A program made the position numbers and the translations under genes. Below are positions 1 to 64,000 of a stretch of DNA of 64,000 bases, in pieces. The stretch is from the NCBI GenBank assembly GCA_964036045.1, contig OZ038378.1, positions 171,368,001-171,432,000 on the forward strand, given 5' to 3'. Source of the DNA: Eutreptiella sp. 'Long Island Sound 2002' (Eukaryota; Protista; Euglenida). How positions within the stretch are numbered: position 1 is the stretch's first letter; the number at the start of each line of letters is the position of its first letter. Under the pieces are notes generated by a model, which had not been told where the DNA came from, ran no database searches, and was given only the letters and a program-made list of their open reading frames with translations.

Positions 1-165
1 ACCAACAGCGGTTGGACAGCAACCAACGGCAGTGGGATGGATTCTCGAGCGAGCTTTAGGGACAGTCTCGATGGGAAAACACCCTCAGCGGCAACTTGTA
101 CTCCTCCTTAGAAATGAAGGAAAGTTTTGGTACAAGGTCCCTTGCTGTTGTTTCCTAGTGGGCTC

Positions 166-240
166 TGGATGGCTGATGTTATTGCCTGATGGGCTTTGGA
201 TGGCTGATGCCATTGCCTGATGGGCTTTGGATGGTTGCTG
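166..240. repeat. 31-bp tandem repeat, about 2.4 copies
   Basis: Unit tggatggctgatg(tt/cc)attgcctgatgggctt starts at 166 and 197, with a partial copy at 228. Confidence 0.85.
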
Positions 241-340
241 TCATTCCCTGTGCACACATTTTGGCACATCGCATCATGAAAATTGAAAGAAGTATGTGGT
301 AGAAGGGAGGGCTTCCAAATTAGTCCATAAGGTCACGTCA

Positions 341-460
341 GGACAACTGACGGGCGCACAAGACAACTGAGGGGCGCACAGGACAACTGATGAGCGCACA
401 GGACAACTGAGGGGCGCACAAGACAACTGAAGGGCGCACAGGACAACTGAGGGGCGCACT
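341..460. repeat. 20-bp minisatellite, 6 copies
   Basis: (g/a)gacaactgaNgggcgcaca at 341, 361, 381, 401, 421 and 441; no unique spacers. Confidence 0.95.
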
Positions 461-1129
461 ACAGTCATCGAGGCACTCTAAAAACTGTGCCCCAAGATGA
501 TATGCCATGCCTCAGCGAACCGATCCCTGGTCCTCTACAGCCCTGCCAAGGTACCCGCGTGTGCCGTTCACACGGTGATGCCTCTCGCGGCAGTGCCACC
601 CCACTTGGGTACGGGTGGGGGTCCACTGCCCTTCTGCAACCCAGCCTTGGCTGAGAACACAAGACATCTCCAGTTGTGCCCCCCTGCACTTGCTTCCCCT
701 TGCTGGCGATCCAAATACCGGTGCATCTGTCACATGTACAGATCCCAGCCACAAACGAGAAAAATCAGAGGTACAAGAATCTGAACTGATAGTCACAGTT
801 GTGCATGAGGCCTGCTGGTGCCCTGGGACGCTGCGGGGCAGTACCACTCATATTCGCAGTGGTCCGTCGAACCACGCTATCTGGCACATTACACTCTTCC
901 CGAACAAACACGGAGACAAACCTCTGCCTCAATGAAAAGGGGTGAAGTGGTCCGTTTGCCTTAAAGCGCTTTTCCAGATGTCTTATTCATCCGCCCCTGT
1001 GCCATTCATTCTTCCTCTTTGGAGAAACACCTCCGCTCCCACAGTTCCCACAGGGGACGGCTTTGATACAATTTCTGTCATCCATCTTTAACGCGCGCGC
1101 GGCGGGGGGAGGGGGGGGGCACGTTAACC

Positions 1130-1300
1130 TTCACCATGACCAGTCACCGACGCAGTTGGCGGTTACCCAAGCAGTTGGAGGTTACGACCCGGCGGTTGGA
1201 AGGGACCGACAAATGTTGTCCGGTAATTGCAGGGGGCTGCCAGTCGACTGCCGGCGGTTGGCAGTTAAGCACCGTTGCTTGGCCGTTAATCACTGGTTCA
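1130..1300. repeat. Degenerate GGCGGTTG/CAACCGCC array (dispersed family D)
   Basis: Iterated gcagttggcggtt-like words; related patches at about 1-35, 9760-9870, 15830-15990, 45150-45530 and 51230-51380. Confidence 0.6.
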
Positions 1301-1545
1301 GGCGACCTTTGTAAAAAGAAAAAAATTTTCGGTCTGCTGAGAAGAGCCCTCATTTCTTTTCACTGTACTGTACATTTTTACACGGTGCGGCATTGTACTG
1401 GCGGGTTCGGTGGTGTGCTCTGTGGGTGCACAACATCGAAGGCGGCCATGTGGGGCGGTTGTGCACATGGCTTTCGCAGTGAACTCCGTATCTACCACTT
1501 CCTACTTGCCCGCTTTGGGGCCCATTCATGTGTGGAAACTGGCCG

Positions 1546-1670
1546 AGCCCCAGCCCAAGTCCCAGCCCAGCCCAGCCCTATCCCAGCCCCAGCACTCCCA
1601 GCCCCAGTCCCAGCCCCAGTTCCAGCCACCGCCCCAGCCCAAGTCCCAGCCCCAGCCCCAGCCCTCGCCA
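1546..1670. repeat. (CCCAGC/CCCCAG)n hexamer repeat, GGGCTG on the dynein sense strand
   Basis: About 20 imperfect units starting ~35 nt into the intron after the dynein exon that ends at 1704. Confidence 0.9.
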
Positions 1671-1703
1671 GCACACATCGATCCCTCCTGCAGCGAGACG
1701 CAC

Positions 1704-4700
1704 CTGCACTTCCTGCAACGAAGGGTTCAAAAGAACGTTGGGCGAGTGGAGCTCCACAGAGACGTCGAAGAAGGGCTTGTCCACAAACATAAAGCCCTGG
1801 CGGTTGCGGGTCCCCACGCGCTTTTTGATGAGGTTCAGAGACTTGGTGGTGGTGGTCAGGATGGCCTTGAACATCAGGCGATTGAAATGCGATTTCAGCT
1901 TCATCTCTTCGTCGCGATGGATTTCAGAGACCACGCCCTCACTGGCCTGGGCCCCAATCACACACTGCAGCAGAGATTGGGCAGATGAGGAGTGGGGCTT
2001 GATGTGGGGCAGGCTTTGTGGAGCGCCCCCATCCCCCTCGGGCTTTTTGAGGAGAGTAAGTGCCCCCTGCAGTCATGGACCGCACCCCTGAGGGTAGGTG
2101 GGGTTAGGCCAACAGTGGGCTGGCTGAGGCTGTGCCTAAATGATGGCTTCGTTTGTCACATTTCTGTCTCGGAGGTCACATTTCAGCATTCTTATCTCCG
2201 ACATAGTGGTCAGCTCAGTGGTTTGCACCAGGGCTACAGAACCTCTATCTGATGGCCTCCAGCAATGAAAAGGGCAATGAGTAAGTAATACCTGAGGACG
2301 TGCTAATGGTACCCTTTGGACAACCCTTTTGGGGCGAACAAATGTTGTGGAACTGGTCTCAATGCGCACACGTTGTGGCATGGGTTGGGGTGTGGGTGCC
2401 TCCTCCGCTGAGCCCCCCTGCCCGCGTGGGGTAAGGCGAAGTGCTCTGCTCCACGCCAAAAAGGGCTGCCTCGTTTGTTCACCCCCGCCCGCCAGCTCAG
2501 AAAAAGCCTGATGCAGCGGCGGCAGAGGCCCAGTCAGACAGCGGTGTCAGCCCTGGAAGGCGATGGTTGCTCTCCGTCGCTGTCACAGGGTGCACGATGG
2601 AAAAACTTGCCATGCCCCTGATGGCCCCTTGTCCTGGGAGATGCTTGTCCTCCTGCTTCAACTGCCCTATCCCCAGGCCATGCCACACTGGGGGGCTGAT
2701 TGGTTCCGCTGCGGCTGTGATGGCAACATGCGCACGTGGAAAAGCGCCCATTCAGAGTGTCCACAGCGCATTGCTGCGCGCCACTTTTCGCGCCCGGACT
2801 GCTGGAAGTGGTCCCGGCCCCCGGCAAACGAGTGTACACGGGTGAGCGCATGTGCCACACTGAGAGGGAGGAGCCATCACGGGGGTGCAGCATGCGGGCA
2901 CATCAATGGGATTCGGCATTCCACAGGCCCCAGCGAACCGGCAACAGTCAGTCGACGGGCGGTGCCGTCCTCCTCCCCTTGAGCGGAGTTGCGGATGGGG
3001 CAGAGACCGAAAGCTGGACACAAACTGAGTGGTACGGCTGTGCACAGGTGGTCTCTGGGTTCGAAGTGCATGGACGGATGGCGGACGGCTGCGTCCATGG
3101 CACGACGCAGGAGCGCACAGCTCCACCTCAGCACATCTGTTGCGGCGGAAGCTCGTGGAAAGTCCAGTGGGCACCGCACGCAACACTTTTCCGCACGTTG
3201 CTTTACAAAATGGTGTGCCTCAAAAGCTTCCTCAAATCTTCGTGGCCCGCGTTTTGGGGGTACCCTGAGTCCCTATTCACCGCCCATCCACCACCCGCCC
3301 ATTACCCGTCGCCCCCCGGGTCCTCAGTTCTGGGGTATTACCGAGTGGCACACAGCAAAGGCGTGAATCTGGTCGAAGGCCCCGGGGGATCAACGAGTCA
3401 ACAACGGGGGAAAACAGTTTCCAGGGCCGTTTGGCCCCACTTTCTTTGTTGTCGGATTCGGGCTCCACATCTCATGCCAACCCGGCGTCCGGGGCCTGGG
3501 CTTGTCTGGACCAAACTCAAAGAGGTAGGGGCACAGGCCTGAATCACGTCGTTGGAGGCCTTCTCCACTTCTTTGTTCTTGACGTCAATGAACTCAGACT
3601 GCTCCGCAATGTATTGCTCCTGCAGCCGCACGAACTGCTCCAGCGAGAAGGACTCGTTTTCGGGCAAGTGCACAAGCAGCGTCTTCGAGATCAGCTTCAG
3701 GTTGTGCTGCATGCGATTCTCAGTGATGCCATTGACCTTGAGAACTGAACGCCAAAGAGATCGCGGATGTGTAAGAGAGGGACCGCACGGTACGGGAAAC
3801 GCGGGGGGTCTGTGCCCTGCTGCAGGATCACCCGTGTTAATAGTGCAGTCAAGTAGACAGTGACCCACGGATCACAGAAAGCCAACGTGGTAGAGTGACC
3901 TCCGGTGGTGTGTAGACCGTGAACCAGACACCAAAAAAAAACCCCCCGCCTCTGAACATTCGTTGGTGTCTTTTGTCAGTGGACAGAGACACGGAGGGGG
4001 AGAGAGGCAGCGCGTGGGCACTCACCCGAACTTTCACAACGCCCGAATCTTCTTGCGCCATGACATTTGGTCCACAAACGGCTGGTGGCTGATCACCGCC
4101 GTCGTCAGTGGACCGCCATACCCGGCGGTTACCCGCCAAAATGCGTCTCTACGCGTTCCTGTCCCCCTAAAGACACCCGTGGCAGGTAACCGCAGACAAA
4201 TACAGCCGAACGGGCGGAGGGCAAGCCCGTGTAAAGGGCGGAGAAATAAGAAGTTGACAACCCGGAACGATGCAATGTGAAAATCTCCCCGCTGTAACAC
4301 CCCCCACCCCTCGGAACAAGCAGGGCAAACAATGTTCTTCCAAAATTCTTAACCCGTGCGCACACCCGGAGGTATCAATCGGCACACCTGCTCAGCCTTT
4401 ACCCCCCCCCCCCCGCCCTCACCAAACAAGAACACATATACAAGGTCTTTTGACTTGCACCTACTTGAGGCAGAATGGACATGACCAGTGGGTTGTCATT
4501 TGCTCAGTTGCTGAAAAGCTCGAAATGATGTTGGCTGGCTTGACGGTCGGGCGGATTTCCGGGTGGAGGGGCTGGTTTGTGGAATGACAGATGGAAGCCC
4601 TACTTTTGTTGTAGCCCAGGCTTACGTGTCCTGCGGAAGTGCTCGGTCATCGGACTGGGGAAAGAGGTCGGAACCGATATAACATGGGTTCGGTCCGCAT

Positions 4701-6106
4701 GAAACCCCCGGAGCCATGGGGGGTACTCCGGCTCACAGCAACACCCCCCCTAACCTTTTGGGCCCTGTGGGGGGGGGGGGGGTGGCCGCCGGGCGGTGAT
4801 CCCGAGTACCCCAACATACATGTCTCAAAATGAGCCCCTTGTTGCACTGGTCATTTTGAACACACATATGTGGGGTTCTGGACAAAAAAATTCCCCTCAG
4901 GGGGGTCCGATCCCAGCAGCCAAGTTGGGGGGACTGGATGGGGGAGGTCAGGGGTCAGAAAACATTTCATACTTTGCATACATATTTGGATTCCCCATGA
5001 AATTCTGAGCATTTTAAGGATACACAAAAGGGGCAAAAACGAAATTTTATCCCCCCCACCATATGCAAAAAAAAATAATTTTCCGGCACCTTCGGCACCA
5101 AGTATGGGCCAAATCTGGTCCGCACTTCCTCAACGATTTGGACCTCCCGGGGGGGGGGGGAGGGGGGGGGGGGGGGCGGTCTGATGTCGGGTTCTGAGCC
5201 TGGGCGTCCCCCGTGCCCGGAGCAATGAAACCGTTCATGTTGGATCAGAAAGCCTGGGCACCTCTCAAAGTGGGAGAATGCCACGCCCGTCAGGGCCACT
5301 GGTCTATTGAGGTCCAGGATGCAGGTGCGCCTGTGGCAGAGCGGAGGCAGTGTCTGATCCCCGCCCCTGCCCTCTTGGCCAGCCCCGGCAGGCGCGACGC
5401 CACCGAGGGACCTGCCACGCCCATTAGGGCACTCCCAAGAAAGTCATGAGACAATGGCACCGAGGCAAGCCCGCGGAAATTGCATGTGAGGGTCATAGTG
5501 CAGAGGCCGCGGCCATGCGGGAGTCCCGGCTCAGCAAGCGCGTTGTGTGCAGCTGAATCCGTCAAGACGCGTTTGTTCCGGAGCTCATCTGACGGCGGGC
5601 ACGTATATCTGACCATTCAAACATATGGAGCCCGTCCGGGCTGGTCCAGTGCGACCCACCCTCGAAAACGGAGGGGGGGCACAAAATATGAGACCTCAAC
5701 ACGATCGCCACGTCGCGCTGACAATTTTGAGATATATGTGTCGGGGTTGTATGCCGCCACTCATTGGCTCCGGTCGCCCGTGCCCCACGCTTCACTGCCC
5801 AGTATTCGACGGTGGTCACAGTGCAAGAGTGCACTTGGGAATGTTCAGCACTCTGAAAGACTTGGGGCGGGGGGGAGGGGCTTCCCAACATCCCAACACA
5901 ATTTCAGGCACCTTCGGGCCCTCTCTGTGCGGGCTTTCTTGGTCGCCACTGGGCAACTAACTTTCAAAAAGGAGGGGGGGCCGCGTCTATGGACTGGGCC
6001 CCTCGTCAATTCAAAATCGTATGTTTTGTTGGGGAGCTTCCAATGATTCCCCACATGACAAGATTGCTGCAATTGATGCCCCCAGTACAAGAACATGGTT
6101 GTGCTC

Positions 6107-6138
<32 letters not shown>

Positions 6139-9100
6139 GCCTCAGCCTGCCGTTCCGCACCGCTAATGCGAGAGGCGCTAGTCGCGCGCCTCGTCCTGGC
6201 AGCCTCAACGACGGCATACCAAATAACAGGGGTCATTGAGCATTGAGCATTGGATTGGGCCACATGTGCTGAAATCTCAGGGGATGGGCACCCCGTACTG
6301 GGGGGCTTCCCAACAACAACAAGAGGGAGGCATGGGACACGAGGTGCGGGGAGGTGGAGAGGCAGAACGCAAACGCCACCGTGTAAAGGCAACAGCACAG
6401 GGGCGGAAGAAGGGGTTCGGGAACACACCTGTCTCCTCCAATCGCTTGATCCCAGCCGTCAACTTGGTGACATATACATCGATGTTGAGGGACAGCCACG
6501 TGAGGCTGGTCTCGCCCGGGTGCGTGAGGCGGTCCAGGGCCTGCACGCACCGAGTCATGAGGGAGCGGGTGATGGGGTTGATCATCCCCACCACCCGGTC
6601 GTACTCCTTCAGGGCATACATCAGCTGATTATAGAAGCCCTTGAGCTTGTCCGCCTGCATCAACACGATGCGTGCACTCTCAGGGAGCTGGACCCCGATG
6701 CGCAGCAGGCACTTGGACTCCCGGATCAACTGGAAGACCTGCAGAGAGGGGCCAAAAGAATGCCCAGCCCATGCCCCAACCGGCCCAAGAGGACGACGAC
6801 GGGGTCACCATCCATCGCCCTTCATTTAGTGAGGGGTTCGTGCGGTCTCGGCCTTTGAAAAGCTGGGTCTGATGGTGGCGACACTGTGCGGCAACGGGAC
6901 TTCATGGGGCCTCGAATGGTCAGTTTGCAATGTCCGCGTTAGGCTCTGGCCGCGCCGGACCCACGGCTGTCATCGCCTTGTGTCCATCCCGCCATGGTAC
7001 AGCGCTTTCACAGTACGAAGTTTGATCTCAAGTTCAGCCCTCGTCCCTGTGTCTGCTTGCAGCACTGGCGCTCTGGGCTCTACAGGGTTATGTGTGCATC
7101 CTGGTCAGGGGACACTCCCTCCCTGTGCTGCTGTGGAGGGGGGGGGGGGGGATGCAATCCATGAGCGCGTGAAGGAATGTTCCACAACATGCTGGTTGGT
7201 GACTGTGTAGTGCAACCGGTGTCTGGTACCATGTCATGAGCATTACCTGCTTTTTTTTTGTCGGTGTCATTTGTAGGAGGGCAAAGGCCGATTAAAGTCC
7301 TGGACGCTGTGCGACGGGTTAGGCGAGTGGGTTATGGATCAGGGGCTGGCGTAGCGTCATTTGTGGGAGGGAGGCGTGTGTGTGCGGGGGGGGGGGGGGC
7401 ATGGAATGCCCCTCCTACTGCTCTCAGTGCGCACAGGGGCAATCCTCTGCGCTCGTGGCATCCACTCCCCTGCCATTGCTGACAGGCTTCAGATTCAGTC
7501 ATTCCCAGACCCCAAAGTTGTCAAGGGTGCTCTCCGCCACGTGTGATGTGGGAAATCCCAACACAGGGCCAGGGGGGCTTCCGGATCACCAAGCGTGGCA
7601 CATCGGTGGTGTGCTGCCCTGCCAGGCACTTTGCCCTTCGGGTTGCTCATGGAGCGTGCTCCCTGTGCCATGAGCCAGGCAGTCACCGGCAGTTCGGAGC
7701 GCGGTCAGGGGGATTGCCGTGAAGCTGAGTAAGTGCACCGGGCGGTACTTCCTGGAGTACACACTGGTTTGGGGCTCCGGTCGGAAATTGCCTGCGTTGC
7801 TCATCCGTCGACGGTGGGGGAGAAGTAGTGCTTGGCAGGCGGGGACCCGGTCACTACAGCCATGGTCTAGGGCGTGCTGGGCCCCATGGCGATTGGCGTG
7901 TCGCAGAAGGTGGCCGTTCACCCAACCCTTTGACGCACAGCTGTCGTCGCCTGCAAACCGTTTTGCTGCGGATGGCCCGGACTTGAGGCCTCGGACCAAA
8001 AGGCCTGTTTCCCAAACGGGTTTTGTAAAAGTGGTGCCAAAACGCACCGGCACTATGCGCCAACCTGACCAACTCACCCAATGAGGAACTTGGATGGCGA
8101 AAGACTGAGGGAAATGGGGGGAAATGAGGAATGGGGAATATGATGGCAAAGGCTTGAACAGGTGAGGGGTGGCAGGAAAATGAGAGGATACCGTGAAAGA
8201 TGGGCGACATCTTCCCATTTTGCATGACCCCATTTCCCATGTTCTCTGGAGGCTCACACTCCCACCCGCAGGTCCCTAACAAAACAAAACACACCCACCG
8301 TGACTACCGATGGACAATGGGAAAGTTCGCTGCTCACCGACATTTACCACCACAGCGGCCAGTGCAGAAGCAGTTGCTGGCGTCAGAAGCGGGCAAGGTC
8401 TGGCGGAAAATGGTCAGTGTGCGGGATGGTACCGACGGCCGTGCGCGCTTGTTCGGGTTTTGGGGAGGAGATTGTGTACATTGCTTGTCCACAGGCGGCG
8501 CGGACACTTATTTCGTACGAAAGGAAAAAGGGGGGGGGGGGCTGCCATAGAGGCGAAGTCAGTCTGCTGGCTGGCACTTGTGATTGTGCGCACTGGTTTG
8601 AGGTTTTGGAAACAAATTGTCCACATTGCTTGCTCCAAGCCGCAGAGGGGGGGGGGGGGATATTTTGGGTACTTGAGAGTGGGGGGGTGGTTCCTCTGCT
8701 GATGGGGGGAGGGGCGGGGGGGCGGAGCGACGCCGAGTCACACGGGCGGCGGCATCGAAACCGGGCACGGCTGGTTACGTACACATGGGAAACGCCACGT
8801 ATCCCCTTTTCGGGTCGGCACTAGGGGTTGCCTTTACGAACGGACTTGTGCAGTACGCACCCGTCCGCCCACGTGCACAGGCACTGATCCCATGCAAACG
8901 ATGATGGACTGCGGGCAGGTTGATGGGACGAGGTCCGGGGGAAGGGGGGCGGACCTCCATGTCGAAGTTGACGTACAGCTTGCCCTCCGACCGCACGATC
9001 ACCGTCGCCTGCAGCCCTGCCTTGGCACTGGCGATGCTGTTGCGCCACGCATTGAGCCACACCGTCTCGTACTCCACCAGGGCTCGGGCGACCTAAGCGA

Positions 9101-12100
9101 GAGGACGGGACACGGACGAGACGGGCGTGGGACACCCGGCGACGATTGACGGGGGCGGCACCCCGCAAGCAACCGGGCGACGGGACAAGCGCAAGGGGCA
9201 ATGGGGTCCTCTCCAATGGACGCCGCCATCCTCCGGAATCGGGCGCTCGATCATGTCCCTGTCACGCCAACAATACCGCACTCGCAAATCATTTGTTGAC
9301 AGATCCAGAGAAGGACTGCAGGGCCGAAGGCACGGGCCATGCGCACCACGGCTTTGATGTACAAGGGGGACCCTCGGCGCACGCGCGCACACAAATGATG
9401 TGGAAAGTGGTGCCACAGGGCCATAGGGTCCCGGACCACCAAATGCCGTACATCGGGGGTGCGCTGCGCACCGGCGCGGGATTTACACGCGGGTCCTTTG
9501 GGGTCTTCGTGCTTCCCCTCTACCTTCCACTCCCTTCCATTGCGCCATTGCCGCTGTCCCTTTGGCGCCCCTGAAGAGGTGGCCCCCTAAAGAGAACACT
9601 CACGGGGGGGTGGGGGTGGCAGGGGTGAGGGCAGATTGTTTAGTCTGGTTAGTTTAGTTTGGTATTGCCCTGTGATGGCTGCGGGAGAAGGGCACCCCCC
9701 ATACACTTCAGGATGACAGTCAGTTCCTCTCCAGCCGCTTCTGTCCCCCTCCCCCCAAAACAACGGCCCACCAGCCGTCGTGTAACCGCCACACCTTTCC
9801 CCCCCTCACCGCTTTGCCAACCACCAGCAACCGCTTTGGCAACCACCAGTAACCGCTTTGCCAACCGCACTTAGAACACCCCTTCATCCTCCTGCCCCCG
9901 CCAAGTGCATCCCTGTCCCTGGGGCCTGCGAGGCGAATCTCTGCATATCACAGGAGGAGGGAGTAGATGACAGGGAGAGACTTTGTTGTAGGATTTGATG
10001 ATCTTGCGACTCTCCTTCTGATTGGACATGATGGTGCTGTTCTGCTGGAACTTGTTCATGGGCTCCTCGATGCGCCGCAGCAGCTGACGGGACCATGTGA
10101 TGTTGGACGAGATGGGCGGCCAGTTGCGCACTGATGGCGGATTGCCCTGTAAATGTTGGTGAGCGTTGCACAGAACTGGGCGGGTGGATGCGCCTCAGAG
10201 GCTGGCCCACAGCAACCGTCGCAGACCCCCTTTAACCCATCCCACCCACCCACACATGCACACACCGGGTGTGCAGGGCCAGGGAACGGCACCCTGAGCA
10301 CTCCTCGACAGCTCTCAACAACCCTCGACAGCCCCGAGAGTATTGGTGAGGGTAGTGGAGCCATACCGCCCATCACAATGGTTGTGGGTGTCGCACAGGG
10401 TCGATGAATCTCATTGAGGGGTTGCGGCTACTGCCATCTGAGGTCGGGTAGCTCGACGCCTGAAACCCTCTCCCTCGCGCCCAATGACCTGCGGTGACAC
10501 ACCGCAACGGGGGAACATTTCGGTGCCCTGCAACTTCCAACGGTCGTTTAAACAGCAGCTCACTCACTGCCTACTCATCCAATACTTTGGAAACCCTCCC
10601 CCCCCTGCACCATGGCCTCGTACCCCCGACCCCAGGGCCAACGGCAAAGCGTGCAGCCCACTTGGGCGCAATCGCGATGGTTTCGCAGATTCTGAGCCCA
10701 CAGGGGCCGGGCGCCCCATGTTTCAGGAACGCTGACTTCCGGCGGTGCCCAATCGCACCAGCCGTTGGCTGCCTCAGGCCATCCCAGGGGACGTGTTGAG
10801 GGCTTGTGAGGCGTCTGGTGGATTGTCAATCCTTGAAGAATTGCCTGATGTTGAGGGGGTGCGATCGCAACGAGGGAAACCTCAGGCCTGCAGGCTCACC
10901 GCCACCGACACTCAACAACTCAAGCCCCGGGAAAATGAAAGACATCGGGAAAATGGAGGAGCAAATGGGGGAGAGGCATACTGTCCGCAAAAGACGAAGT
11001 AAGACTTAGAGTGGGGGAGAGGGTGAACCGAAATGGCTAAAAAGGGCCATATTTCCCCTTTTTTCCGGGTCTCCATTTCCACACTTTCGTGCTCTTCGCA
11101 CTTCAGCCGTAATGAAAGGCTCGTCGCGGGCACGAGCCGACGACAAAATGAGGACAACGCGGGCTCATTGCTGCGCGCCCAAGACTTGGTGAGGTCATGT
11201 GCCCTGCATGGCACTCGTCGGCCATGTACGACGATGTGCGCGCGCGATGTGCCCCCTCGGTCCACCGGGAACAACATGAGCATCCCCCTCCCCACATCCA
11301 CATGCGGTGGTCACTGGGCGGTGCCGTGCTTTGGCGTTGCGTGCGTTACGATCGCATTTTGTTTTCATCAACAAAAAGGTACGTTGCGCTTGCTGGTCAG
11401 GCATTGGGTCATCCACAAGAGGCCCTGCATGCCTTGTGCCGCTCGTACATCTTCTGCACGTTCTCGAGGTCCAGACCATAATTATGAAAGATGACCATGT
11501 ATTTGGACTCCAGGTCGGACTTGAGGTTGTCCCGTTTTAGGATCGACTGGAACTTCTTCAACAGCCCAAGGGCGTTCACAGTGCTCGTGATGTTCTCGAA
11601 CGACGAGTTGATGAACACCTGCCGCCAACAGGGGGTGCCACGTAGAACCAATTAGGCCCATACCCATAGGCCTGTGAAAGGGCTGTTTTCACGCGCTACC
11701 GACCCATTTGTATAGATGTAGGCAAAACACTAGGGCCAGTTTGTGGTGCGGTGTTGGGGGCAATGCTATGCCAGGTGGACTTGCCAAAAGCAATAGAATT
11801 TTGACTCTGGAGGATGATCCCGAAGGGCGCAAGGGGAAGCTGGTTTATGCACCTGGTGCACCATTTTCAAGGTAGGCTTGGCATGTGTGGCAAACAAACG
11901 GTGTGGATAGAATCTCCAGAGGACTGACCCTGTTGAACAAAGCCATCCCCCAAGAGCAGAGGAACCGCTTCACTCGGAGGCACGCGATGTTGCACACTCT
12001 CGCGCAAGGTGGAGTAGGCGGTCGGAAAAAGACCTCTGCCAAAAGACCTCAGACTAGCAAGGTGGTTCGTACCAAATGCCCAGCAAATGCTGTACTGCTC

Positions 12101-15100
12101 AGCATCGACCGCCAACACTGGGGCTGTGGGGCCTTAATGATCCCATGCCTGACATTCTGGTATGCAGTGTTGCCTCGTGTCAGGAGGTTGGTACAAGTTT
12201 CTTAATGAGGGCCTGTGAGTAAGCTGTGGGCTGTGGGCTTGAGAGAGGGTTGGGGGCTGGGGGGGGGGGGGGGCTCTCGGTCAGTCACTAGGCCAGAGCT
12301 GCAGGTCCCAAGTCTGCCTCTTGTGGTCTCCACCTCAGAGTTGGGGCTGTCATGATACAGGACGTGCTGGGGGCAGACCAGCGTTTTTCGTTGTCCTGCA
12401 CTCAACCAGCAAGCATGCACCTAAGATGGCGACACAGTAGATCCGGTAGCTGTGGACACTGTGGCCAGAGTGCATGCAGGGCAAAGGAAGGGGGGGCGGT
12501 AGGTATGGGGTGCAGGAGAGTCCACTCTAAAGGGGCTGATGACACCCATCAATCCAAACACAAATCCAACAGGACCAAACCCACGACTTCCATGACCCAC
12601 AGCCCCAACGTCAGAAAAAGTGACAAAGCTTCTGAATTCTTAAGAGACTTTTTTTCTCACGAAGGACCACGTGCACGTGGGTCAAAAAAAATCATTACGT
12701 TCAATTCAACATTTTGCAGGAACATTTTGCTCACCGAGGTAAACTTTTTGTGGGCACCGGACTTCTGAGTGAATGACTCTTGGTCCTGTGAAAAATGCAA
12801 CTCTTGTACAATGATGTACGATGCATGCAATTTAATCGTTAAGGTCGCTATGGGGTGCTGTGCGGAACTGGCAACTGTACATACTGTAAAAAATTTGTAT
12901 TTACAATTAAAAAAATTACATGCAATACCTTCTTTTTTTGAAGTGTTGGGAGTTACACGACCTTACAGCAACAGCCCTAGTCCACAAAATACAAAGTACT
13001 CTGCGTGGCCACCAATTAATGAGGACCCAACCAATATATGAATATGGAGGTATGATGGAGGTAAATGTGGAGGTAGGACAGGGCCACTTGTGGTGGATTA
13101 GCACAGACCTCCAAGGTCAGCTCGTTGATGAATTGCTCATCACACTCTTGCTGGGGACGAAATCAAAAGGAATACATAACCCATGCCGTCTTGAGGGCCC
13201 ACATGTGGGCAAAAGGGCTACATAACCCTTGCTGTCCTGGGGTCCCCAAATTGGGATGAAAACAGAAGGGGTGAGTGGTAGTAAATGCAAATACAAAAAA
13301 ACCATACGTCGTGTAGTTTTTTTTTGGGGGGGGGGGGGGTAAACACAAGTACAAAAAATCGTACGTCGTGCAATTTTGCGGTAAATGCGGGTATCTGGTC
13401 CAATACAATTTGTTTGGTACTCGAATGTACTGCAAAACAAAAATACACAACTTACAACATACACCTTGGTCCTGCCGAGGGAGCCCAAATCTCGGACCCC
13501 TCGGACCTAGTTTCCTAGTTTTTACAGCCTCCACTGACCTTCCGCTCACTTTGCAACGTCTAGCTTCTCTTTGACTATGGACCTAGACAGCCACCCCCTG
13601 TTTCTTTTGGACTCTTCCAGTCCGTTACTCTGGTGCTCTCCTGTGTGTTTGTGCTCATTGTTGTGTAATTAGTCAGCAGCATGAGGCTAAGGCTGGATCC
13701 ATGATTCACTGTGCTCTCCCTCCGGTATAGCCCTAGTTGCTGTTTGCATGCCCTCCCAGGGGTGCATTGACCTTGGGGCCCACCAATTGCCATTGGGGGT
13801 CATATACTTGATATACTTGTCTGCACATAACCGAGCCAGCAGAGGATTTCCAGGTTTTTTTATGCCCTCTACTGAAACAGGCTTTGCACATGTGTGTGGG
13901 ACAGCGGCAGGATGTTCGGTTGCAAAAAGGAACATGTATCCGGAGGCAGTTGTAATATTTGTGTCCCGTCATCCGCCATGGGGGGTGCTTCAGTGTAGTT
14001 CTGGACCCTAACACCTGCATGTCAGCATCGGGGTGGGGGGGCGTGGGGTGGGGGCGGGGGAGAGGGGGGGGGGACGGTTGTTTTTTTGGCACATTTGTAT
14101 CCCCATTAAAATCCACTAACTTTGACCAGACACAAGTTGGGGTTAACAGTGTTGACCACTCACCATAAGTGAAAAAAAGACAGGAGCTGACACATGACTG
14201 AACCTTGTTGTCTGCCCCATTGTCATCATAGTGGAATCACTGCTGCTGCCCATGGGCGTAGGGTTGGGGGTCTGGAAAGCGGGAGTGGTCTGGGTCCCCA
14301 CACCCCCCGTGTGCTCCCTCATAATCAGTTTAACCACCGCGTACAGAGTGGGGACAGCTTGCAAAATTGTCTCCCAAACTATTTTTGAGCTACACCACAA
14401 AGGATACCCAGGACGATCGTGGGAAGGGTCCTTCAAAACCAACCTCATGCGTTTTGGGTTTCCGGAGGAGGCGAGGCATTCTTTGTTTGACTGGATGAAG
14501 CACCGAGGTGACAAATCCCCACACAGGGTGCCCATGGTGAGAACACACTTCTCCTGTCATCACACATGTCCTACCCATGGATCCTGTTTAGGTACTGCAA
14601 ATGCCACTGCCCCAGACCTGCAACGAGGACTCCAGTTCCTGAATGCTTTTGTTGAACTCGATGTAGTCCTTGTCAAACGCCGGTTTTGTGTAGTCCAACA
14701 GGTCCGAAGTCTTGCGCTTCAGCTCGTCCACAATCTCAAAAAAGCGGTTGATCAGAGTCTCCATTCCGTCGATGTTGTAAGCAGAGAGCGACGTGAACTG
14801 CTCGATGGTCGTGAACACGTCAATGAGCTTCTGAATGCGTTTGCAGAACAGCTCGAATTTCCCGAAAATGTGCAGCTCGTTGAAGCTGAACTGTTTGGAG
14901 CTGGCAGAGTTGGACAGACTTTCCTTCGCCTGAGAAGAGCCACGCAGCCGAGAAAGTGTGCGACGCGTAGTAGTGGGCCTGAGAAGAGGCACCGTACGAA
15001 TTTGCGGTACGTCTGGCGTTGCTCCTCGACTCAAAAAAAGAGGGGGGGGGGCTGGGGCCATAAAGGTCAAAGCAATGAACACCTACGGACCCCTCCGGTG

Positions 15101-18100
15101 TACTTGTTCCATGTTTGTAGAGGGGGCGCTCCAACCTATGGGCGATTCATGCGGATCAACGCAGCCTTTGGGATGCTCGCTGTGCCTCTCGTACGAGCTG
15201 CTATGCTGTTCCAATGAACACTCAGAACCCCCCTCCACCTGCGGGCCACAGTCAACAAGGACAGAAACATTCCCGGACACACGCTGGTGGCGTCGACCGG
15301 CCCAGGGGGTCTGGACAGCGGCAAAACAAGGGCAAGCCGCCGCGACGGCAGGAGGAGACCTTGAAATACTCCTCCTGATAGATGGCATTGAGGCGGATGC
15401 AAAGGTCCAGATTGTTGAGCAGATCGCTCAGCAGCCCCATCTCCAGGGCCTGTTCCCACAGTCTGCCCTCGCGGCGAATGGTGTACTTACAGTTGACGAT
15501 CATTTGGTTGGTCATCTTGATGAACAGCGTCGTCACGTGCTCCGGGGTCCCGTAGTACCGCGCGATGGTGTACATCATCTTGACGTTGTTCATGAAACTG
15601 GGCAGCACCTGCAGCGCGCGCCCGCGGGGCTGAGGGGGGGGCGGGGGGGACTGGGGCGGGGACTGCCCCCGGGGCTGGACGGGGTCGGTGGACCATCAAC
15701 TGCCCCCGGCTGCGCCTTCAATACGCCAAGAAAGCGACGCTGTGAGTGGGGCGGGCGGCCAGAGCGACACACCGAACCACCTCAGGTCACGAGACCGCAC
15801 TGGGGTCGTCCTTTCGGGGTCGTCCTTTCGGTCAGCCAACAGACAACCGCCCGCCTGCGGTACGCCCGGATCTCAGACGTACGGCGGCCAGTCAGGAACG
15901 GCTGTCGGTGACGGGCCATCGCCATCGGTCGACCGTCAGCTGCCGTCGCTTGACCACCGGCCGCCGTCGGTTGTGTGCTGTTACCGTCAGGATCAGGGAC
16001 GTGCTTATCCACAGGGGGCGGGGCGGGGGGGGGGGCGGGGGTTTGGCGGGCCCACCCACCCAGACCAAAAACCAAAACAATTTCCTCAAGGGAACAATGA
16101 AATGTTGAATAGAGAGCCAAACGTGAGAGGCCCATTTCACGTACACAAACTTTCTTTTGCGCTCACTACCCCCCCACCCACCCCCGGAGGCCGACCACGA
16201 AGCACAACGCTGGTTGGGATTATCATCGTTGTTGCCGTTGCCATTGCGGGGCATGCCGCCGGTACTGTCATGCCGCCGTCGCATTCCTGCCGCCCGGCTG
16301 CCCTCGTGAAAGGAATGAACGGGCCAGAGAGATCTCGTTCCCGCAGGACAGCCCTGGACTACAACAACGGGTCGATCCCCGCCCCCCCACAACGCGCAGA
16401 GGGCGTACAAGAAACTTGTGGGAGCCGGCGTCGTGAAGATACCTCCATAATGGCCTCGGGGTTGGCGTGGTAGAGGGGCTCCATGTACTTCTCGAGGGTC
16501 GTCAAGTACTTCACATTGTCCTTTGCCTCGTGCATGCCCTCCGTCAGGTCCGTCTCTATGTCCTGCCACCGCTTCAGGTTATCCGACCGGGCAAACCGCA
16601 GGACCCCCAGTGCGGCTCGCAGTTCGGGAGTGTTCAGCTGGTCCTGGGAAAGAGGGTGTGGAGAGAGGTGCGGGGGGCACAGCTCGCCAGCAAGCTCCGA
16701 GCACTGATGCACCGGATATGCCTTCGTGTTTGCGGCAATCACAGCACGACACAAAAACCCGGGTAAACTGAAATAGTCATTGCATGTCCAATCCCTGTGT
16801 GGTACCCCGCCCCCCCCCCTTGCAATCTCCCCCCCTAGTGTGCGACGGTCTCCCAAGGGGGGGGGGGGGGGGGCGGTCACCAAGTGACGGTCTCCCCCCC
16901 CCGAATTCTAGTTTAACCGAAAGAAAATTTGTTCGGCGCCTCCAGCGCCTAGTATTTCCTATGCTTTTTGGGCCAAGTGACGGACTCCCGGGGGGGGGGG
17001 GGGTTGCAAGAAGGGGGGGGGGGGAGATTGCAATGGGGGGGGGGTTAGCTTGGGAGGTATCCAGCATGGGCTGGTCTGGGCCGCCCTGTGGCGAGTTATC
17101 GGGGACAAATGTCGCTGCTTGGCTCGGGTTGCTCAACAGAAAACAGGTCTGTAGATGGCAGACTGTACAACTTGTCGTAAACGAGTATTTGTCCGCACCG
17201 TTCACAAACACTTGTTTTCTTTGCTCCGCTCCTCACGTCAAGTGGTGAGAAGGCGGAACCTCACCTGAGATTCTTTACAAGGGGCATTTTTGCAAAGCAC
17301 AGGTGAGCATCTGCGGCTCACGATTCCCCCGCAAACACACCAACACTGTTTTCCAGGGGATTGTCGGCTCCGTGTTGTGAAGGAGTATGGGGACAACCCT
17401 GACACAGAGGCACACGGCAGCACAGAGCCACACGGAGTCCTACACTGCCACAGACACAGCCATATGGAGCAAGACAGAGCTAAACAAAGCCACGCAGCGC
17501 CCATACAGATCGGAATTCCATTTGGAACCGCAGGTCATTGGGCGGGGCCTGTGGGTGGCCGGCCGCCATCCCCTTTGGCAGTGTGTAGCGCGTGGAGAAC
17601 GCGCGTGTAGGCCCCCTACTTCCTCCACGGGCGCTCATATCGCAGGCAAACAGCGGCCAAAAGGAATGGACGTTGGGCCCAGAGAAATGTTCTTTTCGCC
17701 CCAACCCCCTCAATGATCGGTGTGTCAGCCGATGGATACCCCTGGACCAGTCCTTTGGAGGGAGGGAGGCTGGTGCTGGTGAGTCTCAAGACATGCCGCA
17801 AAGCGATGGCTTTGTGTTGGGAAGCAGGTGCAGGGCAAATCGCAGCAATAAAACGGCCGGAGCACTTTGGGGCGGCCGCGAGCGGGTGCAGCGGAACGTG
17901 CCATGGCTGCGGGAGGGAGGGAGGTGGACAACTATAGGCCTATCTGGACCCCCTCTGAAACCGTCCAAGCGCCTCCGTGGCCCTGGATGGTGACCCGTTG
18001 CTCCCTCGGCCGCACTCAAAAGGTTTGGGGCCTATGCTGCTCTTGCCTTCGACGGGCAGTGCTTGCCTTCGGTGCCCACTGTCTCATGGGTGGCACACCC

Positions 18101-21100
18101 CCACTCGCCAGTGCCGCACCATCGCATCGAGCGCTGGTTCCCACGGACCACCACTGCGGGGGAGTCAGGGAGTATTGCGGCAAAGGCTCCGCCCCCAAAA
18201 GCCTGAACGTGTGCGTAGGCGCCCCCCGTGAGATCTGGAATCCGAGGCGGCCGGACCATGAGGCCCTGGGAATGCTCTACCACACGGTACACCCCCGTTC
18301 GTCTCGACGGGGTCGCCGCACATATGTGTGCGGTGTCGTCGTTGCTCAAAGAGCGTTGCAGAACCGGGCTGAGGCTGCGCCCTGTCTCTCTAAGTGTGTG
18401 TAGACGTGCGCGCACTTGTGCATTTGTGGACGAGTGTGGGGCAGCACGCGGGGATACAGTCTGCCGCTGCCTGCAGGTCAGCGCAGCTGCAGGAAAAAAA
18501 AGAACTGGTTGCATGCGTCGCAACCCCCGCCTTCTTGCGAGAACAACGGTAAAGTTCCAAAAGTTGCGGAAAGAGCCTTCCACAAAAAGCACTGAATATG
18601 ACGACTCAATACTGTCTGCCAATCCATCCTCGACGCTGGCATTGACGGTTGTGGACAACCCTGCAATCGAACCAAACCATAGACACGAAGGCACACGCAC
18701 CTGAATGTTCTCAAACTTGTTGTAGCGCGTCTTCCAATACTCCAGCTCTGTCAATGGCCCTATGTTCTCGGGGATGTTCTGGGGTTCGGAGCCTGCACAC
18801 TCTTCCTGTTCCTCCAAGAATGCCTGCAACACCAACAATATGTATTGCCACATATAGCGCCTGACTCCAATTCAACTCAGCCCCAGCCCCAATCCTGCCC
18901 CTGGCGCCCCAGCGTGGGGCATTGGCACACACAAGACCCACAAGAGGGGGTTGCTATAAAAGCGAAGTGAATATGCCGGTTGGTACTTCTGGGTGTACAC
19001 ACTGATTTAAGTTTTCAAGGGGGGGAGGGGCATGACGCACACCAGGCACACGGAGGGAGGGGGGGGTGCGAACCATGAAGATGGAGTACATTTGCCTGTT
19101 GGCGCTTCTATTGGAATGCAGTTGTGTTTTGTGGAAGTATGTGCCGGGCCTGTTTGTGGTTTTGGGGAGTGTGCATGCAGGGAGGGGGTGCTTCTGTTTG
19201 TGAGCGTGGAAGGTCTATCCCACGGCTCACAATTGCTTGGAGGGGGGCTGCCATGTTGAGGCAGGGGGGGAAACACCAAAGTGCCACTGTTATGGTTGCA
19301 GCCATTTGTTTTGCTTTGAGCCAACATCGTACTCAGGCAACTAGACCATCACCCGTGTAATTCTCAGCGAAGCACCTCGAAGAGAGACGAGCGATGTTGT
19401 GGGGAAATCGTACATAGGCCGACGAAATCCCACCCATCGCAGTGCAAACAGGCCCCAAATGGCGCTTTTGAGGCCAATATGCACCCTAAGGAGGGCCTAT
19501 TTGGTGCTGCATGAGTTTATATGTACTCCCATAGTCACCGAATGATCACCCAACAACAGCCCAAGGGTCCCGAGGGGTTTTCAGAGGTCACTCTGAAATC
19601 ATGATTTTTCAGCCACCCCATGCTGGCCTGAAACCGACCAAGTCCTCACCGGCGGGTCCCTGTAGGGGGCCTGATCTGAGAACCTTGGAGATAACACCCG
19701 GGAACCCCGCTATTGATAGGGGGTCCATGTAGAAGAAACAAGTGGAATGGGACCTGGGACTGAATCGACGCACAGCGGGGGTTCTGGACCAACCAAATTT
19801 TGCCCATCACGTTGCAAACAGGCCCAAAACAACGCTTTCAGGGGCCAATAAGCGCCACTAGGAGGGCCTAAGTCGTGCTACATGGCTCCCCGTGGCTTTA
19901 CATGTGCTCCCATTGTCACCAAATGATCATCCAACAACGGCCCAAGGGTCCCCGGAGGACGTCGGAGGTAACCCTGAAATCGCAAATTTTCAGCCAACCC
20001 ATGGCGGCCTAGCAACGGGGAAGTCGTAACTAGTGGGGCTCCATAAGGGGGCTGATCTTGGAAAGTTGGAGATAGCACCCGGGACCCCTGTCATTGGTCA
20101 GGGGGTCCATATAGAAGAAAAAAGTGGAGTGGGACCTGGGTCCAAACTGACGCACAGTGGAGGCTATAGGCCAGGTTTTGACCCCCCACTGGACCCCAAA
20201 AAGTGGTACCCAGGTACAGGGGGATAGAGCGGTCAAATTCGAAAAATTCATTGAGGGATAATTTTGTCTCCCAAAATGATGATTTTACAAGGGGCTAGAC
20301 ATCCGATATCATACAGTGGGGTATGCTATGCGAATGACCTCAAAAGGGGGAGGGGATATATGGCGCCCGCGCCTGCGCTTGATCCAACAACCTCTCTTCA
20401 AGGTGATTTGCGAGCCTACGTCCATTGTTCGCATGTGTGACAAATTGGACACACATAGCCACCAAATAGTCGACTGTTTAACCAATGTTCCCGCAGGGCG
20501 CACCTATTAAATGGCCAATTTTGCAGGCAATCCTGTTGCCCCGGGCACACCTGGAGGACAGCAATCCACTGTGTCATCAGTGAATCAAGATGCTTCAGCA
20601 GCTCCTGATCCTGTGCGGCCTTGGAATATGTGTTGACCTCCAGGATACGTTTGGTGCTGACACTGCTAATGACGTGGTCCAGTTTGCCTGGATCAGGGCG
20701 CTGCAGAGTGATGGACTGCGGCCGCATCTCCACCAGGTCGGACATGTTGTCAAGGTATTTGTTGATGGTGGTGATCCACTCAGAGCTGTCACGCTGGCTG
20801 CATTTCCCCCAAGCCTTGCTAACACTGAGCATTGGGACATACAGAGTGCTGAGCACACGTTCAAAGTGTTGCAGCATGTCCGGCTCACAGGAGCCCATGA
20901 CCAGCTCATGTACGGCATCAATCTCCTGTAGGCGGGAAATTGATGATGTGAAGAAAGGCGCTGGCGAAAACACCAAAACTTTGTGGAAAAAGCGGGTGAG
21001 AGTGGAACGGCCTGACCACATGTGCAGCGTATGGACCCCTTGCGCTCATCTCCCCTTCAGGTGCCAACACCTCACTTTTGGCCCAACCCAGGGCCATGAG

Positions 21101-22726
21101 GTTGGGAGGGTTCCCACCATCACTGATGCGGGCTGTGCAATACATTTCTCATTGGCCGGTACCCTGGCATGACTGCGTACCTGAATCCACCTTTAATTAG
21201 CACCCGAAAAATTTAGTAATTCCAAGATCTCAACCCACAGGTCCATGTCACACACTGGCCCCTTCGTTGTGACCCATGCGTTAGCCTTCCACGTGATAGC
21301 TGAGCCTTGTACAACACGTCTGTTGTAAGCGTCACCTTGCCACCATTGTCTTGTTTTCTGCACCACCTCAATTGCTACCATTAATTCTACACAATTTACT
21401 GTCTGTTTTGTGTCCGGTGCAAAGCGGGGTGAGGTGGGGTGGGGGGGGGGGGGGTGAACCATACAAAACAAGTAAAATAGGCCGCTTTTACTTCCCGACC
21501 ATCCTTAGCAACTTGTTCGAGAGTTGTAGAACGGACCCTCCAAACTGTGGACGGGCACGTGGGCTGCTCACATCGCATTGGGCCTGGATTATGCTGTTGC
21601 TCTTTCTTTGGCTCTGGTTCTGCGTTGGCAGACATTCTGATGTGCCACTGATGCCGTGTGTCAGTAGGTTGGTACAGTATCTCCTCACGAGGGACGTGGG
21701 TCAGGTTTGTGAGCATGTCAATCAGCCGTGTATCAGGTAATTTGGGATGAGGTATTCAGACGCTGCGGAGCTGTGGAGGTCTGAAGGATGACGGTCTGAT
21801 AAAGTTCCTGTGATTAGACAGGGCCAGGCGTACACGTGACCCGTGGTAAGCAGTTGTTCGGGAGCGCATTGCGGCGACATTTACTGAAAATCATATCAAC
21901 CCCACCAGAATTGGTTGCAGTCGCCAGGACAATGTTGTTGTGAGCAGAAACAAGGCATCGGCTTTCTCACTACAACCGACTACAACAAACATGCCATCTT
22001 GCATCTTGACCACAAAAACTGTGGTCAGAGAAACGACGATCAAACGGGGTCACCGTGCTCAGACAAGGCCGCACGCCTCACGCAATCGGGCACAATCATC
22101 ATTCAAGCTGCGACCGCACGTGAGTCTGAAACGGAGCTATGTACACCATTGGCGACCCCACTGGGGTACAGAGACGTAGGTCCAGACGCAACCGGGAGGG
22201 GGAGGTACTATGGACTTGCCAACTTTAGATTTTGCAGTTGCAGCTTTTCGAACGTTGCATGACCCCAAAAAACATGCTGCTTGGCGTCGTATGAAAACGA
22301 ACCATGTTTGACAAAGCCATGGACAAAGAGGGGAAGGGGAGCCGCAAAAAGCAACCGTGGAAGCCAGGATACCCATGGGAGCACTATAGATGTGGTCCTT
22401 GGGGTCTAGGGAGAATGAGGAGACACCTTCGTGGACACGGCCACCCCCGGGGCGGTGTTGCGGAGGAGGTAGAGCATGCGCCGCGTTGGGGTGATGCATT
22501 TCCCAACATGCATCGTCAGGATGCACTCCGTCCCATTTGGGTCCTTGGGCTGGAAGCAGAAGAAAACGTGTGCAGGGCCTTCGCCCATGAAGAATTTCTG
22601 GAGCTTCTCATCGTTGCCATTGACCTCAAGGCACTTGTCAATATTCTGGAGGGTGAAATTGGGGTCCTCAAGGATGCAGTAGTCCACAAGCCGGTTGGAC
22701 ACGTACCGGAGGCGCGCGTCCGTCAT
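1704..22726 (-). CDS. ODA2: Axonemal outer-arm dynein heavy chain, gamma type (Chlamydomonas ODA2 / DNAH5-DNAH8 class), N-terminal tail region; 3' part lies outside the window
   Basis: Exons on the minus strand: 22726-22427, 20925-20551, 18823-18701, 16643-16443, 15608-15360, 14929-14618, 11618-11433, 10146-9982, 9092-8955, 6738-6429, 3744-3539, 1964-1704. They join in frame via GT-AG introns, plus GC-AG introns after 11433 and 3539. Diagnostic DHC N1 segments: [42 protein letters not shown]...[37 protein letters not shown]. Confidence 0.95.
6107..6139. repeat. (TTG)11 microsatellite in a dynein intron
   Basis: Perfect trinucleotide run. Confidence 0.95.
12130..12240 (-). repeat. Fragment homologous to 21600-21720, probably part of the same retroelement family
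   Basis: gacattctgg...gtgtcaggaggttggtacaagtttc aligns with gacattctga...gtgtcagtaggttggtacagtatc. Confidence 0.6.
16805..17044. mobile_element. ~240-bp MITE-like fold-back element in dynein intron 3
   Basis: The left end C-tract+TTGCAATCTCCCCCCC is the reverse complement of the right end GGGGAGATTGCAAT+G-tract. The interior aligns in reverse orientation with 24426-24647. Confidence 0.75.
19430..20410 (+). repeat. Dispersed repeat family A/B: two ~370-bp tandem units followed by a ~200-bp B segment
   Basis: tgcaaacaggccc at 19443 and 19813; B core cgcgcctgcgcttgatccaacaacctctcttcaaggtgattt. Homologues at 43100-43315, 55240-55630 and 62520-63250. Confidence 0.85.
21140..21410 (-). pseudogene. 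RNase H1-like domain relic of a retroelement, probably non-LTR, in dynein intron 1
   Basis: Translation [12 protein letters not shown]...[32 protein letters not shown]...[14 protein letters not shown] matches the RNase H motifs NxxAEL, WxxxxW..DLW and WVxxHxGxxGNE. Disrupted by a stop; the TDS motif is missing. Confidence 0.8.
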
Positions 22727-22931
22727 CGCGGGCAGACGGCGCTGGGCCTAGCACATGGGCACAATCAGGTGCTCCAAACAAATCTGTGGGGCACATAACA
22801 CACATGTGCAGCAACTCCCTGAAGCCCTGGCACAGGGCCCAACCCAAATCCCATCCCATTCACGCATTTTCTGCAGCTGAGCTCAGCTGAGCTCATCTCT
22901 CAGTCTGAAACACGGCGATCGTCAAGGGGAT

Positions 22932-24998
22932 TTACAGGACAAAGAAAACATGCAGCAGCACTAAACAAAATGCAATGGCCCGCGTATTCATTTTGCTGAA
23001 CCGAACGCATGTGCATACTGTAGCCCAAGCGCAAGATACCTTGAAATGGGTCTCCACCCTTTCTACCAGCTGGGCCTTGGTCCGTGCAACTGAAAGGTAG
23101 TGCTTGCAGATGGACCGCAATTCAATATCAGACCATTCATGGAAATGCTGGTGGCAACCTGTGCATCGAAACCAACCCCTCAAGAATAAACAGAAAGCAT
23201 CCGGAGTCCTCTAGAGGGTAACCGCAAGCATCCCGAAAGCCTCCAGGGTGCAACATTTCTCAGGGGCTCCAAGGAAACACCAGCCGCCTCTGATTTATTT
23301 AAAGACCATACACAGTGTGCAACGTTCCACGAGCAGTGCAGGTACTAGCCCTGAGCATGCTTTGCTCAGAGCTACAGCAGATCTACTTGTGCAAACAGTT
23401 GATGCCACAATGGTGGGGCTGAGGAGAGCACTTCTGCCCTTCTGCCCTTGACCTTGTTTCAAATATGGGTGGTCCTTCAGGAGCGTTTTTTTCCCCCTTC
23501 AGGACCGCTAAGTGTGGCTTTGCACTAGAGAGGGGCAAAGTAAGTGTACACACTGGTTTGCATTGGTTTGCGCCACTGCGGAAAAGTAGTTCTACTAGTT
23601 GAAAGTGGGACAACTGCTTCTGCCCCTTGGTGTACCTCCCATGCCGTTGCCCGCATGCTTCACACAAAATCTTTCCCAAGACCTTGAAATTTGGAGGGTG
23701 CTTCCGAGTCAGGAAGTGTTATGAAATCACTGGTGCGCAGCATGTCCAAGCATTTTGCCATTTGGTTTTTTTGTTGTGTCATTTGTGCAGTGTGCCAGCG
23801 GCAACGGAATGCAGATGAGGTTACAGCCCCATGACATCTGTCAAGGGCGGACCAGATCTACCAAAGCAAGCTAACAAGGTCACATCTCCTTTCCAAGGCT
23901 GGACTGGATCAGCCATATGATAGCACTTGGATTGCACTGTGCGTGTGCACGGAGTGGTCCAAAAACACCTCTGTTGTCAATTTTTCCCGTCGTGGCTACG
24001 CCCCTGACCCTGTCGATTTCTCCTAGATCCCCCGCTTGTGCAGCTCACTTGGCCTTCCAAGGCTTGGGGATGGCTGGTTCTGCATGTGGGGTGGGGGGGG
24101 GCACTTGACGTGGTGTGTGTTCACCGCGGAAAGTAAAGCGCAGCAGACCCCAAGCTGCCATTGATTTCAAGGCTTTTGGGCAGTGCACCCTGTTGTCAAG
24201 GCTTGTCCAAAGGTTGTACTGGCACACTACAGCCACTGGGGGTTCCAAATACAGCGTTGTATGTTCGTCACCTACAAGAACGCTGTACCGCGCGCACACA
24301 GCGCATGGTACACCCCCTCAACTGACCTCATTCCCTTGGACCCTGAGTGGTCTCAAATGTTGCTGCAGGTTAGACTCTTGCAGAGCTCACACAAATCACA
24401 GTGAAGATGCGAATGAATCACATATCCCCCCCCAGGGGTGGGGGAACTGTCACTTGGCCCATGAACAATAAGAAATCAATAGGGATCACAGGCGCCGAAG
24501 GCGCTGAAGAAAAATTTCGATTGGGTTCAGAATTCAGGTTATTGTTGTGTGGTGTCCGTCCCCCCTGGGGGTGGGGCGAATCGTCATTTGGTGACAGTCC
24601 CCCAGGGGGTGGGGGGGAACTGTCGTCCCTTGGGGGGGGGGGGGGGGTAGGTACCCCGCCCCCCCCTTGCGCAAACACGGGCCAAGTTCTGGTTCCAGGA
24701 CCAAAAGTGCAGAAACACGGGGTCCCCGTGTTTGGACAAGCCCGTGTTAGCACGCGGCACGTACTGCGGAACACAAGTTGCAGGCATAGGGGGACCGGCC
24801 ACGCTCAGGTGAAAGAGGCGACGAGGGAGCCCCACCCGAGGGTGAAGGTGATCGTATGGGGAAGGAGACACGCTCCAGAGGTGCATGATGCTCTTGTTCA
24901 TGCCCGTTGCGACCCAAAACTCGAGCAGGCACAAACTCATTGTTTGTGTACCGCTGGTATGTGACAGGCTGTCCAGCAGCGAAAAGAGAATCGTTCAT
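22932..24998 (-). pseudogene. Decayed TE-like ORF: Tudor/SH3-like N-terminus, Cys pairs, SAP-like C-terminal helix pair
   Basis: Fragments GQPVTYQRYTNNEFVPARVLG..GHEQEHHAPLERV (24747-24998), CEACGQRH (23383-23679) and CTGCHQHF then WSDIELRSICKHYLSVARTKAQLVERVETHF (22932-23183, SAP-like). Multiple stops and frameshifts; interrupted by a MITE. Confidence 0.5.
24426..24647. mobile_element. MITE-like element, inverted homologue of 16805-17044
   Basis: Shares gtcacttggccc...ggcgccgaaggcgc...gaattc...gtca(t/c)ttggtgac; C-tract and G-tract ends. Confidence 0.7.
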
Positions 24999-25791
24999 GA
25001 CTATGAAAGAGTGTCCAACAAACCGGCATACACCCCAGAGTACAAGAGCACATGGAAGTATAGCTGTAGCAACACTTTGTCACCCACATTGACCCTTCCT
25101 GCATCCTGCACAAAGCTATAAACCACGTTCTCTATTGGATCAGAACCGCAAAAACGACGGTTCAAAAAAAGGACCAAAAGTGCGGGCCATATCCCTTGGA
25201 TCACACAATCCTGGTCCTGCAGGCACGTCATCGCAGATTCTTAAGGCTGTTTTGGGGGGTCAAATGTGTTGAAAGACTTAGACTGCTGAGAGCGCCCACC
25301 GCCAAATGTTCACGATGGATATCAGAAGGGTTGTTGCCCAAACGGGACAGCTGTGCAGTTGAAGTATAAAAGCTGTACTGTTTTTAGAAGTACTAAACCC
25401 AGAAAAGTAAAACAGTTGCAAACAAGTATCAAAATTACAGAAAACACAACCGCTGTCCTACCCAGGAAGCAGTACAAGTACCAGCGAAAGCATACATCAT
25501 TTTAGCTACTTCTAACGGGTCGTACCAGTTTTGTTTGTTTGAAGCTATAGAAAGCGGAACCACCGACGAAAAAATTTTTTTTCGAAAAGTGCAATGACAC
25601 AAGGGAGTGCAGAATGCGGATACAAGGTATGCGTGGCAGGGACAGGCGTGATGCACAGGGCAAAGAGACACAAAGCAACACAGCAGCAGACGATACTGTG
25701 AAAATGTAGCAAGCATTACCTTTCGTGGTCTTGAGTATGGATACTAACCGTCGGACAGCGACTATATTACATGGTCAAATCAGCAGAATGG

Positions 25792-25891
25792 AAAATCTCA
25801 GCGCATTTGCGCTCAAAAAATCTGAAACGGCTAATATGATACCATAAAACTGCTGTTTGGTAAAATCTCAGCGCAAATGCGCCGAGATTTT
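25792..25891. repeat. Two copies of the palindrome AAAATCTCAGCGCA-NN-TGCGCTGAGATTTT (left cluster)
   Basis: Copies at 25792-25820 and 25862-25891. Confidence 0.9.
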
Positions 25892-26246
25892 TTGGAATCA
25901 GCAAAACAAGGTCTGAGAACCTGTCTCTGGACGCCCGGTACATGGCGTGCAAAAGTATCCCACGGGTGACATGCACCAGTAAAAGTAATGTGGCTCGTCC
26001 GACAAACACGGACGACATATAATGCAACACAACTCTATGGCAGCCTCTGATCTGCTCCACCATGTGTCACACGTTGGCATGCATGCACCATGCTTGCAGG
26101 AAAAGTAGTCCAACACGAAGTGTCGGAAATTAGAAGGGATGTACAAAGATCGTGGTTACTGTGTACAGCAACCCACGCAACGTCGATGGTGCAAAAGCGC
26201 AACAGCGGTAAAAATATATAGCACAAAACTTTCTGAGTACCCGTGC

Positions 26247-29189
26247 CTACTTCTTTTTGCCTTTCTTCAACGCGGTGCCCGTGAAGGCGGCTGCATTGAA
26301 GGCCTCCATCGGCGAACGCTTCTTCGCGTTGATCCCGGCTTCCTGCGCAGCAGCGTCGGTCTTTGCTTTCGCTTCTTTTTCTGCGTCCGCCTTCTCCTTC
26401 TTTTTCTTTTCCCTTTCTTCCTTGTCGTGCTTCTTCTTCGCCTCTTTCTCGGCCTTTTCCGTCTCCTTCTTTTTGCGCTCCTTCTCCTTCTCTTCCGCCT
26501 TCTTCTTTTTCATCTCCTCTTTTTCCTCCTTCTTCGACATCTCGCATCGATGCTTCGATGGCTCGGCACTGGTAGCTGCCTTGGAGCCTTCACCTGCAGG
26601 TGCCTCATCGTCCGTGTCGTCATTCAGTTCGGCTTCCTCTGCGGCATCAGCATCTTCAACGTAATCGGTCGGGAAGGCATCGTTGATGTTTATCAGGATG
26701 TTGCGCCACATCATCGCAGGCCTCGTGTCTTCCGTTCGCAATTGCGCCTGGAGATTTGAGCAGCTCTCCGACAGGTCGACCTTGGTTCGCGCATCGCCGA
26801 TCACACCCCAGCACCAACTCAAGCCAACCGGCATCTGACAAAAGATGGCGGCAAGACTTCGGCAGTCCTCCGCGACCCAGTTGACCCATCGCATTGCCTT
26901 CTCCTGCGGCTCATCGTCCCCGGAGTTGCTCATGAGCGTCAACACGTAACCCGCATCCTCCAGCGGCAGCCCGTCGTTACCGGCGCCTGGATGGCAGATG
27001 AATCTCGGTACCTACGCATGAGTGGTGCAGTGTACTCTTCTACTTGGTACGTGCTTCTTTACAACCACACAGTATTGCAGGGGGTTGCGATGGTACAGGG
27101 ATTCGCATGTATTGCAGCCATTCCATACCTGCTGGGATATCCAGCCCGTGTGGATCACCGTCAGGCACATCTCGTCCACGAGGTAGGGGGTCCCCTTCGT
27201 TGCCTTGCCGTAGCAGGTGAGATCCAGGCTCATTAGTGGGGCATCCCCCCCGTGAGTGCTGGTGATGATGTTCTTGAGCGCATACATGTCGCTTCTATGC
27301 CCGTACAACACAAGGGGGATGCCCCTCATCAAGGTGCCTGCAAGAAACTGCGGGAGTCCGGATGACCAATAGCGCGGCACCTCGAATATCGAGAGGTTCA
27401 TTGGCAGAGCGCTGATATCCGCAGGCACGGCGACGCCCGCTGATCCATCGTATAAGAGGAGTTTCCCTTCACAATAGTCGTTTGGGACGTTAACCTGCGC
27501 AACCCCGCCTTCAGCCTTCGATACTTGGGGTATCATGACCGGCTTCGCCAACATCTCGCGGAGGGATACCAGCATCTCCTTGTCGGAGGTCCACAGCTGT
27601 GCTGCTTGCACTGCAGCATACGACGGAAACGGCTCCGACGGGGTCCATTCCCAGCTCTTATGCGGTGTGATGGTTGCAGCAGTCACTGGACGGCAATACT
27701 GTCGTGCCCGTGTCATCTCCAGGTCCGTCTCTGAGAAGCGAAAGAAGGAATGCAATGCACACATCGACAGATCGAGTCGAGCATGGCTGTCAATTTGAAC
27801 TGTGTATGCATGCCGGGAACAGAAGTGGTGTACGCAGTGCGCAAGGGGTACACGCATACTTCTGCTTGGATGGATTCGATGTTGTGACGGATGGTAAAAG
27901 TGCCAGTACCAGAACTGCTGAATGCGCACCGTCTTGATAAACTTCGTGATCCCGGCCACCGTACACTTCGGTGTGGCACAATAGGTGGCCACTTTCTGCA
28001 GATTCTCCGGTATCAGGATCGCACAGTACTTGAATGTGGACATCGTCACCGGGACCTTGCGCTGCAGCAAGCTGTACAGGGATTGCACGAAGGTGGCGCC
28101 GCAGACCTGCACCATTGATGCCAGAGGCCTGAGTTGCTTCGCGACTGCCTCCTGCATGTTGATGCGCACAATGGAAGGCGAGCGACCATGGCTTAGCAGC
28201 AAGGAGCTCGAAGAAGAAGAGAAGCGGTGCACAAATCGGGAACAGTCAAAGGAAGAAAGCATACCGGGGATCCTGATTTGGCAGCAAATCCGCTCTGGAC
28301 AATGGTGTCTTCGAGGATCTCACCAAGGGAACGAGTGAGATCCGGATCTTCGTCAAACAGTGTTTGCATCAGGCGGCAGACCTCGTGGAGATTGTTCATG
28401 CTGCCACTGTGTTGAGCGCGATTATGGATACCCGCCAAACGCCGACGAACTTGTACTGTTGTATTGAAACGGACGATGTCCAGATCGAAATGGGTGACGT
28501 GGTTTGGGGCCGTTTTCATCTGCTCGGCGTACGACTTGGCAATCTCGTCGTTAGCCTCCTTTGCATGCTGTCCTGCAATACACCACGTACTCCCAGCTGC
28601 GAGATACGCGAGGGCACGTTTAGACACAGAAAGCGGGCCACAACTGTACACAAGAACCACACAAACACAACGGCCACACACCTTGATCGTCCCAGCAGAG
28701 AAGTACAAGACGCTCCTTTGGAGGAGCAGCCAGCAAATCGGTCTTCACCTCCTTGACCCGTTCTGGGTCAATGTGTCTTGTCTGCCCCATTGTGCATGTC
28801 CAATCAATCTGCACGGACGACGACGGCACGTTCACTCTCCGTTCCACAATGAACTCACCCAACGCCAACTTCGCCATTCGTGTGCCACAATCCTTCGGAC
28901 GCATCTTCACAGGCAGATTGGCTGCATCCCCAGACTTCTTCTTCTTGTCCTTTACTTTCTTCGGGGAACCTGTCAGCTGCTCCTGCACAGGTCCAGGCTT
29001 CCCAGCATTTGTTGGCTTGTTGTCATCATCGGCGGAATCGGATCCATCGTCAGACTTGTCGTCGCCCTCCGAAGGTTTCGTCTCGGCGTCATTGTCTGCA
29101 TCAGAATTCCCGCTGCAGTCGGAATCTTCCGTCTTCGAGCCCTTGGCTGGCTCATTGTCCGAACTATCATTGTCGTTGTCCTTTGCCAT
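26247..29189 (-). CDS. ~832-aa protein: acidic N-tail, ParB/Srx-like domain, possible degenerate beta-class DNA methyltransferase fold, Lys/Glu-rich C-tail
   Basis: Exons 29189-28682, 28596-28265, 28151-27860, 27730-27129 and 27011-26247 total 2499 nt. All four GT-AG introns (85, 113, 129, 117 nt) are phase-consistent and there are no internal stops; the exon 3 boundaries have alternatives. ParB-like: RHIDPERVKEVKTDL...LVLLCW...WCIAGQH...RRLAGIHNRAQH. Confidence 0.7.
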
Positions 29190-29781
29190 AGAGTACAGGC
29201 ACTGGCAGACCAAGGCAGAAGTGGGAACATAATAAAATATAACAAACGAGACTATTGTACCACAGCACTACACAATCCCGTTTCCCAAAATCATACATCA
29301 ACAGCTAAAGCTAAGCCTGTTGTGGTTCAATAGATGCACTAGCAGCAGGGAACAGCCTTCTATGGAGACAAACGGGTGGCACAAGGTGCGATACAGATGA
29401 TGCAAATCTGTGAAAACGGCCTGAACTATCAGCAAAGAAAAGGACAGGGAGGATAATGACATGTGCGGACGTACACAATTAAACAGAAGTAGTGGGACAC
29501 ACTGAACTCATATGACCAGTGCTCAATGTAACTAATACGTCGCATCGGAGTGGCAATAAGCAACAGAACACAAGGATCGGATTATCATGTTGGGAACTGC
29601 GGTATGTCGTCGCACACCGCATGCACGCACGTTCTAACCCACCCTGTACGACATATGTTTGGTACATTGAAGGGCCACAGGAGGATTCAAACAACAAGTA
29701 GACGGCAGCAGCGGCTGTTTGGCAGGTCTGTGAAAAACCATCCTCGGCAGCGGGTTAAAAACGCGATATTTCACGGAAATA

Positions 29782-29809
29782 AAAATCTCAGCGCATTTGC
29801 GCTGAAAAT
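29782..29809. repeat. Internal copy of the ~30-bp palindrome between the transposase-like ORF and the ParB-like gene
   Basis: aaaatctcagcgcatttgcgctgaaaat; the downstream flank tagctgttatc also follows the 31427 copy. Confidence 0.9.
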
Positions 29810-30128
29810 ATACAATCTAGCTGTTATCGTGTATCAAATCACTGATTTCTGTTCCCGGCTGTAACGTGTGCACGCGCTGCACAGCTGAGGTACCGGTAAC
29901 CGGGGCCCGCAGGATCGCATGTACTGTGTGCATCGCATTTCAGGTCCGACAGCCTGTACCACAAACGGGAAAACATGTTCAACCCGGTGTGCGGTGGTCC
30001 TGACGACCCTAGCGGTCCAGTATTCCATTCAAGCGTCACGAGCGAACAACCGCGAAGCAAAACACGCAAGACACCGGGCCGACAGCACGCTGAAGAGGCG
30101 CAGTAAACGTCGCACAGTACTTCGTAAT

Positions 30129-31056
30129 TTAATCATCGTCCTCGTCGTCGACATCAATCGGATCCGGATCCGGATCAGGATCTAATGGTTCATTGGGGCG
30201 GTGTGCAACTGGTATGCGCAATGCATCTGGCACAGGGCCCTGTATGCTGTTGTGTGTCCCTCACTAATGTGAGTAGCTGCACCAATTCGGCGGACGTGCC
30301 GCATTTCAGCTCAGAGATAAGCATCGGCTGCCAGTGCAAACGCTTGCGACGGTTCCGTGCAATGTCCAGCGGCACACGTATCCATGTTCGTGCAACAGCT
30401 TGTGCGTTCACCGCTGCAATAGCATCTGAAAAACCGGCACATTGCTGCCGGATCCCCTGCGCGGTCGCATCAATGTTCTGCACCAAGTCGTCCAACGTGC
30501 GGTGACCGGTAAAGGGGCGTACGTCGATGATGTGCAGCAGCGCGATGACTGTGACGTTCTTTGAGACATCCGCATAAGTGGGGTGTACGGTAAATTGCGC
30601 GTGGTACCAATTGTCCATCCACATAACTGTTGCACGGTTCTTGATGCTGTCCCACAGACGTGCAGCGGCTCGGTCTGACTGACTACGCATGGACGGCAGG
30701 GTGTGGCGCACAAGCCCGGTAGCTGATAGTTGCCGTCTGTCGCGTCTATTGAGAGAGAGAGAGGTCCGCTCACGTAAGCGCTTTCGAGGCGCAGCGAGAT
30801 GCCGCAGCTGCACGTAAAGATGCCAAATCTGCTTGCAAAACATTTTGTACCAGCGCGGTCTTGGTCGTGCAGCACGGGCGGCACACAGCTGTGTCATCTT
30901 GCGGCGCGTCTTCCGGTTCAACCGCAAGGCAAGGGCCCACTCGACGAAGAGAAAGGTAGGCCCGTTGCTGAGAGCCGATGCAACGATAGCATCGCCGTTG
31001 GGCCACTCATACTCTGTGACCAAATCCGAAGCGCCGGCGGCATTCAGGGAAGGCAT
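30129..31056 (-). pseudogene. Internally deleted DUF6589-like (DDE-type) transposase
   Basis: The 288-aa ORF has VMWMDNW (first acidic motif) and IRVPLD..HWQPMLISELKCGTSAELVQLL..QQHTG. It then jumps into an out-of-frame acidic C-terminus (PVPDALRIP...DPDPDPIDVDDEDDD, stop at 30129-30131). The second acidic motif and the GxWH motif are absent. Confidence 0.5.
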
Positions 31057-31170
31057 AACATTGTCTATTCATTGATAGCAACAAACAAGAAGAGTGCAGG
31101 CATGGGGTACGGCAAGGGATGTCCTTTGCAGATAAAACGAGTGCCTGAAAACCAGTTTTGACCTCGCCGA

Positions 31171-31454
31171 AAAATCTCACCGCATTTGCGCTGAGATCTC
31201 ATAAAAGGGCAATTTTACATGATCATATTACCTGTCATCCGCTGCTGATTGTTTCTTATCTGCCACTAGATTTCCTACAATCAAAATGACAACGTTCATG
31301 AAATCTAAGCGCATTTGCGCTGAGATTTCCTGAACGTTCTACTTATGGTACGCATATTGCTGCACAGTGTCTTCCGATTTCACCTCCCACATACATGCCT
31401 GTGCAACCATTTTTTGCAATTTAAAAAAAATCTCAGCGCATTTGCGCTGAAAAA
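31171..31454. repeat. Three copies of the ~30-bp palindrome (right cluster)
   Basis: Copies at 31171-31198, 31301-31328 and 31427-31454. Confidence 0.9.
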
Positions 31455-32454
31455 TCACTGTTTAGCTGTTATCCCCTATGATATTTCCTTTTTTGGTTTC
31501 TTTAACGCCAGTGCACTACCTTTTCCGTTCCTTTTGTTCCTTTCCCTTCATGTCTACGACGATGGCCTCTATCCTGTCTGTGCATACCACCTCACAGATG
31601 TTCTCTTCCGGACTTATTCATGTTTTCTGCATGTTTCCCCTGCTGGTACCCCTTCTTTGTAATCACATTGTTCCGCGGCTCTCCGTCACATCCCTTCTTC
31701 CCTTCTCCTCTTGCACGTGCACAAGCACCATAACAGCAATTGGCCTTTTACATAGTACAATTTGCTTTCCGTGACAGTCCTTCAGGTTACCCGCAAAAAC
31801 ACCTGTTTTTTTCCCATTGCTCCTTGGCATGCTACAACTCTTTCACTAGTTTGTTTACTTTTATGCCCATTTTCTCTGACAACCACCTCCGTGGTTTTTG
31901 TGTCAAGGTTGCTTTACAGAGGGTCCAATTTGGCGGGTAGTCTCAGCAGTCTAAGAAAGATGGATCCCTCCCCCCCATCCTCACTGGTCAGAACAAGGGG
32001 GGGGGGGGGGTTGGACAAAGGGGGGGGGGGGTAGGACCAGGAAAAATGGGGGCAACCGGGGAAATGTGGGGGGGGGGCACGGGGGGAAAGGGGGGAAGCT
32101 AGGACAATTTGAGGGAATGGGATGACAGAGATTGGTGACAATGGGACTACTTCGTACTACAGCTGGGAAACTTGTCAAAAATCTGTTGGCGCAATTGGTC
32201 CCACCAGAACTTCTCCCAAGATGCAAGGCTTGAATGAGTACAACTTGAATTTCTTCACTTGCTTGGAAAACCACCCCACTGATATCCACTTCCTTTTGGG
32301 GGTGCAGAGCACCTTGGGGGGAATGTTTGCCCCACGTGTGCCTGGCGCGCTACCTTTGCATTAAGTATCCTGGCTAAAACCCCAAGTTTATCCTCACCTC
32401 GGGAAGTCCCCCAAGTAGACCATGCTGGACCGCAAACCTTCCCTGCAAAGCACA

Positions 32455-32550
32455 TGTGGGTGGAATGGCTACATCCTGCCTTCTCGGGTGTTCCCAATAG
32501 AAGGGGACCAAATCAGAAGTGGCTACATCACCCCTGCCATCTTGGGGGCA
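32455..32550 (+). repeat. Degenerate relic of the 85-bp repeat unit
   Basis: ggggaccaaatcagaagtggctacatcacccctgccatcttggggg resembles the 36783 array unit. Confidence 0.65.
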
Positions 32551-32659
32551 GATTGTTTGGTGAGGAGTGGGGGGTGCAAAAACGGGCACAGGTGGGGAAT
32601 GGTCAAAAAAGGATGCCCTGCGCGTGCCCAGCGCGCTAACACTCCCCCTTGAAAGGAAC

Positions 32660-33000
32660 ATACCCCCCCCCCCTTGCACAAGCATGATGAAAGTCAGGAA
32701 AACGACGGTCAGACGGGGTCCCATGCTTAGACAAGCCCGTGCTTGCGTGCGACGCCCGCTGCCAAAATGCTAACCGCCCTCATGTTGGAGAGGTGTCTGA
32801 AGGTTCTGAAAAGGGCTGCAGATTGGGCAAAGGACACAGTCCAAAGGAGCATGATGCTCAAGCTCATGCCCATTTCGCATGTACCTCACATGAAAGAAAT
32901 CATCCCCACGAGTAGAAGGACCAATAATTGTGGCAAGGACATGTTCACTATTGGACTGAATGCACGTGACAGCCACGCCAACAATAGCAAGATTACCCAT
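32660..33000 (-). pseudogene. Second diverged copy of the Tudor/SH3-like ORF start seen at 24650-25000
   Basis: VGVAVTCIQSNSEHVLATIIGPSTRGDDFFHVRYMRNGHELEHHAPLD vs GQPVTYQRYTNNEFVPARVLGRNGHEQEHHAPLE. The DNA flanks also align (ggggtccc..tg.ttggacaagcccgtg). Confidence 0.6.
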
Positions 33001-34359
33001 AGCTAAAAATCACATCAAAACGGCAGCATTGGGTTGCAGTTGCAAGCAGAATAATGGTATGAGCAGGAGGAACTACCAAAAGCGTGATCCAGCCCCCTCA
33101 TCCCTCTACAATCACAGCACAACCGCATCACAGTACATTTCTGACCACAAAAAAACCCTGGCCAGAAAAAAACAGGAAAACGACGCTCAGACGGGTCCCA
33201 TGCTTGGACAAGGCAAGCCCCCAACCACCACTGCCCTATTTCCAACAAAAACCCAGCTTTTTTTGGACATCTGAGCCCATCATTTCCCCAATTCTCTGTA
33301 GAGCATACAAAAATTGCTCAATTCCCCCCATTTGCCCTGAATCCATAACGGTGCAGAAACGGGTACTTCTGAGCCCTGGCCCTCACCACACCCTCCAAGC
33401 AAATGACCACCCAGTCATTTCTACAAAATGCGATTGTTATATTTTCACCTAAAAGCAACCATGGGGTGGAGGGGACTCCAGGACTCAAAATCCATATAGA
33501 GGCTGGGCCTCTGGGGGCGTTTGCGCACAGCGCCAATTATTACATTGTTTATCCCGGGAACACCCCTGAAAACCACCCACCTACAAAAGCGTGCATAATC
33601 CATTCAAAACAGCATCAGGGGTGCAGAATTTAGGTCCCTGGGACCCATGGTTACCAGTGGTGAAAAACAGCCGACTTTTCGCACAGCGCACGGTGCACCC
33701 CCTCTGACTGCACCCTGCTCTGGGATGCCAATTTGTCCTAGCCCTGGCCCTCAGAAAGCAGAAGATGACCACCCAAGAGATCAGAAGAAAAGGATCTTCA
33801 ATGACCTCGCCATGTTGCCAACACAACAACAACCCCCTGGCCCCCCATGACAGCAACCAGGATGTTGCATGGATCTTCTCACCGAGTGTGTCCATCACGG
33901 ACCCGCCCACAACCAAACACCCGCGTGTGGGCAGGAGTGACACATGCCATGCAGAAGCCCTTCACCACCGCAAGAGATAGGCCCTGCACCTGAAAATAGG
34001 CTGAGCTGGGCCGCTTCATTTGCAGTGTTGCACTTTTGTGCAGGGGGGCCGGGATTCTCGGAAATCGGATATCATGCTTAAAACCCCCCCCAGAGCCAAA
34101 TTTAAAAAAGGGGGGGGTTTTGGGGGGGTTTTCGCTGCGCGGGGGTATTGTCCGCGGAAACGGCCCCCCGGCCCCCCAAACCCCCCCCCCCCCAATGAAG
34201 AACATAGTGTCGGGCACCTCCGAACAGTTGGGTATGCGGCCCAGGTGTGATCCGACAATTCGCACCGCCCCTACCAACGTCTATGGTAGGGTTTCATCGG
34301 CTTGGGTATTTCCGGCCGTGGGTACCAGAAACCTCGGGACTGTGGGTCTCCGAGGCGGT

Positions 34360-34490
34360 CATGGGGTTCGAAGTACACCATGGGGTTAGAATTGCAGCAT
34401 GGGGGTTGACCCGCATCAAGGTCCGCCATGGGGTTCGGAATGCATCATGGGGTTAGAAATACACTATGGGGTGGGAAATGCGTCAAGGGG
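34360..34490. repeat. ~19-bp degenerate tandem repeat (catggggtt[a/c]gaa...) downstream of the P-like transposase
   Basis: About 6-7 imperfect units. Confidence 0.75.
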
Positions 34491-34724
34491 AGGGCCTAAA
34501 AGAAGGGGTGTGTGTGTGTGACTATACTGGTCGGCCGACGCAACTCGGGAGGCCCTTAAGGCTATGGCTGGCCAGGCCTCCCTCCCCGCGCCATTGTGTG
34601 GGCCTTCCAGTCCTAGTGTGCATGCAACTACAAGGGAAGGAGAGGGAGAGCGAGGAGGTGTAGGGGGTGGGGGAGGTATCCGTTTGTGACGTGTGTGTGT
34701 GTGTGTGTGTGCATGTAGCTCCGC

Positions 34725-36782
34725 CTACTTCTTCCGCCCTGACGTCTTCACCGTGCAACGCTTCTTCGCATTTTGCTTGGTAGCGGTGATGGGCCGCTTT
34801 GTGCCCTTGCCAGGAACGGCTTTCTTTTGCGGGACAACTTCCACCCCGGAAGAAGAGGTGGAAGAGGAAGAAGATGAGGAAGAAGAGGAGCTATTGCCAT
34901 CCTCGGAAGTTGCGGCACTCTCGTTACCGCTAGACGGATCGTTATCTGCGGACGACCTAGATTCCACAGAGCTTGCATCCTCCTCCGGTTTCCAGTCCCA
35001 ATCGGAGCGTCCAAGAGAGGCTTCAGAGAAGGACGCACTCTCGTTGTCCACCGCCTTTGCCACTTTCAAAGTGATCTTGGGCTTCATCACCATGGGGATT
35101 TTTTTGGCTCGTCCCTTGTTCTTCTCATCGTCTTGCCCGACTACAACCCATTCCGTCAAATCAACGGTGTTGGGTGGCACGGTTGGATGGCACCGAGCCA
35201 AGTGAGTTTTGATGTTCAAAACCCACGGGGTGGCACTGCACCCGGGAATAGGACATTCACGGGGCATGTTTTCTTTTTTGCGTGTGGCCATTGCGAGCTT
35301 CAATGGGACCACACATGGGCATGTGCTACTGATTTTCTTGCCCACAATACTTGTGGTACACGTGCCTGTTGTGCGTCCACAAAAACCACAAGGTTCGGCC
35401 TCACCATGCATCCTTGGGTCCGTTACCACCTCTCCTTTCTGCAAGTGCACTGCCACATGATGACGCATCCTTGCCAAAGCAATGGCCGCTCCACAAAACA
35501 AACAAAATTCTGTTGCTTCTGCGGGCCGCACGCTAGTATGTGTCACACCAGCGTATGGCTCTGCACGCAACTGAGGACAATTGGGTACCTTTGCAGTTTT
35601 CACAAAGGCAAACAGGGTGCCCACTGGAATCAGCCAACGACCATCGGCATCCATTTGGGCATCCAAAAAAACCACATGCCCATTCCGAAACTCACATTCC
35701 GGACCAAACCGCCCCGTCCACCGCAACAAGGTTGGATCACTGGTCATGCTGACAAAAGGCCAAAATTGACCCGTTACGGGGATGGCATGTCCTGTCGCAA
35801 GCGCCTCCTTCGTGGTACCATAAACCCGTGCACCATCAACGGTGCACCATGAAAACCTAAATGTGCCCACGGAACACGTCCGTTGCGAGCCCCATATGAA
35901 GGTCACAAGTGCAAGAAAGATAGCACCCACCGTGACCGCGTCCTCATCAAAATTGCAATTGTCAATGCAAGGCAATGCAACATTGTTTACATTCGTGGGG
36001 GTTTGACCAAACCGGGCGGTTTGTGCCGTGCGCCGCAGCCGATCGGTTGACGCATGTTCAACGTTGCCGTTGAAATACTCATTGACAAGTTGTGCAATAT
36101 GCACGGTGTGTCCATTGGCGCATGTGACATAGGCTTGATTTCGGTCAGAACCATGACAACGCAGCCAGGATTCCAGGGAACAAGCATCGGCAGGATCGCT
36201 ATCCTCCATTCCTTTGGTGTCCGGGGCGGTCCCCAAAAATTCGTCTTCTTTGTCCAAGACAAGGGGTGCACCACATGGTTTCAAAAGGGTTGCACCGCCT
36301 TGGTAAAGAGATTCCAAGACATTGTGCGCAGATGAGCCAATCTGTGGGTGTTCCTCAAGGATGGTTGTGGCACGCGCTGTACCCCTTTCCCAAACCTTTT
36401 TGAGATCAACACTTTGCACACTACAATCCGCAGTGTACTCAAGTGGAGTCAATCGATCAGTGGTGTAGCGCTGATGCCGCTTGCGCCAATCAGGATGTGC
36501 CAAAAAAATGTCTTGAATGTCCAAAACAGCCTGCAGGCGGTCCCGCAGCTGCAGTACATCAAAATTGCGGTTGTGGTTCAGGGTGCGGGTGATGGAAAAC
36601 AAGTTCTCGGCCGGTTGAGACCCCAATTGGCATATGTACAACGATGCCGTTGGGTCACGGACCTGCATGACCTTTACAGTGATGAAGAGGGTCTGAAAAG
36701 TGACTTGCCACCGCAAATACAAGCTTGTAGGTATGAAATCCTTTTGGTATTTATTGAAGGCGTACAACATCAATTGATGGCC
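34725..36782 (-). mobile_element. 5'-truncated P-element/THAP9-like transposase with a C-terminal Cys/His (Zn-finger-like) cluster and an acidic/basic tail
   Basis: About 680 uninterrupted codons. LGSQPAENLFSITRT resembles the P-family QDxLENxFxxIR motif carrying the catalytic Glu. Also STDRLRR and CLFC..RHHVAVH..EPCGFCGR..C..C.C..CPIPGC..W..NIKTHLARCH. The upstream catalytic Asp region is replaced by the 85-bp array. Confidence 0.65.
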
Positions 36783-37462
36783 CGGGGATCCCCACCGCTG
36801 CAGAGCGGGGGGCAAAATCAGAAGTGGCCCACAAGTGGGCAAAATGGCTACCTCACCCCTGCCGTCTCGGGGATCCCCACCGCTGCAGAGCGGGGGGCAA
36901 AATCAGAAGTGGCCCACAAGTGGGCGAAATGGCTACCTCACCCCTGCCATATCGGGGATCCCCGCCGCTTCAGAGCGGGGGGCAAAATCAGAAGTGGCCC
37001 TCAAGTGGGCAAATTGGCTACCTCACCCCTGCCATATCGGGGATCCCCGCCGCTTCAGAGCGGGGGGCAAAATCAGAAGTGGCCCACAAGTGAGCGAATT
37101 GGCTACCTCACCCCTGCCGTCTCGGGGATCCCCGCCGCTGCAGAGCGCGGGGCAAAATCAGAGGTGGCCCACAAGTGGGCGAAATGGCTACCTCACCCCT
37201 GCCGTATCGAGGATCCCCACCGCTTCAAAGCGGGGGGCAAAATCAGAAGTGGCCCACAAGTGGGCAAAATGGCTACCTCACCCCTGCCGTATCGGGGATC
37301 CCCACCGCTTCAAAGCGGGGGGCAAAATCAGAAGTGGCCCATAAATGGGCAAGGTGGCTACGTCACCCCTGCCACCTCGGGGATCCCCACCGCTTCAAAG
37401 CGGGGGTCAAAATCAGAAATGTCCAAAAAAAGGGCGGAAATGCAACGTCACCCTTGCATTGT
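36783..37462 (+). repeat. 85-bp tandem array, 8 copies plus a degenerate partial copy
   Basis: Unit starts at 36783, 36868, 36953, 37038, 37123, 37208, 37293 and 37378. Consensus cggggatccccNccgctNcagagcggggggcaaaatcagaagtggcccacaagtgggcaaaatggctacctcacccctgccgtNt. Confidence 0.97.
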
Positions 37463-39441
37463 GGGGGGCTCCTAGCTAAGGGGACAAAATCAAAAGTGGC
37501 TGAATTGGGGGCAAGGACAAAACTCTGGATGTGCAGTCCAAAAGAACAACACCAGAAAAAAAATCACACAAATGATGTTTGTGCGTCGAAAAACACCCTT
37601 AAAACCCCCCCTCGGACCATTTTAAAAAAAAGGGGGGGGGTTCAAAACCCCCCGCCCCCCTGCTTTTGTGCAAACTGGGCTATGAGGCAACACGCCCCTC
37701 GGCTAAGGGCTGTATGTGCAAGAGGGGGGAAAGCATCTCCCAACACCTCGCACCCTCACAACCCGGGACCCTCTCCATGCAACCCATGTCACGAGACAAC
37801 TGAAAGCAATCAAATGCTGCTGCATCTTATCTTCACGGATTCATAATGACGCTGGATCAGGGTCAATGCCCACTTGGCCTTGGCACGGACATATCCCAAG
37901 GATACGGTCGCGGCTTGTTCAACGGGCATGAATTGTGGACCCAGCCCTGCATGAAGCACACTGTGGCCTCAGCTTGGAATGCGATGTACGGCACCTGCTC
38001 TGGTGCGTGCAGCAATCCTCAGGACTTCCGACCACTTGCAAATTTCAACGCCTCAAATTGCCAAAGGCAAAAGAATCCCAACCCCCAAAAAATGACACCG
38101 TGGCCAATGCCAGAAACTCTGCCCCAATTCAGCTGGTTTGGCTCCCTTGCTCTCTATCTCTCGCTCTGTCTCTCTGCCGCCCCCCCCCCCCCCTCTCTCT
38201 GTAACGCTTAGCCTGAGCCCACCCTGATCTCGACTGAGAGGCACGTCAGACCAAACTGCAAAGCGTCTGCTGAGGCTCAGGCCTGCGACAATCCTGTGAC
38301 AATCCTGCAACCAAAACGGTGGTGATGTACATGACCACGGAACGCCCGCAGAGCCAAAGCGAGTTCCCTTGGAAATGCACAGGGGCAACCTCCAGTCTTA
38401 CATCAATCAATCTGGGGCATGCGCAGTTGGTGGGCTGTGTCGCTGTCCGGTTCCATCGTACAATCAACCCAACCAAATATTGTTCACACAGAACGCCTGC
38501 ACGAGGGCCAACATGCCAAAGAAGATGGACCCAGGGCCCCGGCTGGAAACCACTGCGCATGTCGGCGCATGCAACATAGTTGACCACAGCACATGCCACG
38601 CCTGCGCTGTGGGCGTGGGCGTGCCGCGCTGGGAAGCGCTGGCGGGAGATGCCCTGGCGCGGGTCGCGTTGCACGGCCGTCGTGGCCACACGCTACCTTT
38701 GGGTGCCTCGGAACAGTGGCTGGCTCGGGCACGTGATGTCGGAAGGACTCCTACTGCAGTTTCTGCCCCTCATAGCCTGTCCCAGAGGGAAGGGGCCATT
38801 TTGGTCTCTGTCCCACGCTGCGCTCTTCCCCGCGGAAGAAGCACAAGAGCATACTGTTCCCCTGGGCCGGCGACAATGTCACAGCAGTTGGCCCAGCCTC
38901 AAAAATGGGCACCGCCGGATGCGGTTGCAAGATGCAGCACCGCGAGTTGCACCCCCGCAGCACCCACTCCACTGCAGGCCCAACGCCATGGGCAGCAGCG
39001 CGCCCACGGAGGCCCGCTCCATTCTCGGGGGCCTGTCTGGGGTTGTGCAGGCTCGGACACACAGACCACAACACAAACGCAGCCTCTCATCTCCATGTCC
39101 AGACTCCGGGGAATCTATGTACAAGTGTCCTACCTACGGAGGGCACATGAGATGCCGGACAACTGAGTGGCACATGGTCCACGGCTGAGACCCGGCTCCC
39201 CAGCTGGACAAGGGCGACTACTGGACTCCTCAAGGACCACCCTGAGGCGGACACCCGAGGCATATGCGACACCAAGCTGCTCGCACACCTCACGCAGGGA
39301 GTGGCGGGGACGATTGGGAAGGAAGAACAGGTTTGCAAGCACGTAATGTCTCGGTTCAGCGTGCAGGTGCAACGTCGTCGAGAACGGCACTGCCCGCCCA
39401 ATACAAGCCTCCAATTACCAAACTCAATCCACCCCAGCACC

Positions 39442-42400
39442 TCAGAACCGCTGCAGCTGCTCCCGCATTCGCTGCAGCTCCTCCTCATCTTCCCGGGACC
39501 GCAGAGCCCGTGGGGCCAGTGGCATTCCGCCGGGCAGTCGGCGCCGCATTGCCGCAAGCTCGACTTCTACGGTGGAGTCCCCCTCTAATGCCCTAAATCG
39601 CTGTTCAATTCCAGGGGCCCCTGCAAGACCTTCAGTGACTTCGACATACGCCTGTGAAGAAGGTTGCCGAGTGGTGTGGCATGCTGAGTTTGGCTTTGGG
39701 ATTAGGCTGAATAAAACTGGCACTTGCGGCAATAGAATTTGACGTGCTTCTATGCTTTCTGGGAAAAGGAGAAAAATCTACAGACTGCAGAACCAAATAA
39801 ACACCTACTCCATATATGTCATCCCCAGGTGACATAAATATTCTGGGTGTGCCACTCTACACCCACCAAAAGGGTGGGGTGGCTGGGTGACATGAATATT
39901 GTTTGAATGCTGCCTCTCGGCCCACGGGGGGTGCTATGCCTCATTTCAGTGTACCTCATTCCCTTGCAAGGGTGACACAATTATGGGGGGCGATCTAATT
40001 TTGGGGAGGGGGAGGAGGACTGTTGACCCCGCATGTACTGTTCACTGAACTCGGCAAGGGCCACGTAACGCTTGGCGAAGTTAGACCTCTGTGCTCTGCC
40101 TCACACATACTTCCGAGGGATATTGCAGGGTTGACTGGAATTGCACCCAAGAGACTGGATGGGTATGCACCCCCTGCTCACCCACACCCCGAATACCCAT
40201 GATATACAGTCTAGAGGAGGCGACAACAGGAGGCCCTTCAACACACACGTATAAGGTTTGCCCTGCCAATCACTCTCCGGTATCTACAGTCGTGCAGGCC
40301 TGTTTTCCAGAGTGCTTTGTCTTTGCTATTGGTGTACCTCGTTGAGCGACACCCTCCCTGTAAAACCCATTGCCCGTGCAATGCAAGCCTTACGCATCTC
40401 TGTGTGACACATCCCCTGGAAATTAGGGAGATCTAACCACCAGGATCATTGGTACAGACGTTGTGACCGACTTTCTTTTGTTCTGTGCATTACGCTCCCT
40501 GCTCCAACGTTTGACAACGTGTTTTGGCCTGGTCATCCTGCCCTGAGCATCAAAGCCCAATTGTGTTTCTACTGCGAGGTTCTCTGGATCCTGTTAAGCT
40601 GTTTTGCGTCTTTTGTGTCCCCCACCACCCAGTCCCCCCTCCCCATTGTGCCCCACACATGCTTTGCCTGTTTGCATTTGCATCGTGCTCTGTTTTTGAT
40701 TTATGTTTGTTCCCTGCCATCCCGATGATGTCGTGTGTGTGCTAATTCCCTGTGATGCTGGGCTTGTAACAGACAAATGTTCAGCATGTACTCGGGTAGA
40801 GGACACCACCTTTCATGAATTCGGTAGTATAGCATCACCCTTTGGAGTGCTGCATGCTGGGGAAGGTCCTTGGTCTTTCCCAGGCATGGTGCAGTGATGC
40901 AGTCCATGAGTCAGTCTGAATCTGCCATCTGCTGAGGTGTCCTATTGCTTTCATTATTGTGCACAATTTGTGCTGGTGTTTGTTCGTTGTGGTTGGTTCT
41001 GTGGAGAAAAGAGGGAGTTCCTGTACATCCTACGGCAAAACCGCATGAGTTCCTCTCGTAACAGAGCCATTGGATGATTTATTTTCCTTAACGATCACAG
41101 GTCACCACTGCTCTGGCAATGCGTTCTCACGGTCATTTGCTGCCCCCAGAAAAGGGATAACAGCCCAAAGCCAGCACCCAGACTTTGTGGTGGCTTGAAA
41201 TTGGGGCCAACTGGGTATGGGTATGGGGTGGGTGGGTATTTCAAATAAAATTCAATTGCTTGCCAAAGCTCTCAGAAAATGAATTAACAATACTTCAAAA
41301 AATTAATCTCAGTGATAATTATTGAGAGAGGGGAAGGATGCTTGGTTGTGCGGTGCGGGGGTCTTGCACTGCGGGCGCGCAGTGCGCAATGTTTGAAGCG
41401 ATTCTCTTTGCGGAAAGCAAATTAGATCGTCACCTCCAGATACACTGCTGCCAGATAATTGCACTGCACATACACCACCTGTGCACCGCCTAGTCCGATC
41501 CTGACCTGCAACCATTCTTGTGCAGTGAATCTGGGGCATACCTCGAGCTGCTGTACTTTTTCCTCCATGCGCTTAAATGCTGCCGCAGCACTGCCCACGT
41601 CTAGCCCCGCCACACTGTCATACACCCACCGGGACGTCTTCGCAGCCTTGGCCCGTGCCAACAGCTGGGCTCTGTTGGCCTTTGCCTCCTCAAGCCGCCC
41701 CTCCATCGTTCCCATGGCCTTCAGCAGATTTTCACAGAGTGGCTGGCTTTTGTCGAGCTGGTCCTGCAGCCGCTCCAGCGTGGCCTGCTCGGCCTGCTTG
41801 CGTCGCAAGGCCTCCCGTGCCAAGCCTTCATCCCCCACCTGCAGCGCTAATTGGGCACGTCTTTGCCACACACGGACTGTTTCCTGCGACTGCCGCAGCA
41901 GCGTCTACACAGCGGATATGGTACGTTGTGTCTGAGATCTATTGGTCAGCAATACACGGCACATGGCTTGAAAGGGCATGCACGCATGCATGCGCACACA
42001 CACACACACACACACTGCCTGAAAGAGACCAGAAAAGGCCCAGCAGGCCCAGCAGAGACAAACGCACGCTCGCACGCACTTCGTGTGTGCTTTCTCCTTC
42101 TGCTTAACCCCTGAGGTGTCTTACGATACTGGCTATGCGGCAGTACTTGGGAAGGGGAAGAAACTGCACTTACATGTGGACATATGTGGCAGTCCAATCT
42201 CGAGTGTGTTGTACGCACGTTGTATGGCATTGTACATGCTACCAGCCCTCAGCAAGGCACCTTGAAGAGGGTGGGGGTGGACATACCTTTGAGAGGCCCA
42301 TGGCCTGGATGTGGCTGACGATGGGTGGCAGTGCACTTAAATTCACTAAATAGCTACATAGCCAAATAGCTTGGGCTGTTGAGGCTGAAAACTGCATGGG

Positions 42401-45400
42401 CAGGTTGCGCACCAGTCCCTTGGACCCCAGCCCAGAATCCAAAGGCCAAACGGGCTGAAAGAAGGTTGCGCACCGGTCCCCTGGGAAGGACCCCCCCCCC
42501 GCACTCCATGGCAACATGGGGTAGAAAACAAAGGGTCTAAAACATACTTCACATGGGGCATTCGGCCGTCGTGGGTGGGCACAACACCAAAAAAATCAGA
42601 TTTTGAAAGTTTGAGTTTTGAGCTGTCATGGCTGAACGCATTAGCAGGTTGTCTCTTGACCCCCATCACCACCGGCACCCAATGGCCAAACACACACACA
42701 CACACACAGGTTCTAAAACATGCTTCACATGGGATATTTGAGCATTGTGGGCAACATCAAAATAATCAGTTTCGAAAACTTCGATTTCTAAAAGCACAAG
42801 CAGTTTGTACCTCTAAACAAGCTACAAACAGCAATTTCGGAGGTTTCAAGGGGCCCATTACACAGGCCTACCAGCTACCACGTGGGTCTCCATGGGTGCT
42901 AGAGTACCTGGACTGACACCAAATGATAACCCCAACCCATCCAACGGCTGACAAAAGGTTGTCCGAAAAAGTCAAAGTTTCGAAAAATTCTGAGCAGCCA
43001 CTGATCAGCCTACGAACATCTTCGTTGCTTTTGGAGGAAGGCGCGGGGGGGGGGGGGGGACCCTGGCTACATGGCACATTTTGGTGCCCCCCAACCCTGC
43101 CCCCCGAAAAAGCGGTACCCAGCAATATGGGGGGCTGAAGGGTCAAAATCAGAAAATTCATTGGGGGATCATTTTGTCCCCCAATTGATGATATCACAAC
43201 GGGTTAAACATCCAATTTCATGCATTGCAGAATGCAACACAAAGACTGCCAAAAATGGGGGGTATATGGCACTCGCACCTGCGCTTGATCTAACGACCCT
43301 CTTAGAGGTGATTTTCCGGCACACCCAGCCAATGCCAATGCCAACTGCCCTGCCACAGGGTTTGATCGTCGTCTCACTCCGTTCACTGGTTCGCGCCTGT
43401 GGCCGTCTTTTGTAGCCCATGGCAGTTCATTTCTCGCCTGCGGCAGTGCGGATTGCAGCTGTCCGCACCCTGTGATGAAGTGGTGCCTGCTCTTTGAGGC
43501 TGTCTGGGGGCCTGCTATGGCCGAATTTCCTCCTCCTTGGTACACAAACACACACACACACACACAAAGAAACATGAACGCGCACAAAAACTTGCGACTT
43601 GAGGGCTTGGGACCCTCAGGTCTGTACCAAAAATGGCAAACTTCCTGTGTCCAAATTGAGTTTCCCCAGAATTAAAGAGGGCGGGGGAGCTTGGCCTTAG
43701 GCGACCCTCCCTAAAACTGTCTCACCGCCGTTTGGCAACGATCCACCGACCCTCCACCCGGATCCCTGGGGCCATCGGGGCTCTGTGGTGCGGGGCGAGC
43801 CCTGTTCGGTGTTCGCACACACAATGGTTCCCTCAACAGCCGCTATGGTGCGTGCACTCACCAGTTCAGCTGTCTTGTCATCTCCTGGGCCACTGCACTG
43901 CGTATCGGACGTGGGGCACAATGAACGGGGCGGTCAGCACCTCCGTTCGCTTCTGCGTGGCAAGCACTTCACTGTAGGCGTGCCGAATCTTGATGACCTC
44001 CGTTTCCATGTCACGGATTGCTTGCTCAATCACCTGCGAAATGGAAGGGGGGTACCAACCAAAACCCCAGTCCCCCAAGCGAGACATATTTGCACAGCCT
44101 CACGAGGGTCTGCAAACGGCAACCCAACGTGTGTCTCTGGAGGGCCCTGTTGCCAGCTGTTCCCCGTCATCCTCCTGGCCTGTGTATTGGACAGCTCCCG
44201 CACAAACGTGTGCAAACTACACCAAAAAGCCGGGAAACAAGAAACCCGGACCATCCAGTAGCCATCTCACAGCCGGTTCAAATGGCTTGAAATGAAAAAT
44301 CCTGAAAGAAAGGGCCTGTGGGCCAGGCAGAAAGTCAAAGGGGGAAAATGTACGGGGGATAACCCCGCGTACTGCACCGCGCGCACACAGCGCATGCAAA
44401 ATCCGGCAACGCAAGAGCCAATACAAACACCAGCATTGCATAATGCACCGCGCGCGCACCGAGGCAGAGTATCCCCAATGGGCCAGGGAACAGGTCAATG
44501 TCCGGGGAAAAGACCACGGGGATGCAGTTCTGCTCGTGGCACAGAAAAGGACGTCCTTTCCACAAAACACAACCCTGGCAGTATGCTGTGGCCTGAAGCT
44601 TCGTCTGCGCGGGCCCGGTGCGGTGTGGGCCTTGCAGGGGACAGTCAGTACAAAAAAAAGCTTCGTCTGCGCAACCCTCTCTTCCAGTGCCAAGTTGCGC
44701 CGAGCTCCAGACCGTCATCCAGACTATCAAACCAGGGAAGGGGGGCAAACGGGTGCCATCCCCCGGGAGGTCGAGAGTATACACCGGAGGTTTGACATCG
44801 GCGCTGACTGCCTGTCGTGTACCAAAGGGTTGCAGGCACAAACACTCCGTGTTAGGCGTCCGTCAGAAATAGCCACTCGCTTGCTCGGGGTGGTTGGCGA
44901 GTGAAATGGGCAGTTTGTATGACCGCTGCATTGCACTGATATTCCTTGTTTCGAGCGTCTTGGGCCCGGTTGAAGGGATCTATACCAATTTGATGGCCTC
45001 GTGGAATGGGACCTGAGGTCAGTGGGAGAACGGTGACAGGCATTTCCATAAAGGACCATACTTCTCTCTATCGTTCAGGCAGTTGGCAGTTGGCAAACAC
45101 CGATGCTGTGAACTGATACTGCCGGGGTGCTGGACTTTCCTCGGCCTGGAAAAGGAACCTCGCCCCTTCCATCGACCATCGACCACCGGCCATCGACCGC
45201 CGTCAAGTGACCGCCAGGACTGTCCCTTGTAAGACGCCAACCGCTGGCGACCGCCCATGCGACTCCCCAATGAGCACCCAATTTGCCCATCCCACTGAGA
45301 CATGACGCTCTGTCATAAAGCACCGCAACAGTAAGCATTGCCCTATGGACCACCCTGTTAAGGGAAAGAGGGCCTTTCAGGAGAGACGATTGCATTCTCG

Positions 45401-46241
45401 CCGACTGCTTCCGTTGGACCCTCAGCCACCTTGCAACCGCCAGACCTCCGGCCGCTTTGAAACTGCCGGAACTTGAACACATCCGTTTTTGCATCCGCCT
45501 AACCGCTTGCAACCGCCTTTGCAACAACATGTGACACATGCTTCAGGCTCCATCCCCTCTCCCTTTGAAGCATGCCCACTTAGCCATCACCTTCTCCGGA
45601 TCCTCCAGCTCCTGCAGCACGGCAGTCACCCAGGAGCGCACGAGCCGTGCTGCTCGCTCGAACACGTTGTACACGGCGGTGGGTCGACGCTCAGTGCGCC
45701 GCCCGGTCACGTAACTCAGGGCCACGCGTGTGTCACTGGCAAACTCTACGAACCCTGGGCGACGGCGCTTGTGGCGCATTCGGTACAAAGCAGTCAACGT
45801 CAGGGTGGCCGCTGCAGCCACCAGGGCAGTATGTGCGACGTTGGGGTGTGTTTCCTGTTCCAGCGCCGGTTCCAGCAGGGACGCAGCACCCTCATCGGCA
45901 GGGGCGCGCAATGCTGGGTGCCGGGTCGGGGTGCGGTGGGGAGGATGACCCGGGCCTTCTGCCTGGGGTATGGCGGCGCTGGATGGTGTTGGTTGGAGGG
46001 GCGACACAACTGTGATAGCAGACCTTGGGTACCAGTGGACAGTCTGGCCAACAGCCTGTGGGAAGGCCTGAGTCACACTCACGCCTTCATTCGCATGCAG
46101 GCCCAGAGCGGCGCCTGCAGCGGCTCCAAGGAGCACCACAGAAGCGAGCAAAATGGTCACGTTGCCTGTGGGCTTGGATTGTGCAGTGTGGCCGTGTGTT
46201 GGTGTGGGGCTTGTGTCTGTGACGGGAATGGCAAAATCCAT
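39442..46241 (-). CDS. VIPP1: Plastid-targeted VIPP1/IM30 (PspA/ESCRT-III-like), ~438 aa with a long euglenid-type presequence
   Basis: Exons 46241-45591, 44033-43941, 41904-41542 and 39651-39442; all introns GT-AG, phase 0. Motifs NVFERAARLVRSW..LEDPEKVIEQ, WQRRAQLALQVGDEGLAREALRRK, LLARAKAAKT, AFKRMEEKV, and a C-terminal EEELQRMREQL helix. Two hydrophobic segments precede the mature region. Confidence 0.92.
43100..43315 (+). repeat. Family B segment in VIPP1 intron 2
   Basis: Aligns with 20190-20410 and 55240-55412 (gaaaattcattggggga...cgcacctgcgcttgatctaacgaccctcttagaggtgattt). Confidence 0.85.
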
Positions 46242-46245
46242 TGTG

Positions 46246-46275
46246 CTATGGGATGGTATAAGCAAGCACTGGAGG
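46246..46275 (-). promoter_or_regulatory. Candidate spliced-leader trans-splice acceptor of VIPP1
   Basis: Minus strand reads gcttgcttataccatcccatAG|cacaATG, with the AG 4 nt upstream of the start codon. Confidence 0.4.
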
Positions 46276-46559
46276 ATGGAATTGCAGAGAGATGCAGGAT
46301 TTGTAACGAGGAAAGGGGCAGGTTCTGCGCAGCGCGTGCTCAGAAACCATGGTTCGGATGAATTTTATGTGGACCAACATCGAAACCACCCAGCACCAAA
46401 GCCAGCATGCACAGGTCGAAAGCTGCAGCTAAATATCATACAAGAGTACAAAGTGTTTGTCCAATATATCCTTTGAACATAACCCTTGGGCTTATGGCTT
46501 AGTATGCAAGAGCCATACATGGGCTGTGTTGAAGAACACAACCATAGGACTTGCCATCA

Positions 46560-46780
46560 ACAAGGAGGTGCCTGGAGTCCGCCTCCATGTAGTAACAGAC
46601 TCAGAATTTGTCTGTGAAGGTCTCATTGGTAAGTGTGCCAAGTGGAAGAGGCACGGGTGGGTGGGTTGGAGGGGCCATTGGCACATGTAGACCTGTGAGG
46701 GCAGCTATGATTACAGGGGAGGTTGTTGGGATACAGTGTGTTGGTTCAGTGGGTTCAGTTCCATGTGGGAGGTATGGCAG
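46560..46780 (+). pseudogene. RNase H1-like domain relic of a retroelement
   Basis: VPGVRLHVVTDSEFVCEGLIGKCAKWKRHGWVG...H(V)DL...VQWV..HVG matches the RNase H TDS, WxxxGW..DLW and WVxxH motifs; frameshifted. Confidence 0.8.
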
Positions 46781-47784
46781 TATAAGGGGGAGCAGAATCT
46801 CTGGGAACAGGTGGGCTTGGGGAAATGGAGGAGGTTGACGAAGAGTGGGTGTCAGACTGTGAGGTCGATAGTGGTGGTGAAAAAGAGTAGAGGGGAAAAT
46901 CAATTGGAGAGGCATGTTAGAAACCTTGATTTGTGTGCATGTAGCTTGAAACCTGTATTTTTGTACAGGTTGCATATGTAAAGACACTTTTTTTTGAGGG
47001 GGCGATGAATCCTTTACCATGCACCAAAGTAGTAGCGACACAGCAAATGTTCAAATGCTGTGAAGTGCTGTCGGCAGTTCATGCGAACTTAACCTACTGT
47101 GAACCAGGCAACTTCATTGCTGCAAAAACAAACTCAAAACAAACACGCAGCATGTCCAATAGTGTCATGCACCATGCACTCAGGGCTGCTATGTACACTC
47201 TCAATGCCTTATTGACACTTATTGTGGGTACGGTACCTCAGTGCCTCTATTTAAGGCAGCGCCTCTTTACAAACTCACATCCCAAGCTGTATGGCGAGTC
47301 CACGCCACTGCTAATGTCATCACCACTGTCACCATGACTCCTGTGACTCTGCCACTGTCAACGGATGAAGAATAGCAGTCTAGGAGTGCCGATGACTTTT
47401 TTTCAGGCTGGGTCACGATGCTTTCGGCAGTTCTTACAACTTAAACAACTGCAAACCAGGCAACTTCATTGCAATAACAACCGCAAGACAAACCTACTGC
47501 ACGCACAAGTCATCATGCACTGTGCTCCTGTGTTGCTTCATACACTCCCACCATAGTGTTGACAGTTCTTGACTATGCAGCACTACAGTCAGCTTGTCTG
47601 TTTGAGCCTGCATGCTGTGGCAATGTCACGATACTGTCGCCGTCATGTGGTCGTGACCGTCCTCACCATTGCTGATATGCCCTGATGTCACCCACCGTCT
47701 GTTTCACCTATCAATGTCTTTTCATGCGCCGGTAATGCACAGCGGGTTGTTGTCTCCAAAGTACACCCATACCCTGCACGTGCT

Positions 47785-47911
47785 CCCCCCCCCCCTTGTT
47801 GACACAACCAAAAGACGTTCGGACCCACAGAGGGTCAGAATGTGTAAGGGCGAAAGGCCAATAGGCGCCATCAAAGGCAAACAAACCAACACCATGGCCT
47901 TGTGCTCAACA
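47785..47911. mobile_element. ~125-bp insertion starting with C-tract+TTG
   Basis: Absent from the homologous empty site at about 63475-63495. Confidence 0.6.
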
Positions 47912-48010
47912 CCCCCCGCCCACCCCAGTCTCTTTACGGGAACCATCAGAAAATGCCAGTCCCATCCTCCCCTTGAACTTTCTTCTCAGTTTGGCTCTAC
48001 ATCCTATGTA

Positions 48011-48876
48011 CCCCCCCCCCCCTTGTCTCAGCTACAAAAAAAGTCCCAAAATTAATACGGTCCCTGCGCCTACTGTAGCTTCCACAAGGACATAGCTTGC
48101 GCGCAACACATGCAACTACCAACATGGTGAGCTGGTGCAAGCAAGGCAAATATAATGCACAAATATGCCAAAATCAGAGCTATCTGGGTTCAAGTGGGCA
48201 AACGCTCACCAAAAATGTGTCCATGACTCTATATAATTGGCAAATTTGTTACCAAACCCATGCCTTATGTGCTTGCACTACATTTGGTACCGAATTAAAT
48301 TGGGTGCAAATTTGGTACGCTCCCTGCGCCCGATATAGCTTCGGGGGCATTTGTGCATAATGCGTGCAAAAGGCACACAGCAGGCACAATGCACATTTTA
48401 CGGGGAGAAATTGGGCATTTTTGAGCAAATAGCAATATTCTTGCCCATGCACACCACACTACACCCCCACAACCTAGGGCAGTGCGAGGGGTGGTTGCCC
48501 CTTCTTCCTGCTTCCTGCAATGTCAAAGGAGGCATCCCGAGCACCCGACGATACCTACCTACCTATTGCCACCACCCCTATCCCGTGCCGAAGCCGAGGT
48601 ATTCCATCTCTTTTTTCATGAACTCGCATTTGTCGAGCTGGAGACGGAACGATTTTCCTGGCAGACGGTGAACAATTCTTGGAGGGGGAGCAAATGGTCC
48701 TCCGGGGTATTAGTACCCAAACTCACCTCTTCGATGTGAGCCTGCATTTCCGCTCCTTTGGATATGACCTTGGGTATGGGTCTTGTATTAACAGCGCGCG
48801 TACAATGCAAGCACAACGCGCAATACAACCCCTTAGACAGGACCGTAGCTAAGACAAATGGTGGGGGGGGGGGGGG
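48011..48876. mobile_element. ~870-bp non-autonomous fold-back element
   Basis: Left C12-TTGTCTCAGCTAC; right GTAGCTAAGACAA-atggt-G14. The empty site tatgta(a)catcaac is present at about 63567-63580. Confidence 0.8.
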
Positions 48877-51800
48877 CATCAACGCCCACTGAATGCCTTT
48901 AGGTACCCAACACTTGCCCGATAGTAACACTACTTCCTCTTGCACCACTTGACCCGTTTGAAAGACACACTGCCCCAAAAAAAACCCTGCAAGTTGTTGA
49001 ACAAATGCCATGCCTCTGCTTTGCACTGTTTTGTGTGCTTGACCACCGCCACAAGAGTGATTCCACCCACATAACTACAAACACCACAGGTTTTCATGAG
49101 GCATCAGCCCAAAATGGCACCCCACACCGCATCACCAATTGACCACATGGTAGCCCTCGCACATCAATAGCCCTTGTGTGGTCCTTAGCGACCGTTTGGG
49201 GGTATGCGGCACTGCTTAACTAACGTCCACACGAAAGCCCGTGGCATCCCACACTGGGCCTTAGGCCTTACAAATGAAATCACACACAAATTGCAAGAAC
49301 TTGCATGCTATTAAGACATGCTTCATCGTGTCAAGAGCCCTAGAGATGGAGTACGATGAGGGAAATAAAACACGTGGTGGGTACAAATTTCAACCAGCAG
49401 ATTTAACCGCACAGCCCAGCGAATGAAGTCCTATGAACACATACATCGAGCTGTTTGGTACATATGCATGCATACAAAGCATGGACTCAATCAACTACCA
49501 TGCCAAACTTGATGTTTTGGGCCAGCAAAAGCTAGAGTGTGACGGCCATCGTGATATGTGCCATGGACAACCGCAGGCAGTTTGGGGATTGTTGCATTAG
49601 GTGTACATGCTAGGCATGTGTAACTAAGCAAAAGCGACATAATCAAATCCAACAATTGTGCTAATGAAATACATACCAATGAATGTAATAAACATATTCC
49701 ACGGACGCCAAACAATGTGCATTGAATGAAAGACAAAGAATGAAATGCACACAATTTTACTAAGCGATTACATTCTGGAGTTCCTGCATGTGTGTTATGA
49801 ACTATGGGTCAACAATAATTTGGCCTGCTTGACAAATCTTGTAAGACAATGAATGAATGCATCCATGTGCATCTTTCCAACCGAACTGAATCTCAAACAC
49901 AAAGGTCTCATAACTTCTTAAGAACCACGATTTATCCAAGTCATGCACGTCCATGCACGGAATGAATATCCATGAATGCAGTGCATGTGCCATGAGGAAA
50001 CCATTCGGCGATCTCAGAAAATCAGGTCGTATGGTTGAATCAAAAATTGAAGAAACTACACAAGAACTCATATATTCAAATGTAACCCTAATGCAATTCT
50101 ATTGAATAAATCCGGTGCACGTGAGACTGTTGCCCCCGCAGGTGACGACCACAAATGTTACCCGTGGGATACCGTGTACTTCAAACTAACAAAAAGGATA
50201 CCCATCAGGTGACCAGTGAGAAAGGGCAATTTTTCTGACTTCTCCCACCCTGTCCTAACCCTCTGCCGCCGTCTCCCAACCCTCTCCCACCCTCTCCCAA
50301 GCCTCTCCTACCATCCTACGAGATCCCAACTCTCTCCCTCCCTCTCCAAACCCTCAGAATTTGAACTTCGCCTACCCACCTGACACCTACACCCTTTGTA
50401 CCCTCGCTGGTACTGCCACTGTCCTGCGGTCCTTGGACAATGGGAGTGCCATACCAAAGCGGTGGGCAGATACCTCAAACCATGACCTGGAAGAGGGTGG
50501 TGACGTTGAAAATGATTTTGAAGGCCAATGGTGCAAACACATGGAAATGCAAAAATGCATCTATTCGCAATAATTGGCAACAACGCTGCTCATGTGAAAG
50601 TGTCGTCTGTGAAAGGTTGACGGCAATTTGCAAATGGGCATAGATGGTCAAAAATAAGCTAGTACACCAAATGCACAGGGCACATAGGAAGGCGAAGGCG
50701 CATTGACGTGTGGCAGTGTGCAGCCATGTGTGGGGTTTCTGGGTTTGCATTTTGCATGGCTTTCTGTGTGTGGGCCCCCAAGGAGCTGTGCGTGGCTTTG
50801 GGGTGTGTGGCTGTGTGTTTGGCTCAGGCAAGGCCCCTGCTGTGTCTTCCCCTGGTGCCCCTGTATGCTGCAAACGTTACATCCATTTGCACCCATCAAA
50901 TATTGACAGCAACTCTCGCTCTCTTCTCATGCTGGTCAGCAGGGCAAATGGTTCCGGAGCCCCATTAGAGACTATAATTATAAATAGGCCATGGAACAGG
51001 GTATCTTGGAGTGAGGTGTCTCGGGAGAGGTCAGCAGCAAATGAGGGTGGGCGGTGATGTGGTAACGGGGACATGACATGTGTTAAGGTCCTCTGCCCTG
51101 TGCTGCCCTGGTCAATACCCCTCCTGTGGTCACGGTTGGGGCAACTAGTGCTGTGTAGCAGAATGGTTCTGGGTCAGGATACCAAGGCTGTCTTGAAAAG
51201 GAGAAACTTTGCATCAGACACTGAAGAGAGTGCCAGCGACTGGCGACAGCTGCCCGTTGATCGCCAACTACTGTCCAGTTACCGCCAACCACCGCCGGCT
51301 GACTGCCAACGGCGATGGGCCAATCGCCAGCTCCCGTCGGCTGACCGGCAGCCGCCATCAGTTAACCCTTCGTCGGTGAACCACAAATTCTGCCTTGACT
51401 GAGCAACTAACTCACTAAAACCGAAGGCATCCTCAGTAAAACAGACGAAGGAGCAAACTCTTGTTCCTTAAAGACAGCCCGGCAGTTTACTCGCTGTGTG
51501 AGGGGTACCGTACCCTGCTTTGCTTGGCTTGGTTTAGCGACTGTCAATGATGCAAAGTGCGTCGAACGAACAGACACCAACATGCACAACACACTGTCAT
51601 ACAACCAAAACCAAAATAGTGAAAGCATGAAGACTGCCAGCCACAATGTGTTTGTTTGTGATACAATTCATGGCGCAGGCAAATGAAATCAGGAAATCCC
51701 TTGTGGGGCAATTTGAGGTCGTTTCTTGGGGATTGAGGAAGCATGGGTATTGCGGAAGTAATATAAAGAGGGCACATTCGGCTTCAAAATGCAAGTATAC

Positions 51801-52895
51801 ACTTGTTGGTGTGGAATGTGCCAACATACGATTGTTGTCTTGTGTGACTCTTCAAGTTTATTGCAGTGCTATAAAGGGCAGCAGATTGAATATAGAGAGA
51901 AGAATAGTTGTCGACGTTGCTTCATCAGCGTCGCAATATCTCGATGGGCCAGACTTCAAAGCTAGCACTGGAGACCCATGCTGCCAGTGACACAAAGGGA
52001 ATGCACCAGTACACACCACTGTGATCCTCCGACTTCGTTGCGCAGTACCTTAGAATTCTCCGTTCGTTCACGTGTGCTGGTGATCCTCACTGTTCCAGTA
52101 CAGCAGTGCTCGGATATTCGAATGCACATGTTCTCTGCTCTGACAACCACTGCCGACCCTACAGCCGCACCCCGCATCCCACATGCTGCCACTGCTACAT
52201 GGCACACACTGCCTGTTTCAGTGGTGCCAAAGCTGGCGGAACATTCCTTGGGCATTGGGCAGGAAGCAAGGCATTCCGCTAGTCATCGAAAGCATAGTTG
52301 AACACCAAATTGTCCGACTGCATAATGTATTCTTTAGAATACGGCCTGGGATGGACTTCTGGGAATATTTTGGGTCACCCATCACGTGGTGCCAATGCTC
52401 ACCCCAAGCCCAGTCACACTGAGGCGCACTCCTGGTCGATGGGAGATTCCCAACAACAGAACTCGCCCCTGAATCTGAGTCGAAAGCGAAAAATTCCAGA
52501 AGACCACAAATACTCACTGAAACCAGGCGAACAAAACGTGCAACATTCTTTCTTGGGGGGGCGGGGGTGTTCCATAAATGCTGGTGGGTGACCGTGCAGT
52601 ACAACCGGTGTCCAGCGCAATGCCGTTTGCATGACCTGCTTGTTGGTTGAGGTCACTTGGGGGGGGGGGGGGGGGGGGGTATTGGGTCCAGGCTGGCCGG
52701 ACCAAATTCACTGCAAATCGCAGTGATCCCAAGCAATATTGTTTGGAGGGGACAGACATGGGCCCAGAAATTGGCACACGTACACCACTAGCGGCCCAGT
52801 GGAAGGGACAGGCATGCACCGGCCCCAGGGCCAGCCCTTGACATGCGCCACAATACATGGCCACACCAGGCATAGCACTTGGCAGGGGGGGGGAT

Positions 52896-52980
52896 ATTAT
52901 GCACGCACGGACCTTGGATTATGCAATACACAATTATGCACAATTATGCACGATTATGCACCATTATGCACGTGCATAAT
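52896..52980. repeat. ATTATGCAC 10-bp-period repeat ending in a perfect 18-bp palindrome
   Basis: Copies at 52896, 52918, 52933, 52943, 52953 and 52963; attatgcacgtgcataat spans 52963-52980. Confidence 0.85.
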
Positions 52981-53895
52981 TTTCCCTCCCCTGCACTTGC
53001 TCAGTGACAATCCACTGGCATGTTACTGTTGTTCCATAATGTGGAACCTCCCAACGACTGACCCTTTGTTGTCCAAAGGTCCCTTGGCCGAGCAATGCGC
53101 TCTAGATCCGGCGCACCCCTGCCTTTTCTTTTTTCGGTACTGTCGATCAACAGTGACCTCCAAGCATTCGGAAGATGCAAATTTCTGAGGCAGGAAAGGG
53201 AAAGGGATCCGAAATGAGCTTCCCACCGTGACACTAGGTCTCGGGTATTGCGAGTGCAGTGCACATGGCCTGCCTCCAACAAGTGTGCGAGTGCATGACA
53301 TCGCCAATCGTACTGTCCTCGGGACTGGATGAACAAAAGCAGACAAAAAGTAGTGTTGGTATCCTCGAACGCATTCCATCGAATTAGTTAGGGACCTACA
53401 GATGTGTGTGAAGGTGGGTGGGTGTGGCTGCATGCGTCGCAAGGCTACACCCAGGGGATGGAGAAATTCTGGTGCACTTCGCCGGGGGCCGCCCGAAAAA
53501 AAACACTGGCATACCCGAACCAATATACCCCCAAAAATGTCCTAGGTGCTTTCTCATGGCCGGTTCATCTCACAACGTTGCTGGCGATTTGATTTCTGTG
53601 TGAGCAGGGCACTGGAGACGGCAGGAAGGTTTGTCCGGGTCAGCGTTTCCACTGTCCACCAGGCTGTTGCCCAAAACGGAAGCAGGGCTCAGGGTCACCC
53701 TCGAAATGGCTGGGCCCAATGACTCCCAAAATATCATGATATTCAGCCCACAAATCAATATCCTGGTCTTCGTTTCTACTGCAGTGGGACTTTTGCCAGA
53801 ACGCCTGTGTAGTGGGGGCGCGGGGGCTTGGCTTGCAGCAGATTCGTATTGAACAGTGCAATTTAAAGGTCTGAATTGACGTTCACCACCAAGGT

Positions 53896-56800
53896 TTATT
53901 GCTTCCCCAACGAGAGCTTGGAGATCCCACGAAGGCCGCTAAATAACAGCCGGTCCACAATCCCGGCCACAGTGAACACGCCCCCGACAATGGCACAGAG
54001 ATTGGTGAAGAAATGCATGGTGGAGGTGTGACGCTTCTGTTCTCGGATGTGCACCATAATGGGGCTCAGGTCGAAGATAAAGAACACGCCAGGGATCACT
54101 CCTTGTTGACCTGACAACGGAACAAGGGTAGTAAATGCCGCTGTGAAGGAAGGTTGTGGCTATCCTAAAAGCACTGCGCATGGGCTCTACAAGATGCCCC
54201 TTCTAGAACTTGCAGATAGGTCAACACAAGGAGTTAGACAGCAGCTGAGTGGGGCTCGCGCCGGCCAGCGACACCAGAGCATATGGAAGGAGCCAAGGGC
54301 ACCGCACAGACCTCAAAACCATGTGATGATGCAATCTAATTGTGGGCGCCATCAAAACGAGTCAACCCTAACAGTGGCGGGACCTTTTTTCCGGGGGGGC
54401 TGGGGGGGGGGGGGGGGGAGGTGGCCAGCAGGGGTTTGCCATTAAAGCCGGCAGGGGGGGGGGAGGGGGGGCTGGTAGGCTACCGTGTAGTACAACCAGT
54501 GTCCAGTGCCATATCTGTTGTGTGCATGGAGGGGTCCCTCAACAAAAGACCCAAAATGATTCCATTCCAAAGTCTCACCTGGGCCAGCTCAAGTTGTTAC
54601 CTCCCCTTGCGCAAATGGGCGGAATGGCTCGAAAACAGCCACCAACAGGTGGGCCTAGGTGACGCCATGCCGCCCCCCAACTGGTTTGCATGCGCTTGCA
54701 GTGCCACCAAATGATGACCCAAGCCTGGATCAAAGCCGTTTGGCGGTCGTCAGGGTTGTGATCTTTCAGCCAGTACCCAGAGATAGGACCCAGGACCCCC
54801 TGCAATCGGTTTGGGGGTCCGGAGGAGAAAGAACTTCTATTTCCTTTGGCAACACACCTCGAAGAGAGGCTGACAGTCAGCCAGTCAGTCAGTCAGTCAG
54901 TCAGGCAAGTAGTCAGTCAGGCATTGGTCAGGCAAGCAGGCAGGCAGACAGGGAGGCAGAAACACACAGTTTGGCTTTTTTTCAGTCGCGGACTACATCT
55001 ACAAACAGTGAGGAACCCCAGTTGCACCGGAGCAAGCAGCCATCGAGTGGTAAAACACTCGCTTTTCGCCTCAAATGTTGTCGCTTCGAATCCCGGATGG
55101 CGATTGCCGGCACGGGTGCATTGACCCATTATTCTTTTCACTGGGCCCTGGTTCGGATCCTTCTGAGCACAAACTTTTGACACCCCTCCCCATCCCCCAT
55201 CCCCAAAATGTGACATTCAGTTTCAGGGGCATAGAGGCCTCAAAATCAAAAAATCCATTGGGGGATCGTTTTGTCAGGCAAAGTAATGATTTTACAAGGC
55301 ATTAGACATCCAATATCATGCCTTTGGGTATGCTACGCGGACGACCCCCCAAAAAGGGGGCTGTACGGGTCCGCGCCTGCGCTTGATCTAACAACCTCTC
55401 TTCGAGGTGATTTGAACGCAGCCTGGGCTTGGGTTGATGCATGTTGGCGGCAATAGGCCAATGCAGTGCCTCCTTTCCCACTGCTCCCACTGCTCCCACT
55501 GCGCAGGGAAGTCATCAGACCCCAAATTCGCAATTTTTCATCCAACCCATGCTGGCCTAGAAACGGCAGGGGCCCACAAGGGGGCCAATCCTTGTGGTAC
55601 TTGGAGATAGTGGACTTGCCTAGCTTTGATCTCACAAGCTCAGCAAGGTGATTAGGGTTCCAGTATTTTGCCCCCCATCCTCTGCCCCCCACTCAAAAAA
55701 ATGGAGTTCCTGGTTTGAGGGGTTCTGGGGGCCAAAAACAATTGTTGGATATTCCAGTTCCTTTGGCAAGTCCAGCTCACAGAGAATTGGTCATACAATT
55801 AGAACCTGCTACACATGTGATATTTCATCGTAATGAATGGTCAAAATATCCCCGGCACCCAATTGTCAAAAAGGGTGAAAAATACATCCATAAATATGCA
55901 TGTAAAAGTATGTAAGTACATAAGCACATGCATCCATAAATACATATAGCTAACATATAAAATAAGAAGTAGCACATGCTTTACATCATATTTGATGTAT
56001 GAGTAGCCAGAATGTATAAAAAATTCAGTTTCGGAAGGTTTCCATTTTGGAGCTGTTGGGGCATAAAATTTGCTGGGCAGTTTGTGTGCCAGCCCCTTAT
56101 CCCTCCCCCCCCTCAGCACCCAATGGGTCATCAGGGTAAAAATCAAATGCAGAGGGCACATTGCCTTTTAATGTCCATAGGCCTATGCACCAAGGTTGAG
56201 AGGCTGGGCTGGCGGGCCGATGTGAGTTCAGGCGCCCGTCCTCCTGTTGCCCCGTGCCCGTCCTCCTGTTGCCCCCCCCCCCCTTGTGCATGGATGACAG
56301 CAGCACAGAGGGACGAGCTGGTTAGGACTATGTCTCTTCCATATTCACCCTCCTGTGCTGCTGTCTAGACAGCGTGTGGGCGCCTTGAGGGCCCCTTGGA
56401 CGAGTTCCCCTGAGGGGGGAGGGGCGCGCATCAGGGCCCATGGCAACAAGGGGTGCCTGCCGGCCCACATTGAAAAACACGGGCCTGTCAAACTGCTGCG
56501 GCGCTGCTCCCCTCAAGGGGGAGGGGGTTGCATGGGGAGGGAGGGGGTGGGGGGGGGGGGGGTCGCACCCCTGGCCTGCCCTCGCCTAGCCACCTCGTGG
56601 GCACCCCCCCCCCCGAGGAAAGTTTTGGAGGGGGCTGCCCAAGGGGCAGAGGGGGTACGGCTGGGGGTTGGTCACAGCCTCCGGGGGCTGTGCAGGGGGG
56701 GGGGGGGGGATCCTGCCGTGCGCTGTGCCCTCGCACCGGGCGACGCGGTCTGTTGCGTCGCGGTGAGCTCAATGTCGCGCTGGACGCACGGTGCACGGCG

Positions 56801-59800
56801 CACTCACTGCCGTGCCGGCTGGTCCTCCAGCGCTGGAGGGTCTGGCCTCGGGGTGAAAATCGAATGCAGAGGGTTTAAAAGCTGCTTGACATGTGATATA
56901 TGATATTGTGACAGTCCCAACATCAGAAAAACTGGCTTTGGGGTTTTCGAATTTTGAGCTGTTGATGCTGAAAACTCCATAGGCAGCTTTGACCCTGTTT
57001 TCAGTGCAAACCAGGGTTCGCTATAAGCAAGGGGGGTTGGCCCCCCTTGCCCCCACCCCCCCATCACGCGTCACACGTCACCGCGTCACAGGTCCGCGGA
57101 TCCAGTGGTCCATGGGTGTATCAGTGACTGTGACTGTGACTGTCACTATCACTGTGACTGTCACTGTCTCAGTGACTGTCACTATCACTGCGACTGTCAC
57201 TGGCACTGTCAACCTCAAAAAAGCCAGGTGTGACATCCTCCCAGTGACATTGTCACAGGTAGCCAGCCCCCCCAACCCTGCCACCCCCAACCCCACCCCC
57301 ACCCCCGAAATGGCACGATACTTATTGAGACCTCTGGTGCAAACTTGTGATTTCCTGTTGTTCGAACGGGCCATAGCTGGTTCTGGTTCGGACACTGCAA
57401 TACATGTCCTTTTGCATCCCCATATCACGAGATTCCCAGTCCCACCCCGCTAGAGAGGCGCCACAGAGTCACTGGAGCCACCAGATAACATATAAGGATG
57501 AAAAATTGCCATTTTCTGGGCAAACAGCAATTTCGCGTCGTTCAAACGGGCCGTGACCAGTCCTGGGCAGGGCTACAGGCTCCGGGACATGTCCTTTTGC
57601 ATCATACCACGGGAAAGTGACACAACATACCCGGTCCAGCCACTCCACGGGGTGGGGGGGTCACCGAGGCCGCCAAACACGCTGTTTTAACGAAAACAGC
57701 TGAAAATTAAATGAACTGCAGCACTCATCTCACACTGCACTCATCTCACACTGCCTCAGCAAGTCCCTCTACTGCTTTCCACAAGCCTGCAAGAGGGAAA
57801 ACCACGGGACACCCTCCACATCTAAAGCAACACGATACATGGCACAAACCTTGATCCTGAGGATTACGCAACTTGAAGAACTCCGTCACGGAATACTGAT
57901 TGGTGCTGATCTTGTTGCCTCCATAATGATCAAACAGCGTAGGGACGACCTTGATGAAATACTGGAACAATCCTACATAATTGTGCAGCGCAACACCCGT
58001 AAAGCAAAACCCGTATGCGCTTTGGTAACAACTGCTGTGCCCTCCCTTCAACCTCCTGCCACTTCAAGCGAACACTCACAGGGTGTGTTTGCAGCCACAG
58101 ATGATAGAATGTTCGCTCCCTTTTCGCAGCCCCTACCCAGGCTTGTGCTTGACTGGAAAAATGGGATTTCGGACGACCCCCTTCCCAGGCTAACAGTGAA
58201 ATATCTTGGCCACCGCGCACAACAAAGATTGGGACACCCCCACACATTCTTCACAATCTGCAATCTAATTGTGTACGTGAGCAAAGCAAAGAATCAAATC
58301 CACTCCACTAATGAACCAACTAACAGGTACACATGGAGGTAGCTGCGCATGCACCCAACGAATTAACGATACATTTGGGAACGACATCTAGGGAAGCAGC
58401 GGCGCCTGCGTTAGTGGCTCGGGCATCCAAAGCAGCAGCAACGTCGACATTTGCGGGTGGTGAAGATAGGCTTCCCCAAAGCACCAACAAATGACCACCT
58501 GACTGATCTTTCTCGAGCAGCTTGATTCGCCTGTCCAAAGGGTTGACAATCCCCGGGTACTGGACCCCAAATCCAAGATTGTGGATGATATGGCTTGCAT
58601 TGAAATGGTCCACTTCAAAGGGCAGGAATTCGTGAATAAGCTGGCCAGCATGCATAAAGGATTTACCTGCACAAGCGTGATACACGACCTACGTCAACGT
58701 CATCAATACAATCACACTGTGCACCACCGTTGGGGCCCATAAACCCACAAAAAAGCAGCTACCGGGAGAGCACATCCACACTTTACATATCTGTGTGGAA
58801 AATGAATGGCGTGCTCGTTCCGAAACAATGGAAGATACATCTTGCAGATAGGTTAGCCCCATGGCAAAAGGTTTGGGTGTGGTGAGGTGGTGTGGTGTGG
58901 TGACATCTCCACACTCGAACTAGGGCGGCAAGCGGCAAGAAATAGGATAGCAATGCAACGCACATACAAAAACTCTACATAGCCCACACCGGGGGATTGC
59001 ATTGACACAATGGTCACAAATCCCCTGTCTTCAATTTTTCTTAATATCTGTGTTGGGGTCGTCGCAATCGCTTTGCCGATGCGCAAAACCCCCGTTTCAT
59101 CCCTGCCGTTCGCTACCGGGAAATCCCGACGGTTCACTCCCGGGAAATCCCGACGGTTCGCTGCCAGGGAATCCCGACAGGCGGCTGCCGGGAAATCCCG
59201 ACGGTTCGCTGCCGGGAGATCCCGACGGTTCGCTGCCGGGAAATCCTGGCAGTTCGCTACCAGCAAGGCCCAACGGTTTGCTGGCGGGAAATCCCGACAG
59301 TTGGTTGCCGTTGCTTTCTGGAGATGCGCACACCGTTCTACTCCAACAAATGTGCGCGTAAAATTCCCAAACAGTGAAGTTATGACATCAGTGAATGTCC
59401 CCTTCAGAAAGGAACCTCGTCCGCTTAACAAAGCCAAAAAAACCAAAATGCAATCGCATGATCGGCATCAACATCTCACAACACATGCGTGTTCCGGCAC
59501 CTACTTCAACCCTTGAACAAGGTTGCACCGCTTTTCATATGATTGTCGGCACATTCCGTGCCTCGTCATTCTACATACAAGCTTGTCCAATATGCGTACT
59601 TTCTTCTTTTGGTAGGCGAGGAGGTCGGCTTAGCCGGCCTGGGCCGTCAATCTATTGATGGCTTGCCTGTGGTCGCCAACTTTTCCATGGGGGATCTCGA
59701 ACGGCTCTCAGTCGGGTTTCCGCAGATACACGTTGGGGCCCACATTGAACGTCGCCAACCCCTTGTACGTCGGCTTATAAAAGACACAACACACGGAGCT

Positions 59801-61463
59801 CGAGACACGAGATACGACAATAGCATATGGTGGGTTTGCTTAACCGGAGGCGGTTGGCACTGAGAGCAACCAACAACGGTTGCCGCAATCACCACCACCA
59901 CACGACGTGCAAAGAAAATTGCCCATGGCACGTGTCAAATGTCAAATGTTTGCATGGCAGGAATACCTGGGGCAAAATGGAAATTCCCTTGCACTTTGTT
60001 CACTTGCAACGACCCGTAAAGGTGGCATCCCTCTTCGGAATTGGCACGGACCTGTGGACAAGAATGCCAAAAACATTGTCGGGGAACGTATAAAATACGG
60101 CCGGCACGTCATTGCAAAGCCTGCGAGCATTATCTTTGTCAGTTTCCGGCAAACCAAAAATGGGATGTGTAATTTGCTTGTTCGTCTTTCTAGCATGTCT
60201 CCTGCTTTTCCAACCATACGGCGTGATGCATTTCACTGATTCCTTCCTTTCCTCCTCCTTTCCCCCCACACCCAACCCATGGCTTTGGTGCTTGTCCTTC
60301 ATTAAAGAACTCTGACAACTGGTCATTTTTGATCACCACCTTTTCGCACAACGCGAGGAATCCATAGCTTCTTGTGAATGCTAAACGAATTTTAGGTTGC
60401 ATTTTCCACCCCATGATAGTGGAAATGGCGAAATTTGGGAACTCGCGGTTCTGTTGTGCACCCATGTGCGGTTCGGAGGATGCAAAGCGAACGGCTTTTT
60501 TAACACGGGTCACACCTGGCGCTCAACCCGTTCTCTCACACATTGTTCCACATGCGTGTGAGTTGACAACGCCCAACCCTTCGTCCGATAGGCGTTCTTC
60601 ACATCGTCGCAGGTGTTGCAGCATTGACCCTAAGTTACGGCACACGACATTGTTGTGCAAGCGTGAAAAACCACGAATAATTCCACGGATTTTTAAGGCT
60701 CGACACCGCAAAAAATTAGGGGAAGTTCCGACTGAAACAACTCTAACACCTAAAGCTCATCACACACCTCGACACTTTCGGCACCATAGCAAGATCCACA
60801 ATAATTTTCTTCTTTCTTCTTCTCGAGGGCATCCTTGACTTGCGCCACCTCTTCATCCGTTTCGTGACCAATCCGCGTCTCCTAAACGAGGATGCGAGGC
60901 GTAGGCATCTCGTGTCATTCCGCGAGGATGTGGGTGTGTACAGACGCCACTAGCTACGCCAACAAACACGTTTGCACAACCTTCTGCGCGGAGTTCAACT
61001 CGTTCCCTTGTCTATCCAACCGGCGTTTATGAATGTTGTGCTCCACGTTTACTTGACTTTCCCCGAAGCCGTCCATCACGTCAAGCGTAAGCACATCACA
61101 AGCCACATTGGGAAAGGTGATATTCAAATAAATGTCAAGGAGTCCCTCGGGCCGCGTGTCCACATATCTGCAGAACGGTATCAATGGGGGAAATCGTGCT
61201 ACTACGAGGCACGAGTCATGCGACACGGTCTCACTAGGTCGGTAACCCGATCCGCGCATTTCAACAAGCGGCGAGCATATTACATACAATTCATCCACTC
61301 GATCGATGCCGTGGTAGTAGTTGAACTCCCCGATAATAAGGGCAACGATACTAATGACGCTAACAACGGAGATTGTTGCACCGGAAAACGTCCTTTCCTT
61401 GAATTCGTCAAGGGTTTTTGGGAAAACGTCGATTGACTTCAAGAATGAGCCAACTCCACTCAT
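53896..61463 (-). CDS. ERGIC3: ER-Golgi intermediate compartment protein 3 (ERGIC3/Erv46), ~393 aa
   Basis: Exons 61463-61288, 61167-60981, 60881-60768, 60629-60516, 60051-59967, 58666-58499, 57972-57850 and 54110-53896 total 1182 nt, all GT-AG. Motifs LKSIDVFPK, LNITFPNVACDVLTLDVMD, YCGSCYGAE, CCNTCDDV, EGCHLYG.LQVNKVQGNFHFAPGKS, FQYFIKVVPT, PGVFFIFDLSP, LCAIVGGVFTVAGIVD. Confidence 0.96.
54875..54960. repeat. (AGTC)n/(AGGC)n tetranucleotide microsatellite
   Basis: cagtcagtcagtcagtcagtcaggcaag... Confidence 0.85.
55036..55103 (+). other. tRNA-like degenerate sequence (possible SINE head or tRNA pseudogene) in the last ERGIC3 intron
   Basis: gccatc...gatggc can pair as an acceptor stem; AGTGGTA resembles a D-loop and CTTCGAATCCC a T-loop/B box. 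The A box and anticodon arm are degenerate. Confidence 0.4.
55240..55630 (+). repeat. Family B segment followed by a partial family A unit
   Basis: Core cgcgcctgcgcttgatctaacaacctctcttcgaggtgattt, then tttttcatccaacccatgctggcctag. Confidence 0.8.
57118..57210. repeat. Mixed (GTGACT)/(GTCACT) hexamer repeat, self-complementary
   Basis: About 15 units; GTGAC and GTCAC are reverse complements. Confidence 0.85.
59112..59303. repeat. 24-bp minisatellite, 8 copies, in ERGIC3 intron 5
   Basis: Consensus gctgccgggaaatcccgacggttc. Confidence 0.92.
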
Positions 61464-61477
61464 GATGGGTGATCTCT

Positions 61478-61510
61478 CTATAAAAGACGAAAAGACAAAC
61501 GAGTGCCTTT
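61478..61510 (-). promoter_or_regulatory. Candidate polypyrimidine tract and trans-splice acceptor of ERGIC3
   Basis: Minus strand reads ctcgtttgtcttttcgtcttttatAG|agagatcacccatcATG. Confidence 0.5.
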
Positions 61511-62519
61511 TTAACTCGTCCCACAGATCTATCCCAGTGGATGAAGGCGTAAAAATCATCTTACCCGTCTCCGCAAACAAAGCCCGCATGCGCAAATCTT
61601 ACCGTATTCAAGTTTCCGCTGTATGGTGCTTGTAGGTACACTTTCAGCTGTGCCATACAACATCAATTCAAACAGCTTCATAATCATCCCAGCGACCAGG
61701 TTGTAAACCACTTTTACTGGAATTTAGGGGTTCACCACGGGGGTTATCATTCGCGACGTGCTTTTGCGTCTTGCTGGTACACGGCACGTGTTTTGCAGCG
61801 CCCGTAAGCCCAATTGAGGATTCGTCGGCACCATGGACGCCACCTTTGCGACTCATGTAATTTGCACCAAAAACTTTACCGCCATGCTTTGCACTCGCAT
61901 CCAAGAATTTCCGCGGACAATCGCCCAAACCTCACGGATGCACAAAGCCTCAACATGGCTACATGTCCAAACTTATTTTGACGTGTGGCCCGAGACCAAA
62001 CTAATTTGTAATGAAGCGTCGTTGACATATTTCTTCATTAGTTCGACATGAAACGCAATCGGCACAAGTGCAGTGCAACCACCCAACAGCCAAACTGGTC
62101 TAGTCGCTTGGAGTCATTCAGACAAACCTCCAGAACAACGCACATATCGTGTGTGAAATTGAAAGTGTCGTTGTTTCCGGAGCAAGGGGGCGACACCCCT
62201 CACTTTTGTAAAATCCAAACGCACGGATGCTATCTCATATCCCCAAAGTGGGGTCACAACGATGCACAACAAATCCAAAATCCCTTATTGTGTCATTTTC
62301 GGGATGGGTGCTAAAATTTTGCCAGCATTATCATTGGGTTTTTTGATTCATGCTTATGTTCAGAGCAGTGGTTGGCGATGAATCTTGGGCTCTCATACGG
62401 CAAAGTACATGGATAATACGAAAGGCGACCCAAAAACCTATCATATGATGAACTCATGGTAGGATTCCGAGAACTTATTGGGACGTTGTGACACAAATAC
62501 TTGTGCAACTTGAGTCCTG

Positions 62520-63250
62520 CTTAGGAGGGCCCGGTTGGTGCTACACAGCCCCCCCCCCCCTGGCTTTCTACGCACTCCCACTTTCACCAAATGATCACCC
62601 AATACGGCCCAAGGGTTCCCAGGGGTTGTTGCCCCCCCCCCCGCCCCCGCCCCCTGGCGATTTTTCAGCCAACCCATGCTAGCTTGTTAACTGTCAAGTC
62701 CTCACCGGTGGGGCTCCAGAGGGGGGCCGATCTTGGAAACTCGGAGATAGCACTGGGACCCCCGTCATTAGTAAGGGGGTCCTTATCGAAGAAAAAAGTG
62801 GAATAGGACCTGAGTCCGAACCAACCCACAGTGGAGGCTGATAGCCAACCAAATTTTGCCCACCACGGTGCCAACAGGCCCAAAACGGCGCTTTCGGGGC
62901 CAATAAGCACCACTAGGAGGGCCTCGTTGGTGCTACACAGCTCCCCAGGGCTTTATACTCTCCCACTTTCACCAAACGATCACCCAACAATGGCCCAAAG
63001 GTCCCTGGGGCTCGTTGGGGGTTACCCCAAGAGCGCGTTTTTCAGCCAACCCATGCCAGCCTGAAAACGGTCAAGTCCTCACCGGTGGGGCCCCACAAGA
63101 GGGCCAATCTTGGAAAATTGGGGATAGCACCCGCGACCCCCGTCATTGGTTAGGGGGTCCACATAGAAGAAGGTTGAACGGAACCTGGGTCTGGGAACCT
63201 GGGTCTGAATCCATGCACACTGGCGGCTACAGGCCAAAGCAAGTACCAAA
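62520..63250 (+). repeat. Family A, two ~390-bp tandem units
   Basis: ggtgctacacag at 62538 and 62929; homologous to 19430-20170. Confidence 0.88.
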
Positions 63251-63300
63251 CCAAAAACAGCAATTTTGGGGCTTTTGGGGGGGAAGGGGGGGCATGGCTG

Positions 63301-64000
63301 GTCTGTTTGAGCCTGCACTCTGTGGCCATGTCACTATATTGTCGCTGTCATGTGGTCCTGACGATCCTGACCATCGCCGATGTGCCGTGATGTCACCGTC
63401 TGTTTCACCTATCCACGTCTTTTCATGCGCCGGAGCACAGCGGGTTGTTGTCTCCAAACTAGACCCATACCCCACATGTGCCCCCCGCCCCCATCCTCTC
63501 GACTGGAACCATCGGAAATGCCAGCCCCATCCTCCCCTTGAACTTTCTTCTCAATTTGGCCTTGGATCCTATGTAACATCAACCCCCACTTTACCCAACA
63601 CTTGCCCAACAGTACCGCTGCTTCCTCTTGCACCACTTGACCTGTTTGACACACAAAGACCCAACAAAGACCATTGTAGGTTGTTGAACAAATGCCAAGC
63701 CTCTACTGTTCTGTGTGTTGCCACCACAAGAGTGATTCCACCCACATAACTGCAAACACCATGGGTGTGGGGGTATCGGCCCAAAATGGCACCCCACACC
63801 GCATAACCAATTGACCATAACGGTAGCCCTCGCACATCACTAGCCCTTGTGTGGTCTTTAGCGACCGCTTATGCTTGAATCCACACAAAAACCCGTGGCA
63901 TCCTACAGTGAGCCTTACGCCTTACAAATGAAATCACACACAAATTGCAAGAACTTGCATGCTATTAAGACACGCTTCATCGTGTTAGGAGCCCTATAGA
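63301..64000 (+). repeat. Family C, uninterrupted copy running off the window end
   Basis: Collinear with 47597-49346 minus the insertions. Confidence 0.9.

Follow-up and report, generated by a model that had tools for sequence, protein, structure and literature searches.

The window, which is the whole 64,000-nucleotide stretch of Eutreptiella sp. DNA analysed here, probably carries a non-autonomous member of a two-gene cut-and-paste DNA transposon family that is bounded by terminal inverted repeats (TIRs) and was recently active in this genome. When the window was compared by blastn with seven loci of the same assembly, the similarity edges fell at 25277 and 31955, delimiting a mobile unit of 6,679 bp. 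The search for same-assembly copies, tips, and target-site duplications (TSDs) that the original prediction had suggested yielded seven further copies with unrelated flanks, as well as TIRs of 24 nt (first letters CTTAGACTGCTGAGA, 5′ letters CTTAG; 83% complementary in the window copy). Six copies, counting the one in the window, are complete, and five of them carry perfect 5-bp TSDs. These TSDs are AAAGA, ATAAA, AAGGA, ATTCA, and ATATT, and those of the four complete copies besides the window copy each differ in sequence. The eight copies examined are 91–99% identical (pairwise identity 91% to 99.2%), and one cluster of products of the putative transposase gene (gene A), at 90% identity, holds 23 members from as many contigs. 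Full-length copies measure ~7.8 kb and are accompanied by internal-deletion derivatives, of which L005 is 2.4 kb; L003 and L001 are also shortened. The TIRs and TSDs, the number of copies, and the deletion derivatives show that the region is a genuine, recently mobile cut-and-paste DNA transposon of the DDE type originally proposed; it is 1 kb longer than first drawn. The limits first given, 25792–31454, only connect the outermost palindromes, and the copies share a further 515 bp and 501 bp beyond them, up to the true ends. The inverted homology of ~63 bp noticed originally is real (arms 25827–25895 and 31167–31235, 69 nt with 77% complementarity; 64 nt at 78% by blastn, E=4.5e-8) and is an internal subterminal repeat.

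Table 1. Features of the window copy, with positions counted in the window.
Feature	Position	Strand	Description
Target-site duplication AAAGA, left	25272-25276		same 5 bases at 31956-31960
TIR, gene-B side	25277-25300	+	CTTAGACTGCTGAGAGCGCCCACC; similarity to all other copies ends exactly here
Palindrome site 6	25792-25821		core 25798-25815; same position in every copy retaining this end
Palindrome site 5	25863-25891		core 25868-25885; within subterminal inverted repeat 25827-25895
Gene B, five exons (predicted)	26247-29189	-	29189-28682, 28596-28265, 28151-27854, 27730-27044, 26986-26247, stop codon included
Palindrome site 4, intergenic	29781-29811		core 29788-29805; part of 62-nt unit
Gene A remnant	30129-31056	-	residues 1-273 of 687-aa protein, then out-of-frame junction to last ~37 codons
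Junction of ~1.15-kb internal deletion	30237-30239		3-nt overlap between two flanking alignments
Subterminal inverted repeat, partner of 25827-25895	31167-31235		holds palindrome site 3, core 31177-31194
Palindrome site 2	31299-31329		core 31306-31323
Palindrome site 1	31426-31457		core 31433-31450
TIR, gene-A side	31932-31955	-	inverted partner of 25277-25300
Target-site duplication AAAGA, right	31956-31960		read directly in sequence

At locus L004, a diverged relative occurs twice in tandem, 7,947 bp apart. Such an arrangement would fit a segmental duplication, a satellite unit, or an integrated viral fragment; however, a non-transposon origin of the region is scarcely conceivable given seven loci with unrelated flanks, shared and precise ends bearing TIRs, perfect 5-bp TSDs that differ in sequence, and nested internal deletions.

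The two co-oriented ORFs noticed originally are both present on the minus strand. Gene A is incomplete in the window, since the window copy has lost ~1.15 kb relative to the full-length copies: L001, L002, L004, L006, and L007 each have 1,134–1,169 additional bases at the deletion point. The remaining ORF (30190–31056, 288 aa) comprises 273 residues of gene A followed by a frameshift. It retains D148 and has lost D281, the CxxH motif, and E486, and with them two of the three putative catalytic residues (P0069 numbering). Intact gene A ORFs of 687 aa (P0068 and P0069) conserve a D...D[C/E]xxH...E series, and the motifs VLWMDNW, PLLVDENIHY or LIDCAIHY, YGVWHAYK, VRECTW, and FVEESxEA recur across 12 sequences. 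Between L006 and L007, codon changes in gene A were 57 synonymous versus 41 non-synonymous and lay mostly at third positions; gene A is under purifying selection.

The hAT, P, MuDR, Kolobok, and Dada transposases are characterised by a second D followed by C/DxxH and by 4–10-bp TSDs (PMC3706591). We infer that gene A encodes a DDE transposase of this group. As in Hermes and the Drosophila P element, D148 and D281 are 133 residues apart, CxxH or ExxH directly follows the second D, and the putative catalytic E comes after a long, mostly helical insertion of ~200 residues. The TSD lies within the range of the C/DxxH group, although its 5 bp differ from the 8 bp usual in hAT and P. In a fold search, Hermes and P-element transposases made up the eight best PDB matches (best E=0.017); no match reached E≤0.001, and the structure model was mediocre (pLDDT 57). 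At the sequence level, gene A matched no PDB chain and none of the hAT, P, MULE, and Kolobok Pfam models, and neither a BED/THAP finger nor a hAT dimerisation domain was detected in it. The originally proposed DUF6589-like identity is unsupported, since none of 12 family members matched any Pfam model at E≤1.

The ORF pieces of the second gene (gene B; 26247–29213) are predicted to join into one spliced gene, as had been anticipated. All introns of the five-exon model are GT-AG, and the 854-aa product is in frame with a single terminal stop and intact in the window copy. Divergence was 3.5–4.6% in exons E2–E3 versus 10.8–15.7% in introns I1–I2, and synonymous changes exceeded non-synonymous ones in exons E2, E3b, and E4, with a third-position bias; gene B is under purifying selection. 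The modelled intron 3 showed pLDDT <50 in the structure model. A search for homologues found 62. In L008 and L009 a homologue follows gene A, downstream and co-oriented, and a weak match was found in L011; this co-occurrence had been proposed as a check. The layout of gene A, gene B, and palindromes is retained in lineages that are just ~30% identical. Because gene B accompanies gene A even in such elements, it is a core partner rather than recent cargo. The composite first envisaged, a palindrome-bounded element with a DUF6589-family transposase and a captured ParB-like cargo gene, was assembled from components that all exist (palindromes, inverted homology, and two genes). It is nevertheless very improbable, as the copies continue to TIRs with TSDs, the Pfam search was negative, gene A is truncated in the window, and gene B travels with gene A.

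The description of gene B as ParB-like holds at the motif level, where its N-terminal part seems to resemble a ParB/Srx domain: 'IISGQHRYAAAG' of L008/L009 and 'CIAGQHAKEA' of the window align to 'ILDGSRRRASA' of P1 ParB. This was the sole hhalign match when the spliced N-terminus was compared with eight plasmid ParBs (probability 0.1%, E=0.47, 15 columns), and the window-lineage motif, GQHA, has no arginine. Profile searches were negative or non-significant: the exon pieces had no ParB, DndB, or DUF262 match in Pfam, NCBIfam, PADLOC, or PDB. For the central domain, the fold search gave no confident structural analogue, just stretches of ~100 aa that matched Rossmann-like methyltransferase halves and Alba-like folds (all E≥0.018), and gene B had no Pfam methyltransferase match.

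The palindrome TCAGCGCATTTGCGCTGA, allowing ≤3 mismatches, occurs at six sites in the 64-kb window (Table 1), where 0.05 would be expected by chance. The palindrome is ~28 nt long, and all six sites lie inside 25792–31454, at both ends and between the genes, as originally described. The motif was absent outside the elements in the window and in ~100 kb of flanking DNA, and the six positions are conserved across copies, except that L003 lacks site 4 and that site 6 is present only where that end is kept. The palindromes are an element-specific, conserved feature. Since L003 keeps a perfect TSD without site 4, this intergenic site is dispensable for mobility. Palindromes differ between lineages, each having 6–41 copies of its own (41 in L008, 18 in L009, and 12 in L011, where 0.02–0.06 are expected), and window-type and L011-type elements have different palindromes in the same genome.

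The palindromes might instead be read by the host as cis-regulatory or structural signals, such as promoters, terminators, or DNA or RNA hairpins. Upstream of each gene stands a palindrome-bearing 62-nt unit, the two being oriented alike (29778–29839 and 31423–31484), and gene B has two sites downstream. We consider this improbable, however, because the motif is confined to the elements, a shared host factor does not predict lineage-specific palindromes, and the 28-bp tandem arrays of L008, with up to six units, look like protein-binding arrays.

A more serious alternative, although still clearly less likely than the preferred reading, is that the palindromes are classical subterminal repeats bound by the N-terminal helical domain of gene A, as in Ac/Ds, P, and En/Spm. 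Gene B would then not recognise palindromes and would serve the element otherwise, for example by modifying DNA or chromatin, counteracting silencing, or aiding nuclear import. Of the six sites, five are found 500–790 bp from the ends and are retained in every deletion derivative, a helical bundle is confidently modelled for the N-terminal ~90 residues of gene A, the central domain of gene B has weak methyltransferase-like fold matches, and its ParB assignment is without statistical support. On the other hand, no palindrome lies in the first ~500 bp of either end, and in L008 and L009 palindromes are scattered throughout the element, also in the gaps that separate the ORF pieces of gene B. Furthermore, dyad-symmetric site arrays beside a ParB-like accessory gene have direct precedent.

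Red and brown algal transposons have already been reported to combine ParB-like accessory proteins with arrays of inverted repeats. The red-algal Plavaka elements (EnSpm/CACTA; 17–19 kb, three accessory genes) encode PAG3, which has an N-terminal ParB-like DNA-binding region, also weakly assigned (HHpred E=0.29), and a C-terminal putative 2OG oxygenase domain, and inverted-repeat arrays are proposed as its own binding sites (Petroll et al. 2025, bioRxiv 10.1101/2025.02.11.637652). By description, the present element shares with them a DDE transposon, a conserved ParB-like accessory protein, and internal inverted-repeat arrays, whereas it is 7.8 kb long with one accessory gene (its C-terminal domains without assignment), a 5-bp TSD, and a transposase without Pfam family. 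In Sola1-1_Ec32 of Ectocarpus and the ParB-fused DNA methyltransferases of green algae and chytrids, the proteins are proposed to bind their own element and to modify it (PMC12477816; PMC4738411). Gene B similarly would join a ParB-like domain to a second, enzyme-like domain; however, an N6/N4 or Dam-type methyltransferase domain is recognisable in those proteins, whereas gene B has only weak local similarity to methyltransferase-half folds, and the transposase superfamily and gene orientation both differ from Sola1.

In En/Spm (TnpA and TnpD) and PIF/Harbinger (transposase and Myb-like protein), the catalytic protein has an element-encoded partner that binds DNA at repeated subterminal motifs. 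The present element likewise pairs a putative catalytic protein with a second element-encoded protein that may bind DNA, although the proteins are unrelated, and those elements have a 3-bp TSD and different termini. The combination of several copies of a 16–28-nt palindrome and a protein with a GxxR-type motif after a beta-strand recalls bacterial ParB-parS, and the L011-type half-sites GTTTCAC / GTGAAAC presumably resemble parS half-sites. A partition function is nevertheless unlikely, with no ParA partner, no significant sequence similarity, no motif arginine in the window lineage, and a eukaryotic transposon as the setting.

In the mechanism that we favour, the gene A protein would cut at the TIRs and insert through a 5-bp staggered cut. 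The gene B protein would be a sequence-specific accessory protein that binds as a dimer to the lineage-specific palindromes of its own element, in subterminal, intergenic, and, in relatives, intronic DNA. Its binding may help to bring both ends together for transposition, or may label or modify the DNA of the element itself. The window copy would still be able to make gene B protein, but would need gene A protein supplied by full-length copies, for instance those in L006 and L007.

Relatives of the 288-aa ORF on the minus strand were 79-100% identical to it and all came from the ENA assembly ERZ25074135 (contigs of 0.37-3.4 Mb), apparently a metagenome assembly built from long reads. We used these relatives to choose seven loci, which were fetched and compared with the window copy. 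The blastn similarity ran from 25277 (25272 in locus L001) to 31955-31975 in the seven loci compared. The element limits of the original prediction (25792 and 31454) were therefore rejected, since the copies are still similar beyond both of them. The window copy, L001, L003, L005, L006, and L007 have common termini, which are terminal inverted repeats (TIRs): one end carries CTTAGACTGCTGAGAGCGCCCACC and the opposite end, read inwards, CTTAGACTGCTGAGACTACCCGCC, with identity over the first 15 bases. A perfect 5-bp TSD was found in five of the six complete copies (AAAGA in the window, ATAAA in L003, AAGGA in L005, ATTCA in L006, and ATATT in L007), and the ends of L001 show a 6-bp match, ACTTTT, instead. 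The flanking DNA is different at each locus, and the pairwise identity between copies is 91-99.2%. L006 (7,809 bp) and L007 (7,818 bp) are full-length, L005 is a 2.4-kb form with the two end regions only, and L001 and L003 carry internal deletions (table). At 90% identity, one cluster of gene A products, the transposase-like proteins, has 23 members on 23 contigs. Because its copies combine shared edges and TIRs with TSDs, differing flanks, high identity, and internal deletions, the element is a recently active cut-and-paste transposon of demonstrated mobility. The BLAST comparison suggested earlier thus found dispersed copies in ERZ25074135 and defined tips and 5-bp TSDs. The earlier doubt that the ends might not be insertion boundaries was justified for the predicted ends and unfounded for the element itself, which is bounded by TIRs and TSDs. 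The predicted imperfect inverted homology was confirmed as two 69-nt arms with 77% complementarity (blastn, 64 nt, 78%, E=4.5e-8).

Coordinates of the element, its genes and palindromes, and neighboring features (window positions unless a locus is named)
Feature	Position	Strand	Description	Copies	Expected copies
Terminal inverted repeats	25277-25300 and 31932-31955		24 nt; blastn edges of repeated unit
Inverted homology arms	25827-25895 and 31167-31235		69 nt
288-aa ORF	30190-31056	minus
Gene B exons	29189-28682, 28596-28265, 28151-27854, 27730-27044, 26986-26247	minus	GT-AG introns, one open frame, predicted
Gene B C-terminal tail	26250-26600		within exon 5
Gene B segments, L008	5518-5886, 6737-6952
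Gene B segment, L009	5441-5611
Deletion in window copy	30237-30239		about 1.15 kb missing
Deletion in L001	26273-29097		internal
Deletion in L003	29069-30237		internal
Palindrome, window family	25798, 25868, 29788, 31177, 31306, 31433		TCAGCGCA(WW)TGCGCTGA	6	0.05
Palindrome, L008	9.9-kb locus		TGCGTAATTACGCA	41	0.035
Palindrome, L009			CGCGTAATTACGCG	18	0.015
Palindrome, L011	8418-20631		GTTTCAC-N8-GTGAAAC; second family in same genome	12	0.06
62-nt unit holding palindrome	29778-29839 and 31423-31484		direct repeat
Palindrome inside gene A coding sequence	L008:2742-2755, L009:3559-3572
Relatives in L004	641-2594 and 8449-10527		same orientation
RVT_1 ORFs	L002:16710-19718, L011:12298-15943
G-rich tracts	24549-24670, 31986-32095, L002:5707-5798
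Probable dispersed repeat	33513-33702		190 bp; counterpart L001:2141-2334
705-aa ORF	34725-36842	minus
Tandem array	36783-37418		related pieces 32451-32547

The two alignments that flank the deletion in the window copy overlap by 3 nt. This copy keeps residues 1-273 of gene A, after which the junction to the final ~37 codons is out of frame, and the deletion takes out D281 and E486, two of the candidate catalytic residues. The window copy is thus non-autonomous. For genome annotation, these results provide a repeat model with true ends, the TSD, L006 and L007 as autonomous reference copies, and the window copy as a non-autonomous one. L004 holds two copies of a ~76-80% identical relative, spaced 7,947 bp apart in one orientation. 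The contig end truncates one of these copies, and the two possibly form a tandem pair. RVT_1 (reverse transcriptase) ORFs were observed within or directly adjoining two copies (L002 and L011). Nested insertions of retroelements are suggested by L011, in which the RVT_1 ORF separates the gene A part from the remainder of the element.

Intact copies encode the gene A protein as one 687-aa ORF (proteins P0068 and P0069). A profile search detected relatives at 28-35% identity in the same assembly (P0072 and P0073) and in other metagenomes (P0075-P0081), and a scan of JGI metagenomes with the gene A alignment added only one 3.1-kb contig without context. An alignment of 12 sequences revealed the conserved motifs VLWMDNW, RVPLD, PLLVDENIHYR (LIDCAIHY in the window family), YGVWHAYK, VRECTWxGR, and FVEESxEAxxSRL. 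Its nearly invariant D, D, and E motifs give D148, D281, and E486 of P0069 as putative catalytic residues of a possible DDE/D transposase with an RNase H-like fold. In the AlphaFold model (mean pLDDT 57, pTM 0.52), D148 is placed on a β-strand and D281 at a strand end with a helix next to it. Comparison of L006 with L007 gave 57 synonymous and 41 non-synonymous codon changes, with 28, 19, and 57 changes at the first, second, and third codon positions, respectively. Judged from these changes, gene A is under selective constraint.

The original prediction had called this protein DUF6589-like. In hmmscan searches at E<=1, P0068, P0069, and their 10 relatives matched no Pfam model, neither DUF6589 (PF20231) nor any transposase family, and the precomputed Pfam annotation was likewise blank. 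Searched against PDB sequences at E<=10, the gene A profile also matched nothing, and the label is thus without support. The eight best PDB fold matches were all Hermes (hAT) or P-element transposases, although these matches are weak (best E=0.017, probability 0.75). A C/DxxH motif directly after the second D, together with TSDs of 4-10 bp, is common to hAT, P, MuDR, Kolobok, Dada, and IS256 (PMC3706591). In gene A, DCAIH or DENIH follows the second D, and this motif and the weak Hermes fold match may point to hAT. However, hAT elements have an 8-bp TSD, a C-terminal dimerization domain, and often a BED zinc finger, whereas the present element has a 5-bp TSD and no Pfam match. It shares the 5-bp TSD with Transib, whose termini are RSS-like and of the CAC type, but its own termini start with CTTAGAC, and no RAG1/Transib chain was present among the 50 best PDB fold matches of gene A. 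From its motifs and TSD, gene A appears to fit the hAT/P/MuDR/Kolobok/Dada/IS256 group as a whole, within which we placed it in no single superfamily.

Every long coding ORF in the region is on the minus strand; the two genes are co-oriented, as predicted. A spliced model of the second gene, gene B, was also supported, but its five predicted exons encode 854 aa rather than the 832 aa proposed. Between L006 and L007, divergence is 3.5-4.6% in exons E2 and E3, against 10.8-15.7% in introns 1 and 2 and 15.4% in the intergenic spacer. Synonymous changes exceed non-synonymous ones with third-position bias in exons E2, E3b, and E4, and without this bias in exon E3a; the acidic exon E1 evolves freely. 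No coding pattern is seen in intron 3, and its pLDDT in the structure model is <50. These divergence and codon patterns support the gene model and place gene B, too, under selective constraint. The N-terminal ~100 residues form an unconstrained Asp/Ser-rich acidic tail. The last ~110 residues form a Lys/Glu-rich low-complexity tail, whose region reads as a CT-rich repeat family on the plus strand.

An exhaustive search with a 416-aa gene B ORF found 62 relatives, mostly short gene-call fragments, and Pfam detected no domain in any of them. Pfam searches of the raw ORF pieces and of the homologues of genes A and B gave nothing meaningful. L008 and L009, two contigs from another sample (ERZ28614740), each have a gene B homologue that lies downstream of gene A and is co-oriented with it; in these contigs, gene A is only ~30% identical to that of the window family. 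The HMM matches to the L008 segments reached E=2.5e-14. L011, which represents a second family in the genome of the window, showed one weak gene B match (E=0.003). Since gene B is kept beside gene A in lineages this distant, comparative evidence indicates that it is a core partner of gene A. This conservation rules out recently captured cargo, as which gene B had originally been described.

We next consider the proposed relation of gene B to ParB. The region of the exon 1/exon 2 junction reads '...GQTRHIDPERVKEVKTDLLAAPPKERLVLLCWDDQ | AGSTWCIAGQHAKEA...', and the L008/L009 counterpart of the second part is KY(F/Y)IISGQHR(Y/F)(A/V)AA. At the motif level, this region appears to have the shape of the ParB box II/DGQHR motif, in which a GxxR motif and a helix come after a β-strand; the Arg is missing from the window-family motif CIAGQHAKEA, and protein P0013 has VIGRQHG. 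The candidate ParB domain is split by intron 1, and the Pfam (E<=10), NCBIfam, PADLOC, and PDB profile searches were run on separate exon pieces; these pieces matched no ParB/Srx family (ParBc PF02195, DndB/DGQHR, DUF262). The spliced N-terminus was compared by hhalign with a home-made profile of P1 ParB and seven plasmid ParBs. A single segment, GSTWCIAGQHAKEAN against GKIEILDGSRRRASA, was aligned with a probability of 0.1% and E=0.47 between shallow profiles (Neff 2-3), which make the comparison a weak test. It lies at the expected place, with the gene B motif against ILDGSRRRA of P1 ParB, but is not significant. Thus, the resemblance to ParB in the original prediction is present in the motif, and no statistical test supports it. 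The central region was modeled with a pLDDT of 75 and a pTM of 0.66, and is predicted to contain a five-helix domain (pLDDT >90) followed by an α/β domain. A fold search of this region against PDB and BFVD returned nothing at E<=0.001 and no oxygenase fold. The best local matches, over ~100 residues, were Rossmann-like methyltransferase halves (COMT, CbiT, TrmI, MTA1, and a phage adenine methyltransferase; E>=0.026) and Alba/SpoVS-like folds. None is a confident analogue, and we assign the domain to no family.

The predicted palindrome clusters were confirmed. When up to 3 mismatches are allowed, the 64-kb window contains six sites of the palindrome TCAGCGCATTTGCGCTGA, which together with its flanks reads AAAATCTCAGCGCA(TT/AA)TGCGCTGAGATTTT. 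This number is far above expectation (table), and about 100 kb of flanking DNA contains no copy of the palindrome. Two of the sites lie in a directly repeated 62-nt unit, the copies of which are 81-86% identical. The six positions are constant across the window-family copies: a group of three with spacings of 126-129 bp precedes gene A on its upstream side, one site is intergenic, and an inverted pair lies downstream of gene B. The L004 relative (~80% identical) keeps these sites with small changes. Other lineages carry their own palindromes; among the main lineages, the two closely related variants found in L008 and L009 are the only ones that recur at more than one locus. In L008, 28-bp tandem arrays occur near both contig ends, and further sites in the gaps between the gene B ORF pieces. 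The palindromes are thus a feature of the element that changes with the lineage. L008 and L009 each have one palindrome copy within the coding sequence of gene A; its in-frame translation, 'LRNYA(N/F)Q', falls in a variable protein linker. The half-sites of the L011 palindrome look like those of bacterial parS (TGTTTCAC / GTGAAACA); this may be a coincidence.

These observations bear on how the element would work. The gene A protein would act as the transposase and make 5-bp staggered cuts at the target, and a dimeric, element-encoded DNA-binding protein would read the palindromes. The main rival explanation, which the sequence data also allow, is that the palindromes are ordinary subterminal repeats bound by the N-terminal domain of the gene A protein. 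The subterminal sites are retained in all deletion derivatives, and the intergenic site is missing from L003, which nevertheless has a perfect TSD. We favor gene B as the best candidate reader: it is the partner that is conserved, it recalls ParB in its motif and domain order, and the same arrangement has been proposed for algal elements. In red-algal Plavaka elements, the accessory gene PAG3 is ParB-like and lies beside tandem inverted repeats (bioRxiv 10.1101/2025.02.11.637652), and the Ectocarpus element Sola1-1 encodes a ParB-methyltransferase protein for which this arrangement was likewise proposed. The present elements resemble them in having inverted-repeat arrays inside the element (numbers of sites in the table). 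In contrast, the algal accessory proteins have a C-terminal DNA methyltransferase or 2OG oxygenase, whereas gene B has no Pfam domain and only the weak methyltransferase-half folds. In the fullest version of the favored reading, gene A would form, among eukaryotic cut-and-paste transposases, an undescribed superfamily or a very deep branch, and gene B would be an obligatory ParB/Srx-fold partner that recognizes lineage-specific parS-like palindromes scattered across its own element. The gene B protein and the palindromes would co-evolve as a self-recognition module that bridges the ends or brings to the element an activity that modifies DNA or chromatin. We regard this version as a whole as rather improbable.

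In the rest of the window, Rfam matched nothing over the whole 64 kb, Pfam detected no domain in the ten largest ORFs outside the element, and the Euglena spliced-leader pattern was absent, which carries no information. Long G-rich tracts (10-13 G runs) lie outside the element on both sides of the insertion, and a similar tract is present in L002. A tandem array has an 85-bp unit in 7.5 copies with 93% match, and short related pieces occur nearer the element. A 190-bp segment is 84% identical to the flank of another copy (L001) and is probably another dispersed repeat family. The 705-aa ORF has no Pfam match and is partly overlapped by ORFs on the opposite strand.

The pairing of a ParB-like protein with repeated palindromes is not unprecedented, as it is already reported from transposons of red, brown, and green algae (for brown and green algae, PMC12477816; PMC4738411). 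What is new here is a transposase family that, by sequence, matches no curated model, as well as the 5-bp TSD, the compact two-gene layout conserved across deep lineages, and the clear turnover of the palindrome from one lineage to another. Should the inferred parts hold, a 5-bp-TSD lineage would be added to the hAT/P/MuDR/Kolobok/Dada transposase group. The element would then be a compact (7.8 kb), recently active system of an uncurated transposase, one conserved accessory protein, and a short lineage-variable palindrome. Such a three-part system would be a tractable model for a question that the red- and brown-algal genome papers have raised only recently: does a ParB-like accessory protein bind, and possibly modify, the transposon that encodes it?
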